DNA of 64,000 bases from assembly GCA_010356995.1 (NCBI GenBank), contig ML996698.1, forward strand, positions 431,923-495,922, written 5' to 3'. The DNA is from Trichodelitschia bisporula. Lineage: Eukaryota. Below are positions 1-64,000 of the stretch, one piece after another. Below the pieces are notes generated by a model. That model did not search any database, was not told the DNA's origin, and worked only from the letters and a program-made list of their open reading frames with translations. The position numbers and the translations under genes are program-made. The stretch's first letter is position 1. Each line of letters begins with the position of its first letter.

Positions 1-3000
1 GGCTGAATAACGTAAAAGAGCTGCCGTGAATTCTTGTATACTGTGGTAAATCTCCGACCCATGTTCTACCGCATGCTCCGATTATCGTATCTGCTACTCT
101 ATTATTCTCCAGTGATAGACAACGAAAGCCCCCCCCGTCCCATCTTCGCGGGACCGGCACACATCCCCGACAACTACCTCAATCCCCCGACACCCCCACT
201 TGCCACCTGTCAACCCTGCTTCTCACCACCCTGGTGCCCCGCTTCTTACCTCGCTGATGCCCCATTTCAACCCTCCGAGGACCCTCTCCCTCCACATACA
301 CCATTGTCGGTAGCTCCAGAACTACCCTCACGTCCTTTGTCCCCTGTCCTGTTGCCGCAAGGTATCTGGGATGCCTGGTCTTCTTCACTACAAGGACGGT
401 AGCTACTGCATAAACTGAACTCTACATACAGTTCTCTCCACTCCCTTGGGTCCTACATGATTTATAGAGTGCTGCGTTTTAACGATCGCACCACTTGATA
501 GACCCTCAGCACCGGAACTGTCCCCCACACCGGCATACATACCCGCCTCACATACTTTGGCGAGTTTGCCGATCGAAAATACGAGGTTAACGTCCACGTC
601 ATGCTAGCAAGTTGCGAGTGCGGAGTACAGCCATCGTTGTGGAGTACGTGCGATGACACCATGACGCAGTGGAGACAGCCGTAAAGGCTTGTTAAACCAG
701 CACATTACGTATATGGAGGCTTGAAAAAGCTTTCCCTGACTTAATAACGCTGCTTGGCTACAATAGTGTCTCCAAAGCTCTTTCGACCGCACAGCAAACA
801 ACTGCCTGTCACTCCCCCGCTGATATTGCTCGCAAAGGCTCGGCAAAAGCCATTGTCGCTCGGCCGTCAGAGAGTCTGGACCTTGATGCCCGCCAGACGA
901 AGACATTAAAGGAATTTGCCGTCACCTTATCATTAAACACAGTGTATCCTGAACCTTGTATCGTCAGTCGCGGAAGTGGCGTTTGGCGCTTTTGGGCAAC
1001 GGTTTCCGACTTGACCAGGGCAAGAAAGGCTGCAGGAGCTGCCGCCGCCAATTGCCGTAACGTGCCGTGAGAAAGCCGGTCGAGCTTCGTAGTAATCTGC
1101 CTAGCATGTGGCAAGCCGTCGGCTCCGGTGCGTTGAAGATGCGGCATGATCAACTGAATCTTTGTCCACCGTGAAAACGCCCTGGGTTTGCATCAGCGCT
1201 GGCCAAGTTGTCAGGCTTGGCTTCTACGGTTATCTGACCTCGAGCTGCATCGGCACACAGTGATACAAACGCAAAATGCAGTCATCATGCCTGCTGAGCC
1301 CGATTTTCTGTTCCATCTTTTTCGGCCAGCAACCGGCTGTCTCCGGCCTTCTGTAGATCATTTTGATGCCGTTGAAAAACGCGATGCTCACGAGAAAAGC
1401 TTGTCGTTCATCGACGGCCCACTACAAACCAGTGTGCTGGGGTTACCGACCACACGTGGGCCTTTTTGCGTCTCTGATTGAAGGAAACAAAGGACCCCTT
1501 GCCAACAGCCGCGCATCAAACGCATGCAGAGTCGACACCAACCCTGTGAAGCATTGCTCGGCTCGGATAGTCTAACACCTTGGCCCCCAGACATCCCGCG
1601 CGATCTCGATTTCGTCTGCCAAGACAACGCCTCGCTGGACAGGCTTGACGGCATCACCATCGATCAAATGGATCAGTAAACTTCTTTCAAATGTTGCGTT
1701 CCCATAAAATGTCAAATGAACATATAACCACCTTGAGGCCTTTGAAACAGTACGCGCGTCCCGCATCATAAAAGGCTGCATTGCAACTGAGTATCTGCGG
1801 GTACCCCAAGACGCGCGCTCGCACGGTCTGAAAACCGGCCGTACCGGGACACGCTTCTCTACATGGGAATCGCTCTATCAGTCCTGTATTCCGCCAATTG
1901 CATACTAGGTAACACGGAGGGCATTAACAATCTGAGGTCCTCATAATCGGTTAGACTTTGATCGTCGGTGAGCCTCAGACCCATAGGGTAGCTTATCCAT
2001 ATCCTACGTGCCTACTCAGTGCTGAACGTAGCCGCAGCCGTAAGCAGTTGGCCGCTTGCCAAAGCTGCTCCACGGCATTTGCGTGAACATTCTGAGCTAC
2101 CTCAACGCATTTGCATGAGCTACAAGGTCAATGGGCGAGACGCCGGCTAATCGGCCGCATGCAGAGCTTGCAGAGCACTAGGGGCGAACCTTGGAGTCTC
2201 CCGTCTTCGAGACCGGATAGCGGCATCAGAATATTCAGCTCGCGCCGTTCGGTGTCGGTCGAAGCCTTTGCAGATTATTACCGACCTTGTCGAGGTAGGG
2301 CGTTCTTGCCCCCCAGGACGGGGAGCCGGGCTGGTCGATTTTGGAAGAACGTCACGCGAGCCGCGACTGCACGATTAAGCAGAGGGGAGTTGGAACCGTC
2401 GCTCGTGCGGAGAGTTTTGGTTGGCCAATATGTTGTAAGAGGAATTCGATGACGGTTGATCGCCTGTACTCCGTATCCACCGGGACTTTCCTCCGGTGGT
2501 TACTTACGAACTATGCCATGGCATGAGGTCTAGCAGAATATCAAAGCGTTTGGCAACACTCCTCGGATCCCAGAATCTTGTAGAGCTCAAGTCTCTTCGG
2601 CATATCGAGACTAAGGCGCCTGGTCTGCGGGTTGAGAGTCAGACGACGGCACGGACGGATTGTCGGCACAGTTTTCCTTCATTCCCGGATCGACCGGGAG
2701 AAAGAAGGCAGTCTGGAGCTGCAAAGTCCCGAGACCTGTAAGGTTAAAAGGCTGCGATATCGGAAGTGAACTTATCAGGACATCTTCTGCTCATTCGAGG
2801 TCCTCAAGTTGAGTCATCAGTCTGTCCACGGAGTAAACTCCCCCCATTGGAAAGAGCATAGGAGCGAAGGCAAGGAGACTGTATCGCGTGTCGTCTGAAT
2901 AAGCTATCTCCGGTGCACAACTAGGCGGGATGATCTCCGAGCCGAACCCTGCCGCCAGTTCCTGTTCCTTCGGGCCGAAAGGGATACGAAATGGTGTGCT

Positions 3001-3237
3001 GGCCACTTCAAGTTCAAACCGGAAGCTTTGGCCGCTGGAGCCAGACGTGCCAGCCAACTCCGAGGGGCTAGAAGGGGGGGGGGCTTGGCACACGCACTCG
3101 CCAAGCTTCGCCTTCCGCCAAGCGCCAGCCCCGCCAAACTAACAAGGGCCAATTGAAAGCTTCGGCCAAAAAAAGTTTCACCTCTTCCCAAACCTCAGTT
3201 ACCAGAATCCGCCGCAAAGCATTCATCACCAAACACC

Positions 3238-5421
3238 ATGGCCGCGCAGGCGAACTCTCCGCCCACTTCCATATCCTCCCATACCCTTTCTTTCTCTTCC
3301 ACCTCCATTATGACTGGCTCTTCCGCTCCGGCAACCCAAAATCCCCTCTTCAATACTCTAACTACCTCAGCGCATGCCTTCCTTCTCCCGACCCAGCCGC
3401 TACACGCCGCGACACTGGCACTGGTCAAAAACTACCTGGACCCGTTAGCAGCAGATGTTAGCACAGTACAGGCGGAAAAACTCCGTGAGATTCGGGGGAA
3501 GCGCAAGCGGACTGACGGCAACGACGAGGGGGCCAAGAAGCAGCGTCTGTTGGTGCAGAAGCTGTATACGGACGGATTTGGCGTGCAGCAGGTCTGGGAG
3601 CAAGCGCGGCGCGTTGTAGAAGCTGCAGCAAATGAGGCCGAAGGGTTGCTGGAGGAGGTTGGTACGGACGAGTTGGTAAAGGATTGCTGTGCGTTTATCG
3701 AGGATGAGGCGTACACAAGCGCATCAGAGCAAGAGGATCCGGAATCCACATCTGGTTCTGAACTAGATGATGGAGACCTCAGCGCTGAGGAGGGCGACTT
3801 TTCGGAAGGTTTCGATGTCGAAGAAGAGATGGATTCGGAACATGACGAGGAACATGATGATGTGGGCTTGATGGACGAGGATGATAAAAATGAAGACGAA
3901 GCTGCGGAAGAGTTTGTGGCCGACCCCCACGGCCTCAACGACGGCTTCTTCTCCATTGACGAATTCAACAAGCAGTCAGAGTTTCTCGAGCACCAAGACC
4001 AGCGCGGAGATCCCAACGATGGCGCCGCAAGTGACGAAGAGGACGTCGACTGGGAAGCAGACCCACTTGCCATGGATAAAAAGACAATCAGCTCCAAGGG
4101 CAATGGAAAGCGCAAGCAGGAGGATGAAGACATGGGGGACGATGAGAGCGAGGACGGTCCTACTTTTGGCGACATGGATCTTCACGCTTCCGAGGGTGCA
4201 AGCGACGAGGAGGATACGGAGGACGACGCAGATGACATGGATGATCTGTCCAACGCCAATAATGTCATGTACACTGACTTCTTTGCTCCTCCTGCCCGCA
4301 AGCGCAAGGGCAAGCGCGGCCGCCCCAACCCCCATAACTTCCCTGCCAAAGACCCCGAAGCAGCCGAGCCTGATATCCTGCAGACCATATCTGGTGTCCA
4401 CCGCGACCTGTTTTCGGAAAGCGAGCCTGAGGACGATTCTGCCGCGGACCTTTCCGACCTGGACCCGTCGGATCCAAAGTCTCGTCGCTCGAACAACGAA
4501 CGTCGTCAGGCTAAGTTGCTAGCCGAGATCCGAGCCCTCGAGGCTGGGAACGTGGCCAAGCGGTCGTGGACGCTTCAGGGCGAGGCACGCGCCGCTGAAC
4601 GTCCGGTCAACTCGCTGCTTGAAGAGGACCTTGAATTTGAGCGTGCTGGCAAGCCAGTACCTGTAATTACGGCAGAGGTCACGGAAGACATTGAGGCTCT
4701 CATTAAGCGCCGCATCCTCGCCCGGGAATTTGACGAGGTCATCCGCCGGAGACCGGACGAACTGCTCAATGGGGCGACCGGACGACGTGGTAGGCTAGAA
4801 GATGTCTCGGACGTCAAGAGCAAGAAGAGCCTTGGGGAGTTGTACGAAGAGGATCATCTGCGCCAAACGGATCCCAACTTTGTCGAGGTGCGGGATGAGA
4901 AGCTCGAGGCCGAGCATCGCGAAATCGAGGGCCTGTGGAGAGACATCAGCGGCAGGCTCGACTCACTCAGCAGCTGGCACTACCGGCCCAAGCCTGTGGA
5001 GATGCATGTACAGGTCCGCACGGATGCGTCGGTGGTGCAGATGGAAGACGCGCGACCCAATGGTGCCGGGGGCGAGGTCGCCGTGGTCAGTCAACTGGCG
5101 CCACAGGAAGTGTATAAGGTCGGGCAGGAGAAGGCGAAGGATGAGATTGTCACGAAGGGGGGTGAGGTGGTCAAGCGGGAGGAGCTGACGAGAGAGCAGA
5201 AGCTGCGGAGGCGCAGGCGGGAGAAGGAGAGGACCAAGAAGGCTAGCAGCGGGGAGAAGGCGAAGGAGAGCGAGAAGAGCAAGGAGAAGAAGGAGGTGGT
5301 GAAAACGCTTAAGAAGGGCGGCGTCACGGTGATTGGGAACAAGGGCGAACTGAAGGATGTTGAAGGCAAGGCTGTCAAGGGTGAGAGCAAGAGGGTAGGC
5401 GGTGGAGCATTCAAGTTGTAA
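3238..5421 (+). CDS. MPP10: U3 snoRNP / SSU processome protein Mpp10
   Basis: Intronless 727-aa ORF with a very acidic middle, motifs LNDGFFSIDEFN, WTLQGEARAAERPVNSLLEEDLEF and LDSLSSWHYRPKP, and a Lys-rich C-terminus, all typical of Mpp10. Confidence 0.95.
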   Translation: MAAQANSPPTSISSHTLSFSSTSIMTGSSAPATQNPLFNTLTTSAHAFLLPTQPLHAATLALVKNYLDPLAADVSTVQAEKLREIRGKRKRTDGNDEGAKKQRLLVQKLYTDGFGVQQVWEQARRVVEAAANEAEGLLEEVGTDELVKDCCAFIEDEAYTSASEQEDPESTSGSELDDGDLSAEEGDFSEGFDVEEEMDSEHDEEHDDVGLMDEDDKNEDEAAEEFVADPHGLNDGFFSIDEFNKQSEFLEHQDQRGDPNDGAASDEEDVDWEADPLAMDKKTISSKGNGKRKQEDEDMGDDESEDGPTFGDMDLHASEGASDEEDTEDDADDMDDLSNANNVMYTDFFAPPARKRKGKRGRPNPHNFPAKDPEAAEPDILQTISGVHRDLFSESEPEDDSAADLSDLDPSDPKSRRSNNERRQAKLLAEIRALEAGNVAKRSWTLQGEARAAERPVNSLLEEDLEFERAGKPVPVITAEVTEDIEALIKRRILAREFDEVIRRRPDELLNGATGRRGRLEDVSDVKSKKSLGELYEEDHLRQTDPNFVEVRDEKLEAEHREIEGLWRDISGRLDSLSSWHYRPKPVEMHVQVRTDASVVQMEDARPNGAGGEVAVVSQLAPQEVYKVGQEKAKDEIVTKGGEVVKREELTREQKLRRRRREKERTKKASSGEKAKESEKSKEKKEVVKTLKKGGVTVIGNKGELKDVEGKAVKGESKRVGGGAFKL

Positions 5422-5853
5422 ATCGGGAGTTGTCCCTGGCGTTGGCTTTGAAGCATTTCTTGAAGGCGTTTTTGGTAGCACTGTATGAACCAGTTACGAT
5501 AATCAGCCCCTTCATAATCGACGGTTATGCATAGTTCTACCTTGGAGGTGCTCTCCCTGTTTCGTCAGTCAAGTTTCAATATCTCCCGAGCTGGGGATAT
5601 GTGATATCAAATCTGAAGCACTTCGTCCCACGTGCAGTGTGGCGAGTGAGTGTCAACCGTCAAGAAGGGTCTGGGCAGGTGGCTGCGATTTGACCAGCGC
5701 GAATGTCGGGAAGATGGAGGAAGAAAAGCGATTGGTGAGCGATGATTGACATGAGTTGATTGATTCGCGCCTATTATTTTTCCATCACCCTATCTACTCG
5801 CAGCTCTCAGCCTATTTTTTTTCTCCTCAACTCAGATTCCTCCGTTTCCTCCT

Positions 5854-5990
5854 CTCACCTCTCACCTCTCACCTCTCACCTCTCACCTCTCACCTCTCAC
5901 CTCTCACCTCTCACTCTCACCTCTCACCTCTCACCCCTCACCTCTCACCTCCCACCTCTCCCTCTCACCCCTCCCTCTCACCTCTTACCA
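5854..5990. repeat. (CTCACCT)n heptamer tandem repeat, about 19 units
   Basis: 8 perfect CTCACCT units at 5854-5909, followed by about 11 perfect or degenerate units to about 5990. Confidence 0.95.
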
Positions 5991-6494
5991 GTACCTCTCC
6001 TCACTTTATAACCAAAGTCAAAGTCAAATTCTAACTCGCTCGCTCCCTTCGTCCATCTGAAGCACAACTCAGCGACTCGTTCTTTCCCATCATCCAACAA
6101 AGAGAAAGGATATCAGCGACTAACCAACTCTCTCCTTCCCCCTCATACAGAGTACGGAACGTAGCTTCCCCGCCACTTCTTCTTGCGGCTTGAGATTATT
6201 GCGGGGATTTGTGGAGCATAAGAAAGAGCGGAGAGTGGTGGAGCGGACAGGCACGAACTCAGGGGGGGGAAGAGACGCGCCTTTCCATTTTGCTGGGAAT
6301 TGAGGCTGCCCTGCAACCTTGTGGCCCTGCATCACCTGGAGAAGACGCTCACCGAAAAGTGCAACGGCCACAATCAACTGGCTGTTCTCCACTTCTTGTC
6401 GCACCCCCTCGTTCTTTCTTTCCCCCACCCACCACCCCCCTCCCCCCCCCCCCCTGGCCTCAGTGCCTGCCCGTTTGCCTGCCCAGCCCTGGTC

Positions 6495-8377
6495 ATGCCA
6501 AACCATTCGCGCCATACCTCAACTCCTGCGTCTGTCTCCACTCCTTCTTCATCCTCTTCGTCCATCTTGACTTCAACTTCAGCTGCCCTTTCCGCCTCTA
6601 CCACATCCACCTCAATCTCGGCATCATATTCAACCTCGCTATCAAGGTCACCGTCAACTTCAACAGCACCACCACCATCGCGGCATGGCCTACACGTTTC
6701 CCGCAAGAGTATCCTAGCCAGCTTCACATCCTCACGCGCTGGTAACTCCTTGCGCTCTCCCTTCTCCAGCTTCGCTTCTGTCACCTCTCATCCCGCTCCA
6801 CATCCCTCACAAATCTCCCCTCCTATCATCTCTCGGCCGTTCTCTGGCGAAGACGAGAGTGAATCGTACTATCCGCTCTCTCCCGTCTTCTCCCCTCGCG
6901 GAGGTACTCCCAGTATCAACCAGAGTAGTCGCGCTTCCTCTCCTCCGCCTGGATCTTCACGCACATACTCAAATTCAATCTCGTCTGTCGACTTGGGAAA
7001 CAGCCTCCGCCGCAGCGCTAGTCTTCGCTCTGTCGGAAGCGGCCCCAGCACCCATACTCGTGCCCCGTCGCTTTCGCGCCCAAGCACCTCACCTAACAAA
7101 CACCGCTCCCACCGCCGTTCGCCCTCCGTCACGCTGGCCGTCTCGCTCTCCTCGCACGATTCCCGCTTGCCGGGCCTGGCTCAAGCGTCGAAGCCAATCC
7201 TCCACATTCCCACATTCACAAAGCGCCAGAAGTCGTCGGATAACTTCAGAGACGTAGCCGGAGAGGGGGGCTTCTCGCCCGTTGAGCCGCCGCCTTCCCG
7301 CTTCGGTCCGTCGCCGGTCCAGCGCGGCAACAATCCACCTGGCCGCCCCCCCGCGACGAGCCATTCGAATCTGAGCAACCTCAGTTACACAACGAGTGGC
7401 AATGGCAGCATTGGCTCGTCGGCACCGGTCGTGCCGGCCACCGTTGGCCCCGGTGGTCTGAACCCGCAAGTAGTTTATCAAAACATATTAGATACCGCGT
7501 CCAAGCGGATATCGACTCTTGACTACCTACGGAAAGCGTAAGTCCATCGCGTAGCATTGAGTGGCTGGAGCTCCAAGGAATTGGTCTTGAGCTAATGCCC
7601 TGTAGGCACGAGGGACGCGTTTACTGGTTCAATACGCTCCTCTTTACCAAGGCCGATCTCCTCAAACTACCCTATTTTGCCGCCCCAAAGCTCGCTCGCA
7701 GGGCGACGAGTTATCTTCTGCTGGGCTTCTCCCTGCCCACAGTTCTGGACTTGAATGCCCATTCAGCTACCGACTACCTCCGCGCCCTCAATGCCCTCCT
7801 CGCCGAGTTTGAAGCATACCAAGCCCTACACCCACCTGACGGCAATGGCAGCTCAAGTAGCAGTCTTTCCCGCGCTCGAATTCCAGCCATGTTCAAGCGT
7901 GCCGCCGGCGGTGGAGGAAAAGCGCGACGTGCTAGCTCCGCGACGGAGAGCTTGGCCGGGGCAACGTTACGCAGTGATGCCGACCATATGCTCTTGGGAC
8001 TTGGCCCATCGATGGCCACAGACACGGCTACATCGCCGTCTGCGGTTGCGCCCACCGCAGCGGATACCCTCCTCCCCACGGAATCTTATACGCACTTGCT
8101 CACCCCCCCCCTCCCGTTCGATCCGGACTTCTTCGAGACATTTGCTACGTTATGCGATGTTTTGATTGACTGCTATACGCGCATCACGCAGCTGGTCGCG
8201 GGACCAGAAGTAGTAGCACAATCTCCAGGCATAGGAGAGCTGTTTGCCAAGGCGGATGCAAGAGTGCGCAAAGTCATATTAGCTAGTGCTGTACGTGAGT
8301 TCGAGGAGCGGTGCCGCGAGGGCGTGCGGAGCGAGTGCAAGGGGGTTGGTCGCGTGGTGCTGGGGGGGTTAATCTAG
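6495..8377 (+). CDS. Conserved fungal hypothetical protein with Ser/Pro-rich N-terminus; 2 exons
   Basis: ATG at 6495. Intron 7538-7605 (GTAAGT..GCTAAT..TAG) joins two ORFs as ISTLDYLRKA-HEGRVYWFNT. Ordered C-terminal segment PFDPDFFETFATLCDVLIDCY. Confidence 0.8.
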
Positions 8378-8721
8378 TGTGTGGGACTTGTACATTCTGG
8401 CCGGCTCAGAAGGGCAGGATGGATGATTAGATGACGGAACATGATGGCGGATGAAATGAGTAATGTTCGGGCATTGTTTGCAAGGGAGGGGGGGTGCAGT
8501 GCATATCAGCCTGCATCGTGTACATTTACTGTGTAACAAACCCCTCGTTAGGGGCTACATTGCGCTGCGAGAAGCATGTGTCGCTTTCCACGAGTCTTGC
8601 GACGTAAGTCTGGAGTACAAGATGTCAATGCGAAGTTGTACGGGAAGCAGCGCCGATACACATTGAACCCAGGTATATCCCGCCCCACAAGGCGCCGTCC
8701 CATGAAAATCAAACCGAGCAC

Positions 8722-10796
8722 CTAGTTAGCCTCCTTCATCTCGACATCCACATCCACACCCCTCCCCTTCCGCTCCAAGCTCTGGACAAGCCGCCTCGCC
8801 TCCCTAACATCCGCCCGGCTCAGCCCTTCAATCGCATCAACATACTTCCCAAACGCAGCGAGAATGGTCTGTAACCCGCCCTTCAACGCCTCAACCACAG
8901 CTCTAACATCCTCCACCCCCTCATCCTCCAGCCGAACCCCCTTCCCGGCAAGAAACCCCTCCACCGCCGCCGCCGCCCCGTTCATCTCGCGAATTATCCG
9001 CCCAAGATCGCGCTGCACGCACCCGACCTCATCTTCCGCCAGACTAGCCATAGCAAGTCCCGTCAGAGCATCGACGGCATCGACCAGCACGCTGGCAGTG
9101 CTGTACGGCGCGCCGCACACGGCCTGCAGGACCTGGGCGGCGGGGCGCGGGCGCACGAACCGCGCAGCAGGTGAGGCGGCGAGTCTGTCGATCAAGCTAT
9201 CGGATTGGGCTTTGAGTGTCGCAGGGTGGATGGCTATGCGCTGCGATTCCGTGAGCAGCTGCGAGCTGGCGTAGTTCAGGAGCTGTGTGGGTGGGCTCGG
9301 GGCGCCGGGGGAGGAGCCATGAGCCCGCGCGACGTTGCTGAGTAGGTGGGCGGCTTTGGCGCCGGGCGTGCTTGGGGCGGCGGATGGGGCGAGGATGGGC
9401 GCGTTAAGGAGCGGGTGCGATGGGGCCTTTGATAAGGCCGCAGGCGCGGGTTGCGTAGGTGTCACGGGAGCGGGTGGGGAAGAGGGGGCCAGGCGCGCGG
9501 TCATGGAGCCGAGTTCACCGAGGCAGAGAGACAGCAGCTGAGACCACGTTGAGCCGCCCGATCGGTCGAGCTCGGTGTACATGGTCTTACGGCGATCGGG
9601 GTATCGGTGGGTGATGAGAACGAGCTCCCAGAAGGCAGTTGCCTGATATGTTAGAGAGACTCTACTGAAGGGAGGATCAGCTTACCTTTTCAAAGGCATT
9701 TTTTGACTTCAGACCCTTGATCAGACTGCCATTGGGATCCTTGGAGTCGTTGGTCAACGGCTGACCTTTTTTTAAAGGCTCCTGGGAAATATATGCCGTG
9801 TACGCTTCATTCGTCGTCTGCCAGAGCAGCACGAGAAGGCCGCTCTCAATAAACAGTCGTCCGAGGATGTCGGCGAGTGGTGCGAGACCAGTCGTCCGAG
9901 TATTCTTGGGCAGAAAGAAGATGAAGCGAGTGAAGCTGAACGTCCATCTTGTCGCAAAGGAGCGGAGGGGAGTCAAGTACCACACCAGAGGCCCAAAGAA
10001 AGCAACTGCGACAGAGTGCTTCAGTGTATCGAGGAGGACAGGTTGGGCAGCCTTTTTGAGCTGAGATTTGGCGGGCTCGATCGGGCTGACGTCCGAGCCT
10101 GGCGTGATCTTACGCAGCGGGTAGCGCACAGCGTCTGCATCGCGGTAAAGATGGATAAAGGAGTGCGCGATCGCAAGGCAGAAGATCATGGTCCGAAAGA
10201 AGACAGATCTCTCGTTGAACCTAGATCTCTCATGCGACCTGGATGGTGTCAGAATCAACCGTCGTGGCCATGATTTCACTTGTCCGTACCTTCCCTGGTC
10301 AACCCATCCCAGTTTGGCTCCAGTAGCTGATGACCAAATATAAACCTCACCAAATAGCCATGCTGACAAGCAATACCACAAGAAGACCTGGATAGTGCCG
10401 AACTTGAGAGCTTCGGTGCGAAATGTCTCGAACGGGCTTGTTGATGTTCTCTTTCCCACTGTGCGCCCATTAGTTTTGCTCTTTCAGATCTCCTGGCGAC
10501 AACGAACCATGGGTTTGCGCAACTCTCAGGATAAAGACAGCCATGCTTGCGATGAACAGCATTGCCGTGCGTACGCCAGTGGGACCTATGGGAAACCAGA
10601 GCCATACGGCTGAAGACATCAGCTTGCTGCTGCTGCCAGTCGAAAGCCAGCACTCACGGTCCCATTTAGCCATCCAACATGCCTCCAGATAACAGAGCAC
10701 AAGCGCAGTGGCGCTTGCTCGAGTGAACTTGCGGTGGAGTGCTGGCGTATAGAAGTCGCGGTAAGGCCGCGCCTTGCCTTGTCGCGGGCTCACCAT
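8722..10796 (-). CDS. NDC1: Transmembrane nucleoporin Ndc1; 5 exons
   Basis: N-terminus RPYRDFYTPALHRKF, several TM helices, EPLKKGQPLTNDSKDPNGSL and SLAEDEVGCVQRD motifs. Introns 10657-10610, 10507-10459, 10289-10239 and 9685-9643 are all GT-AG with branch sites. Confidence 0.88.
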
Positions 10797-11293
10797 GATG
10801 GCGGATGCGGTGGAGGGAGAGAGAACGGAGTTGTGGGAGGCTTTTGAAGGTTTAAGCCCGGGTGGATGGCAACTGAACTGCAGGAAGCATGCCTTTGGTG
10901 AACTGGCGGCAAGGGAGCGTGGAGAGGGCGAAGTTGTGAAGTTGGTGTTTACTGTGATTTTCTGCCTCTGCCCTGGACGACAGCCAAACACGACAAACAG
11001 TTGGAGGCTCAAGCCACGACGGTCGTGCACTGCCAAGGATTGCCAAGCTGCAGGGACGTCCATCATTCCTGCGGCGCCAGGCATTATTCAACATCAGGCA
11101 CCCGTCGCAAGCTCAAGCCCCAGCCCCATGCCGCTCGCCGCAGCTTATCTGACCATGCAGGCGTCATCACCTGTCCTGCGAAACGACCTCTTCATTGCAA
11201 CCTACCGCCTTTCCTCCAGCGCTCCTCTCACTTGTTTGGCAACGTCTCCGATAGTCCTAGAGACTACGAAATCTTCAATCAAACAACCGTACC

Positions 11294-12158
11294 ATGTCCT
11301 TTGACCGCTCCTCCGAGCTCGAGGCCCAACCTACAACATGGCGCCGCTCCGACGACCCTGCCTACGCCGATGATCCAGAGTTCACGACCTTCAGCCAGGA
11401 CCTCTCAGATCGATTGTTCTCGTTGACCTCGGTGGTTTCACGTCTTTCCACCGAAGTCGGCTTGCTGGGGACAAGACGGGAGACGGAACGGGTGCGAGAG
11501 CGTGTGCGCGACTTGATCGATGAGGGGTCAAACTCGTTGAAGGATTGCGGAGAGCGTCTGAAGAAAGTCATCTCCTGGCCGGATGTCGGGGTAAGATGCT
11601 TTTCTAGACCTTTAGTAGTATGCGCTGACCGTTTTGCAGCCGTCGCAACGCTTCACGCAGGGCAAGCTCAACAGGGAGTTCCAGGCAACACTCAAGGAAT
11701 TCCAGGACCTCCAGCGCCTCGCCTTGGACAAAGAGCGGAAGTCCGCTGCCGCCAGTCGTGCCGCCATCGATGAGGCTAGCTCCCCTACACAGGGCAATGC
11801 GGGTTTCGGCCAGCGGCAGCAGCAGGAGCAGGAGCAACTGCGCCTCGCCCCGCAGGACGAAGTCGACTTCCAGGAATCCCTCATCATCGAGCGCGAGTCG
11901 GAGATCCGCAACATCGAGCAGTCTGTGACGGAGCTAAACGACCTGTTCCGCGATGTCGCATACATGGTTCACCAGCAAGGCGAACAGCTTGATATCATCG
12001 CCGAGAACGTCGAGAGCGTGAGGGACGACACAAGAGGCGCCAACACTGAGCTCATATCCGCGCACAGGCATCAAAGGAATGCTCGGAACACAGCCTGCTG
12101 TTTGCTACTGATTTTGGCTGTCGTTCTTACTATCGTCATTCTCGCTATCGTCGCGTGA
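11294..12158 (+). CDS. Endosomal/vacuolar syntaxin (Pep12/Vam3-like Qa-SNARE); 2 exons
   Basis: Habc region, SNARE motif (ERESEIRNIEQSVTELNDLFRDVA..QQGEQLDII) and C-terminal TM anchor. Intron 11591-11639. Confidence 0.92.
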
Positions 12159-12435
12159 TGGGGTGTATACCCGGCGTTTGGGGTCGGATTGGGAATTCTG
12201 TACTACAGCTTAGGGGCGTTGTCTCGTTATGGCGCGTAAGCGTGGTGGACTTTCCTCCAATGCTCGGCTTTCGAGTATTTATGGCTTATGCTCTGCAGCA
12301 TAGGGTCTGGATGAAGTCGTTGTCCGTTATGTTGTACCGATCACCTTGTACATGCTGTTCTATTAATGAAATGGAATGCAATGTCTGAACATTCTTACGG
12401 TGTTGTCGGCTGAGGGAAACTGCGTCTTTATGTAT

Positions 12436-13710
12436 TTAAACCTGTTCTACACTTTTGATTTCCTGATCCTCCTTATCGTACAGGCCCATCAACTTGGCGG
12501 CGTATTCCCCTGCTAAGCCGAGAGTGATGGCTCCACCGGTAAACCAGCATCCATTCTTAAACCACCACCAACAATTTGGCACGCTCTTCAGATTTACCTT
12601 CCATATCATCGTCGCCAGCGTCAGGGCTGCGCCTCCACAGCTTCCGATGTAGAATATTGGGCCCGCTCCAACGGCCGCCCCAGCACCAGCGAGAAGGGCA
12701 ATTTGAACTGCACCCAGGCCGACCAGCACGGGCTTCGTATTGTCCTCGTGGGCTAACGCAATGCTCTTGATGCCGGCCTTGACGTCGTCCTTGATGTCCA
12801 TGTGTGCATAAATCATGTCGTACAGCATCGTCCACGCGATGTTGCTCGAGTACAGGCATGCCGCTGCCACCAAAGCCGAATGATTGGTGAGGAGGTCGAC
12901 CCCGAGGGCCGGAAAGCCCATGATGGCGCCCCAGGAAAACGCTAGGCCAAGCACGAACTGCGGGTAGTACGTGACGCGTTTAGCGAGCGGGTATGTGGCC
13001 ACGAGTGCGAGAGACGGGATCCCGTAGTATAAGCACGATGTTGGAAACTGTAGCAGGACGGCTAAGCCGGCGAGGAGCTGTCCGCCCGTGAAGATGATGG
13101 CGGCCTTGGGGGTTACAGCGCGGCGGGCAATGGGCCGGAGGCGCGTGCGAGTGACGTGTGGATCCAAGTTGCGGTCCCAGAGGTCGTTTATTGTGCAGCC
13201 AGCGCCGCGCATAATCAGAGCGCCTGAGAGAAAGAGGGCTGTGGTGCCGATGACGGTGAGGGGAGGCGTGATCGGGCTCGCCAGGGGAGCGGCGAGGAGC
13301 GTGCTGAAAAGGCAGGGGAAGAAGAGATAATAGGTACCGGTGGGCTTGTCTATTCTAGCAAGCTCGGCATATGGCACCATAGAGCAGGGTAGGACAGATA
13401 AGAGCCCCGTTGTTGGAGGCTTGTACGCTTCAGATGAAGACTCAGGGGTTGCTGAGGAGCGGGTTGGAGACTTGGAGGCCCTTCGATGGAGGACTGGAGC
13501 ATCATTTTTGATGATGATGATGTTGCTGCGAAGATGGGAAGCTTTCGATGTCGCATTACAGCAGGTATCGGGTTGAGTGGAGAGATTACGACCGATCCAG
13601 AGACTTCGACGAACACATAGTCGAACCAATCTGGTACCATGCGTTCTGCTTTGCCATCCGCTAGCATAACGGCCCTTGAGTGAGGAATAACAATGAGCTA
13701 TAGGGCGCAT
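12436..13710 (-). CDS. COQ2: 4-hydroxybenzoate polyprenyltransferase, mitochondrial (UbiA family)
   Basis: RGAGCTINDLWDRNLDPHVTRTRLRP and YDMIYAHMDIKDD motifs, multiple TM helices, Arg/Ser-rich presequence. Confidence 0.96.
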   Translation of the reverse strand: MRPIAHCYSSLKGRYASGWQSRTHGTRLVRLCVRRSLWIGRNLSTQPDTCCNATSKASHLRSNIIIIKNDAPVLHRRASKSPTRSSATPESSSEAYKPPTTGLLSVLPCSMVPYAELARIDKPTGTYYLFFPCLFSTLLAAPLASPITPPLTVIGTTALFLSGALIMRGAGCTINDLWDRNLDPHVTRTRLRPIARRAVTPKAAIIFTGGQLLAGLAVLLQFPTSCLYYGIPSLALVATYPLAKRVTYYPQFVLGLAFSWGAIMGFPALGVDLLTNHSALVAAACLYSSNIAWTMLYDMIYAHMDIKDDVKAGIKSIALAHEDNTKPVLVGLGAVQIALLAGAGAAVGAGPIFYIGSCGGAALTLATMIWKVNLKSVPNCWWWFKNGCWFTGGAITLGLAGEYAAKLMGLYDKEDQEIKSVEQV

Positions 13711-14298
13711 CTTAAGCAGCCTTTATGTGCAAGCCAAATGGGGAAGTATGAGAAAACGAGCTACAGCGTGACCAGAATTAGCTGGTATTTAATGGACGAT
13801 CGATGAGGGGTTAAATGATACCTTCTAGTAGAGATTGATATGCCTGATCCAATTGAATCACCACGAAAGAGCCGAGATGCCGCAATATGTTGCTTACACG
13901 GCTCTATAGTTTTGCGAACAGTCGGGAACTTGAGATGGAGGTTAGGTGGACTCCAGCAACACCAAGGCTTTACCCGCTCGAAGTCAAAGCACAAGCCAAG
14001 ACCTGTGCGCGAACCGCATCGCGTCTCCTCCCAGTCGTCACGTCGTCGAATATCTTGACACCCATTCTCCATCTCGCCCCTTTCCCATCCTACATCCCTC
14101 GCTTCACTACTCATTGATCGTCATCAGCACCGGTACTGCATCCCATAGTATTCCCGTACCTTCTTCTATCCCAGCGTTCTCTACTTCGCTTTCCATCATC
14201 CATGCGGCTCCCGCACGGCACCCTGTACAATCCAGGGTAAACAAACTGGTCTCCTCAACACACATTTATTGAGGTGTTTGTAACCCCAGTTCTTCAAC

Positions 14299-17200
14299 AT
14301 GCCCGCCCAGCGGCCACGGGCAAGCTTCGAGCCCATAAGCCCGCATTTCAACCTAGATGAACTCGTCGAAACAACCGACAACTTCCAGTATGTCGATCGA
14401 CTCGGTCTCGATGTCATAGAAGAGCAAGGCTTGAAGCGGTTCGAGAAACTGCTTCTACTGCGTGTTATTGTTGGAGGCATGCCACTTGTAATCGATGGGT
14501 TTGAGGACAAGTTGGATCCCTGGACCTTCACTCCCAAGTGGCTTCGCGACAACCATGGGGACAAGGGTAGGATGCGATCACTGATGAAAAGCTTCGGCAG
14601 CTGACTGTATACAGTGGAGAATGCTCGGGATATAACTGCCCAACAGGATCTGCCCCTAACCATCGGCCACTACCTCAAGAACATGGGAATTTTGACAGAG
14701 CAGTACTTCGAGAAGCCAGAAAACTACAAGGACAAAAACCGCCAGCGCATCTATTTGAAAGACATAGACTGCCCACCGGTCTGGCAGGACAAGCTGAGGG
14801 AGCACGTTCCCGGAAGCCTCTTTTACTGGAATGATTCAATTGCAGAAGCTGGAGGGTTAGGCGCTGTAGGCGGGCCAATTCATGGGGCAACTGGCCGAAA
14901 GAAAGGAAAGGGCGTCGCAATTGCAGGAGACCTGATGAGCAGTCTCCCTGTCGAAATGCGCGCAGAGAATCTCCAGTGCTACATTGGCCACGAAGGAACC
15001 TACACCCCAGCTCACCGCGAGATGTGTGCCACTCTCGGCCATAACATCATGGTCAACGCATCGGGAGGTGTTGACGAGTACGGGGAGCGGGAGCGGCCCG
15101 GTTCCTCCGTCTGGTTCATGACCGAGTCCAGGGATCGCCATACCGTTGCGGAATACTGGATGTCTGTCTTAGGTCACGACATCGAAATCGAGAATCACTT
15201 TGCTCAGATGGTCGCCTGGCAGCGTGCGCCATTCAAGGTATACGTTGTCGAGCAGAGGCCGGGCGACCTCATCCTTATTCCGCCACTTGCACCACATCAA
15301 GTCTGGAACCGGGGAACGCGGACCATGAAAGTTGCTTGGAACCGGACCACCGTGGACACACTCGAGCTAGCCCTGAAAGAAGCTCTGCCCAAGGCGCGCA
15401 TGGTGTGTCGCGACGAGCAGTACAAGAACAAGGCCATCAGCTATTACACTCTTCTCAAATACTCGGCGCTTTTCAAGTCATCCGCTACCCAGCTAGCCGG
15501 GTCACGGCATGATGCTTACGATATCGAGACCTACAAGCAGGTGCGGCAGATCAAGAAGGATTCCAAGCGGCTGTTCGAGCTTTTCAAGCAAATCATGCTG
15601 TCGGAGATGTTTGCGCCTAGCCCAAAGGAACATCCCGAATTCATCGCCTTTGACAGCAACGTCACGTGTTCCTACTGCAGGGGCAACATCTTCAACCGCT
15701 TCTTGACATGCAAGACTTGCCCCGACGCGCTCGGAACTGACACCGATGAGCCCTACGACGTGTGTATGGAGTGCTTCATCATGGGCCGAGGCTGTGGCTG
15801 CCAGTCAAAGTACAAATGGGTGGAGCAGTTTAAGTGGAAAGAGCTTGTGGGTCGCTACGAAGAATGGCGGAAACAGATCATCGAGATGGGTATCGGTGCG
15901 TCTGGGGTAGCCCCCATGACTCTGGAAAAGGAACGGGAGGCATACCCCAAAAGGACACTTGCCCAGATATGCCAAGAGCAACTGAAGCTTCGCCCTTGGG
16001 TCGACATAAAGAAGCCGAGGCAAGAACTTCTCGATGAGAATGGTGACGAAATCCGGGTCGACAGTCACGGTAAGGTCAACAGGTCGGGCAAAAAGCGGCC
16101 AAGGGATTGGAATCAGAACTACCAAGCTTGCCATTCGTGCGCCCACCGCCACCCCAAGTGGATGATGGCAATATGCACTAAATGCGAGCGAGGCCTGTGT
16201 TACGGGTTTTTGTGGCGAGCTCAAGAGGTAATGCCTCAAACCATCCTGGAGGATCCAAACTGGATATGCCCCCATTGTCGTCGAATCTGCAATGTCGCCG
16301 CGTGCAGGAAGGATTCGAAGCAGAAGCCTTATCAACCAAAGGGCACCATTCTCGGACACGATACCAAAAAGGTAGCAGATCCAAGGAGCGTTGAATGCTT
16401 GGTCGACTTCAGCGTGTCTAACGTTAAGCATCTGATGGATGAAGAAGACGCGCTCCTCAATCCTCGTCTGCTAGAGGCTCAGGCGGCGGCTGAAAGGGCC
16501 AAGCTGAGCGACCCAATGCTCGACGAGAGATATTTCGACGACGGGGAGGAGAATGGTATCGTTATGAATGGACCGATGGATACCCGTGGCCAGATCGAAT
16601 ACTCCCCCATGGATGACTTGATTGACCCTGCTTTAGGTGGCTCCGGGAATGGCTTATCCGCGAGTACCGGCTTGTCCCAGGCGACGCTCGCGCACAATAC
16701 GCTGGTCGCTTCTGACCCTGTGCCAACACTCCCCGATTTTATGTCGACTCGGCACCTGTCAACTCACTTCTATCCTGACCCCAGCATGGAGTCCCAGTCA
16801 CAGTTTGTGGCCCCATCAGCCGTAATGTATGAGATACCGGATTCTTTCGGATATCTGCCGAGCAATTCGGATCCTGCTGCATTTGGAGGCTCGGAGAAAC
16901 GGCCCCGGGCTGACGAGCTTGAGGAGATCAAGCTCGTTACTAGCAAGCGGAGACGGGTCCCAGTTGCCCCCAAAGCGCCGCAAGCGAAGGATAAGGCAAC
17001 CAAGCAGTATCAGCAAGAACATGAGCGGAAGCTTCTCGAGGAGGCGAAGAAGAATGGCCGCCATACCCAGGTTTTCGGCAAGCTTCACAACAGATCATGT
17101 ATCGCCATTCTCAAGATCAGCAAAGAGAAGCTCAGGCGTTTTGACCTTAATCCTGCGACGCAATCGGAGGCCCTTGCCGAAGAACGAAACGTCTTGCTGC

Positions 17201-18732
17201 GCTCTGATATCTTGCAAGGGGCTCCAAAGCCCACTGTTCCCGCTCCGGATCCCGCTCCGGTGAAGGGGAAGGGGAAGACGGAGAGCCGACAGTTCCGGTA
17301 CCGTGTCGAAGACGATGAGCTCTATGGTGATAGGTCCGATCGGCCGAGACGCAAGCAGCGATACGAAGAAGTCACGGTTGAATCCGATATTGAAGATGCC
17401 ATAAGAGAGGGCATCACCAGTAAAAAGGACAGGAGTCCGACACAGCGCAGGCGGTCAACTTGGCTTGCGCGCAAGAACCAAGGCGATGACAACCTGCCGG
17501 AGGAACTTCCACCGAACTTCAAGGACGGGCAGGTCAGCCGCAGTCAGCGACAGCGGGCAATGCCACGTCAACAAGCTCAGAAAAGGCCAACCATTCGGCC
17601 GGCTCGAACAAGCCCTGAGTCTTTTGTGGAATACCACAGCGAAGGCGATACCGCTGATGAAGACGACCGACCGCCCTCACCTCCAGTACCTGTGGAGAAT
17701 CCCGTCGACGACAGCTTCATGGCGGATATTTTAGAGCTCCACGCTGAACTTCAACCGGTAGTCAATCCCGTCGCCTCAGACCTTACCGGCATCAATCACC
17801 CTATCGGACGCCCTACTGGCCGTTCGCAGCCGACCACTTTCCCTCCTGCCACGGCACATACGACCTCTGGGCCTATACAGTCTTCACTGTTTTCTCCCGT
17901 GCCTGAAACTGCATCCATTACCCAAAGCATGTCCACTCATACCTCACCTGAACCAGCATTCTCATCGGAGGAAGAAAACGTGCAGGCATCTGCCATCTTT
18001 CAAATGCCACCCACTGTCGCTAAACCCGCCGTTAGCAAGGCTGTGCAGGCATCTACCACCTTTCAAATGCCGCCCACCGTCGCCAAACCCGCCGTTAGCA
18101 AGGCCGTACAGGTCGCTAAAGACGCCCTTGCCGCCGAACGTGAACGCGCTGCAGCAATGGAGGCAGAGAACAAATGGGCCAGGCTCCGGGCAGCCGGACT
18201 TCTCGACAACGAAGATAAAGATGAAGACGAAGCTGAAGACGAAGATGGCGACCAGGATTCTACGGAATCGAGCAAACAGTCCGCCTACGGCTCAGTATCT
18301 CCATCGGCACCAAGTCCACCCGTGGAATCGTTTTCCAAGCCTGAGCCCCGTACAGCCGTCATGCGATCGGCAGAGAGACCGGCCCCCGTGGCTACGCCCA
18401 CACGTAGTCGGGGCGGACCCCCCTCCCCACGTCGGGGGCGAGGTGGTTCGCTGTTTAACAGCATTTCGAGCCGCGGGAAGATCAAGATTGTGTCTAAGGC
18501 TGCGTCTTCGAAACGTGCATCGGACTCTGGGTTTGGAGCTCGGGCTGAGACGCCTGAAACCCCGATAGCCCAGGCATCGGCTGGGCAGGGTGAGACTGCC
18601 AAACGGAGTCCGACGCGTGGTCGGCCCCCGGGCCGAGCTTCGCTGCCGAATATGACTGCAGGGAGCCTGAGAGGAGGATTTGGTCAGAGTGGCAGGGGTA
18701 GGGGCGGTCCGGTTCGGCGGGGTGGTAACTAG
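14299..18732 (+). CDS. JmjC-domain putative histone demethylase with Cys-rich zinc fingers; 2 exons
   Basis: Intron 14567-14614. JmjC Fe ligands TPAHREM..APHQVWN, CxxC clusters (CSYC/CKTC/CMEC; CHSC/CTKC/CPHC), C-terminal AT-hook-like RGRPP. Confidence 0.88.
17980..18112 (+). repeat. 63-bp in-frame tandem duplication inside the JmjC gene
   Basis: VQASAIFQMPPTVAKPAVSKA / VQASTTFQMPPTVAKPAVSKA / VQ, with units starting at 17980, 18043 and 18106. Confidence 0.93.
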
Positions 18733-19167
18733 CTTCCAAATTGAGACAGGATGTCTGTTTGATGCTGCTGCAGCTTTAATGGAATGGGATAGATTTAGCT
18801 GCCATACTGGACCCAGCACAGCTTTGTCTCATCAAAATTCATGTTTCAAGTGCTACCTGCAGTGTGAATTGCCCACTGGAACTACGTACGCCGAAATGTA
18901 AGACTCTATAAAGCGGCACCAACTACCAGTGTATCTTATTGAAGACAGACGCGCTACCGGGCCTATGAAGAGGTCAGCCCCTCGTGCTTATACAGGGCCC
19001 CAAAACGCCAGAAGATGAAGGCTGCGGCCGCAGCGTGGATATAGAACACAGGTCGGGCGGTTCTGGAGCAAACGCAGTGCTCCAAGAACCTCACCAGCCA
19101 TTAACGTGGTACAGAGTACAAGCAAAACACAGCAAACATCCCCTCTCCTTCTGCCTCGGGACAGCAC

Positions 19168-19906
19168 CTACGAGAACCAGCCATTTCCCGAGCCGCTCCC
19201 ACGGCGACTCTTCTCACTGCCCTCGCGCACCGGCGGCCCCAAATCAGGAGCATATTTCCAGCCGCGCGCGGGCCAGATCTCCAAATGGCCGCCAGCAGAT
19301 GAGATGCCCTCGTGGATTTCCTGCTCCAGCTTGCTCATCAGCAGGCTGACGGCCTTCTCCTTGGTGTCGCGCAGCTCGTGCTCGATGTCAATGTGGCGGG
19401 CGCCCGTGCCGGATGAGAAGTACGCGCCGTTCGAGGCACCGTTTTTCTTGAGCATGGAGGATGAGGCGGCGCGCATGCTGTTGTTGGGGAAGTAAGGCAC
19501 CGCCGGGCCGGTTAGGAGGACTTTGAGGTGCCCGTTGGCGCCTGGCGCTGGGTCTGGGGGAGATGGGGTGGAGGAGGTGTTGGGGCCGGTCGGGGTTGCG
19601 GGTGGAGGGGGGACGGCGAGGAGGGCGGCATAGTACAGGTCGCGTGGCTCTGGGACGCCGGTTGAGGGGTTGAGGGAGACGTCGCCGGTGTGGGCGACTG
19701 TGAGGCGGAGGGTTGTGGGGTCGTGGTCGTGGAAGAGGATGTTCACGTTTACTTGAGCTGTTAGCTAGTTCTCGGGCTGACAAGATAAGGCTTCGAATAC
19801 CGAGGAAGAGATGCTGGTTTAGCGAGTTGATCGATGCGCATGAAGGCGGGAGCAGATGCTCGTAGCGCTTCAGGACGGACATGTTGGAATCGTCTTCGCC
19901 GGCCAT
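19168..19906 (-). CDS. Hypothetical protein; 2 exons
   Basis: ATG at 19906 (MAGEDDSNMSVLKRY). A 43-nt intron 19800-19758 (GTATTC..GCTAACAG) joins it in frame to the 19168-19746 ORF. No family recognised. Confidence 0.7.
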
Positions 19907-20517
19907 GGGATTGGGATGTGAGCCGTCACGGTGAATAGCTACTGCAGCTGACCTCATGTAGGCGACTCTCAAGGAATGGGGGAAATGTGTATTTATGTAT
20001 GTGTTGAGCTGCAGGTTAGAGGCGATGCGTCCTGGGAAGTCACAGTAATAGTCATGGTCAGGCAGCAGCAACAGGAGTAGCAACGCCAACGAGGAGCGTT
20101 ACCGCCCTACAAGTTACGAGCTAAGGCGGGTGGCTTTGCAACGTCGATATGCTGAGAACAGCGCAGCGGTTGTGCAAACTGAGTCGAAAGTAAGTCGAAG
20201 CCAGTAGTGACTGGACACATCGTGTCCGCATGGTGGCATTGGTGATTGAGTTTGATGCTCCGCTAGTGTTGCGCCGACTCGTTCACTAGCCCTCGAACCC
20301 CCGCATATTTGACGTGGCCGACAATCGCCGTCGTTCATGACCGCTCGAGATTTCACGAGGAAATGCGCCGAATAAAGGTAAACAGTATTCGTACCAGCAT
20401 GATATCAGTGACATCCGCAAGACGAAAACACATATAGCACGCCGAATCTAAGGGTAGTCGTCCTCTAAGAAAGCAAGCAAGCGGGTATCTCGTCCATTCG
20501 CATCATCACAAGCGCTT

Positions 20518-20938
20518 CTATGCCTTTCCCTCGCTCGACTTGATTGCCTCGTACTGCTCCGTAGCTCTCTTCCAGAGCGAAGCCAGCGATCCCTCCCAGC
20601 GCTGCTGCACAGCTGTCCAGTCCGTCATCTGTGCCTTGCGCACCAGCGCCGTGATCTCTCCGTTCCAACGGTCCTTGGCTTGTTCTGCGAGGCTAACGCG
20701 CTCCTCTACCACCGGGGAGAAAATGACAGGAGGTTCCGGTTCGACGAGCCTGCTAAGGGATGTGGAGTGTTGCTGGAGGGCGAGGCATTGCGCAGTGCGG
20801 TTGCGGCGGTGGATTGCGATGGAGTAGTAAAGGATAGAAGAGGTAAGGGTTGCGCCGCCGACCTAGGGACGCCCTTGTTAGTCAAGCACTTGCTGCAGCA
20901 TTTGGGGCATGACCTACGAAGCCAGCGAGAAAGCCCAT
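20518..20938 (-). CDS. MIC12: MICOS complex subunit Mic12 (Aim5-like); 2 exons
   Basis: Spliced product MGFLAGF|VGGATLTSSILYYSIAIHRRNR..SLAEQAKDRWNGEI..TDW with intron 20917-20863. N-terminal TM plus KDRWN motif as in fungal Mic12. Confidence 0.8.
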
Positions 20939-21241
20939 TCTGAATACGCGTACGCAGTTGAGTTGTAGCAGAGCCTGCCAGTCGTTATCGCATTGTTGAT
21001 TGTGGACTGGGTTTGGGTGCGGACGGCGGGCAAGCGCACGGGATGGCGTCTAAGGCTTGACTTGGATCGTTGGCCAAATTTGGCCGTGCTTCGAACACCC
21101 TGCCGTCTCGAGTTTGACTTCACCAACACCAATTGAGCCGCCATCCCACCTGCATATTTTGCTCCTCTACCCCATATCCGCCCATGATACGATAGTCATA
21201 GCAGGACCGCAGCGACCCTCTCCTCTACTTCTCCCATCACC

Positions 21242-21926
21242 ATGGCCGGGGGCGCCGTGAAATACCGGCATCTGAGCAGAAACTCTGCCCATCGCCAGGC
21301 CCTTCTCCGCAACCTCATTGAGTCCCTGATCGAGCACGAATCGATTCGAACGACATGGCACAAGGCCAAAGAAACGCAGCGCCTGGCAGAAAAGGTCATC
21401 ACCCTCGGAAAAAAGAACACAGAAGCCAGCCGTCGGCGCGCCTGGCAAATATTCTATGTATGCGCTCACGACTCCTCTGCCTCTCGCCCCGCTAATATCC
21501 CTCCAGCGACCCGCTCTACTAGTTCCCAAAGTCTTCGGTGAGCTCCGCGAACGGTACGCCGATCGTCCTGGTGGCTACACGCGCGTGTTGCGCATCGAAC
21601 CCATCAAGGAAGATCAGGCCGCCTCGGCGATTCTCGAGCTCGTCGACGGGCCCAAAGACATGCGCTTTGCCATGACGGCCAAGACCCTAGCTCACCAGCG
21701 GAGAGAAGGCAAGCCGATCAACGAAATCACCCAGCAGAATCTTACCAAGGTGACGCGCTTCCGCAAGGATGGCGCGGGGGAGCTTGAAGAGCTTGTGAAG
21801 AAGTTTGAGGCTTTGGATCCGCAAGAAGAGGCGGCAGCTGAGCGCCCACAGCAGAAGCAGGTGTACCCCCACACCGATCCAGATCCGACGAAGAAGCCGA
21901 AGAAGGCGAGATGGACCAAAAACTAA
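21242..21926 (+). CDS. MRPL8: Mitochondrial ribosomal protein bL17m; 2 exons
   Basis: YRHLSRNSAHRQALLRNL, IRTTWHKAKE and RYADRPGGYTRVLR motifs. Intron 21458-21506. Confidence 0.95.
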
Positions 21927-22264
21927 ATAGAATGAACATATATGGGCTTGGAAGGCGTTTCTTTATGGGAAAATGGGACATAGTCGTTCAGGCTGCGCTT
22001 GAGCTCACGGATGCTGAACCGAGCGAAGCTGTACGGCTCGCGTACTCGTACTTTCTATATCGAAATTCCCTCGATGCTCGCTCTGCATTGGCATTGAAGA
22101 ACTCTAAACAAATGAAAACCGGATAAGAGTCTAAGCTACACGCCCATGACAGATAGACTTCACTAGTAATATGCACAACTTGGGTATCGACGATTGACTC
22201 CCCAGAACACCAGCGAAACCTGGTAAACTCAGACAAACGTTGCGCCAAACACCGAAAGCGAATC

Positions 22265-23202
22265 CTAGCGGCCCATCCCGCCCATGTTCCGGGTCAAGGC
22301 AATACGCTTGCTGTACGGGCTCAAGCTGCGCTGTCGTGGGGGAGACGGAGCTCTTTGCTCCATAGCAAAGTCTTGAGGAGGCGGGCGTTCAAACTGCGGA
22401 GGCCGATCGGACATCTGACGGTCGTTCGCGTAAGGGCTCCGGGAGCGCGATTGCCGACCCTTCCAGCTTCCAGCGCCACCTGGTGATCGGGAAATCCGCC
22501 TATTACGTCCAGTACTACGGCTACGCGTCCGCCTATCTCCATCGCGTGCACGGCTGTGCCGACGGCCTCGCGGGGCCGGTGAGAAAGAGCTAAGTCTGCG
22601 TCGGATGTTGCGCTCGTCCAATTCGCTGTCATCTAGGTCACGGCCGGGGGAGCGGCTTTCGGACCGCGCTCGCTTCTTGCCATGGCGTGATCGGCGTGAT
22701 TCAGGTCCACCTTTCGAGGACCGCTTGTCGCGAGCTTCATAGCGAGACTTTGGAGGGGACTGCGAGCGCGTGGCAACCGTGGAGATGGTAGATACTGAGG
22801 ATGAACGAGAGGACGCTGGGGAAGGCGAGCGCTTGCGGCCGCGATCGTCAGACTTGTGCGCGGGCTTGTTGTCAAGAGCAGTGGGTCTGGAAGGTCAGTG
22901 CATGCACACATGGTACGAAAAGGCGCAGTCATATGGCTCACTTTCTGATGAGATCATCGGGAACCTCCGTTGTAAGCTTTGGCGCCAGTTTGGGGTTGAG
23001 GAGCTGTTGAGTACGAGAGGGTCGGGCGGCATACGGCCTCTCCTGCGTGCTAGCTTTGCATTCAAAGCTGTAATGGCGTGGAAGATGGGTTAGCTGACGC
23101 GTTTATAATGGGTATAGGCTACGTATCTCGTTTCAGGCACTTCTGGCATAGCGTAGAGGGGGAAGCCTTGGACACAGTCGGAGGGCGGTAAAGGCGGTGC
23201 AT
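22265..23202 (-). CDS. Zinc-knuckle (ZCCHC10-like) Arg/Ser-rich protein; 3 exons, first intron AT-AC
   Basis: ATG at 23202: MHRLYRPPTVSKASPSTLCQKCLKR-G-HYSFECKASTQERPYAARPSRTQQL. Introns 23126-23078 (AT-AC) and 22941-22887 (GT-AG). Exon 3 is open to the stop at 22265 and ends RSLSPYSKRIALTRNM. Confidence 0.85.
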
Positions 23203-24701
23203 TGTGGGGATTGCCGGGGTAGTGTACGGAGTAGCCAGTGTCGAGGACGATGGAGGCACAAGCAGGTCAGGGAGTTTTAGTTGCGATTGTGGAGGATCTG
23301 ATGAATAACCTTACTGTGTAGTTGTGAATTTGCGAATGAGCTTGATGATCGTTATGCGGAGGGTCAAACAGAGCCTCAACAGCCTTCATTGGCGCCCTGC
23401 ATTAGTTGGGGGTGGTTCGGCTATTCTAGTTGGAGGACTGGCGCGCTCTTATTATGCGGACGATGCCCTGGGAGGACTTGACTTGACTTGGGGGGGGGGG
23501 GTTTTGGGGACCAGGATCCGGAGCGCCGCGCCTCTCCTCTCCGGTGACGTGCGCACGTGCGCACGCAGTGAGTAGCCGAGAGAAGTTTTGGACGAAAAAA
23601 GAGGATTGAAGGCATCAAGATATGGAGATATCAAGGTATCCTGTACGTATGTAATAGATTTGTCACGAAATCAAGACGTCCAGACGTGAGCGTAATGATA
23701 GGGCACCAAGGTATCAAGGCATCGATATATAAGGCAGAAAGGCAGAACGGTGGAAAAAAGGCATCAAAGCAGGAACAGCAGGACATCCCGGACCAATACA
23801 TTATCCGTCACCACACCTTCTTCCACTCCCCCCCCCCAAGGGTCCAACTTCAAAAGTCATGGCCGATACCTCTAAATATCTTTGTGGAGAGACGCGGCCA
23901 TGAGTTCTTCAGGTAGGCCCTTCCCATCCCTCCCCCCCCTCCCAAAGCCCCAGGCCAGACACCGAGCGTCCAAGTTCCACTTCCCCAAAGAAACTCAATT
24001 CCTTTCTCATCTCGTCCTCTTTCTCCACCTCCACCCCCCGAAATCTTCCCCATCAGCTTCACGACTCCCTCTCCTCCGTATAAAAATCCTTACCGTCTTG
24101 TACTGTCGAAGTCTATCTTCACCCCATTCTCTCCCGTCTTCGTGCTCCTTCCCAACTCCCTTCGGTTGCCGTGGGCTCGCTACTTTTGCCGGAATATCTC
24201 GTCCCTACATCCATCATCCCCCTCTCCTCCCACCTACGACGTACCTATTCCAATCTTTCGGGCTCCTCCAAAGCCAAGTCCACCACAGACCATCAAACCA
24301 CAGCTCCCGTCCCATATTCTCAAATCTACCCGTCGTGGTACAGCGGCTTGTGGCAGCCTGGCGCGTTGCCGACTGTCTGTCGCCCCGCCCCACCCTACGC
24401 CACAGCTCTCCTTTCAACGCAAACCCGCCGCATCTCTCGCCTGCGCGCCTTCCCCGAAAAAACCACTGGCAAACACCTCCATGTTCCCTTCGCACCACCA
24501 TGCTCAGCTGCTCGGTGCCAATACTTTCCTCTTCCCTTAGGCGGCTTTTCACTTGACTTCTGCGTTCGGTTGTTTGGAGAGTAACCTTTACTGCCACATC
24601 GGCTTGACATCCGTACAACACTTTCTCTGGGACGGCCGCGACCTTCCTTCATTCACGTCTCCGCAACAGCTGCTTGTAAAGCATTAGCACTCTCTACGAA
24701 A

Positions 24702-27437
24702 ATGTTGCCGCCTTCAGAAACCACAATGGTAAAACCGTCATTCGCAAAGGTACTTGGCGTTAGGCCATTGCCCCTCTAAGAGCAGAAGGCTGATGGTCAA
24801 TCTAGGTTGCCTCGTCTGGCTATGTACCGCGCGGTACATCGCATAGTCCGACCAGCAAATCTAGCTCGAACCCCTCTGTTTCCGTGACCGGCGCCCTGCC
24901 GATAGTGTTCGGCTCGCTCCACGAAGTCTCTGATGACGCTGCGAGTCCCGTCTCCTGCGACAGTCCTGCAGATAAGGATACCAAAGAAGACACGCGGACG
25001 GCCAGTGAGAAGCCAGGTGACCTTTGCCCACCCGGTGCCACTACCGGCGGTAGGCTCCACGTTGCCGATGATGGTTCGTCAAAGGCATTGCCTACCGACG
25101 ACAGCAGCACCCAGGTGTCCTCGTCGGACGGCTCGGCAAAACTGCCTAGCTTCGATAACAAGAGCGTTGCTTCGGGTACCACATTTGGCTTGGATGAGAA
25201 AGAGTCTATTCGCCCGGATGATAGCGCAAGCATCAGGGCGGTAGAGGAAGAAGACATGTTTTCAGCCACAGGTTCTGGTGCTCCCGGCTCGCGAGTTGGC
25301 TCTGACAGTGATGCCCGGGCTTTTAGTGATCAACTTAGGGAGATCGCAGTCATGGGCCCTAGCCGAGGCGTTGCCTTAGACCAGTTTCAGCCCGCTGTTA
25401 TTGCCAACACTAACGTTCCTTTCGATCCTGCCGCTGCCGCTACACACCAGGCCAATGGCAACGATGTCTCCGCATCTCAGACGCTCGGTGTACCGACGCC
25501 TGATGAGAAGCTTGTTGAAGCCCTGGAATCGCCGCGGGATCGAGTCTACGTCCTCAAAATCGAACAGGACGTCATCGATTTCTTGAAGTATTCCAAGTAT
25601 GTATCAACCTTCCGGCATTGAAAACTAGTGCTGATAATCTGTAGGGACTCCCAGCTTCCTCTGCCTCAAACGAACGCCTTCTACCGAATGCTTGCTCACC
25701 GGCTCGCGGACTACTATGGCTTGGAACATACAGTAGAGCACAGCGGAAGTGGTGCTGCTGTCGTGATCACGAAAACCGGCAATAGCAGAATGTGTGTACA
25801 TGTCCTTTATGCTTTCATGATCGCTGCTAAGTAGATTCAGGCCAGCACCGCTTACTGGATTTTCGACTCCTTCGACCGTGGCGAACACTCCTCCCCCTGC
25901 TGTTCAAGCGCGGAAGATCATGCGCCGAGGTGGCGATACCAAAGGGAATTCGGGGCTCTCAACAGCTTCCAACTCCGAAGTGCCATCAAAAGCAACTTCA
26001 GAAAACGGAGGCGACAGTAGCAACAGTGATGTTGGCCAAAACGCCTCAGGAGATGCCAAGTCCAAGATGACCCGTGAGGAACGTGAAGCCAAGTACGCAG
26101 AAGCGAGACAGAGAATCTTTGGCAATGTCGATGAGAACGAGGCCGACGCGAAGGACACCGGAGATAATGGCAACTCACGGTCGAGCTCGACAACCGGCAA
26201 GAAGAAGACGAAGAAGCAACGGAACGACAACGATGATTTCGAACCACGTTCCCAAATGCAGACTTACTTCCCGCAACACGCGCAGCCAAATTACCCTACT
26301 GAAGGATACTACTACCCTCCAGCGCCCAACCAGCAATTCGGGCCTCATTCCTCCCCTAATTCTCCGCCAGTAGGGTATCCGCATGGCTTCTCACAAATGG
26401 ACGCCCAGCCTCAGTTTGGATGGATGGGGCCGCAGTACGGAGTGCCCGCAGCCGGTCTTGGGATGCAGTCGTATCCGCAACCTGGTGCGCCCAATTTCGA
26501 TATCTCTGCGCAGTTCCAACAAGCGATGCAGACATTCCAAGGTGCTAGCCCTCCAAACCGGCTCCCAGCGGGGCCTATGAGTGCCCCAACCAATGGCTAT
26601 AATGGTCAATACCCAGTCCAGCCTCAGCAAGTTGGCCCACAGTGGCAGCCTGGAGTGTACGATTCTTCCTTTCAGTATGCCCAGCATGGATATGTGCAGT
26701 CATTCCCAGATCAGTCCCGGATGGCCCCGATGCATCCGCAACATGTCCCTTACCCTTATGGACAGTTGCCGAATCCCAGCCTACAGAATGGCAAGATGAC
26801 CAAATTGGCACACCCTCTTCCTGGCAGCTACAACCGACCACAGTTCAACCCGCAGAGCCAGACTTTTGTGCCTGGTTCAAGACACCCCCAAGGAATGCAT
26901 ATGCCGGCTCCTGGTATGCCGCCCTTCAACGGCTACCTCATGCCGAACCATTTCCAGGCCGGCGCACACCATAGATCTACGCCGCCAGCGTCAAATGGGT
27001 CGACGTTCGGTTCTCCTCGGAATCACCATCCGATCCCCACCTCCCACACGTTGCCTAATCACGGCAACCACATGAATACGGCCGCTCACTCCCCGCCTGC
27101 GCCTTCCTCATCGATGCCGCCGTCTGCGGCCTCGAGTGCAGGTTCGTCGGTGACAGCCAACGCGCAGCAACAGCAGCAGCAGCAGGGCCAACCCCATCCG
27201 CTCCCGCAACCCCCAAATCCTGCCTCAAGTATTGCGAAGTGGGGAACTCCCGCCCATCTGCCACCAAAGCCGCCTCCGCCGTCATCGATGCAACCTCAAA
27301 AGTTCATCGAGCTTAACCCGGGGCTGCAAAATTTCCCAGGCTTGCCGAGAATCGTGGCTCCTAGCGCGTTTGGAGGGCCGAACGGTATGGGTACTAATGG
27401 TAGTGTCAATGGGGTGGGCAGAAATGGTTCTAAGTAG
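24702..27437 (+). CDS. R3H and SUZ domain RNA-binding protein (Rbs1/encore-like); 4 exons
   Basis: Introns 24750-24805, 25597-25644 and 25792-25840. R3H motif NAFYRMLAHRLADYYGL, SUZ motif REEREAKYAEARQRIF, Q/P-rich tail. Confidence 0.88.
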
Positions 27438-27959
27438 GACTGAGTGCGGGGTGGCTGCGTAGGTTGGTGTTCATGGGAACGGTGTGGGAATCAAAACTGG
27501 AGGAGTCTTTTGGGCTGGGGTTCGGTTATGATTGATTGTGTGTAGTTCTTAGAAAGGTACTGGATAGTCTTTTCACCTGCCAGTTTCGTGTCTTCTGCCC
27601 TGTTAGCATGTGCTGCCTGGTACAGATACACTCTCCACATAATGAAATCCACTGAGCTATCAAAAGGTTGGGCTTCATAGCCGTACGGCGCTGTCAACTG
27701 ACGTCCATATTGCTTGAAATTGTTACCAGCGACTAAACTATTCCTCAGACGCGAGCTGATGTGCGACGGCCGAGATGACATGGCCAGTTATGAAAGTACT
27801 GGCCGGCTATTTTGCTGGTATCCCCGATCAAAACAACCCACTTCTTTCCAGCTAACGGCATAGGAGCAAATCTCAATGGCATTTCATGACGACTACGCTA
27901 GTCCTACAACCCAAAGCTCATCCCCGCACTCTTCATAGTCCCCGGCGTCCTACTGTCTA

Positions 27960-30681
<2,722 letters not shown>

Positions 30682-31570
30682 CCTGGCTGCCCGCCTTTGG
30701 CTGTGCGCAAGCTATATGCCGAGCAAGATGGGTCTGTGTATGCACAGATGCGGCGGGGTGCGGTGATGATGTGTCAATGACGAGCGCAGTGCAATTCCGT
30801 ACGAGGTGCAGCCTGGTGGCCGAGGGGAAGATTTGAAAATCAGAGGAGCGAGCAGCTAAGATTTGGAGCAGACGTAAAAGAGAATGATCAGTGTTCCATT
30901 GCGACTACAGTGTCCACAGCTGCCACATGCTTGGCGATACCATGGACCGCCCGGCAGAAGGTTATCCGGAAGAACAATCTTCCGGTTGCGGTGGATTTTC
31001 CTATAAAGTTTCAGCCCATCAACAGAACTTCCTTTCCTTAAGATTCACGCCAGCAATATGATTCACATTACTGCGGCAGCCTGATATTCAGTATCGGTGC
31101 TGTTTTCGCGCTGAGCGGAGATGAATTCAACCCATGGCTGGGCGCCTGGCTTCAAGAGGCCGTCATGGTCTTTGTGAGATGCTAGGAATCAGCAGCGGTT
31201 ACAATCCTTCGTGCGCCCTCTCGGGTTTCCTGGCACTGTAGCTGGCCCGGAAATTGCGAGGCTTGCAAGGGCAACCGCAAGTTTAGTTGAGCTTCAGTAC
31301 ATCCGTAGTATGTATTTTTGAGGGCTGGGGCGTTGACGATGAGGGATGGAGCCCATGGCCCCGTAGGATCGCTGTAAAGCAACGTATAAGATTGCATAGG
31401 AAAATACATTGAATTGCATCAATGCCATTCTGAGAAACTCGATCGCTGTCCGTCCTAATAATCATGCCCAGATTCCCCGACGGTCTGCCACCGTCTTCAA
31501 ACTACCAACGCCATACGCTATGCAAGTCCATGCGGCTTCGACCACCTTCTACCACGTAACCACTCATCAT

Positions 31571-32058
31571 CTACGCCTGCTCCTTCTTGGAGGCAGGCTT
31601 GGGCATTTTCTCATATGCGTTGGGGCTGGGCTTCCTCTTCCCCTTCCCATGATTGTGGCCATGTCTATCCCTCCCACCACCGACTGGTCTTGCGCGCCCA
31701 TCATCGTTGCCGTCCGAGTCTTCGCCATCGCTGTCTGATGATTCATCCGACGACTCGTCATCAGGACCGCGCGGCTTGTGATAGATGCAACAAACTACAT
31801 GGTGTTAGCTAAACATCCATTACGCTTAGGGGCTAGGCAACCTTTGGACGACTTCTTCCCCATCCCCTCATTGTCCACAACGTCTTCAGCCCACTGGATA
31901 TGCCGCTCCTCAGCTGTACCCGTTGACGAGCTGGCCCGTAGCCGTAGAGTACCGGATGTGAGCGTGAGCGGAGTCGCAGGCTGCGAGACAGACCCGGTTG
32001 TCGTAGTCGAACTGCCGCTTATGGCAGCTTGATTTAAAGGTCCCGCTTGCGTTGCCAT
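31571..32058 (-). CDS. YPI1: Type 1 phosphatase regulator Ypi1 (inhibitor-3 family); 2 exons
   Basis: [28 protein letters not shown] and [10 protein letters not shown] motifs. Intron 31841-31795 (GTTGCC..GCTAAC..TAG). Confidence 0.93.
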
Positions 32059-35027
32059 CTTCCGATAGAGAAATATAGTGGGGGAATGATCTGTGAAGAG
32101 CGCTGCTAGGCTTCCGACAAGCCTCCGTTCGGTAGAAGGATGCGGCTGGCAGGGCGAAAGAAACGTCAATTACTCAGCTTTCGCCACAGCACTGTCAGAG
32201 GTGCAAGACGTAGAGGACATACGTATGAGAGCGATTGCCCGTTTTAATCCGGTGGCTTTTGCTTCACGGTCAGAGGTTGCTCATGTGCGATCGAATCTGT
32301 AAAACGGTGTTTGTACGATGGCAAAGGTGATGTTGCCCAGAGCACCAGGTTGCCCCGCGCTTGGCTCGGCAAACCCACCAAGTCGAGGGCCTGCCTCCAA
32401 CGTCACTTAGCCGATATCTCCAAAGAGCCTGAATCAAGCTCTTTGTTCTCTTTGATACACAACAGGAAATTCGGACGGGAATCGCAAGTTAGCAATGTTT
32501 CTCAGTCTTCGATTTCGCTCAGCCTGATGCCACTCAATCTGGTTAGCTGCCAGTTTTTGAAGTGTCGACGGTAACGATGACGGGCGACTGCGCTTATCGG
32601 GGCTCGTCCTCCGACCCAGAATAGTTCGGCTCACCAGGCGTTGCACGCAAGGAATATGCATGATGCCTTTACTTCATGGAGGATACTGGTTCTTCTCATC
32701 GCATGCTGAGAATGAAGGGTGGATTTTCCTAGGCTTCCCTACTTTTAATCAACTGAAACGCACCCACGCCAGCTGCCTGTTACGGAAACTCGACACGGAT
32801 GCTTTGCAGAGCAAGGAAACGGCCGGTCTCAGTAATCGAGTGCAGCAATCGATGTTTACGTCGTATTCCGCATCCCGAACATGCCTCACAAAATGAACAC
32901 CAGATGTCGATTGACGTCCTTAAGAATAATAGGAAACGCCTTAGGACCTTCAACGGGACATGTGCAGCTCCTACGGCTCCAAAATCGAGGACACTTTCCA
33001 AGCGAAATTGGAGATGTTTGAACTGCACAGCCTTCTCCAGCCTCTAGCGCTCGAGGCCAGGGGGCTGGAGGAAGCCAGCGGTCGCAGAAGGCTGCCGAAC
33101 GGGAAGATGACAACAATAGCACTGCGATTGCTCGACTGCAAGTTCATGAGAGAGCGGGTGAAAAGGTCCAGATCAGATATGACGGAATTACTGTGTACTG
33201 TGCGGGTTTATTGCACCTAAAGCATATGGAGAGCCAAGTTTTATAGATGGCGGGATGCGTTGCGCCGTTGAAACGTTTCCCATCTTTGCTCGAATCAGGG
33301 CCCAAGGCCTCCAACAGGCTTTCTCGGCTCCCCCCATCGTCAGAAGCTAAGGGCCCGGTTTTACAGGCGTGCTCTTTATCAGGGGGAACGGGCTACATAA
33401 GCAATCAACAAGGACCCCGGGGACATGGGATCCACCCGCCATCCGTCATTCCACGGCTTCACGCCAGTCCTGCGGTCCGTTGCCATACTTTCAAGCCCAG
33501 TGCGGGTCGGGCGTATGAGCCCTGATGTTTGAGGCACAGCGGTTGGCCCGCGACGATAGGCCCGGCGCGCTGTGGCTCGGTCCAGCCGATAATAGTTGCG
33601 CCGTTCCTGACTAAACCGCTTTGGGATGGCTTCATTTGCGCGTCGTCCTTGAACCTCCAACCAAGGATATTCGCGTCCATTTCGGCAGCATTGCCTTTTT
33701 TCGCGAAGTTCCGAGATGCAGGTCGAGGTTGGAAAAGAAGAGATGATTGCAGCGGGTCAGTGAGGGTAAGGCAGCGCGCACATAGCTGGAGATGCTGGTG
33801 GTGATGATGGTGATTATGTCGAATGTACGGAGGTATTGTGTACTCCGTAGGCCGCGAGTGATGAGGGTAACAACGGACCAATGTCCGGCCGACTGTTAGA
33901 CGCGCACCCATAGTACGTTGGTACTTACGGTACCTCAAAGCCATGAATGGGATAGTTAAGGACTTGTGCTGGTAAAGGAGAAAATGCCTGTACCGTCCAC
34001 CAAGTGCGCCAAGTACCGTATTTGCTGTGCACAGGAGGCATTATCAAAGTCTTTCACTCGCCACGATGTATAGTACTGCGTGTACCTCCGTATGCTCGCT
34101 CCCTTTGATCTCTCTGTCTCTCTTTTTCACTCATCTTCGCGCTTCAGCGCCGACTGGTATCGCCAGGCATGGGAACCATTCATCCAAACAGCCAAGTGCT
34201 CGCCATTTCAACGGCCTTGACCTCTCTAGGCCAAGACTGGGATGGTGCCGCGCGCCACTTTTGTCTGCACGAACATATTTCAATGTTGAGTGCCAATCAG
34301 GAGGTCGCCGTTCCTGAATGGGACCCCTGTCTACCGGCGAGGCTTTGCCTTCCTCGCAGCGACAAGACTCGCACAAGCTCGCAGGTCCCTCCGCCACTCC
34401 CCACCCCAGTCCCCACGCACACGCCCACGCCTGACGCCTTCCTCTCACCCTCAGGCTCTACGAGTACCCGTGCACTCACCATCTCCCTCCCCCTTCTTCG
34501 GCTCCCAGAAGGCCGAAGAAGCCCCATCTCCTTCTCTTCCTCCGTTCATCCCTCCTTCCGTCCCAGAACTTCGAACCTAATTAATATCGTCGCTCGTTTT
34601 TGCCGCGCCACCCTCACCCTCTGTCACTCGTTTTGCCTTGCGCAACTTTACAAGCCTACCCAAGTCATTCTTTTGAAAGCGGTGCTTACAACCCTCTCCT
34701 TCAGGTCCCAAAACGTACAATCAACCTACGAACTCCCAACGGAACCGACACTCTTTGTTGTACACTGCGTCTTTGACCTTCACTTCTCCACGTCGACTAC
34801 ATTCCTTCGTCGTCGTGTCATCTCAGGACGAGCGTACCATTTACGGCCCTCCTTAATAACGACTTCATTGAACGCTCAAAATAATCCGCCCGATATCCTT
34901 TCGCGGTTGACTCTGCGACATCTTATTCCACGCTACCCGCTTTCATATCCACCACTGTCCAGTCCGTCGCTCGTCAGCTTCATGTTCTTGTGAAAGTCGC
35001 TCTTCGGTTCGGAACAAGAGGAAAAAG

Positions 35028-37440
35028 ATGGATCGCGGAACGCTCCCTATCCCGAGGATTCGGGGTCTGCGGAGCATCTCCAGTGCAGCGCAATTGGGGA
35101 ATGGCGGATTGTCTGGGCTCGCGTCTAGTGCCTCATTTTTTCAGAAACGCTCGCCCTCTTCCAGTTCAGCTTCTGCTTCCCCGACCTGCACCCACACCGA
35201 CGATTCAAACACATGCCAGAAGCCTACGGACACCACTGGCGTTCTACCAATTGTTCTCGCGGTTGTGTACGTTGTCACACAAACATCATACCAGACCGCA
35301 ATTGCTAATATGTCACAGTCTTCCCGTGACGGCCGCTGTAATCGTCATCATCTTCTTGCACCGAAAATACAAGAAGCGATTGCGGAAGGAGGATATCGCC
35401 GATGAGGAGAAGTACAGGTCTATGGATTTTGGCATGGATCTCAGCTTCGGCCGTCAGGGCAAGAAGGGAGGCACCGAGATGAAGGAGACTGGACCGACCC
35501 GGAAGCATATGCGCGGGCTTTCGATTGAGAACAACAGCCCTTATCTCTTTCCTGGAGTTAACGACTCGAGGGAATCTTTCAACTCCCTTGCACGCTCTGC
35601 TTTGGATGCCGATCATCGCTACCGCCCGACAGGTTTCACAAAAGGCGACGACATGTCTATCCACGGCTCTATCCGCTCCCCCAGTCCCGCCACTGGCCGC
35701 CCCAGGCGTGACACGGAGTCTACCGCTGCCGGATCGACTTTTGATACAACGCCCAACGCAAACCTTCTGCACAACGCTCAGGCCAACCCAAAGTCACTCC
35801 CTCCGCGGGGCGCTTCCTTGGATTCACCTCCTGTGAAGGAACCCATGAGGAAGCCCGCCCCCGCCAACACTACGAGTAGCAGCCTCGCCCCAGCGCCGAC
35901 TGAGGTAGGACGCGAGTCGTTTATTGATAATGCTGCTTTCCGGAAGAGCAATGCCTATCTGGCTAAGTTCATCCACAGCCGTGACACTTCAGTCGACGAC
36001 AAGGGTACGCCGAAGCCAGAGCCTCAACACTCGGAAGGTCTTGGTCTGGACGCTTCTCAGTTCTCCTTCGAGACTACCAACTCCGCCCCGCCCATCCAAT
36101 CCACCGCTTTAGACATAGGCATCGCCACCACCACTCCTGCGGCTGAGCCGGCTTCTGACACTCGCACTGCCAAGTTCCAGTCGATGCAGGCTTCCATTCA
36201 TGGAGCGAATACGAACAGTTTTGTCAGTACGTCTAGCTATGGCGAGGCGTTCAAGATTACCCCTCCCAGCCCGACTCGGGATTCGACGTCGACCTATGCC
36301 ACCATCCCCAACCGTGGGCAATCGCTTGCGATGCCGGGAGGCATGCCGGGGATCCGCGAGCACCCCGCTGGTGACGATGAACGCAATACGGGCGATCGGG
36401 CCAGCCGTCTCGGTAACAACATGGACTCCTCTCAGCAGCGTCTGAGCATTGTTGTTCGACCCCTCCCACCAGATGACCCGACCGAGAACCCGGAGGAGCG
36501 TGCCAATCGCATCCGCTCCTTCTACAAGGAATACTTTGACGACTCTGGCAAGCACACGTCCATGGCCCCGGCCGGCATGGCCCAGGGCCCACCTCAAAAC
36601 TTCAATGCCGGAGACTACTACGAGGACTATGGCCAGGAATACATGAACAGCAACGCGACGGTGTACGACCATGAAGCTCGCGGTTTCGTCGTCGCCGCGA
36701 GGCCTTTCGCCCAACCTATCACTCGTCGCGCCATGACACCGCCGCCTCGCGCACCTCCCCGCTTCCGCGGTGGTTCTACGGCTAGCGCTGGCCCTAGATT
36801 CCACGGCCAAATGACTCCTCGCGGACAATCTGTAATGTCATTTCGTGGGCCGGGCTCGCCAGCACCTTCTTCAGGTTCTGGATACGAGCGCGGTCGCCAG
36901 CCGAAGAAGAACCTGCCACCTCCTGCGCCGCTCATCAGTCTCAAGAGCCCCCATTTGATGAAGGACGATAGCGCTCTTTTCGCCGCTTTCGATCTTGCTC
37001 CCCCTGCTACTTACCGCGATCGCCAAAACGGACGCCGTCCTGATAGCCCGCTTGGTGTCGAAAGACCATATTCCCCGGTTGTCAAAGCTCACGTACCGCT
37101 AGCAGGCAGCTTTGATGATTTGGCGATGATTCCTAGTCCGTGAGTATTTTCCAAATCGATATTGTCCTGTGGATAACGACTAACCAACTACAGTCATTCG
37201 CTTCGGAGGTCGGGTACATTCACGGCGCTTGACTTCGCACCGCAACATCGCTTCCGGAATGCCGATCCTGGCTCTGATGCCGCCTCAATTCGGTCAGGAC
37301 ACAGTGGCATGTCTAACCAGCAAGTCTACGCCTTGCGCGCTGGGGCCTATCGGGTCAGCCGTGTACCAAAGGAGCTTGCAGGAACAAAGGACGACATCGT
37401 TGCCGAGTTAACCAAGCCGAGCTGGAAGCTGGGCTACTAA
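35028..37440 (+). CDS. Conserved fungal single-pass membrane protein with long disordered cytoplasmic tail; 3 exons
   Basis: ATG at 35028; introns 35267-35318 and 37140-37193. TM segment followed by LHRKYKKRLRKED; motifs RPLPPDDP..RANRIRSFYKEYF and LRRSGTFTALDFAP. Confidence 0.82.
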
Positions 37441-38336
37441 CTTCTGTCACGATCCTGGGGATTCTCCGGCCTTATACTCCTTTCCTTTGAGGGCTGTTGT
37501 GCTGCAATCTGGCGATATTTGGCGTGGGTGCATCGAAATAAAGGGTTTCTTCTTTGGGAGATTGATGGACCAGGTTTCGAAGGACAGTGGTCATTCGCAC
37601 CGGACGAGAAGTTTCTCTGTTCATGAAAGAGCAGCCCTCGACGGATTGAAAGCAAGAGGAGGGTGGGTGTTGAATTTGACGACTCCGTGCATATGCTGGC
37701 TATGTGGAGGTTCTGCGAACCTCGTCCTCTCAATTTTCCATGTTCTGTTGTTGATGAGAGGAGTTGCTTCGCTGGCTTTTGTAGATGGCAAGGCGCTTAG
37801 ACGTACATACTGCTAGGAAAGGAAGGTGGGGCGTTGTACATAGTGGCATGGTCTCAAGGGACTGTGCCGAGTGGCGTTACAGATGTTCTTGAGATGGGTG
37901 CCGGGACATTGTGGATGGATACTTCGACATCTCTGTTCCATACTCGGTACAGATAATGTGAGCTAGTGTTTATACCTTCTGCAGTTCGACTGCTGCGTAA
38001 GTGATTACGGAGAGTTATCTGGGTTTTGGGTTCTCCACATCGACCTACCATTTCCCCTCTGCCTCTCAGACGCTGGTTGATATCACGTGGGTCGATCCCA
38101 CCGCCTAATCTCGAGTCCTTCATCTGGGCTCTCCAAGATGCAACACACAGCGTACATTATCCAAGTAAGCTTCAATTAACCTCGGTGTGCTTGAGGCTCA
38201 GATCTAATGTATTCCCTCAGTGGCCATTTAGAAGGCTCAGATCATCCTTTCTTCGTGACGGAAACTTGCTTCCTCACCAACAACCGGACGCCAGGCCTTG
38301 ACACCATCGCCCCACCCTACCAGTATTTGGCGCCAG

Positions 38337-39383
38337 ATGCAGCCTTTTCATTCATCGGTACAAAACCTTAAACTTGTCCACCTTCGATCACTTCTCACTC
38401 TTCTCGGTGGCCAAATATCTGGGACAAAGTCACAGCTCCAGAAACGTGTATTCGATGAACTCAATGTCGCCAAACTCGCGCTCCACGCGCGAAAACGAGG
38501 CTCAAATAGCGCACCCATACGGCTTCTCAGTATAGACATGGGGATACGCAACTTAGCCTTCTGTGTGTGCGACATAGACCTCCCCGCCACCTCTCCCGAC
38601 ACAACGGCAGTGCCAAAAGTCACACTCTATGCCTGGCATCGTATCTCGCTCCTTCCTCCTGAGCCGGAAGGGGAGATACCTCCCACAGCCTCGGAAAATT
38701 TCTCCCCACCGGCTCTCTCCCGTACGGCACTTAATCTCCTTACAAGCACGCTGCTACCTTACGCGCCAGACACAATCCTAATTGAGCGCCAGCGCTTCCG
38801 CACTGGGGGTGCCTCAGCCGTGCAGGAATGGACGTTGCGCGTCAACATGTTGGAGTCCATGATGTGGGCTATCCTCACAACATTGAAGACTATACAGGGA
38901 GGAGGCCCCCTTCAATCCTCACCCTCCTGGGAAATTTGGCCTGTGAATCCGAGACAGGTAGCTCAATTCTTTGTCGCAGATATCGTGGGTATAAGCGATG
39001 GTAAGAAGTCAAAGAGCAAGGCGGAGAGGGGGAAGGCAGAGAAAATTGCTGTCGCAGCCGCTCTTATTGCCGGACAGGAGCGTCGGGAAATAAAACTGAC
39101 TATTGGGGACGGAGTACAGAGCTTGGTTGGTTCCTTTCTGGCGAAGTTAACGACCAAAACGAAGCGCCAGGCTGCCCCTCGACAAGCGCATGCTACACCT
39201 ACATCAGTCCTTGAGGACTTAGAAAAACCTAGCGAGATTGGGAAGCTGGACGACCTCGCGGATTGTTTGCTCCAGGCGTCGGCTTGGGTGACGTGGGAGC
39301 GGAATCGCCGAGAACTGCTGAAGCTCCAGAAGGCTGGGATACATTATGAAGCTTTAGTTGAATGGATTGGAAGACGAAAATGA
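38337..39383 (+). CDS. CCE1: Mitochondrial Holliday-junction resolvase Cce1/Ydc2
   Basis: N-terminal SAP-like segment (LRSLL..ISGTKSQL) and catalytic motifs LSIDMGIRNLAFC, ILIERQR and KLDDLADCLLQ. Confidence 0.9.
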   Translation: MQPFHSSVQNLKLVHLRSLLTLLGGQISGTKSQLQKRVFDELNVAKLALHARKRGSNSAPIRLLSIDMGIRNLAFCVCDIDLPATSPDTTAVPKVTLYAWHRISLLPPEPEGEIPPTASENFSPPALSRTALNLLTSTLLPYAPDTILIERQRFRTGGASAVQEWTLRVNMLESMMWAILTTLKTIQGGGPLQSSPSWEIWPVNPRQVAQFFVADIVGISDGKKSKSKAERGKAEKIAVAAALIAGQERREIKLTIGDGVQSLVGSFLAKLTTKTKRQAAPRQAHATPTSVLEDLEKPSEIGKLDDLADCLLQASAWVTWERNRRELLKLQKAGIHYEALVEWIGRRK

Positions 39384-39999
39384 GTCACAAATTTTCATGC
39401 TTGGCCATATGACGCGAATCCTAGACCCCTACTTGGATTTCAGTTCGTTGGATGGATTAGGGACTCCGCTAGGGAGCGTTCCCTTGTTGCTGCATGATTG
39501 TCGGGATCGGATACGATGACTAGATATTAGCAGCTTCGTGTAGACTTTGCTCTTTCGACCAGTGACGGCTGCTGTGTCACGCTCGGCATGAGCAGCTACA
39601 TAATGCGCTTAACCTTTTCATGAGGATCACCAGTCTTATCATGAACACTAGGCTGAAGCTCTGCGCCCCACGACAAGCCCTCGTGGCCCTGTCATAAACG
39701 GTGGCGACCACGGGTTCCTTGGCATTGAAAGAGGGCAAAACATTTTAAGATGGAGACGGTACTGTGTAATGCCAGCGTGGAGACTGCTCTCCTTAATGAA
39801 GCTAATAACATCCTCTGCTTCTCACTCTGGGTGTGGCCATTTGTTTAGCTGAATACTCAACGACTGGCACTTTGCCAATATTGCCAGCACCTAACCCTGT
39901 AAGAACCATAACTAGAGGTCACCGGTGAGTCTTCAGTGCGATATACCCTTTACTCTTGCTGATGGTAATTTCAGGCTGAAAGCCAACAAGTCAACGGCC

Positions 40000-40650
40000 A
40001 TGGCACTTCCAGGCCAGAATACTCCTCTGTGCCGCTTGGTACCTATCAACATGCGCGACGACGATGAATTTGAAGAACTCCAACGCCAAAGGCTCAGGTG
40101 TGGCTATGCCTCTGACGATGCTACTCTTAATGATTGGCGGAAGGCAACGGAGGCGGGCACGAAAGTGATCTTTTGGATTTGTTGTGCCAGCCAGGCTGAA
40201 GGGGACGGAACCCGCGGTGACATCGTAGGCCATATAGCTCTCAACAGCCAAACCGATCCACCAGACCCCAGGCTCGCCAAAGCGGACAAGTCAGTCCTTT
40301 ACATGTCGACATTTTTCGTTTTTCAGGAACGGCAGCGACAAGGCATTGGTCGCGCTGCTCTCTCACTGTTGGAAGAGGAGGCCGTGAGAGAGCCATATGG
40401 ATCTCCTATGTGTAAGGCTATTACGGCGGACACGCTGAGCAAAAAGTACACAGACTGGGATGGTCCTCAATGGAGAGGCTTATGGCCAAGGTTGGGATTG
40501 CCGAAGCCACCCAAGGGGACAAGTACGGAGATTTGGTACAACAAGCTGGGATGGGAAACGTGGGCCGATGAGCCTAAGCTCAACCTCGAACTAGGAGATG
40601 GAAGCAAGGTCATGGTGAACCTTGCCCTCTTGAAGAGGAGGCTGCAATAA
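40000..40650 (+). CDS. GNAT-family acetyltransferase
   Basis: Acetyl-CoA motif A FFVFQERQRQGIGRAAL and WYNKLGW. ATG at 40000; possible 5' UTR intron 39925-39974. Confidence 0.82.
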   Translation: MALPGQNTPLCRLVPINMRDDDEFEELQRQRLRCGYASDDATLNDWRKATEAGTKVIFWICCASQAEGDGTRGDIVGHIALNSQTDPPDPRLAKADKSVLYMSTFFVFQERQRQGIGRAALSLLEEEAVREPYGSPMCKAITADTLSKKYTDWDGPQWRGLWPRLGLPKPPKGTSTEIWYNKLGWETWADEPKLNLELGDGSKVMVNLALLKRRLQ

Positions 40651-40961
40651 AGGAGGGGATCCGATGTCTGTATGGAGTTGTAGAGGCAATATTGGTCGAT
40701 CTGGATGCTGAAGCTTCCGGAAATACAATGATGCGGGTGCGGTCCTAGCGCAGCGTTAGGCCAAGAGGCGCGGATTATTCTCGGAGACCCTTGGACAGGC
40801 TGGATATCTCGGCGCTGTGGAAAAATCTCGCGCAACTACACGCTTGCACATTACCACTACCACTCTTCCTCTGATCTCAGCACTCCTCTGTACTTCGATC
40901 GCACTGGCCCCGCAGCTTCATGGTTATGCCCAAATGAATCGAGAATCCATTTCGTCCTCTC

Positions 40962-43226
40962 ATGCGACGCGCTCGAATTGCAAATGCGGTCTCTGTCTCG
41001 AGCGCCGAGCTGCCCATCCTCCCGTTTCTTGCGCCCCGAATCTTTCATCCCGCCCTATACCGTCAGCGAACTCGTCAGCGGCACTCGAGTGTGCACGATA
41101 AAGATAGACTGAAGGACAGAATTGGTGGACATCTAAGTGCTGTGAGGTCCGCTGGACCCGTGCATCACACTTTGGAGGCACATACCGCCCCGATACCCTG
41201 TCGTTTCGCCCGCCACCTGATCGAGACCTCAACCTCAGCCCAACCAGATGCGCATCTCTACGGTTCAGGGATATCAAGAGCACAGACAGGCAAGAGAAGA
41301 TTCAGCCAGAGCCATGGAAGGCTCTTCGGCGAAGCAAGTGGGCTACCTGAGGTGGATGCGCCCGGCCCACCGCATGAGCACATACAGCAACCTTCTCTGA
41401 ATGCGGAGCCGGAGAGAACTTCGGCTTTCCAAGTCAAGATCAAGCGTTGGAAGATACGGACGCCTGAACCTTTTTGGGCCCGCAGCCTCCAACTATTGCG
41501 CGAGCGAAGGGCAAGGGTAGCATCTCCATCCTCACCTATGAGACGCCTCAAGTTGCCCATCGATGACAGGGCACGGGAATGGGCATTGCCGTTGATGGAA
41601 TGCGCACGTCAGGACCAAAAAACGATGCGTGAAACATGGGAAAGGCACTCCCTTGATGATAGACGAGCAATTTGGCCTCATGCTATGCTATGGCTTGTCG
41701 AAGCTGACCCGCAGGTGGCTTTGACGGCACTGGTAGCCACCTACTCTCTGGAATCGGCGCCGCCTAGCATGGCGACGGATATATTGGAGCATCTGGTGCT
41801 TCACTTCCTCATCGGCTCTGAGCGTGACGCCCTCGGGCATCTTTACTCTGCCATTATACACTTTCTCGAAAATGGCCTCAAAATCCGCAGCGTCCCCATC
41901 GCTTTGGTTGCGGACCGGAGCGATCCCGAGAAGGCGCGGCAGCTCTATCAAATCATCCAAGAAAAGAACATCTCCCTTGCTCCCGTCGCCCTCAAAGCCA
42001 TTGCTCATCGAGTTGCGATCACCGGCGACTTCGACCTGGCCTTGAAGATTATCGAGAAGGTCGCATTGCTTACAGGATACACATGGAAAAGGGGTGATGG
42101 CCTGGCGGCGAAGATATTGCGTTACAGTCTCAAACATCCTGAGGGCTATCATGCCTCTACCGACATTTTGGCTCGTCTCGTGGACATGGGGATCAAAATC
42201 ACGATAACGGCTTACAACGCTCTCATCGGGAATGCCGTGGACGTGGGAGATTTTCCGACCGCTTTTAGAGTATTTGAATTTCTCCAAGAGCATGGCATCG
42301 AGCCCGATAGCGTGACCTACAACGTCATGCTCACAGCCTGCGAGTCGTGCGAGGAGCAGAGCGTCGTGGAAGACATGCTGACGAAAGCCCGGGCTTGCAT
42401 TGAACGGGATCGCTCCGATAGACTTGCAACTAATTTCCTCCACTGCTCTCTGTTGTACCACCAGCGCTTTTTCTCAGCGAGCCAGTCTAGTGCGAAGTGG
42501 ATCTACGCCCGGGTGCTCCGTCAATATCTCACCTACTTTCCGCCGTATCCTTTGTTTGACCTCGGTCTGTTGGACAAGAACGATCTGCCCTCCGACATCG
42601 TCAGTATCATTGACAATGGCATGAAGCTGGATGTGGATTTTCAGCCCGTCAATATCGTCCTCATGGCCTTTCTACGGGCCAACACGGACTCGGACCGGCT
42701 TGTGCAAGTCTACAATGCTTTTCAGCGTAATGCGCGCAGTGGCGGATGGCTCATCAATCTTTGTGCCTATGACACGACCTACAATCTCTTCCTCATGGCC
42801 TTTGGCTTCGATTCGAAGGCTGTTGGGCTTTGCCCGGAAATCGTGCGGCACATGACGGAGCCATATCCCACCGACAGGATCCCCGAGAAGCGCCCTAGGG
42901 GCACGTCTGAAATTTTCGCGAGGCCGACGGTGCAGACATGGTCCATCCTACTTCATGTCTTTGCCTGGCAAGGACATACTGCCGCGGCCAACAAGGTCAT
43001 GGACTTGATGGAGCAGCGTGGCACCCAGCCGGATGATGTCACATGGAACATATTGATTAAAGGCTATGCTACAGCTAACGATGAGGAAGGGATTTTAGAG
43101 GCATTGGATAATATGCGAAAGAGTGGGTTCGCATATGACAAGTTCACGATGAAAGCAGTGGGTCGCATGAACAACAAGGAGGCGTTGTTCAGGGTGTTGA
43201 AGGAGACAGCGGTGTCGACAGAATAA
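40962..43226 (+). CDS. Pentatricopeptide-repeat protein, probably mitochondrial
   Basis: PPR units (ITAYNALIG.., PDSVTYNVML.., PTVQTWSILL.., PDDVTWNILIKGY) and basic N-terminus with LPILPFLAPR. Confidence 0.9.
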   Translation: MRRARIANAVSVSSAELPILPFLAPRIFHPALYRQRTRQRHSSVHDKDRLKDRIGGHLSAVRSAGPVHHTLEAHTAPIPCRFARHLIETSTSAQPDAHLYGSGISRAQTGKRRFSQSHGRLFGEASGLPEVDAPGPPHEHIQQPSLNAEPERTSAFQVKIKRWKIRTPEPFWARSLQLLRERRARVASPSSPMRRLKLPIDDRAREWALPLMECARQDQKTMRETWERHSLDDRRAIWPHAMLWLVEADPQVALTALVATYSLESAPPSMATDILEHLVLHFLIGSERDALGHLYSAIIHFLENGLKIRSVPIALVADRSDPEKARQLYQIIQEKNISLAPVALKAIAHRVAITGDFDLALKIIEKVALLTGYTWKRGDGLAAKILRYSLKHPEGYHASTDILARLVDMGIKITITAYNALIGNAVDVGDFPTAFRVFEFLQEHGIEPDSVTYNVMLTACESCEEQSVVEDMLTKARACIERDRSDRLATNFLHCSLLYHQRFFSASQSSAKWIYARVLRQYLTYFPPYPLFDLGLLDKNDLPSDIVSIIDNGMKLDVDFQPVNIVLMAFLRANTDSDRLVQVYNAFQRNARSGGWLINLCAYDTTYNLFLMAFGFDSKAVGLCPEIVRHMTEPYPTDRIPEKRPRGTSEIFARPTVQTWSILLHVFAWQGHTAAANKVMDLMEQRGTQPDDVTWNILIKGYATANDEEGILEALDNMRKSGFAYDKFTMKAVGRMNNKEALFRVLKETAVSTE

Positions 43227-45658
43227 CAATCACCACTTTACTTCCATGTATGAGAACCGGCTTGATACGCTTCATTTGGACCTTGTTCCAATTACAGATG
43301 CCGATGCTATACAGCGTTGTATCCAGCCCGTCAACAGGACAGCATTGGCGCATCGCGACGGTTTCCTATAAGCACTACAGCGAGGTTAGCACTACAGGCT
43401 GTCAGAGTTCAGCCGAGCCAGCGTGAGATGTCTGCAGCCTGGTGGCAACCCCTTCTATCTCCCGGCGGGCCGGGCGGTGGTACTCGTCAAAATAGCCTAT
43501 GCGGTGCGAAACCTTGGGAACTATGTGCCACAAGGGGAGGAGAAAGCGGGTTACCATGTGCATGGGAAAGGTTAATTGGACAGCCGAGACTAGCGCGGCG
43601 TGCTGTTCAAAGGTTTGCAGACCTCCAGTCACGCTTCAAGGCACAGCATAAAGGAGTAGAACAAAGAGACGAGAACTAAGGGAAAACCAAGGCAGCTACT
43701 GTGCATCTTCGATGCAAGCAAGCGTGCCTCGCGACTGGTGTCTGTCAGATGTTATGAGAGGGGTGTTGTGGTGGATGCATTGCATCTCGGGTCTTTTCTT
43801 GGGTGCGGGCCATATTTGCGTCATTCTGACGTGCAGGAATGCTGGCGCGATAGCCCGCACATCATATCGATAGTAAAGTGATTGTGGCTTTTTCTACATT
43901 GAACCATTTGCCGAAGCATTACCACATATCGCCGATGATAACCTCCCTGGGCGATAGCCGTTCCGTGCCGTTGGATTGGCGTCCACGTTCTTGCCGGACG
44001 AGTGGCACGAGAATTCGGGAATATATCGAGCAACACCATCCCGTCATCGCAACCGGTAAGCCGGCGCGGCCGGGTTGCCTACACGGCATGAACACGCCCT
44101 GTCACGGCTCTGCGGGTGAAGAGACTAGATGATGGTGAGTGCATTGTTGGGGTTCTATCGACAACTCTAAGTTAGTGAAGCTGCAGGCTGACAGGTAGCC
44201 AAAGGCGAGAAATGCTAGTGATCGAGCTGTCCATGCGAAACCTGAACTCGGAAGGTGGAGCGCACGGGAAAAACTCTGTCGGCCTACATCGAGCTGACCT
44301 GCGCTGTGCCGTACGTGGTGTTCAATGCAGTTTCAAGTTTTAGACGTCGGTGTGAACAGCAGAGGGAAAGTTGCCCTGTCCTTTGACGTGCATTGCATGA
44401 AGCTGAGGGCATGCAGAGGCTGCAAGCGCGTACTACGTACTTCTAACAATCGGTCACACTTCAAGGAAGCTCTGTCTCTTTTGACGCCGTCGTCTCGAGC
44501 GGAGACATCTGGTCCCCTTTCCGATGGCGTTGTCTTCCCACCCTGCCAACTCACCGGAAACAAATGGCCAAAAAGCTGAGATGTTTTTCTGTGTCAAGCC
44601 TCTCTCTCCCATTCGCTGTGTCCCCTGAACCCTTCATTCGGGAGAGGGCAGCCGCAGCGAAAAGCGGGTGCCTGGCGGGTTGGCGGATCTCCCGAGGCGG
44701 CTGCAAGGGGCTGAGGGCCATGGGAGGCGGCGCTCACCCCATTGGCACAGCCTGGGCGATGAAACGGCAGCCATGATCCGTTGTGGAGAAGAAGACAGCG
44801 AAAAATGTGAGCGAACATCCTGAGAGGAAAAGGCCCGTCTTGTTCTTGTGGAGAACTTGATTACTCGAGCATCGACGATATACTTGTATGTCTAGACACA
44901 CGGCTCGACCTATGCCCAGACCATAGACTATTGCCAAAGTCCACCGAAAACTCCGGACAAGATGCAGAAGCGAACAAAGACGGACCGTTAACCATTGTGT
45001 CCATCCCCGAAGCGGCAAGGCAAGCGTTCAACAGCTGCTCGCCAACCCCTCCGAGCCTCATCCGCGGATGTCGCCGCACGGCTAACGTGCGCAGCTTTGC
45101 CTTCTCCCGGCTGACAGAAGTGGGTCGCAGTTGCTCGTTGAAAGTTGTGCTTTGCTGCATCAGGAAGGGATGACCCACAAGTCACAAACGCTGCTTCCCC
45201 TTCAGCTCCCCAAGTGTGGCAGGAACGACTCTTCACTGGCCACGTCAGATCCAGCCACACCGGGGCGGAGGCTCTCTTGTGGATTCATGGTGCATGGCGC
45301 ACGGGCCCGGATTGCGTTTCTTTGCTCCCCCCCTACCCCATCTCTCCACCCTAAAGGAAGCGCTTTGTCTCGCCATCCAGCTAAGAGTACAAGAGCCCCC
45401 AGTTCGGTATCTTCTTAAAGCACCCTTCTTTCCCTACCACCACGAGCTTGACGCTTCGTTAGATCACATTCCTTCAGCTGTTCACGGTTTATCACACTCC
45501 TTTTTAGAAACCAGACCACCACAGTCCCTCTTTTACGCAAACTATTCATCAGTCGCTAGCCGATTTTTGAATATTCCCTCTCTGTCACCGACAAAACCGT
45601 TCGGAACAACACCCCCTCACCAAAAAGAACAAAAGGATCATTCCAATCGATCGCCAAA

Positions 45659-46393
45659 ATGAAGTCCGCTATCATTGCTGCCTCTTTCCTGGCCTCGCTC
45701 GCCATCGCCGCCCCTCTCCAGAAGCGCGCCTATGTCTACGAGACCATCACCGAGGAGACGTGGGTCACCGTTACTCAGTGGGTTGATGGTACATCTGCGA
45801 CTCCCGCGGCTGGCAACGGCTTCTTCGAGGGTGGTCGTCCTGCGCACCGCACTTCAGCCGCCGCTCCCGAGATCACGGCTGCGCCGTCCGTCGCTCCGGC
45901 TCCCGTTGCCTCACCCTCACCCGTCGCCGCCGTGGAGCCCGTCAAGGTGCAGCCGTCCGCCTCGCCTGTCGCCGTCCCGAGCGTCGCTTCGGTTGCTGCG
46001 CCTGTTGCTTCTGCTTCTGCCTCGCCCGCCTCCACTTACTCTACCGGCTCCTCGTCTTCCAGCGGCAGCAGCTACTCCGGCACTGGCGAGATCACCTACT
46101 ACGATGTCGTTGGCGCCGCCGGGTCTTGCGGTCGCCAGGGCTCCCCGTCCGAGAATCTGATTGCACTCTCCGTGAACATCATGGGTCCTCTGAACGGCGG
46201 CAACTCCAACAACAACCCGCTGTGCGGCAAGACCATCGAAATCACGTACAACGGCGCCACGCACACCGGCACCGTGTACGACACGTGCCAGGGATGCGCT
46301 ACTGGCGACATCGACCTCACTCCGCAGCTGTTCCAGGCCGTTGCTCCCAACGGTGACGGGCGCGTCCCGGGCGTGTCGTGGAAGATCCTCTAA
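45659..46393 (+). CDS. Secreted expansin-like / RlpA double-psi beta-barrel protein (Asp f 7-like)
   Basis: Signal peptide, Kex2 site KR, Ala/Ser/Pro linker and C-terminal GEITYY..GSCG..NPLCGKTI..DTCQGC..IDLT domain. Confidence 0.9.
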   Translation: MKSAIIAASFLASLAIAAPLQKRAYVYETITEETWVTVTQWVDGTSATPAAGNGFFEGGRPAHRTSAAAPEITAAPSVAPAPVASPSPVAAVEPVKVQPSASPVAVPSVASVAAPVASASASPASTYSTGSSSSSGSSYSGTGEITYYDVVGAAGSCGRQGSPSENLIALSVNIMGPLNGGNSNNNPLCGKTIEITYNGATHTGTVYDTCQGCATGDIDLTPQLFQAVAPNGDGRVPGVSWKIL

Positions 46394-48032
46394 GTCAATT
46401 CGCTACATGACTTGTAGTGATGGGGAGTTTCGGCGAGATGTGCTGCGAGGTGTTTGCCAATTTTTCCGGTGTTATTGTTAGACTTATACCCACTACCACT
46501 GGCGCCGCAGGTTCAGCGCTACTTGAATGACCCGATGACGGCTAGTGCTATGCATTTAGTAGGAGTTGCGATTTAGCATCCTCTCCACGTCGTCAGGATG
46601 CGCCGTGTTGGTGAACTGGACTGTCCCTTGATTCGGGGAGCAGTCCTTTTACTTCTCAGAATAAAAAAAAGCTCACCACTTTGTGCATGAAGTCTTGTTT
46701 CCATGGTTGTGATCGTGACTGTGATTTAATAAGCATATTCCCAGCTCTCGTCGATGAGAAGGGATGGAACAAATACTGGATGCACGAATGACGAGTCGGC
46801 TAAATATAGGTCACAGACTCGACATCATAGGCTAGCTTGGTTCATACGGTAGGGAGAAGGGAGCTTTTCCTCTTTGGTCGGCCATGTGGAACGGTGAAAC
46901 TGGAGTGGGGAGGAGGGGAAGCCGCAGGGTCTGCACAGCCTCTTGCGGCTTGCTTTTGTGTGCAGCTTTTGCCCTTTTTCTATATTCTGCTCGGAGGCAA
47001 GTGACATGCATGGACAAAAGAATACAGTAGAACTAGTTTGGGAAGCCCTTTTTGACATCGTCAATCTTTGCAGCTTCTTCATCTTGCTCAATCAAAACCA
47101 TGCTCAACCGAGAGCGACTCGCCAATTCAGGATATTCCAAGTTCCGCCCGAAGTTCCTAACCCGAAGCACGTTTAGTTAGGGGTGGCGCCTCAGTGCCAA
47201 CTCATTCATTCATTATTCGCAGTTACATCCGTACTCGCCTTCTTCCTTTGCCGGTGATTCCCTATTTCGCCGAGCCTCCTTAAACAATAATATCGCGCGC
47301 CCCGTATCTGTCTCGTCTCGCGCGAATACTCGTGTCTCTGTCTCTCTCTCCCTCTCTCTCTTCGCTCCGAGCTGTCAGTATCCACAAATGCGCGCCTTTG
47401 ACCACACCCCACCACTAAGCACTAGGCCATCCAAGCCTCAACCCCTAAAAATTGTCCCGTATTATCGTAGCCTTGGGACGTTGATCATTTGAAAGCGACT
47501 ACTCTACATCCGTACTCTTCCTTCTCTTCTCCTCATTCTTCTTGTTCTTTTCGCCTTCCAAACATTTCTCCGTGGCCCTGCGGCGTCCTGTGACACTTGA
47601 CAGCAACACTGACCACTCTACGTCCCTACCCCTCCCATAACCCGGCCAACTCTTCCCTTACGCTTCCGCCCAATCTTCTAATTCTACCCTCTGCCCGATT
47701 CTCGTTCAACTCACAACCGGCAAGCAACACAATCACCTTCCTCATCGCACCGTGGCCACCACGGCCAACCCCAATCATCTCTTTCCAGACGGCGACCACC
47801 CACAAAACGCATCGCTCGCCCCGCCCCTAGTCGCTTTGAAATTACTCTCCTTTCATCGCGCCCCTATGGGTTCGCTGTGCATTCCACTCTTTACTTCCGT
47901 CGCAAGGTAGTCTAGCAGGTTTGCACCCACCCCCCGTCGCAGATTCGCGAGTCGCGCGACGCGACAAGCCACGGCCTCGCATTCCGGCCTCTACTGCTTG
48001 CGGTTTACCCTCTGGCAAATTAGCCTTTCAAA

Positions 48033-49213
48033 ATGTCCAATTCTACGGGTGAGTCCCATCATCTCCTGCCTGACCTCTCCTCCCCACCTCAAACCTAACC
48101 ATGTCGTCCTCAGTGATCACCACTACTCCTGGGACAACAGCTCCCCCTCCGACCACACTCACGACCACGACTCCTACTCCAACTCCCACTCCCACCCCCA
48201 CCCCCACTCCAAACCCGCCGACGACACCAACCACCACCACACCACTTCCTTCTCCGGACACTACCTCTTCTATAATCCTGCCCGCAGCATCTCCGACAAC
48301 TGAGATCGTCACATCCGTCGTCACCGCGGGCCCGTCGCAAGGAACGTTTGCGATAACTATCATCACCACCACTCGCACAAACTCCGACGGTCAAGTTTCT
48401 ACTGGACAAGCGACCATATCATCACAACCTATCTCTTCAGCCGGTTCCGATTCAACACTTAGCGGCAACAATGGAAAGAAGAGTTCAAGCAATGGGGGCC
48501 TATCGGCGGGAGGAAAGACAGCCATCGCCGTTGTAATACCCGTCGTGGTTGTAGCCATTTTGGTTCTGGCCGGTCTGTTCTTCTGGCGGAGAAGGAAGCA
48601 GCAGAAAGTGGCCGAGGAGGAGCGCCGAAAGGAGATGGAGGCCTACGGCTACAACCCTAACCATGACCCAACGCTCCCTGCCGTTGGAGGATTGACCGAG
48701 TCGGAGATGGGTGGGGATCAAAGTGGATATCGCGGATGGGGCACGACACCCTCGAATCGCAACCCTTCGAACGCGCTATCTGCAGGCGTCGGGCTCTCCG
48801 ACAGCGGCCATTCCCCGGGATCGCCAAGCCACGCGACGGTATCCGACCACAACTCGGGCGACCCGCTCGTGGGGCAACGACGCACCACCATGGACTCTGA
48901 AACCATTGGAGCGCTTGGATCTGGGCCTGCAGTCGTCGCTGGTCGCGCTGACATTCGCCGTGGCCCCTCGAACGCATCATCACATTATTCAGTTGGTGAC
49001 CGATCAACTCACTCTGGCGATGCGCCGATTCCTGTTCCTAACCATGAGTATTACACCGACAACGCCTACTATCAGCCTGGTCCCTACGAGCCTGGATATG
49101 CTCCCGGTCAACAAGCTGTCATTCGCGACAATCCTGCGAGGCGCAACACGAGGATCCAGGAAGCTCAGATCACACCCCATCAAGGCGCGAGCGGTATCGC
49201 ACAGAACTTTTAG
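48033..49213 (+). CDS. Thr/Pro-rich single-pass membrane protein (cell-wall-sensor-like); 2 exons
   Basis: Short exon MSNST (ATG 48033) and intron 48049-48113. Mucin-like ectodomain, TM AIAVVIPVVVVAILVLAGLFFW followed by RRRK, cytoplasmic GYRGWG. Confidence 0.8.
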
Positions 49214-49997
49214 TTGGGGGTTTGCACCTCTTTGGACATGTTTTTGATACTGTACTTGATTGCTTTTGTGTTCTGGGCAGGAGTACTGGAATATTTCCCT
49301 TTGCTGAGCCTTGGTTACATCTGGTATACGGCTATCCATGGACTGACGCCATTCCCCTTTGTCAAAGATATCCACCCTCTCTCCATCGTTGAGAAGCATC
49401 TAAACCTCATATGTTGCTTGTAGCGTCTATTGGCGCATATGCCATCTTCGCGCGTTAATTCTCTCTTGTTCACATGCGTGGATTGCAATCTCGAGCTGAA
49501 CAAGATCAAATACATGTACATCACTCTCGCTCAGCTTCCAGTCTATCAAGTACTGGAAGCTGGTTTGCATCAATACCAAAGTTATAAGGCCTTCCGAACC
49601 GTGCCATTGGGACTGCTTTCGTTTCCATTTCTGTGAGCACATTTGCGGAGCTTGCTCCTACCAAAGATTTTTGTGTGGCGCTTTGCCCGTTGCGCTTTCC
49701 CTGTTGCCCTCCCAAGATTACCATGTTGACGCATCCTTTGCAGCCAGAGACTGTCACCAGCCTTCTCCAAGCAGCCCGGATTGCTGGTCTCAACATACAG
49801 GCGCTTTCTTCTCAACGCTCTCGTCCCGCTTACTCTTCAGCGGGCTCCGCATGCAAAAGGCGCCTGTGACCAGCAGTCTGGGATTCTATTTGGTTTAGTA
49901 TTGATCACAGTATATCTTACTCTCCATCCTTGGACTCTTCTCTACCCGCCCTCTGACCCTCACGCTCGAACCGTTCTCCCCCTTGTCTGTCGACCCA

Positions 49998-51339
49998 ATG
50001 GATCTTATGCAGCGAATGGCAATGCAATCGATCGATAACGCCCTCTTTGCCTCTCATAGCACGCCAGATCCTTCGACACACTACTCATCCAGCTCGTCCT
50101 CTTCCACCGACTCCTCTGTCTCGCCCTCGTCTGCTAGTGCCTCTGATGAAACCCGGACCGAATCAGCCACGACCGAACCTACGATAATCGACGAAACATC
50201 GCAATTCGAGACTGCAAGCATAACCTCTCAAAGCTCCGCGGAGGACTTGAATGGTACTAAGTGGCGGGGCAAAAATGCGGTGGAACGCATAACCAAAGGC
50301 GCCCGAACGCACTACTACGAGCGCAAGCTGGTTCGTATGGCGAGGCGAGAGGAAAAGCTTCGGTACAAGGCGCAGAAGCATGCCCCCGTAATCAGTGGCA
50401 CTGGTGTCCCGGACAAACAGGGTTCGAAACGGCAACGCACTGGAGAAGCGAAGGCTGTGAAGAGACTGCGTATTATCTCTTGCTTAGAAGCTATCATGCT
50501 TATTCCAGTATGTCCATGGCACTTTCAACCTGGCTTTCTAACATTCGGCATAGAGAAAGCGGACAAAGAAAATGAGGGAGAGCACGAAAAAGCATTCCCG
50601 TCATCCAGTTTACTTCCGCAAAGCAAGTGGTCGCCAACAGCCGAGCTCCGAGTTCGTGGGACATGTGGTCAGGACCACGCCTCAAGGCAGCGGAGACATT
50701 TTCGCAGACGGGTTTGGGAGCACGACTTCCCGCAGTCCAACCATTCTCGTTCGAAGAGACGTCGACCACCTGGCTCAGCAGAATGTCGGTGAAGCATGGA
50801 CTAGAGGGCATGTAACTGTCGTCGAGACACCTCTTTCTGCACTCGAAACAAGGCTGGGAGAGGTGGAAGAGCAAATTGATCATCTCCAGCTAGAATTGCA
50901 GCACAAGAAGGAAATGAAGGAGTTGTTGCAGCGCCATCGCAAGGAAAGGAAACGTCTGGAAGGCGAGAGGGAGAAGCTGGTCAAGGAACAGCAACAGCAG
51001 CAAGAGGGGACGAAAGTCAGCGGAGGCGTGGGACACCTATATCACCCTTTTACCTATTTCGGCTGGGGCGGGGATAAGAAGAAGGGAAACGGAAACAACG
51101 AAGTGCTGGACCAAGTTATCGGAGACCTTGAGGTGCGTGGAGATGGGTCGAGCGATGACGAGGATGTACGAACTCCACGCAAGAGGGCGACGACTTCGGT
51201 GAGGAAAGTCGGAGGTCGCGGGGCAGAGGTGATGGGCAAGATCGAGGAGGTTAGGTCGGAAGATATGGGGATAGAGGAAGCACGAGGTGCAGCAGGAGGA
51301 GATGCTATTGGAGGGAATACAACAGGAGGTGAGATATGA
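49998..51339 (+). CDS. Hypothetical protein with coiled coil; 2 exons
   Basis: A phase-0 intron 50508-50553 (GTATGT..CTAAC..TAG) joins the 49983 and 50572 ORFs in frame. No family recognised. Confidence 0.65.
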
Positions 51340-52003
51340 GGGATGCTCTCATCAGCGGTGCTGAATGGGGTTTACCAGGAGCGTCTCCTCATGTTCAGCT
51401 CAAGTACCTAGAAAATGCACCTTTTGCGTTAGCAGTAATGTGCCTTGCTATGTAGCGGTGAGGCTGGGGCAGTTAGTCGAGTGGGGAAGACGGGCAACAC
51501 ACAAGGCTGATGAGGGGAATAAGGTTAATGGAGGGGCCCCGGACCGTGGTATGTACCCTGTACGGTAAGCTTCGGGTTCCGGATTGCGAGGGTGAGATCA
51601 GCCAATAATGGGAGTGAAAAAGGAGCTGACAGCCGGGGGGAGAGGGGAAAGACTTGTGATGAACATTGCCGACCGAACAATTCGCCTCCGGCTCGTACAT
51701 GAAAAAGGCGTTGCAAGAGTTTCGAAACGGTGTCAGGAAGGAGAAAAACTCGCCCTTCGCCACTAGTTCTAGGTACGCAGAGGAAGGCACCTTTTCGTCT
51801 CTGCTGCTTGAACCATCAAAAGTTCCAGAACTCGTATCTGACAATTCCCACCTCGACTCAGCCCAAACGGCCGCCACGGTATCGATTCTCACCCTCCCCT
51901 TTACTACTTGAACCCTCGCAGCCGCCCACTCTCTACCAACTTCCCAACCTTCTAGATTCTCGCCCCAAGTCTATTTCAACCATTCCGGCCACTCAGCTCG
52001 ATC

Positions 52004-53166
<1,163 letters not shown>

Positions 53167-53819
53167 TGAGAGGAGAGATATATAGGTGGGAGTCATGCAC
53201 GGCGTTTGGGGGAAGCGGGGACCTTTGGGAATCACTTAGGATTTGGGATGCGCACGTTGCTTTGCATTCATCGGATGAGAAAAGGCCTATCCTGCATCTC
53301 TATCTTGATGGTGTTATGTGTACCTGCTCTACTAGACGATGTACAATGGACAAAACGAAAGATTCGAAAGGCATGGTCGCTTGGAGTGCTCTACGTACCG
53401 TATGGAAGAAATGAATATCAGATGAAAACAGATGGTGAAGTACACTTCAGTCCGTATGTTCCGTAAGCAGCAATAATAGAAGCTTCCAGTCGCCAAAGTT
53501 CAATAATGAATGGCAGAATGGCGATGACTGGCAGAACGTGGCTTGCTCCGCGAAGCTGTCGCCTTGTGGCGGGGTTGGTGTGGCCGTGCACCTTACTACG
53601 TTGGAACCGCCTGCTCAATATCAGGAGGCTGGCCTTCTCATTGCTAACTCTCTCCCACAAAACTCTTTCACTGCAAAAGTACCTTTCCACGGTTATAAAC
53701 TAGCTCCCCGTCCCCGTTTCTACAACCCACGCTCCTGGTTCGCACGTCGCCTTGTCGTCAGCGACCTTGACGGCAGCCTTTTCCCCGCAGGCACCTACCC
53801 CCCCGCAACACCATCCACC

Positions 53820-56800
53820 ATGGCGGACGCGCAGTCGGACGCAGATAAAGTACGAAACATATCCTCTATAGCCAACTTATTTCTAACTGATTCCTCCCAG
53901 ATTCGCAACAAGCGTCTCGCAAAGCTTGGAGGAGGTGGATCTTCTTCCGGAAGCTCCAACCCCGGGGAGTCCAGTGGAGCAACTCCGCCGCTGCAAGCCT
54001 CTGAAGCTCCCATCGAGGCTCCGCGTGAAGAGCCATCCGTCCCGCAGCAAACAGCACCCCCTACTCTGGCTCCTGCACCCGCCCCGAGAGCTGACGGCCG
54101 AGCCCCGCCGCGAATCACCATCACCAAGCGTCCAGCAGAACAAGCCGAGACTGCTGTCCGTCCAAGATCGCGGCAGCGCGAAACTTTTGAGGAGTGGGAG
54201 GATCGAGTGCTCTGCACTATCTTCCGTATCACACTTCATCCAGAACATGTCAAGGATGCCCACGGCGAGCGGGTGCACTTCGTCTCTGGGGTTGTCGCCG
54301 ACCTCAATGAGCAAGAAGCGCCAATGAACATGACGATCCCGATGCTGGACAATGCCATTCTAGAGGCCGTGGCTGCATCCCCGCAGCAAAAACCTCTCGT
54401 GTACCTTTTGGGTTGCTGGAAACGCGTCATGAAGCAGCTTCGCGCGTTGCGGGGCGCTAATGCGGATGATCCGAAGCTGGATGTCCTGAAGGAGGCGAAG
54501 AAGATCTGCATGAGTTATTGCATATTTGCCGTCACCATGCCCGAGATTTACGGTCTTCCTCCCGCCGAAGATAATGCCCTTGCAGAGCACCTTCTGGCTG
54601 ACCCGGAGTGCGACGGCGGCATCTGTCATGACTTCATAATGGAGGCCGTTTCTCGTTTCCCTGAAGAGGAAGAAGTTCGGGATGCTTTCGTGGGAGCGGT
54701 CGAGCAATTGAGTCGAGAGCTTGCCCAAATGACCATGAATATGAACTTCAAGCCATACGTTCAGGCTCTTCGCAGCCTCGTTCGCTACCCAGCAATTACC
54801 GATGCAATTACACAGTCTCCTCTGTTCCTACCGGAAGCCGAGTCCATCGAACCTCAGAATATTGAACTAGACACTCTTCTTGGACCATGGTTTCGGCTTT
54901 CCCCTCTCCAAGGCGACGTTGCCTTGAACTACTTTATGGGTGCTCGAACGAGAGATGATGCGTACATTCGGAACTCACAGGATGCACTCCGAATGACGCT
55001 TCGCACGCATCAGGACGAGCTTTTTGACATTGCAAACTCCATCATCAAATCCTCCAAGAACCCACGGGAGCGCTTACTGGATTGGTTTGCCTTGGCCATC
55101 AACAAGAACCACAAGCGTAGGGCGCTTCGCATCAATGAGAAAGAGGTTGCGAGCGACAGCTTCATGATCAACATCACCGTGAGAACAGCAGCTGGCCCTT
55201 TTTGTCTTTTTTGCTGACCTTGCAGGCGATACTTGACCGGTTATGCGAGCCATTTATGGATGCCACGTTCTCCAAAGTCGATCGAATTGACATCGATTAC
55301 TTCAGGCGGTCCCCGCGGGTGGACATTCATGATGAAACGAAGATCAATGCGGACCAAAAAATGTCTGATGAATTCTACTCGCATCAGGCCAGCGGCGCCA
55401 ACAACTTTATTTCGGAGGTCTTCTTCCTGACAGTTGCGGCACATCATTACGGAGCAGAAGCGGCTAATTCCAAGTTGTCTCAAATTCAGCGCGACCTGAA
55501 GGCATTGGAGGAGCATGTCGCGGACTTCGAAAAGAAGCGGGAGCAGTTCGCTCATGTAAGCGACCTCGTAAACGCAAGTTCCAAGCTAACTGTATGAAGA
55601 ATCCACAACAGCTAGCGCTGTTTGAAGCCGCCCTTAAGAAGCACAAAGACCGGATAGAGAAGACGCATTGTATCGTCTCCGCCGTCCAAGGTGTCCTCCT
55701 CGACGACTTGGCGCAACAGCGCTCCTTGCAACTCGTGAGGTACATCTGTGTCTGGATCCTTCGGCTCGTAAGCCCCCAGTCGGCGTTCCCTAAGAAGCCA
55801 GTGACCTTGCCTCTTCCGGAGGAGCAGCCTGAGACCTACAGATGCCTCCCTGAGTATCTGATCTACGATATCGTCGACAATTTCAAGTTCGTCACGCGGA
55901 ATATGCCGCATATCATACTCCCTGCGCAATGCGACGAACTCGTCACAGTTTGCATCACCTTCTTGAGGAGCTCGGAGTACATCAAGAACCCGGGTCTGAA
56001 AGCGAGCCTTGTCACAATCCTCTTCTACGGCACCCTTCCCGTCCGTGGGCGGCCAAAGGGGATTCTAGGAGATGTCTTGAATGCCTCACCCTTCGCCCTA
56101 AAGCACCTGTTGCACGCCTTGATGAAGTTTTACATCGAGGCAGAGAGCACTGGAGTTTCAAGCCAGTTCTATGACAAGTTCAACATTCGCTACGAGATCT
56201 TTCAAGTCATCCGGTGCATCTGGAACAGTTCAATCTACCGAGAGAACCTCAACACAGAGTCAAAGTATGCTATTCTAGAGTTTCTACCAGGCCCTCGTTC
56301 TAACTTATCTAGGGTTAACGTGAACTTTTTCGTTCATTTCGTTAACCTCCTCATCAACGATGTTACCTTCTTGCTGGATGAATCTTTCTCAGCATTCCGT
56401 AACATTCACAAGTTGCAAGATGAGCTGGAGGGACCCCACGCAGCATCCCTTGATGAAACAGAGAAAAAAGACAAAGAAGACGCACTGCAGGAGAACGAAC
56501 GGAAAGCCAAGAGTTATATGCAGCTAACAAACGAAACAGTTTCGATGCTCAGAGTCTTCACCGAAGCCCTAGCTCCGGCCTTCGCGATGTCCGAAGTAGT
56601 TCAACGATTGGCTGACATGCTGGATCACAACCTGGATTCGATGGTCAGTGAGAAGCAACAGAACTTGAAGGTCCGGGATGCCGCCGGGTACGGCTTCGAT
56701 CCGCGGAAATTGTTGTCGGACATGGTGTCAGTATACATCAATTTGAAGGATCAGCCAAACTTTCAGCTAGCCGTCGCGCGCGACGGTCGATCCTACAAGC

Positions 56801-57318
56801 CGCAGAACTTTGCCAACGCCGTTCGAATCTTACGCATTCGTCCGGACCTCAAGACCCCGGAGGAATTGGCGACCTTTCTGAAGTTTGCCGACACCGTGCA
56901 AGCCACCAAAGAAGCCGATGATCAAGAAGAAGAATTGCTTGGGGAGATTCCAGAAGAATACCTCGACCCTCTCATGTACACGCTCATGGAGGACCCGGTG
57001 ATTCTCCCTAACAGCAAGGTCACGATCGATCGGAGCACTATCCGTTCCCATCTCTTGAGCGACCCACACGACCCTTTCAATCGCATGGCCCTTCGGATCG
57101 AGGATGTCGTCCCCAACACAGAATTGAAAGCCAAAATCAGTGCTTTTCGGACTGAGGCCCGCGAGCGCCGCATTGCGGAGATCCAGGCTCAGAAAGAGAA
57201 GGACGGGGCGCCATCCAGCGCTGATGCCATCGGTCTCATCGAAGGAGGTAGCTTGGTTGAAACCAACCTACCCGCTACTGGAGACTCAAATGATCGTATG
57301 GATCTGTCTGAGGGTTAA
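53820..57318 (+). CDS. UFD2: Ubiquitin chain elongation factor E4 (U-box); 5 exons
   Basis: IRNKRLAKL, NFISEVFFL and FYDKFNIRY motifs; C-terminal U-box IPEEYLDPLMYTLMEDPV..DPFNR. Introns 53850-53900, 55179-55225, 55556-55599 and 56265-56312. Confidence 0.96.
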
Positions 57319-57858
57319 TTATGCGTTCGCTTACGCTGCCAAAGGCTCTTCTCACAGCTAGAACTTTGTGATGGATGGGATGGGTGATACCTACTGAGAT
57401 TGATCCGTCTCATATTCTTCGTCTATTTCCTTCTAGACGGCTTCGAGTACGTGGGTTGGTCAGCCTCTGGGGTTTCCTCCCTTTTCCAGTCAACAACAGT
57501 CTGCATACCGAAGGAGGTTTTCGGACTCTTCAGGGATAGGCGTCACGGGTGTAGAGGATCGAATTCTTGCTATGGCGTTACGGGTACTGTTAAGATAACG
57601 AATCCCAGAGCATGTGGTGAGCCCATTTCAATGCCAAGTCAGGGTCTGGTGTCGTGATTCATGCCATGCTCTGTGTTCTCCTAGCCTACCATACTCCCTC
57701 AAATCCATTCATACTTGAGGTCCCGCTGCTTGTTGATGTGTGCCACCAGGCATGAGCTTACCTCCGACTGGGTACTCCGCTCATCAAATGGGATAGGCCC
57801 ATATGAGCCTTTTAGCCTTCAGCCAAAAACACCTTCCAGTCTCACCCCTTCCATCCCT

Positions 57859-58324
57859 CTAACCCTGCAGCGCACTCCGAATCGCAGTCTTGAACGGTAT
57901 AACCTGCACCTTCTCCAAATCCCACACATCCTCCTCAACATAAATATCCCGCTTAATCGCCGCCCAAACCTCCTCCTCGCTCGCCGCATGCGCAAGCATC
58001 ACGGACCCCGTGATCGGCGGCGTCTTGCCCTCCTCCGCGAGCCCGGACAGCGTCGCGCCGCCGAAGGTCCAGAAGCCGCTTTCGTGTAGGGGCTTGATGG
58101 CGGAGAGGTGAGAGCTGTGTGAGTTAGACGTGGAGGTTGGGAGGCGATTGGGGCACCTACGGTCGCACTTTCATACGCCGGTCCAGGGCGCCTGCCTTGT
58201 CGGGGATGATGACGAGCCATTCGTGCTTCTTAGACTCGGAGGAGGCCATGCTTCTGCGTGGCGCGGTGAGCAGGACCTTCGATGGGAGGGAGCGTGGAGT
58301 GAGGAGACGGCGGAGAGGGAGCAT
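57859..58324 (-). CDS. YCII-related dimeric alpha+beta barrel protein; 2 exons; absent from the ORF track
   Basis: HEWLVIIPDKAGALDRRMKVRP|SHL..GGATL..GSVMLAHAASEEEV..DIYVEEDVWD. Intron 58160-58115; in-frame ATGs at 58324 and 58249. Confidence 0.88.
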
Positions 58325-58798
58325 TGGGTGTTGGTGTGTTGTGTGACTGGGGGGTAGGGTGCGGTTAGGTTGGTGGTGCGGGGCGAGGGTCGAGCTAGGG
58401 AAGCTGGGGTTGGACGGCGGACGATCGGAAGGAGCGAGGTGAAGCCAATATCAACATGTTAAGGTGGTGGACCTTCACTACGCACAGAATTGGGATTTTT
58501 TGAGTCCAATTGAAGACTAGCCGATGATGCACAGTTTGCTGTTAAAGCTGTATCCGCCAGCGGGATGGTGGAAGTATGCGCGTGTATGCACACTTCAGGT
58601 TCATGAAGTAGGATAGACCGCTACATCCGTAAACCGAGAATGCAGCGGTAAGTCCCAAGTCAAGCTCAAACGAAACATTTTAGCTTGCAAGGTGGATACA
58701 GTCAGCCTGTGCCTGATATCAATTGGAGGTATTTTGGTTCGACCGGCTCTTCAAGGCTCCACCCCACCCCACCTCAGCCTCGCCAAACCCAGCTGGAA

Positions 58799-59353
58799 CT
58801 AAACCTTCGCACCCCCAGGCACCCCAAACTCCGCCTTCAGCTCAAACGGAGCGCCTATGGCCGTCTCCGCAGGAAGCATGACGTACAGCATACGCGCCCA
58901 CCCCTCCCCCACATTCCGCCACGAATGCTTCGTGCCCCGCTGAACAACCATATCTCCCACATGCGCCGTCCTCTTCTCTCCTCCGTCGAGCTCCAGCTCC
59001 ACAGTGCCGGCAACCACAACACCGTAGTCCACGCTCACGGTTCGGTGCATCGGGACGTACGTGCCGGGGGCGTAGTCCACATAGCGGATGGCTGGTCCTG
59101 CTGCTGGGAAGCCGGCGGGGTGCCTGTTGGATGCGATGTACGTGGTCGTCGTGGCCAGGTCGTTGGATTCGTTGGAGGGATCGAGGACTATCGGAACGGA
59201 TGGCGCGGCATGCACGTCGGCAAAAGTGTTTGTGGTATTGGAGATAGCTTTGTACTCTGCGGTTTCGGGAGTGGGAGCAAAGACGGAAGTGCCATCGGGT
59301 TTGTGAGTGGTGATGAAGGTCTTTGGGGCGGGGAGGCGGGGTGTATCGGACAT
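58799..59353 (-). CDS. Cupin-domain protein
   Basis: PMHRTVSVDYGVVVAGTVELELDGGE..GDMVVQRGTKHSWRN cupin motifs. Confidence 0.92.
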   Translation of the reverse strand: MSDTPRLPAPKTFITTHKPDGTSVFAPTPETAEYKAISNTTNTFADVHAAPSVPIVLDPSNESNDLATTTTYIASNRHPAGFPAAGPAIRYVDYAPGTYVPMHRTVSVDYGVVVAGTVELELDGGEKRTAHVGDMVVQRGTKHSWRNVGEGWARMLYVMLPAETAIGAPFELKAEFGVPGGAKV

Positions 59354-59845
59354 TTTGGCAATCGGACAGAACAGGCTTTTATTGCGCTTGGATGAGGCGA
59401 GGACGGGGAGCGAAACTGCGAAAGGCCAGCGATGGCTTTATAGATGATCTCCGGTACTATCCTTGGGGATACCGCCAAGCTAAATACAATCAATAGCGAG
59501 CCCACGAACCGGATATGAGCACTCTATTTTACTGCCTAGCCACTGCTCAGGACGGAGCTCTGCGCAACTGTACTCCCAGTAAGCCTTAGCCGGCAGACGG
59601 GATGAAAGGGAGAAGCGCGAACCTTCGCAACAATAGCAGATATACCATACACGAACACAAGTCCGCTTCCTTAAGAGCTGCCACCAAGTCCAACCCGCCA
59701 TGAGCCATAGTGTACACACGCTTGCCAATCATCTCAATAACCCGTCTCGAATTGGGAATCAAACGCCCTCATATGCCCACCTAGCCATTCATGACGCCGA
59801 ATTTAATTACCTATGCTACTCTCAGCCTCAAAGCAAGCATCGAGG

Positions 59846-61014
59846 CTATCTCTTCTTCGGATTGGCGCGAGGCTTGCATTCATCACCCTGGACCGGATGA
59901 AGCATGATTTTGTTCGGGTACGTTGGCGTATTGAAGGCGTAGCCCTTGGTCCAGTCGTAGCTCACCGCGTAGGCGAAGATGTTGCCCGTGCGGTTGAAGT
60001 CTGTCGCCGAGATGGTTCCCCCGACCTCCGGATATCCTTTAAGCCGATGCTTCGCGTCCTTGTCCCAGAAGTGGAAAGTTCCGTCGCTGCCGGCCGTGCT
60101 GAAGGTGCCATGGATGGGGTGGAAGGAGATGTCGTTCACGCTGTACACCTTGGCGATGTCTCGGTTGGACGTATCGTTCTGACGGTGGCACTTGAACGAG
60201 AAGTTTGATCTGATTGGGTTAGCTAAAGCCGTCGCATCAAGCATGATACCTACGCAGAATCCTTTTCCTCCACATACTGAATCGCGCAACGGCCTTCGAT
60301 GCTACCCACAGCAAAGCCTGACGCATCGATGAAGCAACTGACCACGCGAGTCTGCCATTTAAGGGGGCTCTGCATAGTTTTGTAAAATTTCAGGGGATCG
60401 TTTAGGTTCACCACGTTGAGGTAACGGTCCGCAGTGCCAACCACAAGGAGCTGGTCCCGGATGTCCATACTGTAGATACGGTCCTGGCACGGGAGTGTGC
60501 CAACAGGCTGTTGCTGCCGCAGATCCCAGTACTTGACAGTCTTGTCCCAAGATCCAGTAGCCAGCATCGGGGTGCCATTCATCGTGAACATCTTGACGCA
60601 CTTGATGGGCAGTTCATGCGCAGCGACCTGGGTGGGGGTGTTCGGATTGGCCTGCAAGTCGACCATCCGAGCGGCCTTGTCGGCGCCACCGCTCACAATC
60701 TTGGTGCCATCCTAGCGAGTTGTTAGTATCCCCTTACAAATGCGATGCGTCTATATACATACAGGCGACCAGGCTACGCTCAGAACGGGTCCTTCATGGG
60801 TGTACATGGCCTTGCCCTGGCTGTTGCCTGTGGCATCGATCTCGTAGATCCGGACCGCACTATCCCACGATGAGACCGCAAGAAGCTCTGCGGCGGACGA
60901 AAATGCAATGTCGGATATGGAGTCCTTGGGAGGTTCCTTGAGCTCGACGTCCTTGCTCAGGTCACCCTGGGTGGGGTTCGAGGACGAAGAGGCGGCGGAG
61001 AAAAGGCCGGCCAT
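59846..61014 (-). CDS. RAE1: WD40 mRNA export factor Rae1/Gle2; 3 exons
   Basis: PPKDSISDIAFS, SPLKWQTR, GSIEGRCAI, FKCHR and AYAVSYDWTKG. Introns 60762-60712 and 60253-60210. Confidence 0.96.
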
Positions 61015-61298
61015 CGTGGACGTTGTATGGCAAGTGGCGTCGGGGAGGATAAACGTTGGCTTGATGAAAGAGGTGTGAGGGTGGAGCGCAACGCCGAGTG
61101 TGGTGGTGGTGGATGTCTTGCGAATTGAGATATCGGTGAGCTTGTCCGGGCGCGTCTTCAAAGACAAGGCCTACTTGGCGCGTCTGTCGCGGGCCGAAGT
61201 AAAGCCGCTAGGCCTTGGCATGTGGCCCCAGCTCCCGCTAGCTTGGCAGATTTTGTTTAAAAACGTCGAGGCCAATTCTCGCTCTTCTTCTTTCCTAC

Positions 61299-61775
61299 AA
61301 CCCTCGCTCGAAGAATCGCATTCAAAGCTTTCACACAGAGTCGTGCTTTGGCATGTTCTCATTCACATATCGCTTTGGGAGAAAGTCCCCGGACATCCTG
61401 TCTTCGTGATGGGCATGCGGAAACGCGCCGCCACAGAAGCACTGCGGCTTACCTCGCCAGTCACCCTCCGCCCTCCCCGTCACTCCCATCGTCGCTTGTA
61501 CTCTCGGCTGCAACTAGCTCACGCATTACCTTTGCGAAGGAAGGTTCACGGATGAAGAAATGACTCCGCTTCTGGATACTGGTACATGGCCACGCCAGAA
61601 ACAGTCGGGAGGAGGCACTGGGATCCAGTGGCTTGGACGCGGGTCCAGGGCCTGTGCAGGATCCTTTCGTCGATTTTTATAGTTATGCGATTGTCTACTC
61701 GCGCTCTCTACCTCCGCAAGGAGAGGAGAGCTTCGCGTGGGTAACTCGATGGGGCTTATTCTCGATGCGAGGGTT
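61299..61775 (+). ncRNA. NME1: RNase MRP RNA (NME1 orthologue)
   Basis: CR-I GAAAGTCCCC (61381-90) pairs with CR-V ATGGGGCTTA (61749-58) to form P4. CR-IV ATAGTTAT at 61679-86; P8 hairpin GCGGAAACGC at 61417-26. P1 AACCCTCGC/GCGAGGGTT, P2 AATCGCAT/ATGCGATT, P3 CAAAGC..GCTTTG. Confidence 0.9.
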
Positions 61776-61844
61776 CACCATTTCAAGGTCTGCAGGATGT
61801 TTCACATGCCAATGCCTTTTCGCCGGGGCCAGATTTAACACAAC

Positions 61845-61935
61845 GTTCAAGTGATGAGGAACTGTTAGAGTCAAGCACTGAGAGCACCTTCACTGGGCTC
61901 TTGATGAATCATAACTACGACGGTATCTGATGAAC
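61845..61935 (+). ncRNA. Box C/D snoRNA with two guides (snR66-like D' guide, snR79-like D guide)
   Basis: Terminal stem GTTCA/TGAAC; C box GTGATGA 61851, D' CTGA 61878, C' TTGATGA 61901, D CTGA 61927. Guides TAGAGTCAAGC (vs LSU GCUUGACUCUA) and ACTACGACGGTAT (vs SSU AUACCGUCGUAGU). Confidence 0.9.
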
Positions 61936-62210
61936 ACTCAATCAAGATCTCTTGATGGCATTGGGGCTCCAGCAAGCTGCTGGCTAGTCTTCGCCTGACA
62001 AATATAGCCTACAATTCTACAAATCATTCTCCCCGGAGAACTCCTGCCGCACTGAGTGCATCGTAAATCCGTGAACGCATTCAATCCCCAAGCTACGCCG
62101 GAAACCAAGAAGCTAACAACAGCCAATTGCCAGCTCGACACCCGCTACGGTAAATACAATGGCTATCAATTCCAGCTCCCAAACGCCACCACCCCAGCCG
62201 ATAAACCGCA

Positions 62211-63940
62211 TCAGAAATCAGTCTTCAGCCTCTTGGCATCAGGTCCAGTTCCAGCTCCACCACCACCACCGTCATTTGTAGTGGCATTACTGACATCGGC
62301 GAGTGGCGCTCTGTTTTGCTGCATCTCCGGACCGCGCTTGACACCAATGGTTGGCGGGCGGTAAGCTGTCCGGTTGCCCATCGGGCTCTGAACCCCACCG
62401 CCAGGCAAGCCGATTCTGCGATTGGTGTCGGACTGCGGGTTTACGAAGTTCGGGTTGGGTCGGTTTGACGTAGTGGCTCCAGCAGGCCCGCTGGGACCGC
62501 TTGGGGGGTTCCCCGGATTGGCCGCCGTACCAAGTGCCGACCGGGTGATGGGGACAGACTTTCCGCCGTGCACCCCAGCAGTGCGCCGCAGGGATGGACT
62601 TTCAGCATGTGGATTGAAGGTAGGCACATTCGCAGGCAGGACATCACTCTTTTGAACTAGTTCAGCAGCCCGGCCCGCGACGAAGCCTATGGCCACGTTG
62701 GCCGTTGTAGGTCCCGCTCCGGCCACTATCGAAGGGCGCGGAGTCTGCGGAGTCTGTGGAGTCTGGTTCCCTTTGGTTCCTTCGGGCATTGAGACAGTAC
62801 GAGACTGTTGGTTGGGGTTGTGTTGCTGGGGCGGTTGTAGATTCCGTTGACCCTGTGGACGGTACTGCTGAGGGGTGTATTGTGGAGGGGGCATCTGACC
62901 AGCGGCGTTTGACCTGGGGTTGGCATTAGTCTGCCCGTTGGCAGATTGCTGTGGCTGCTGTGGATGCTGTCTTCCGGCGAATTGGTTTGGGGATTGAGCT
63001 TCCTGGCGCAGCTGAGGTAAAGACTGAATCCTCGGAAGCTGCTGTCGTGATTGGTTTTGCGGCTGTAACTGGGGCGGTGCGAGAAGGGCATCTAAAGCGG
63101 CTGTATCTGAATTGTTGGTTTCCAGATCCAGAAAATCGCTGCCATACTCGTCCTCATACTCCACCGTCTCCGACGTTGGATTGCTGGAAGGTTCCGTGAC
63201 CGCCTTTTCGGCGACTCCAGCAGGGATAGGAGGCTCGAGTCCAGCTTTCATGGAGGCTTCTTCGATAGGAAGGCTCTGTTTGGGTGGTATGAAATCAGGA
63301 TGTCGGTGAAGGTTGTCCTCATCCCATTTGGCCGGAAGTGTTTTCATCCTCGATACTTTAGACACATAGTCCTTGTCGTAGATGCAGTTTCCGAGAACGT
63401 TGCCGAAACTGCGCAGGGCCCGCTTGAGCGCATCTGTCGACGCTTCTTTTTTTATCTTTTCGAAAGCTTGCCCTTTGCCGGGCATGTTGGAAGTTTCACC
63501 GTATCCGATATCCTGTTCGAGTAAGCATCCATATCGCCGGAAAGATCCCCCGGGTACATACCTCGTGGTAGGTCCCATCCTTCAGGGTGACCCGTACAAT
63601 TGTGGAGCAACCCATGGAGACTTTGCCACTTTTGTCGATATCGACCTTGGTAGATTAGCATCGGGTAATCCGACAGCATTGTAGAACTAACATAGTCTAT
63701 GGTGACATTCTGTATGGCACTCGACCATCCGTTGAAACCAAACACCTCGTTCGCGATACCAATGACCTTCTCTGCAGCGACGTAGTGGAACGACTTGCCG
63801 CCAGGCCCTTTGCGCGATGATATGAACTCCGGACCTAGCTGGCGGTCGAGTTTGGCTTGTAAGGTGGCGATCTCCTCCGCTGTGTACTCCGACATGCGAG
63901 GGATGGGGGGGATGAACGGGTTGTGGATGTCGCCCGCCAT
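62211..63940 (-). CDS. RAD52: DNA recombination/repair protein Rad52 (5' end may extend beyond the window)
   Basis: LDRQLGPEFISSRKGPGG, ANEVFGFNGWSS and KKEASTDALKRALRSFGNVLGNCIYDK. Introns 63691-63646 and 63561-63513. A branch site plus acceptor near 63960-63973 suggests a further upstream exon. Confidence 0.95.
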
Positions 63941-64000
63941 CCGCTTGAGGTCTTCTGTCCTGCGTCTGTTAGCTTTGTAACTTTCCTAAGGGGTTTACAC

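Follow-up and report, generated by a model that had tools for sequence, protein, structure and literature searches.

On the minus strand, in a gene of Trichodelitschia bisporula, a fungus placed by taxonomy look-up in the class Dothideomycetes, a stretch of 49 nt within the codons for a zinc knuckle begins with AT and ends with AC. This raises the question of whether it is a genuine intron despite its ends, which spliceosome would remove it and how such ends might persist through evolution. The locus was studied within a single stretch of DNA of 64,000 nucleotides (GCA_010356995.1 ML996698.1:431923-495922), hereafter the window, the positions of which are counted from its first letter. An earlier note, made from the sequence alone, had proposed an AT-AC intron of the major-spliceosome kind at this place.

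Gene structure and the encoded protein

The gene lies on the minus strand, with an ATG at 23202, three coding exons, two introns and a TAG at 22267..22265. Its features are as follows.

23127..23202, minus strand: coding exon 1, from the ATG at 23202; 25 codons plus G, the first base of a Gly codon
23078..23126, minus strand: intron 1, AT-AC, 49 nt, phase 1; interrupts the Gly codon of the knuckle Gly-His
23121..23126, minus strand: 5' splice site ATACGT of intron 1, i.e., the fungal major-type hexamer GTRNGT with A for G at +1; G precedes it in the exon
23089..23094, minus strand: presumed branch site GCTAAC of intron 1; branch A predicted at 23090, 12 nt before the last intron base
23078..23079, minus strand: 3' terminal AC of intron 1, from the sequence and the transcript contigs
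22942..23077, minus strand: coding exon 2, opening GC CAT TAC AGC TTT GAA TGC...; the two last bases of the Gly codon come first and two bases of a Lys codon last
22887..22941, minus strand: intron 2, ordinary GT-AG, 55 nt, GTGAGC...CACTGAC...CCAG; absent from the transcript contigs
22265..22886, minus strand: coding exon 3, Arg/Ser-rich tail with a conserved RSLSPYSKRIALT motif at its end and the stop TAG at 22267..22265
23068..23122, minus strand: cryptic GT-AG pair, GTAGCC...TTACAG, 55 nt, which keeps the frame; unused in the transcript contigs

The minus-strand text from 23126 to 23078 is exactly as the earlier note had quoted it and reads ATACGT...GCTAAC...CCAC, with AT at 23126/23125 and AC at 23079/23078. 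Exon 1 ends ...CTG AAA CGA G at 23127 and encodes MHRLY...CQKCLKR, the N-terminal half of the knuckle with its first two cysteines (positions 2-13 of the Pfam zf-CCHC_3 profile), while the product of exon 2, HYSFEC...RPSRTQQL...DDLIR, completes the knuckle and adds the conserved domain tail (profile positions 15-41, E 2.6e-11). Left unspliced, the frame from the ATG at 23202 reaches a stop at codon 28; scripted joining after removal of 23126..23078 and 22941..22887 yields a frame of 834 nt, i.e., 277 codons plus the stop. The spliced 277-aa product is identical in every letter to the database protein P0004, 'hypothetical protein EJ06DRAFT_531461 [Trichodelitschia bisporula]' (277 aa), and the public T. 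bisporula model thus already uses the AT-AC junction.

The protein matches zf-CCHC_3 (PF13917), the family of human ZCCHC10, over positions 2-41 of the 41 in the profile with 69.1 bits against a gathering cut-off of 27 (E 2.9e-19), and judged by this match the host gene is a ZCCHC10-like zinc-knuckle gene. The knuckle CX2CX4HX4C, typical of the family, is encoded when the AT-AC intron is removed and is not encoded when the cryptic GT-AG pair is used, the latter product being 275 aa long with the knuckle His missing; removal of the AT-AC intron is therefore needed to build the knuckle, just as had been proposed.

Transcript evidence for the AT-AC junction

The RNA data came from two runs (X1 and X2) of one sample in the form of assembled contigs, the label 'RNA' of these runs being a guess, and the contigs were compared with the window over 22100..23350. 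One contig from each run joins 23127 to 23077, with 0 ambiguous letters at the joint and 0 mismatches between contig and window letters on either side of it. Both contigs also skip exactly 22887..22941, which has GT..AG ends on the gene strand, again with 0 ambiguity. The ends of the skipped 23078..23126 are GT..AT on the plus strand, which is AT..AC on the strand of the gene. Since these contigs carry neither intron they were treated as transcript assemblies and, being transcript assemblies with an exact 49-nt skip, they establish the junction as real in RNA: the 49 nt are excised exactly between A at 23126 and C at 23078. At intron 1 the AT-AC joint is the only one that either contig has. 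The AT-AC junction is constitutive in the transcript contigs of this one sample, where assembled contigs with one depth figure each are blind to splicing level, intron retention and rare isoforms.

Splice signals of intron 1 in the window and in orthologous loci

With the exception of +1, the donor of intron 1 fits the major-type consensus everywhere. The earlier note had given the branch-to-acceptor spacing as 11 nt, which is correct for the distance from the end of GCTAAC to the exon, whereas the predicted branch A itself is 12 nt from the last base of the intron. Two other introns of the window provide a comparison. Intron 2 is 55 nt long and has its branch A at a distance of 8 nt from the 3' end; the presumed intron of a neighbouring ribosomal protein L17 gene (21458..21506) is 49 nt long, and the A of its GCTAAT is at a distance of 11 nt. 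Judged on these two, the view that intron 1 is ordinary for the window in length and in predicted branch spacing holds.

Metagenome contigs were scanned with an alignment of 13 orthologues; 507 stretches matched, 378 were confirmed and the best 80 loci were kept, which makes for a biased sample because these are the best of 378 matches to one protein. An intron occurs at the same phase-1 Gly-codon site in 31 of the best 80 loci and the other 49 have an uninterrupted knuckle. Assignment of the loci to taxa is by best named protein match and is rough: identities in the intron-bearing loci range from 35 to 82%, and the alignment exceeds 200 residues in 14 of the 31. Together these 31 loci hold 17 distinct intron sequences, or 18 with that of the window. 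All 17 start with AT, 16 end with AC and one with AA, and none is GT-AG; nor is there a GT-AG intron at this site anywhere among the 18 distinct DNA sequences. Each of +1 A, +2 T, +5 G, +6 T and the exon -1 G is present in 18/18, as is A at the second-last intron base, and the last base is C in 17/18 and A in 1/18. The donors (ATAAGT, ATATGT, ATAGGT, ATACGT or ATGAGT) can be summarized as AT[A/G]NGT. The introns are 48-54 nt long; in 17 of the 18 the A of a CTRAY motif is placed 10-12 nt from the 3' end, the exception being CTGAG in L035, which was read as similarly spaced. Their interiors have diverged to a median identity of 0.50, so that the shared ends do not stem from recent common descent of a few sequences, bar small clusters (L045/L049/L050).

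The signals of intron 1 are of the major-spliceosome kind, as the earlier note had held, and apart from the CTGAG of L035 they recur in the 18 distinct orthologous introns. We conclude with considerable confidence that intron 1 is a genuine AT-AC spliceosomal intron in a ZCCHC10-like gene that is most likely removed by the U2-type spliceosome, an assignment for which the basis is the motifs together with the published surveys of the phylum.

The AT...AA variant at this site is found at L029:1063-1113 and in identical form in L055 (ATACGT...GCTAAC...CTTTAA). These are contigs of different metagenome records, with second introns of 108 and 107 nt, respectively; given two records with differing second introns, the AT...AA ends are probably no error, and the variant is probably functional.

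The neighbouring intron and losses of introns

The second intron of the same gene served as a control. Across the 80 loci it could be placed in 39 and was absent in 19, while 22 that had no anchor motif were left unscored. The 29 distinct sequences, including that of the window, comprise 28 GT-AG introns and one GC-AG intron (L044), end counts that are conditional on a search admitting GT-AG, GC-AG or AT-AC candidates only. As intron 2 is GT-AG in 28/29, the AT-AC state appears specific to one site. The donor pattern of intron 2 in the orthologous genes is GT[A/G]NG, with T at +6 in 16/29, its length varies between 50 and 141 nt and its branch A is placed 3-16 nt from the 3' end among the 29 distinct sequences. 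By these sequence comparisons, the signals at the intron-1 site are tighter than those of the neighbouring intron 2. Independently of this, a GT-to-GC switch between close relatives can be seen at the intron-2 donor, which is GTAAGT in L043 and GCAAGT in L044.

Of the 49 loci without intron 1, 12 retain intron 2 and several others sit on contigs of 20-227 kb. The retained intron 2 and the long contigs mark such loci as genomic, and intron 1 has thus truly been lost from them, one example being loci closest to Pleosporales proteins. The loci closest to Pleosporales proteins (L001-L022 and others; Alternaria, Parastagonospora, Paraphoma, etc.) are without both introns. Some of the Pleosporales-like loci with neither intron are themselves on contigs of 20-227 kb, which suggests a complete loss of both introns in Pleosporales.

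A proposed mechanism and the persistence of the AT-AC ends

Most likely, the 5' site would be recognized as a normal one, with +2 T, +5 G, +6 T and the exon -1 G, all of them invariant, making up for the A at +1. The branch would form at a normal CTRAC site lying 10-12 nt from the 3' end, and at exon ligation the first and last intron bases would pair as A-C, replacing the usual G-G. A change at a single end, giving GT-AC or AT-AG, would be expected to harm splicing. If a single reversion is harmful, the pair of ends would be locked in and precise loss of the intron would be the accessible escape; lock-in with loss as the escape fits the pattern of a site that is either AT-A[C/A] or without an intron. 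The AA variant (L029, L055) and the narrow range of lengths are left unaccounted for by this lock-in. Parts of the literature describe comparable behavior elsewhere: passages of PMC1557818 relate that a first-base G-to-A change is rescued, less efficiently, by a last-base G-to-C change in U2-type introns of yeast and human, and that U2-type AT-AC introns are preserved in orthologous genes, while portions of PMC5029451 describe metazoan U2-type AT-AC introns with a strong ATAAGT consensus and the splicing of an engineered AT-AC intron in yeast. The intron of the ZCCHC10-like gene may thus be seen as a test case both for base pairing between the two ends of an intron at exon ligation and for the evolutionary lock-in of a paired change, the site being AT-A[C/A] or absent in the DNA sampled.

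A different possibility, raised in the earlier note as a 'regulatory splicing bottleneck', is that slow or conditional splicing serves to control how much of the Arg/Ser-rich protein is made, possibly by feedback if that protein acts in splicing, and that the ends have been retained for this. Conservation of the ends across four classes in the face of diverging interiors, along with a length and branch spacing that are unusually tight relative to intron 2, would be in keeping with this. So would the lengths divisible by three (48, 51 or 54 nt) of 16 of the 18 distinct sequences (L029...L073 plus the window) and the placing of human ZCCHC10 alongside spliceosomal proteins, on grounds of interaction and co-expression, in a section of PMC10048706. 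However, lock-in of a paired change accounts for the conservation without any function, and the intron must be dispensable given that 49/80 loci are without it, at least 12 of them clearly genomic by their retained intron 2. Moreover, intron 1 is open in frame in 8/18 and has in-frame stops in 10/18 of the distinct sequences, by which a conserved protein made from a retained intron, considered as a candidate, is ruled out. The regulatory explanation is held to be an unlikely one.

Two bolder readings, to which even jointly only a slim chance is given, go further. In the first, the AT-AC ends would constitute a conserved splicing sensor, whereby a demanding intron, with its tight length, fixed branch spacing and A-C pair, would be lodged in the gene of an Arg/Ser-rich partner of the spliceosome; were this so, the output of the protein would track the exon-ligation capacity of the cell and result in autoregulation. 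In the second, the intron would descend from one of U12 type that, once Dikarya had lost the minor spliceosome, survived through conversion of its internal signals while its ends were kept. Lock-in of the paired ends of a U2-type intron remains the preferred account.

Traces of the intron in annotated proteins of named species

The earlier note had expected gene finders to mis-annotate this intron, and it had suggested Pezizomycotina as the range over which its conservation should be sought. The first expectation fails for T. bisporula itself, the model of which (P0004) is correct, and is borne out by the models of at least 27 orthologues that show the expected error. Relatives were drawn from the best 120 of 344 and the best 120 of 351 matches, plus a first protein search. 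Among the matches listed, at least 207 database proteins have the RPSRT motif, with the knuckle intact in 173 and not intact in 34. At least 27 proteins among the matches listed read C-x2-C-L-x-[KR]-D-[N/I/T]-[YF]-[ED]-C, i.e., Gly-His-Tyr-Ser is missing and Asp plus one residue stands in its place. This pattern is exactly what a gene finder would produce on taking GT from positions +5/+6 of a donor reading ATAAGT, ATATGT or ATACGT, together with an AG in the Tyr-Ser codons, and it is the analogue of the pair 23122..23068 in the window. The models in question are P0036, P0150, P0151, P0153-P0156, P0158-P0166, P0168, P0169, P0171, P0173, P0175, P0176, P0179, P0184, P0190, P0216 and P0220, and the species concerned are:

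Polytolypa hystricis, Emmonsia crescens, an Onygenales species and Arachnomyces
Aspergillus leporis, A. fumigatus, A. tanneri and A. ibericus
ten Penicillium species (including Penicillium digitatum) and Penicilliopsis zonata
Diplocarpon rosae, D. coronariae, Sclerotinia borealis, Rutstroemia and Monilinia vaccinii-corymbosi
Sticta canariensis and Alectoria sarmentosa (lichen fungi being thus included)
Cenococcum geophilum

Three more models, from Emergomyces africanus, Penicillium alfredii and P. salamii (P0167, P0193 and P0208), read the intron in frame, their insert starting with Asp-Lys or Asp-Met and ending with x-Arg-His as is expected of an AT...AC intron. These 27 + 3 odd models look like correctable annotation errors. 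Look-up of classes placed Polytolypa in Eurotiomycetes, Diplocarpon in Leotiomycetes, Sticta in Lecanoromycetes and Cenococcum in Dothideomycetes. The AT-AC intron would thereby be present at one and the same site in at least four classes of Pezizomycotina, the named species coming from the protein-model trace; conservation of AT..AC across the subphylum, for which the earlier note had called, is what the 31/80 metagenome loci and the 27 protein models point to. The model trace is indirect evidence and by its method reveals AT donors only: GT-AG orthologues would be annotated correctly and lie hidden among the 173 intact models, and the statement that the site is never GT-AG is therefore limited to the 18 distinct DNA sequences.

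The same models bear on the possibility that the GT-AG pair 23122..23068 is itself the true intron, or a substantial alternative one, with a 275-aa protein lacking the knuckle His as its product. That pair keeps the reading frame, gene finders have chosen its analogue in 27 public orthologue models, and rare isoforms can hide from contigs. On the other hand, both transcript contigs use the AT-AC junction and have no other joint, and the product loses the His of CX2CX4HX4C. In a test of 6 proteins the models with the error score 52-59 bits on zf-CCHC_3 as against 69-73 bits for intact ones. Further, the GT of the pair is none other than the conserved +5/+6 of the AT donor, and its AG falls in the Tyr-Ser codons, where the Ser codon is AGY in 26/33 loci without the intron and in 16/19 with it. 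A link between the cryptic AG and the choice of Ser codon, tried as a candidate, was rejected on these similar fractions. Use of the GT-AG pair as a real intron can hence be held to be very improbable. The avoidance of that junction by gene finders has left at least 27 public models without the predicted zinc-binding His, and the models that could be corrected include those of Aspergillus fumigatus, Penicillium digitatum, Sclerotinia borealis and lichen fungi.

Relation to known AT-AC introns

Among U12-type introns there is a subclass that typically has AT-AC ends, and it shares with intron 1 the terminal dinucleotides and a short fixed distance from branch to 3' end; the 10-12 nt between branch A and 3' end in the orthologous set are inside the range given for that type, and the 12-nt spacing of intron 1, taken alone, is compatible with it. 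Against a minor-spliceosome intron stand the internal signals. The U12 donor ATATCCTT is absent, the T. bisporula site having ATACGTAG; the start ATATCC occurs in 0/18 of the distinct orthologous introns, the donor of the window being ATACGT; and the U12 branch motif TCCTTAAC is absent near the 3' end of intron 1, where GCTAAC, of the CTRAC form, is found in its place. The surveys point the same way, in that parts of PMC10639083 describe Ascomycota and Basidiomycota as being without convincing minor introns and as having lost most or all minor snRNAs, and parts of PMC2846911 describe U12 splicing as missing from Ascomycota and Pezizomycotina. As regards U12 ancestry, ZCCHC10 is unlisted in the human and mouse minor-intron gene tables in the 8 supplementary files of PMC6717393, ZCCHC8 being the only such gene there, which lends that ancestry no support. 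A U12-type identity for intron 1 is consequently exceedingly improbable.

The U2-type reading places intron 1 closest to the U2-dependent ('type II') AT-AC introns of animals, such as those of SCN4A, SCN5A and TAF2, with which it shares AT-AC ends, a major-type ATAAGT-like 5' site and preservation at the same site in orthologues. In contrast to these, it resides in filamentous ascomycetes, which are reported to be without a minor spliceosome, is only 48-54 nt long across the orthologous set and has, at 10-12 nt from the 3' end, a branch site of the fungal CTRAC form; furthermore, U2 dependence was established by snRNP depletion for SCN4A and SCN5A, whereas for intron 1 we infer it. According to passages of PMC1557818, the class counts 15 introns in human, 6 in mouse and 3 in fly, or 0.003-0.008% of introns. 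AT-AC junctions have likewise emerged as a small class from RNA-seq surveys of fungi (PMC7072748; PMC6176087).

Saccharomyces cerevisiae, a fungus that lacks the minor spliceosome, offers further examples of AT-AC splicing in its engineered AT-AC actin intron and the natural nested AT-AC intron of RPL30, and it was in yeast that the rescue between first and last bases was first shown, as recounted in parts of PMC5029451 and PMC1557818. The RPL30 case, as described in a section of PMC5029451, involves about 1-2% of transcripts and a 5' site unlike the major-type AT consensus, and its mechanism is termed unclear; for intron 1, by comparison, the junction is constitutive in the transcript contigs, the 5' site resembles the consensus and the intron appears conserved across classes. 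For filamentous fungi, type II AT-AC introns had been hypothesized earlier in xylanase genes, a different gene family (mentioned in part of PMC1557818). In open-access full texts and preprints, no report of this particular intron, its conservation or its annotation error was found; text matches to 'AT-AC' in PMC3091305 proved to be strings naming polyketide-synthase domains rather than introns. What is presented here would thus be a new case of a known and very rare class, the U2-type AT-AC introns, apparently conserved to considerable depth, with the T. bisporula gene model itself already public. Natural U2-type AT-AC examples are few in organisms without a minor spliceosome, which gives this case added weight.

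That the AT-AC ends are a mere assembly or sequencing error in the window can be set aside as having a negligible chance: on either side of the joint the transcript contigs show 0 letters other than those of the window, and the AT start and A[C/A] end recur in the 17 distinct orthologous introns, which come from other samples.

The convergent neighbouring gene

The zinc-knuckle gene has a convergent neighbour on the plus strand at 21245-21923, which encodes a mitochondrial-type ribosomal protein L17, with Pfam PF01196 matched over two exons, and which also gives a weak match to Mrpl_C. The presumed GT-AG intron of this gene (21458-21506, GTATGC...GCTAAT...CCAG) splits the L17 profile between positions 50 and 56. 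The transcript contigs, which are 3.5-4.1 kb long, extend past the zinc-knuckle gene toward the L17 gene, and on account of this extension the 3' ends of the two genes may overlap.

Follow-up and report, generated by a model that had tools for sequence, protein, structure and literature searches.

RNase MRP RNA is the catalytic RNA of an endonuclease of the nucleolus, which cleaves pre-rRNA at site A3. Small stable RNAs are in some cases made together, in units where one polymerase II (or III) precursor is resolved by cleavage in the spacer and by exonuclease trimming. The closest described counterpart of the locus reported here is found in Saccharomyces cerevisiae, where the annotation of chromosome XIV places the MRP RNA gene NME1 (YNCN0013W) and SNR66 (YNCN0014W) next to each other, as separate genes, between SSN8 and KSH1 (PMC9731477). 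According to the sources that touch on its transcription, NME1 is a polymerase II gene (PMC7277114; RNAPII ChIP preprint 10.1101/352906), and human RMRP is given as transcribed by polymerase III (PMC7277114). The snoRNA snR66 is cited as a known substrate of Rnt1p (PMC4334505, citing Lee et al. 2003) and is thus matured from a 5'-extended precursor. Methylation of Um2417 is assigned to snR66 and that of Cm1007 to snR79, both sites being listed as near-fully methylated in yeast (PMC5199042). In Neurospora crassa the snR66 homologue, Nc CD2 (EU780926), is reported to direct 26S-Um2379 from its D' side, and the snR79 homologue, Nc CD18, which is intronic, to direct 18S-Cm1004 from its D side; the same study describes guide elements as separating and recombining during fungal evolution (PMC2780460).

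A full-text literature search, with most subscription papers outside its reach, returned no description of an MRP-snoRNA dicistron or of its conservation, and the papers on Trichophyton rubrum and Candida glabrata ncRNAs that it did reach mention RNase MRP in passing only. Here we analyse such a tandem on the plus strand of a 64-kb stretch of DNA, referred to throughout as the window, and compare it with its yeast and Neurospora counterparts and with related loci in metagenomes. The arrangement, as read from the sequence, is that of yeast NME1-SNR66, namely an MRP RNA gene and then an snR66 orthologue.

An RNase MRP RNA gene between RAE1 and RAD52

The pair lies within the interval 61015-62210, between two minus-strand genes (Table 1). 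On the upstream side lies a gene for a WD40 mRNA export factor of the RAE1/Gle2 type, the best solved relatives of which in a PDB sequence search are mRNA export factor Rae1 entries 7byf and 3mmy (E 1e-28); its ATG is at 61014, so that it runs divergently from the MRP gene. On the downstream side lies RAD52, in which the Pfam domain Rad52_Rad22 is matched on two exons (E 3e-22 and 6e-19) and the stop codon of which, at 62211-62213, makes it convergent with the MRP-snoRNA pair. Together the two genes contain four short (44-51 nt) GT..AG introns, typical of filamentous ascomycetes. A tRNA scan of the 64-kb window found 0 genes.

Within the interval, Rfam cmscan returned a full-length match to RNase_MRP (RF00030) at 61301-61772 (+), which covers positions 1-266 of the 266 of the model with 99.6 bits (E 1e-26) against a gathering score of 50, and which is the sole gathering-level Rfam match in the 64-kb window. 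The conserved regions CR-I (GAAAGUCCCCGGAC), CR-IV (AUAGUUAUGC) and CR-V (AUGGGGCUUAUUCU) are aligned with a posterior probability near 1, and the strands of P1 and P4 are also placed, in order, by the same alignment. The RNA is a plain member of RF00030.

Table 1. Features of the MRP-snoRNA locus and its neighbours, with positions in the window.
Feature	Position	Strand	Basis or remark
RAE1/Gle2-type WD40 mRNA export factor gene	59846-61014	-	PDB sequence search; WD40 by Pfam
RAE1 introns	60210-60253, 60711-60761	-	skipped in RNA contigs
TATA-like TTTAAAAA, candidate core promoter element	61256-61263	+	45 to 38 nt upstream of MRP 5' end
RNase MRP RNA gene (NME1/RMRP orthologue), 472 nt	61301-61772	+	Rfam RF00030
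CR-I GAAAGTCCCCGGAC	61381-61394	+	cmscan alignment
P8-type hairpin	61417-61426	+	cmscan alignment
CR-IV ATAGTTATGC	61679-61688	+	cmscan alignment
CR-V ATGGGGCTTATTCT	61749-61762	+	cmscan alignment
Spacer, 72 nt	61773-61844	+	sequence, alignments, MFE folds
Box C/D snoRNA, double guide, 91 nt	61845-61935	+	sequence, box pattern, guide comparison
snoRNA terminal stem GTTCA / TGAAC	61845-61849 / 61931-61935	+	sequence
C box gTGATGA	61851-61857	+	sequence
D' guide, snR66-type (25S-Um2417 equivalent)	61860-61877	+	comparison with Nc CD2
D' box CTGA	61878-61881	+	sequence
C' box TGATGA	61902-61907	+	sequence
D guide, snR79-type (18S-Cm1007 equivalent)	61910-61926	+	comparison with Nc CD18
D box CTGA	61927-61930	+	sequence
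RAD52 gene	62211-63940	-	Pfam Rad52_Rad22
RAD52 introns	about 63512-63560, 63644-63689	-	skipped in RNA contigs

A box C/D snoRNA with two guides

Behind the MRP gene, on the same strand, stands a complete box C/D snoRNA, with all four boxes and a terminal stem. The window contains its C-D'-C' arrangement of boxes a single time, where shuffled sequence would give 0.02, and the 16-nt block formed by the D' guide and D' box likewise a single time, where 0.08 would be expected even with two mismatches allowed. Its targets were assigned by identity with the guides published for N. crassa (PMC2780460), as far as that study lists them, and not via the organism's own rRNA. On the D' side, the core UAGAGUCAAGC agrees with Nc CD2 in all 11 nt and in its register before the D' box (AAUAGAGUCAAGCU followed by CUGA in Nc CD2, GUUAGAGUCAAGCA followed by CUGA in the window). 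Since core and distance from D' are both the same, the box D+5 rule would select the same U, paired to A61873. The likeness to Nc CD2 extends to the UGAUGA form of the C and C' boxes and to the intergenic position of the gene, whereas the D-guide region of Nc CD2 (ending in UUGAAUACGAU) is without a match to the 18S site.

On the D side, in contrast to Nc CD2, the guide of the window snoRNA (ACUACGACGGUAU) agrees at 12 of 13 positions with the guide of Nc CD18 and Rfam snR79 (GACUACAACGGUAU followed by CUGA in Nc CD18, AACUACGACGGUAU followed by CUGA in the window). It thus has the ACUAC(G/A)ACGGUAU that stands directly before box D in snR79 and Nc CD18 (RF01184), while the rest of the snoRNA differs from snR79, the D' side of which is described as inactive in yeast and here carries the snR66 guide. 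An intact snR79-type D guide beside an snR66-type D' guide makes this a double-guide snoRNA. By guide and by position we identify it as the snR66 orthologue with an added snR79-type guide, and a single RNA would accordingly be predicted to cover the functions of both snR66 and snR79 of yeast. This differs from yeast, where the 18S-Cm1007 guide is carried by the separate snR79, and from N. crassa, where the separate Nc CD18 serves 18S-Cm1004, two snoRNAs being used in either organism.

The best snoRNA match in Rfam is snR79 (RF01184), which at 24.6 bits against a threshold of 55 (E 0.2) is sub-threshold and is aligned over the D guide and boxes only, and among the matches that Rfam gives for 61100-62200 with E up to 10 there is none to a family named snR66. 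A score below the curated thresholds is as expected for snoRNAs, which are short and evolve fast. The families snR79, snoZ199, snoR44_J54 and SNORD66 were considered as evidence of membership and set aside, all of their matches falling below threshold.

With the two RNAs compared in this way, we regard their identity, as an RNase MRP RNA and a C/D snoRNA, as practically certain. A preliminary description of this DNA had placed an MRP RNA in the seemingly empty gap between genes it took for RAE1 and RAD52, and had proposed a cmscan search against RNase_MRP as the check. The gap, its flanks (by Pfam and PDB sequence search) and the landmarks that it listed (CR-I, CR-IV, CR-V, P1, P4 and P8) all proved real in our searches, and the gathering-level match is the opposite of the missing covariance-model match that would have spoken against the proposal. 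It was likewise right that a complete C/D snoRNA follows about 70 nt later on the same strand (the spacer is 72 nt), that its D' guide has the snR66 target, as the core and register shared with Nc CD2 indicate, and that NME1 stands beside SNR66 in S. cerevisiae, as annotated (PMC9731477). What it overlooked is the snR79 guide, for 18S-Cm1007, on the D side of the snoRNA.

Conservation of the tandem in related loci

A metagenome scan with the CR-I 14-mer gave at least 118 loci, most of which are chance matches in GC-rich DNA; of those listed, 80 came with flanks of 1.5 kb and 38 with flanks of 300 nt. The context of all 118 listed loci was inspected, and twenty of them (17 with an MRP-like 5' context and 3 others) were scanned with Rfam, and the other 98 were screened by nhmmer profiles from our own alignments alone, which yielded nothing further in those 98. 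Among the matches listed, the RNase_MRP gathering score was reached by six loci (L029, L027, L023, L056, L077 and L047) and partial, sub-threshold MRP matches were found in three (L011, L044 and L099), giving MRP-like matches in 9 of the 118 listed loci (at least 118 in all). Four of these nine, again among the matches listed, have a full MRP together with at least 250 nt downstream. Long MRP genes of the fungal type are present in L023 (602 nt), L027 (465 nt) and L056 (437 nt), in which the CR-I, CR-IV and CR-V blocks are invariant in the alignment.

In all three fungal-type loci listed, the MRP gene has behind it, on the same strand, a C/D snoRNA that contains the block ATAGAGTCAAGCACTGA in identical form; the snoRNA profile finds no match in any other locus among the 118 listed, two of which, L077 and L047, reach no further than the MRP 3' end and are uninformative on this point. 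The spacer between the two genes is 72 nt in the window, about 85 nt in L023, about 104 nt in L056 and about 161 nt in L027, and that of yeast NME1-SNR66 is, we presume, about 160 nt. A common strand, a short spacer and an arrangement kept in relatives together make up the layout expected of a dicistronic unit. In yeast, too, the MRP gene is directly followed, on the same strand, by the 25S-Um2417 guide snoRNA, but its flanks, SSN8 and KSH1, differ from the RAE1 and RAD52 found here.

On the upstream side, tblastx detected a RAE1 homologue divergently placed in L027 and L056 (60-85% identity over pieces), and the contig of L023 ends 8 nt upstream of its MRP. RAE1 and the MRP gene thus share a short intergenic region in the window (59846-61300), in L027 (1331-2465) and in L056 (1-636), so that a protein gene and a gene for a non-coding RNA are locally linked in all three. 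On the downstream side, comparison of the DNA in L023, L027 and L056 found no RAD52 match. With downstream genes that differ among the loci, and with other flanks again in yeast, the pair stays together while its surroundings change. We therefore consider it highly likely that the tandem is conserved within Pezizomycotina-type relatives and yeast, on a small base of four related loci and one annotation.

The second guide is more variable. The window and L023 (CCUACGACGGUAU) have it intact, whereas L027 (GCGUUAUGGUAU), L056 (CUACAAUUGUAA) and Nc CD2 of N. crassa have it in decayed form; to judge from these sequences, one snoRNA lineage seems to have gained or lost a second guide.

Three other loci have features of their own. 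L029 (834-1107) carries a short MRP of 274 nt (135 bits) in AT-rich DNA, then a T5 run, and no snoRNA within its 257 nt downstream; it looks like a polymerase III-type gene of a non-fungal eukaryote. In L047 (208-1368) the RNase_MRP match spans 1161 nt with 50.8 bits, to the end of the contig, so that either the MRP RNA has very large insertions or the alignment is stretched. L044 passes from the 5' part of an MRP (1-181; model 22-189, 36.8 bits) into coding-like sequence, without CR-IV or CR-V, and may be a chimeric or transcript-derived contig.

Candidate promoter region, RNA-derived contigs and spacer

Upstream of the MRP gene stands the TATA-like sequence listed in Table 1, and in the alignment L027 (AGAAAAAC) and L056 (CTAAATAAC) have an A-rich or TATA-like element equally far from the MRP gene. 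In the four aligned spacers, by contrast with this upstream position, no common TATA-like or other promoter-like element was found. We also examined Logan contigs from two runs (X1 and X2) of one sample and one study, which are unstranded. These contigs skip the four GT..AG introns of RAE1 and RAD52 and therefore derive from RNA. In each run a single contig extends over the MRP body, the spacer and the snoRNA with no break or joint, and goes on into spliced RAD52. Being unstranded and joined to RAD52, the contigs may reflect antisense read-through of RAD52, so that a single transcript is not implied by them. The RAE1 contigs end at 61109 and 61134 and the bridging contigs at 61310 and 61382; neither these ends nor the uncovered stretch 61135-61309 are used as evidence.

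The word GTTCAC (61773-61778) directly follows the last base of MRP P1 in the window, L027 and L056, with GGATCAC in L023, and may be a signal for 3'-end formation of the MRP RNA. The same word recurs in the 5' arm of the snoRNA terminal stem in the window and L027, and not in L056. Taken as a whole, the spacer shows no better conservation than its flanks, a point against a single transcript: its mean pairwise identity of 0.30 compares with 0.30 for the downstream and 0.33 for the upstream flank, although 15 alignment columns are invariant in the spacer versus 3 in the 55 nt after the snoRNA.

In the predicted fold of the window spacer, the arms AGGTCTG (61786-61792) and CAGATTT (61830-61836) can pair around two small hairpins to give a three-way structure. 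Matching arms are present in L023, where they read GGATCTG / CAGGTTC and U-G replaces a U-A pair, as well as in L056, and are unclear in L027; the outer stem is part of the MFE fold in the window and L023 only. The RNAalifold energy of the spacer is -1.67 kcal/mol, and the single-sequence z-scores of the four spacers are +1.13 (window), -0.75, -0.48 and +0.15. The fold was rejected as evidence, its energies not being significant and no AGNN loop being present, and we keep it as a lead.

Discussion

Our findings place side by side an MRP RNA and an snR66-type snoRNA that we think are probably, if by no means surely, made as one transcript. The TATA-like box upstream of the MRP gene would, we infer, be the core promoter element of such a unit. 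RNA polymerase II would start about 40 nt downstream of it, at the MRP 5' end, would read through the 72-nt spacer and the snoRNA, and would end in the gap of about 275 nt before RAD52. The precursor would then be cut in the spacer, after which exonucleases would trim back to the protein-protected 3' end of the MRP RNA and forward to the snoRNP-protected 5' end of the snoRNA. By homology, the MRP RNA is predicted to assemble with proteins of the Pop1/Pop4/Rpp type and to cleave pre-rRNA at A3. The snoRNA would assemble with the box C/D proteins and, by the box D+5 rule, would direct 2'-O-methylation of the U equivalent to yeast 25S-U2417 from its D' guide, via A61873, and of the C equivalent to yeast 18S-C1007 from its D guide, via G61922. 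If co-transcribed, the pair would resemble the yeast polycistronic snoRNAs (snR190-U14, snR72-78) and the plant tRNA-snoRNA dicistrons in that small stable RNAs come from one precursor, but would differ from them in that the upstream partner is a 472-nt ribozyme RNA rather than an snoRNA or a tRNA. A further difference is that the spacer folds here contain no AGNN-capped hairpin of the Rnt1 type.

The two RNAs could instead be independent genes, the MRP with its own 3'-end or termination signal after 61772 and the snoRNA with a polymerase II promoter of its own that overlaps both the spacer and the MRP gene in its 3' portion, which we hold to be possible though on balance unlikely. There is precedent for such a layout in N. 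crassa, where nine intergenic C/D snoRNAs, Nc CD2 (marked 'IR') among them, are reported to have putative polymerase II promoters and to be seemingly independently transcribed (PMC2780460), and the annotation of yeast has NME1 and SNR66 as separate genes (PMC9731477). GTTCAC after the MRP 3' end in three of four loci could be an MRP-specific 3'-end signal, and an RNA contig cannot tell strand or transcript boundaries. Yet the genes in the window are no more than 72 nt apart, the four spacers have no promoter-like element in common, and the spacer is covered without a break by RNA-derived sequence. Orientation and short spacing are moreover kept in four of four fungal-type loci (the window and the three listed) despite differing downstream genes.

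A polymerase III transcript ending at a T run in the spacer, as for the polymerase III-transcribed RMRP of human (PMC7277114), with the snoRNA as a separate unit downstream, would be a second alternative. Short stretches of T are indeed found in the spacer, namely TTT (61781-61783) and TTTT (61817-61820), and L027 has a T5 in the first 20 nt behind its MRP. The window and L023, however, have only TTT close to the MRP 3' end, and in the window the MRP gene contains a T5 (61674-61678) but has no T run of such length or more behind it, which argues against polymerase III. As yeast NME1 is, in addition, given as polymerase II-transcribed (PMC7277114; 10.1101/352906) and the RNA contigs continue through the T runs, we regard polymerase III transcription here as very improbable. 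Just as improbable, in our estimate, is a host transcript, non-coding and spliced, that would have the MRP region for its upstream exon and would encode the snoRNA in an intron. Such a location is the rule in N. crassa, where 45 of 55 C/D snoRNAs, including Nc CD18 (snR79), are listed as intronic (PMC2780460). Against it, the RNA contigs are without a joint over 61310-62211 while all four neighbouring introns are seen, a weak point since contigs can drop rare forms, and inspection of the spacer by eye revealed no standard GTxxGT 5' splice site.

Transcription of the pair as one unit, which the preliminary description had proposed, is thus favoured by contigs that bridge the spacer, by the want of a shared promoter element in it when a TATA-like box stands before the MRP gene in the window, L027 and L056, and by the 5'-extended precursor from which yeast snR66 is matured, while the strand of those contigs and their continuation into RAD52 leave that part of the claim standing only in qualified form. 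Its description of the tandem as deeply conserved fared similarly, in that all three fungal-type loci listed and the yeast neighbours agree with it, on a base of four close-ish loci and one annotation. The further suggestion, that the tandem couples pre-rRNA cleavage with rRNA methylation, has nothing beyond adjacency behind it and is speculation; a shared promoter would give co-expression, and nothing ties A3 cleavage functionally to both methylations. A stronger version of the one-transcript reading, which we put forward tentatively and doubt more than we believe, is that of an obligate polymerase II dicistron that would already have existed when budding yeasts and filamentous ascomycetes parted and would have been kept since then, in which the MRP promoter would be the only promoter of the snoRNA and the spacer and snoRNP would provide the route to the MRP 3' end. 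It would explain why the pair persists while all flanking genes change.

What we report is for the most part ordinary annotation, and none of it overturns current understanding. It does place two essential or near-universal RNAs of ribosome biogenesis in a gap that ORF-based annotation had left empty, and it provides a clear case of guide shuffling in snoRNA evolution, with the snR66 and snR79 guides joined in one RNA in the window and in L023. If the two RNAs are co-transcribed, the tandem would represent a large ribozyme RNA and an snoRNA in one polymerase II unit across Ascomycota, and would offer a handle on how the 3' end of MRP RNA is formed in fungi.
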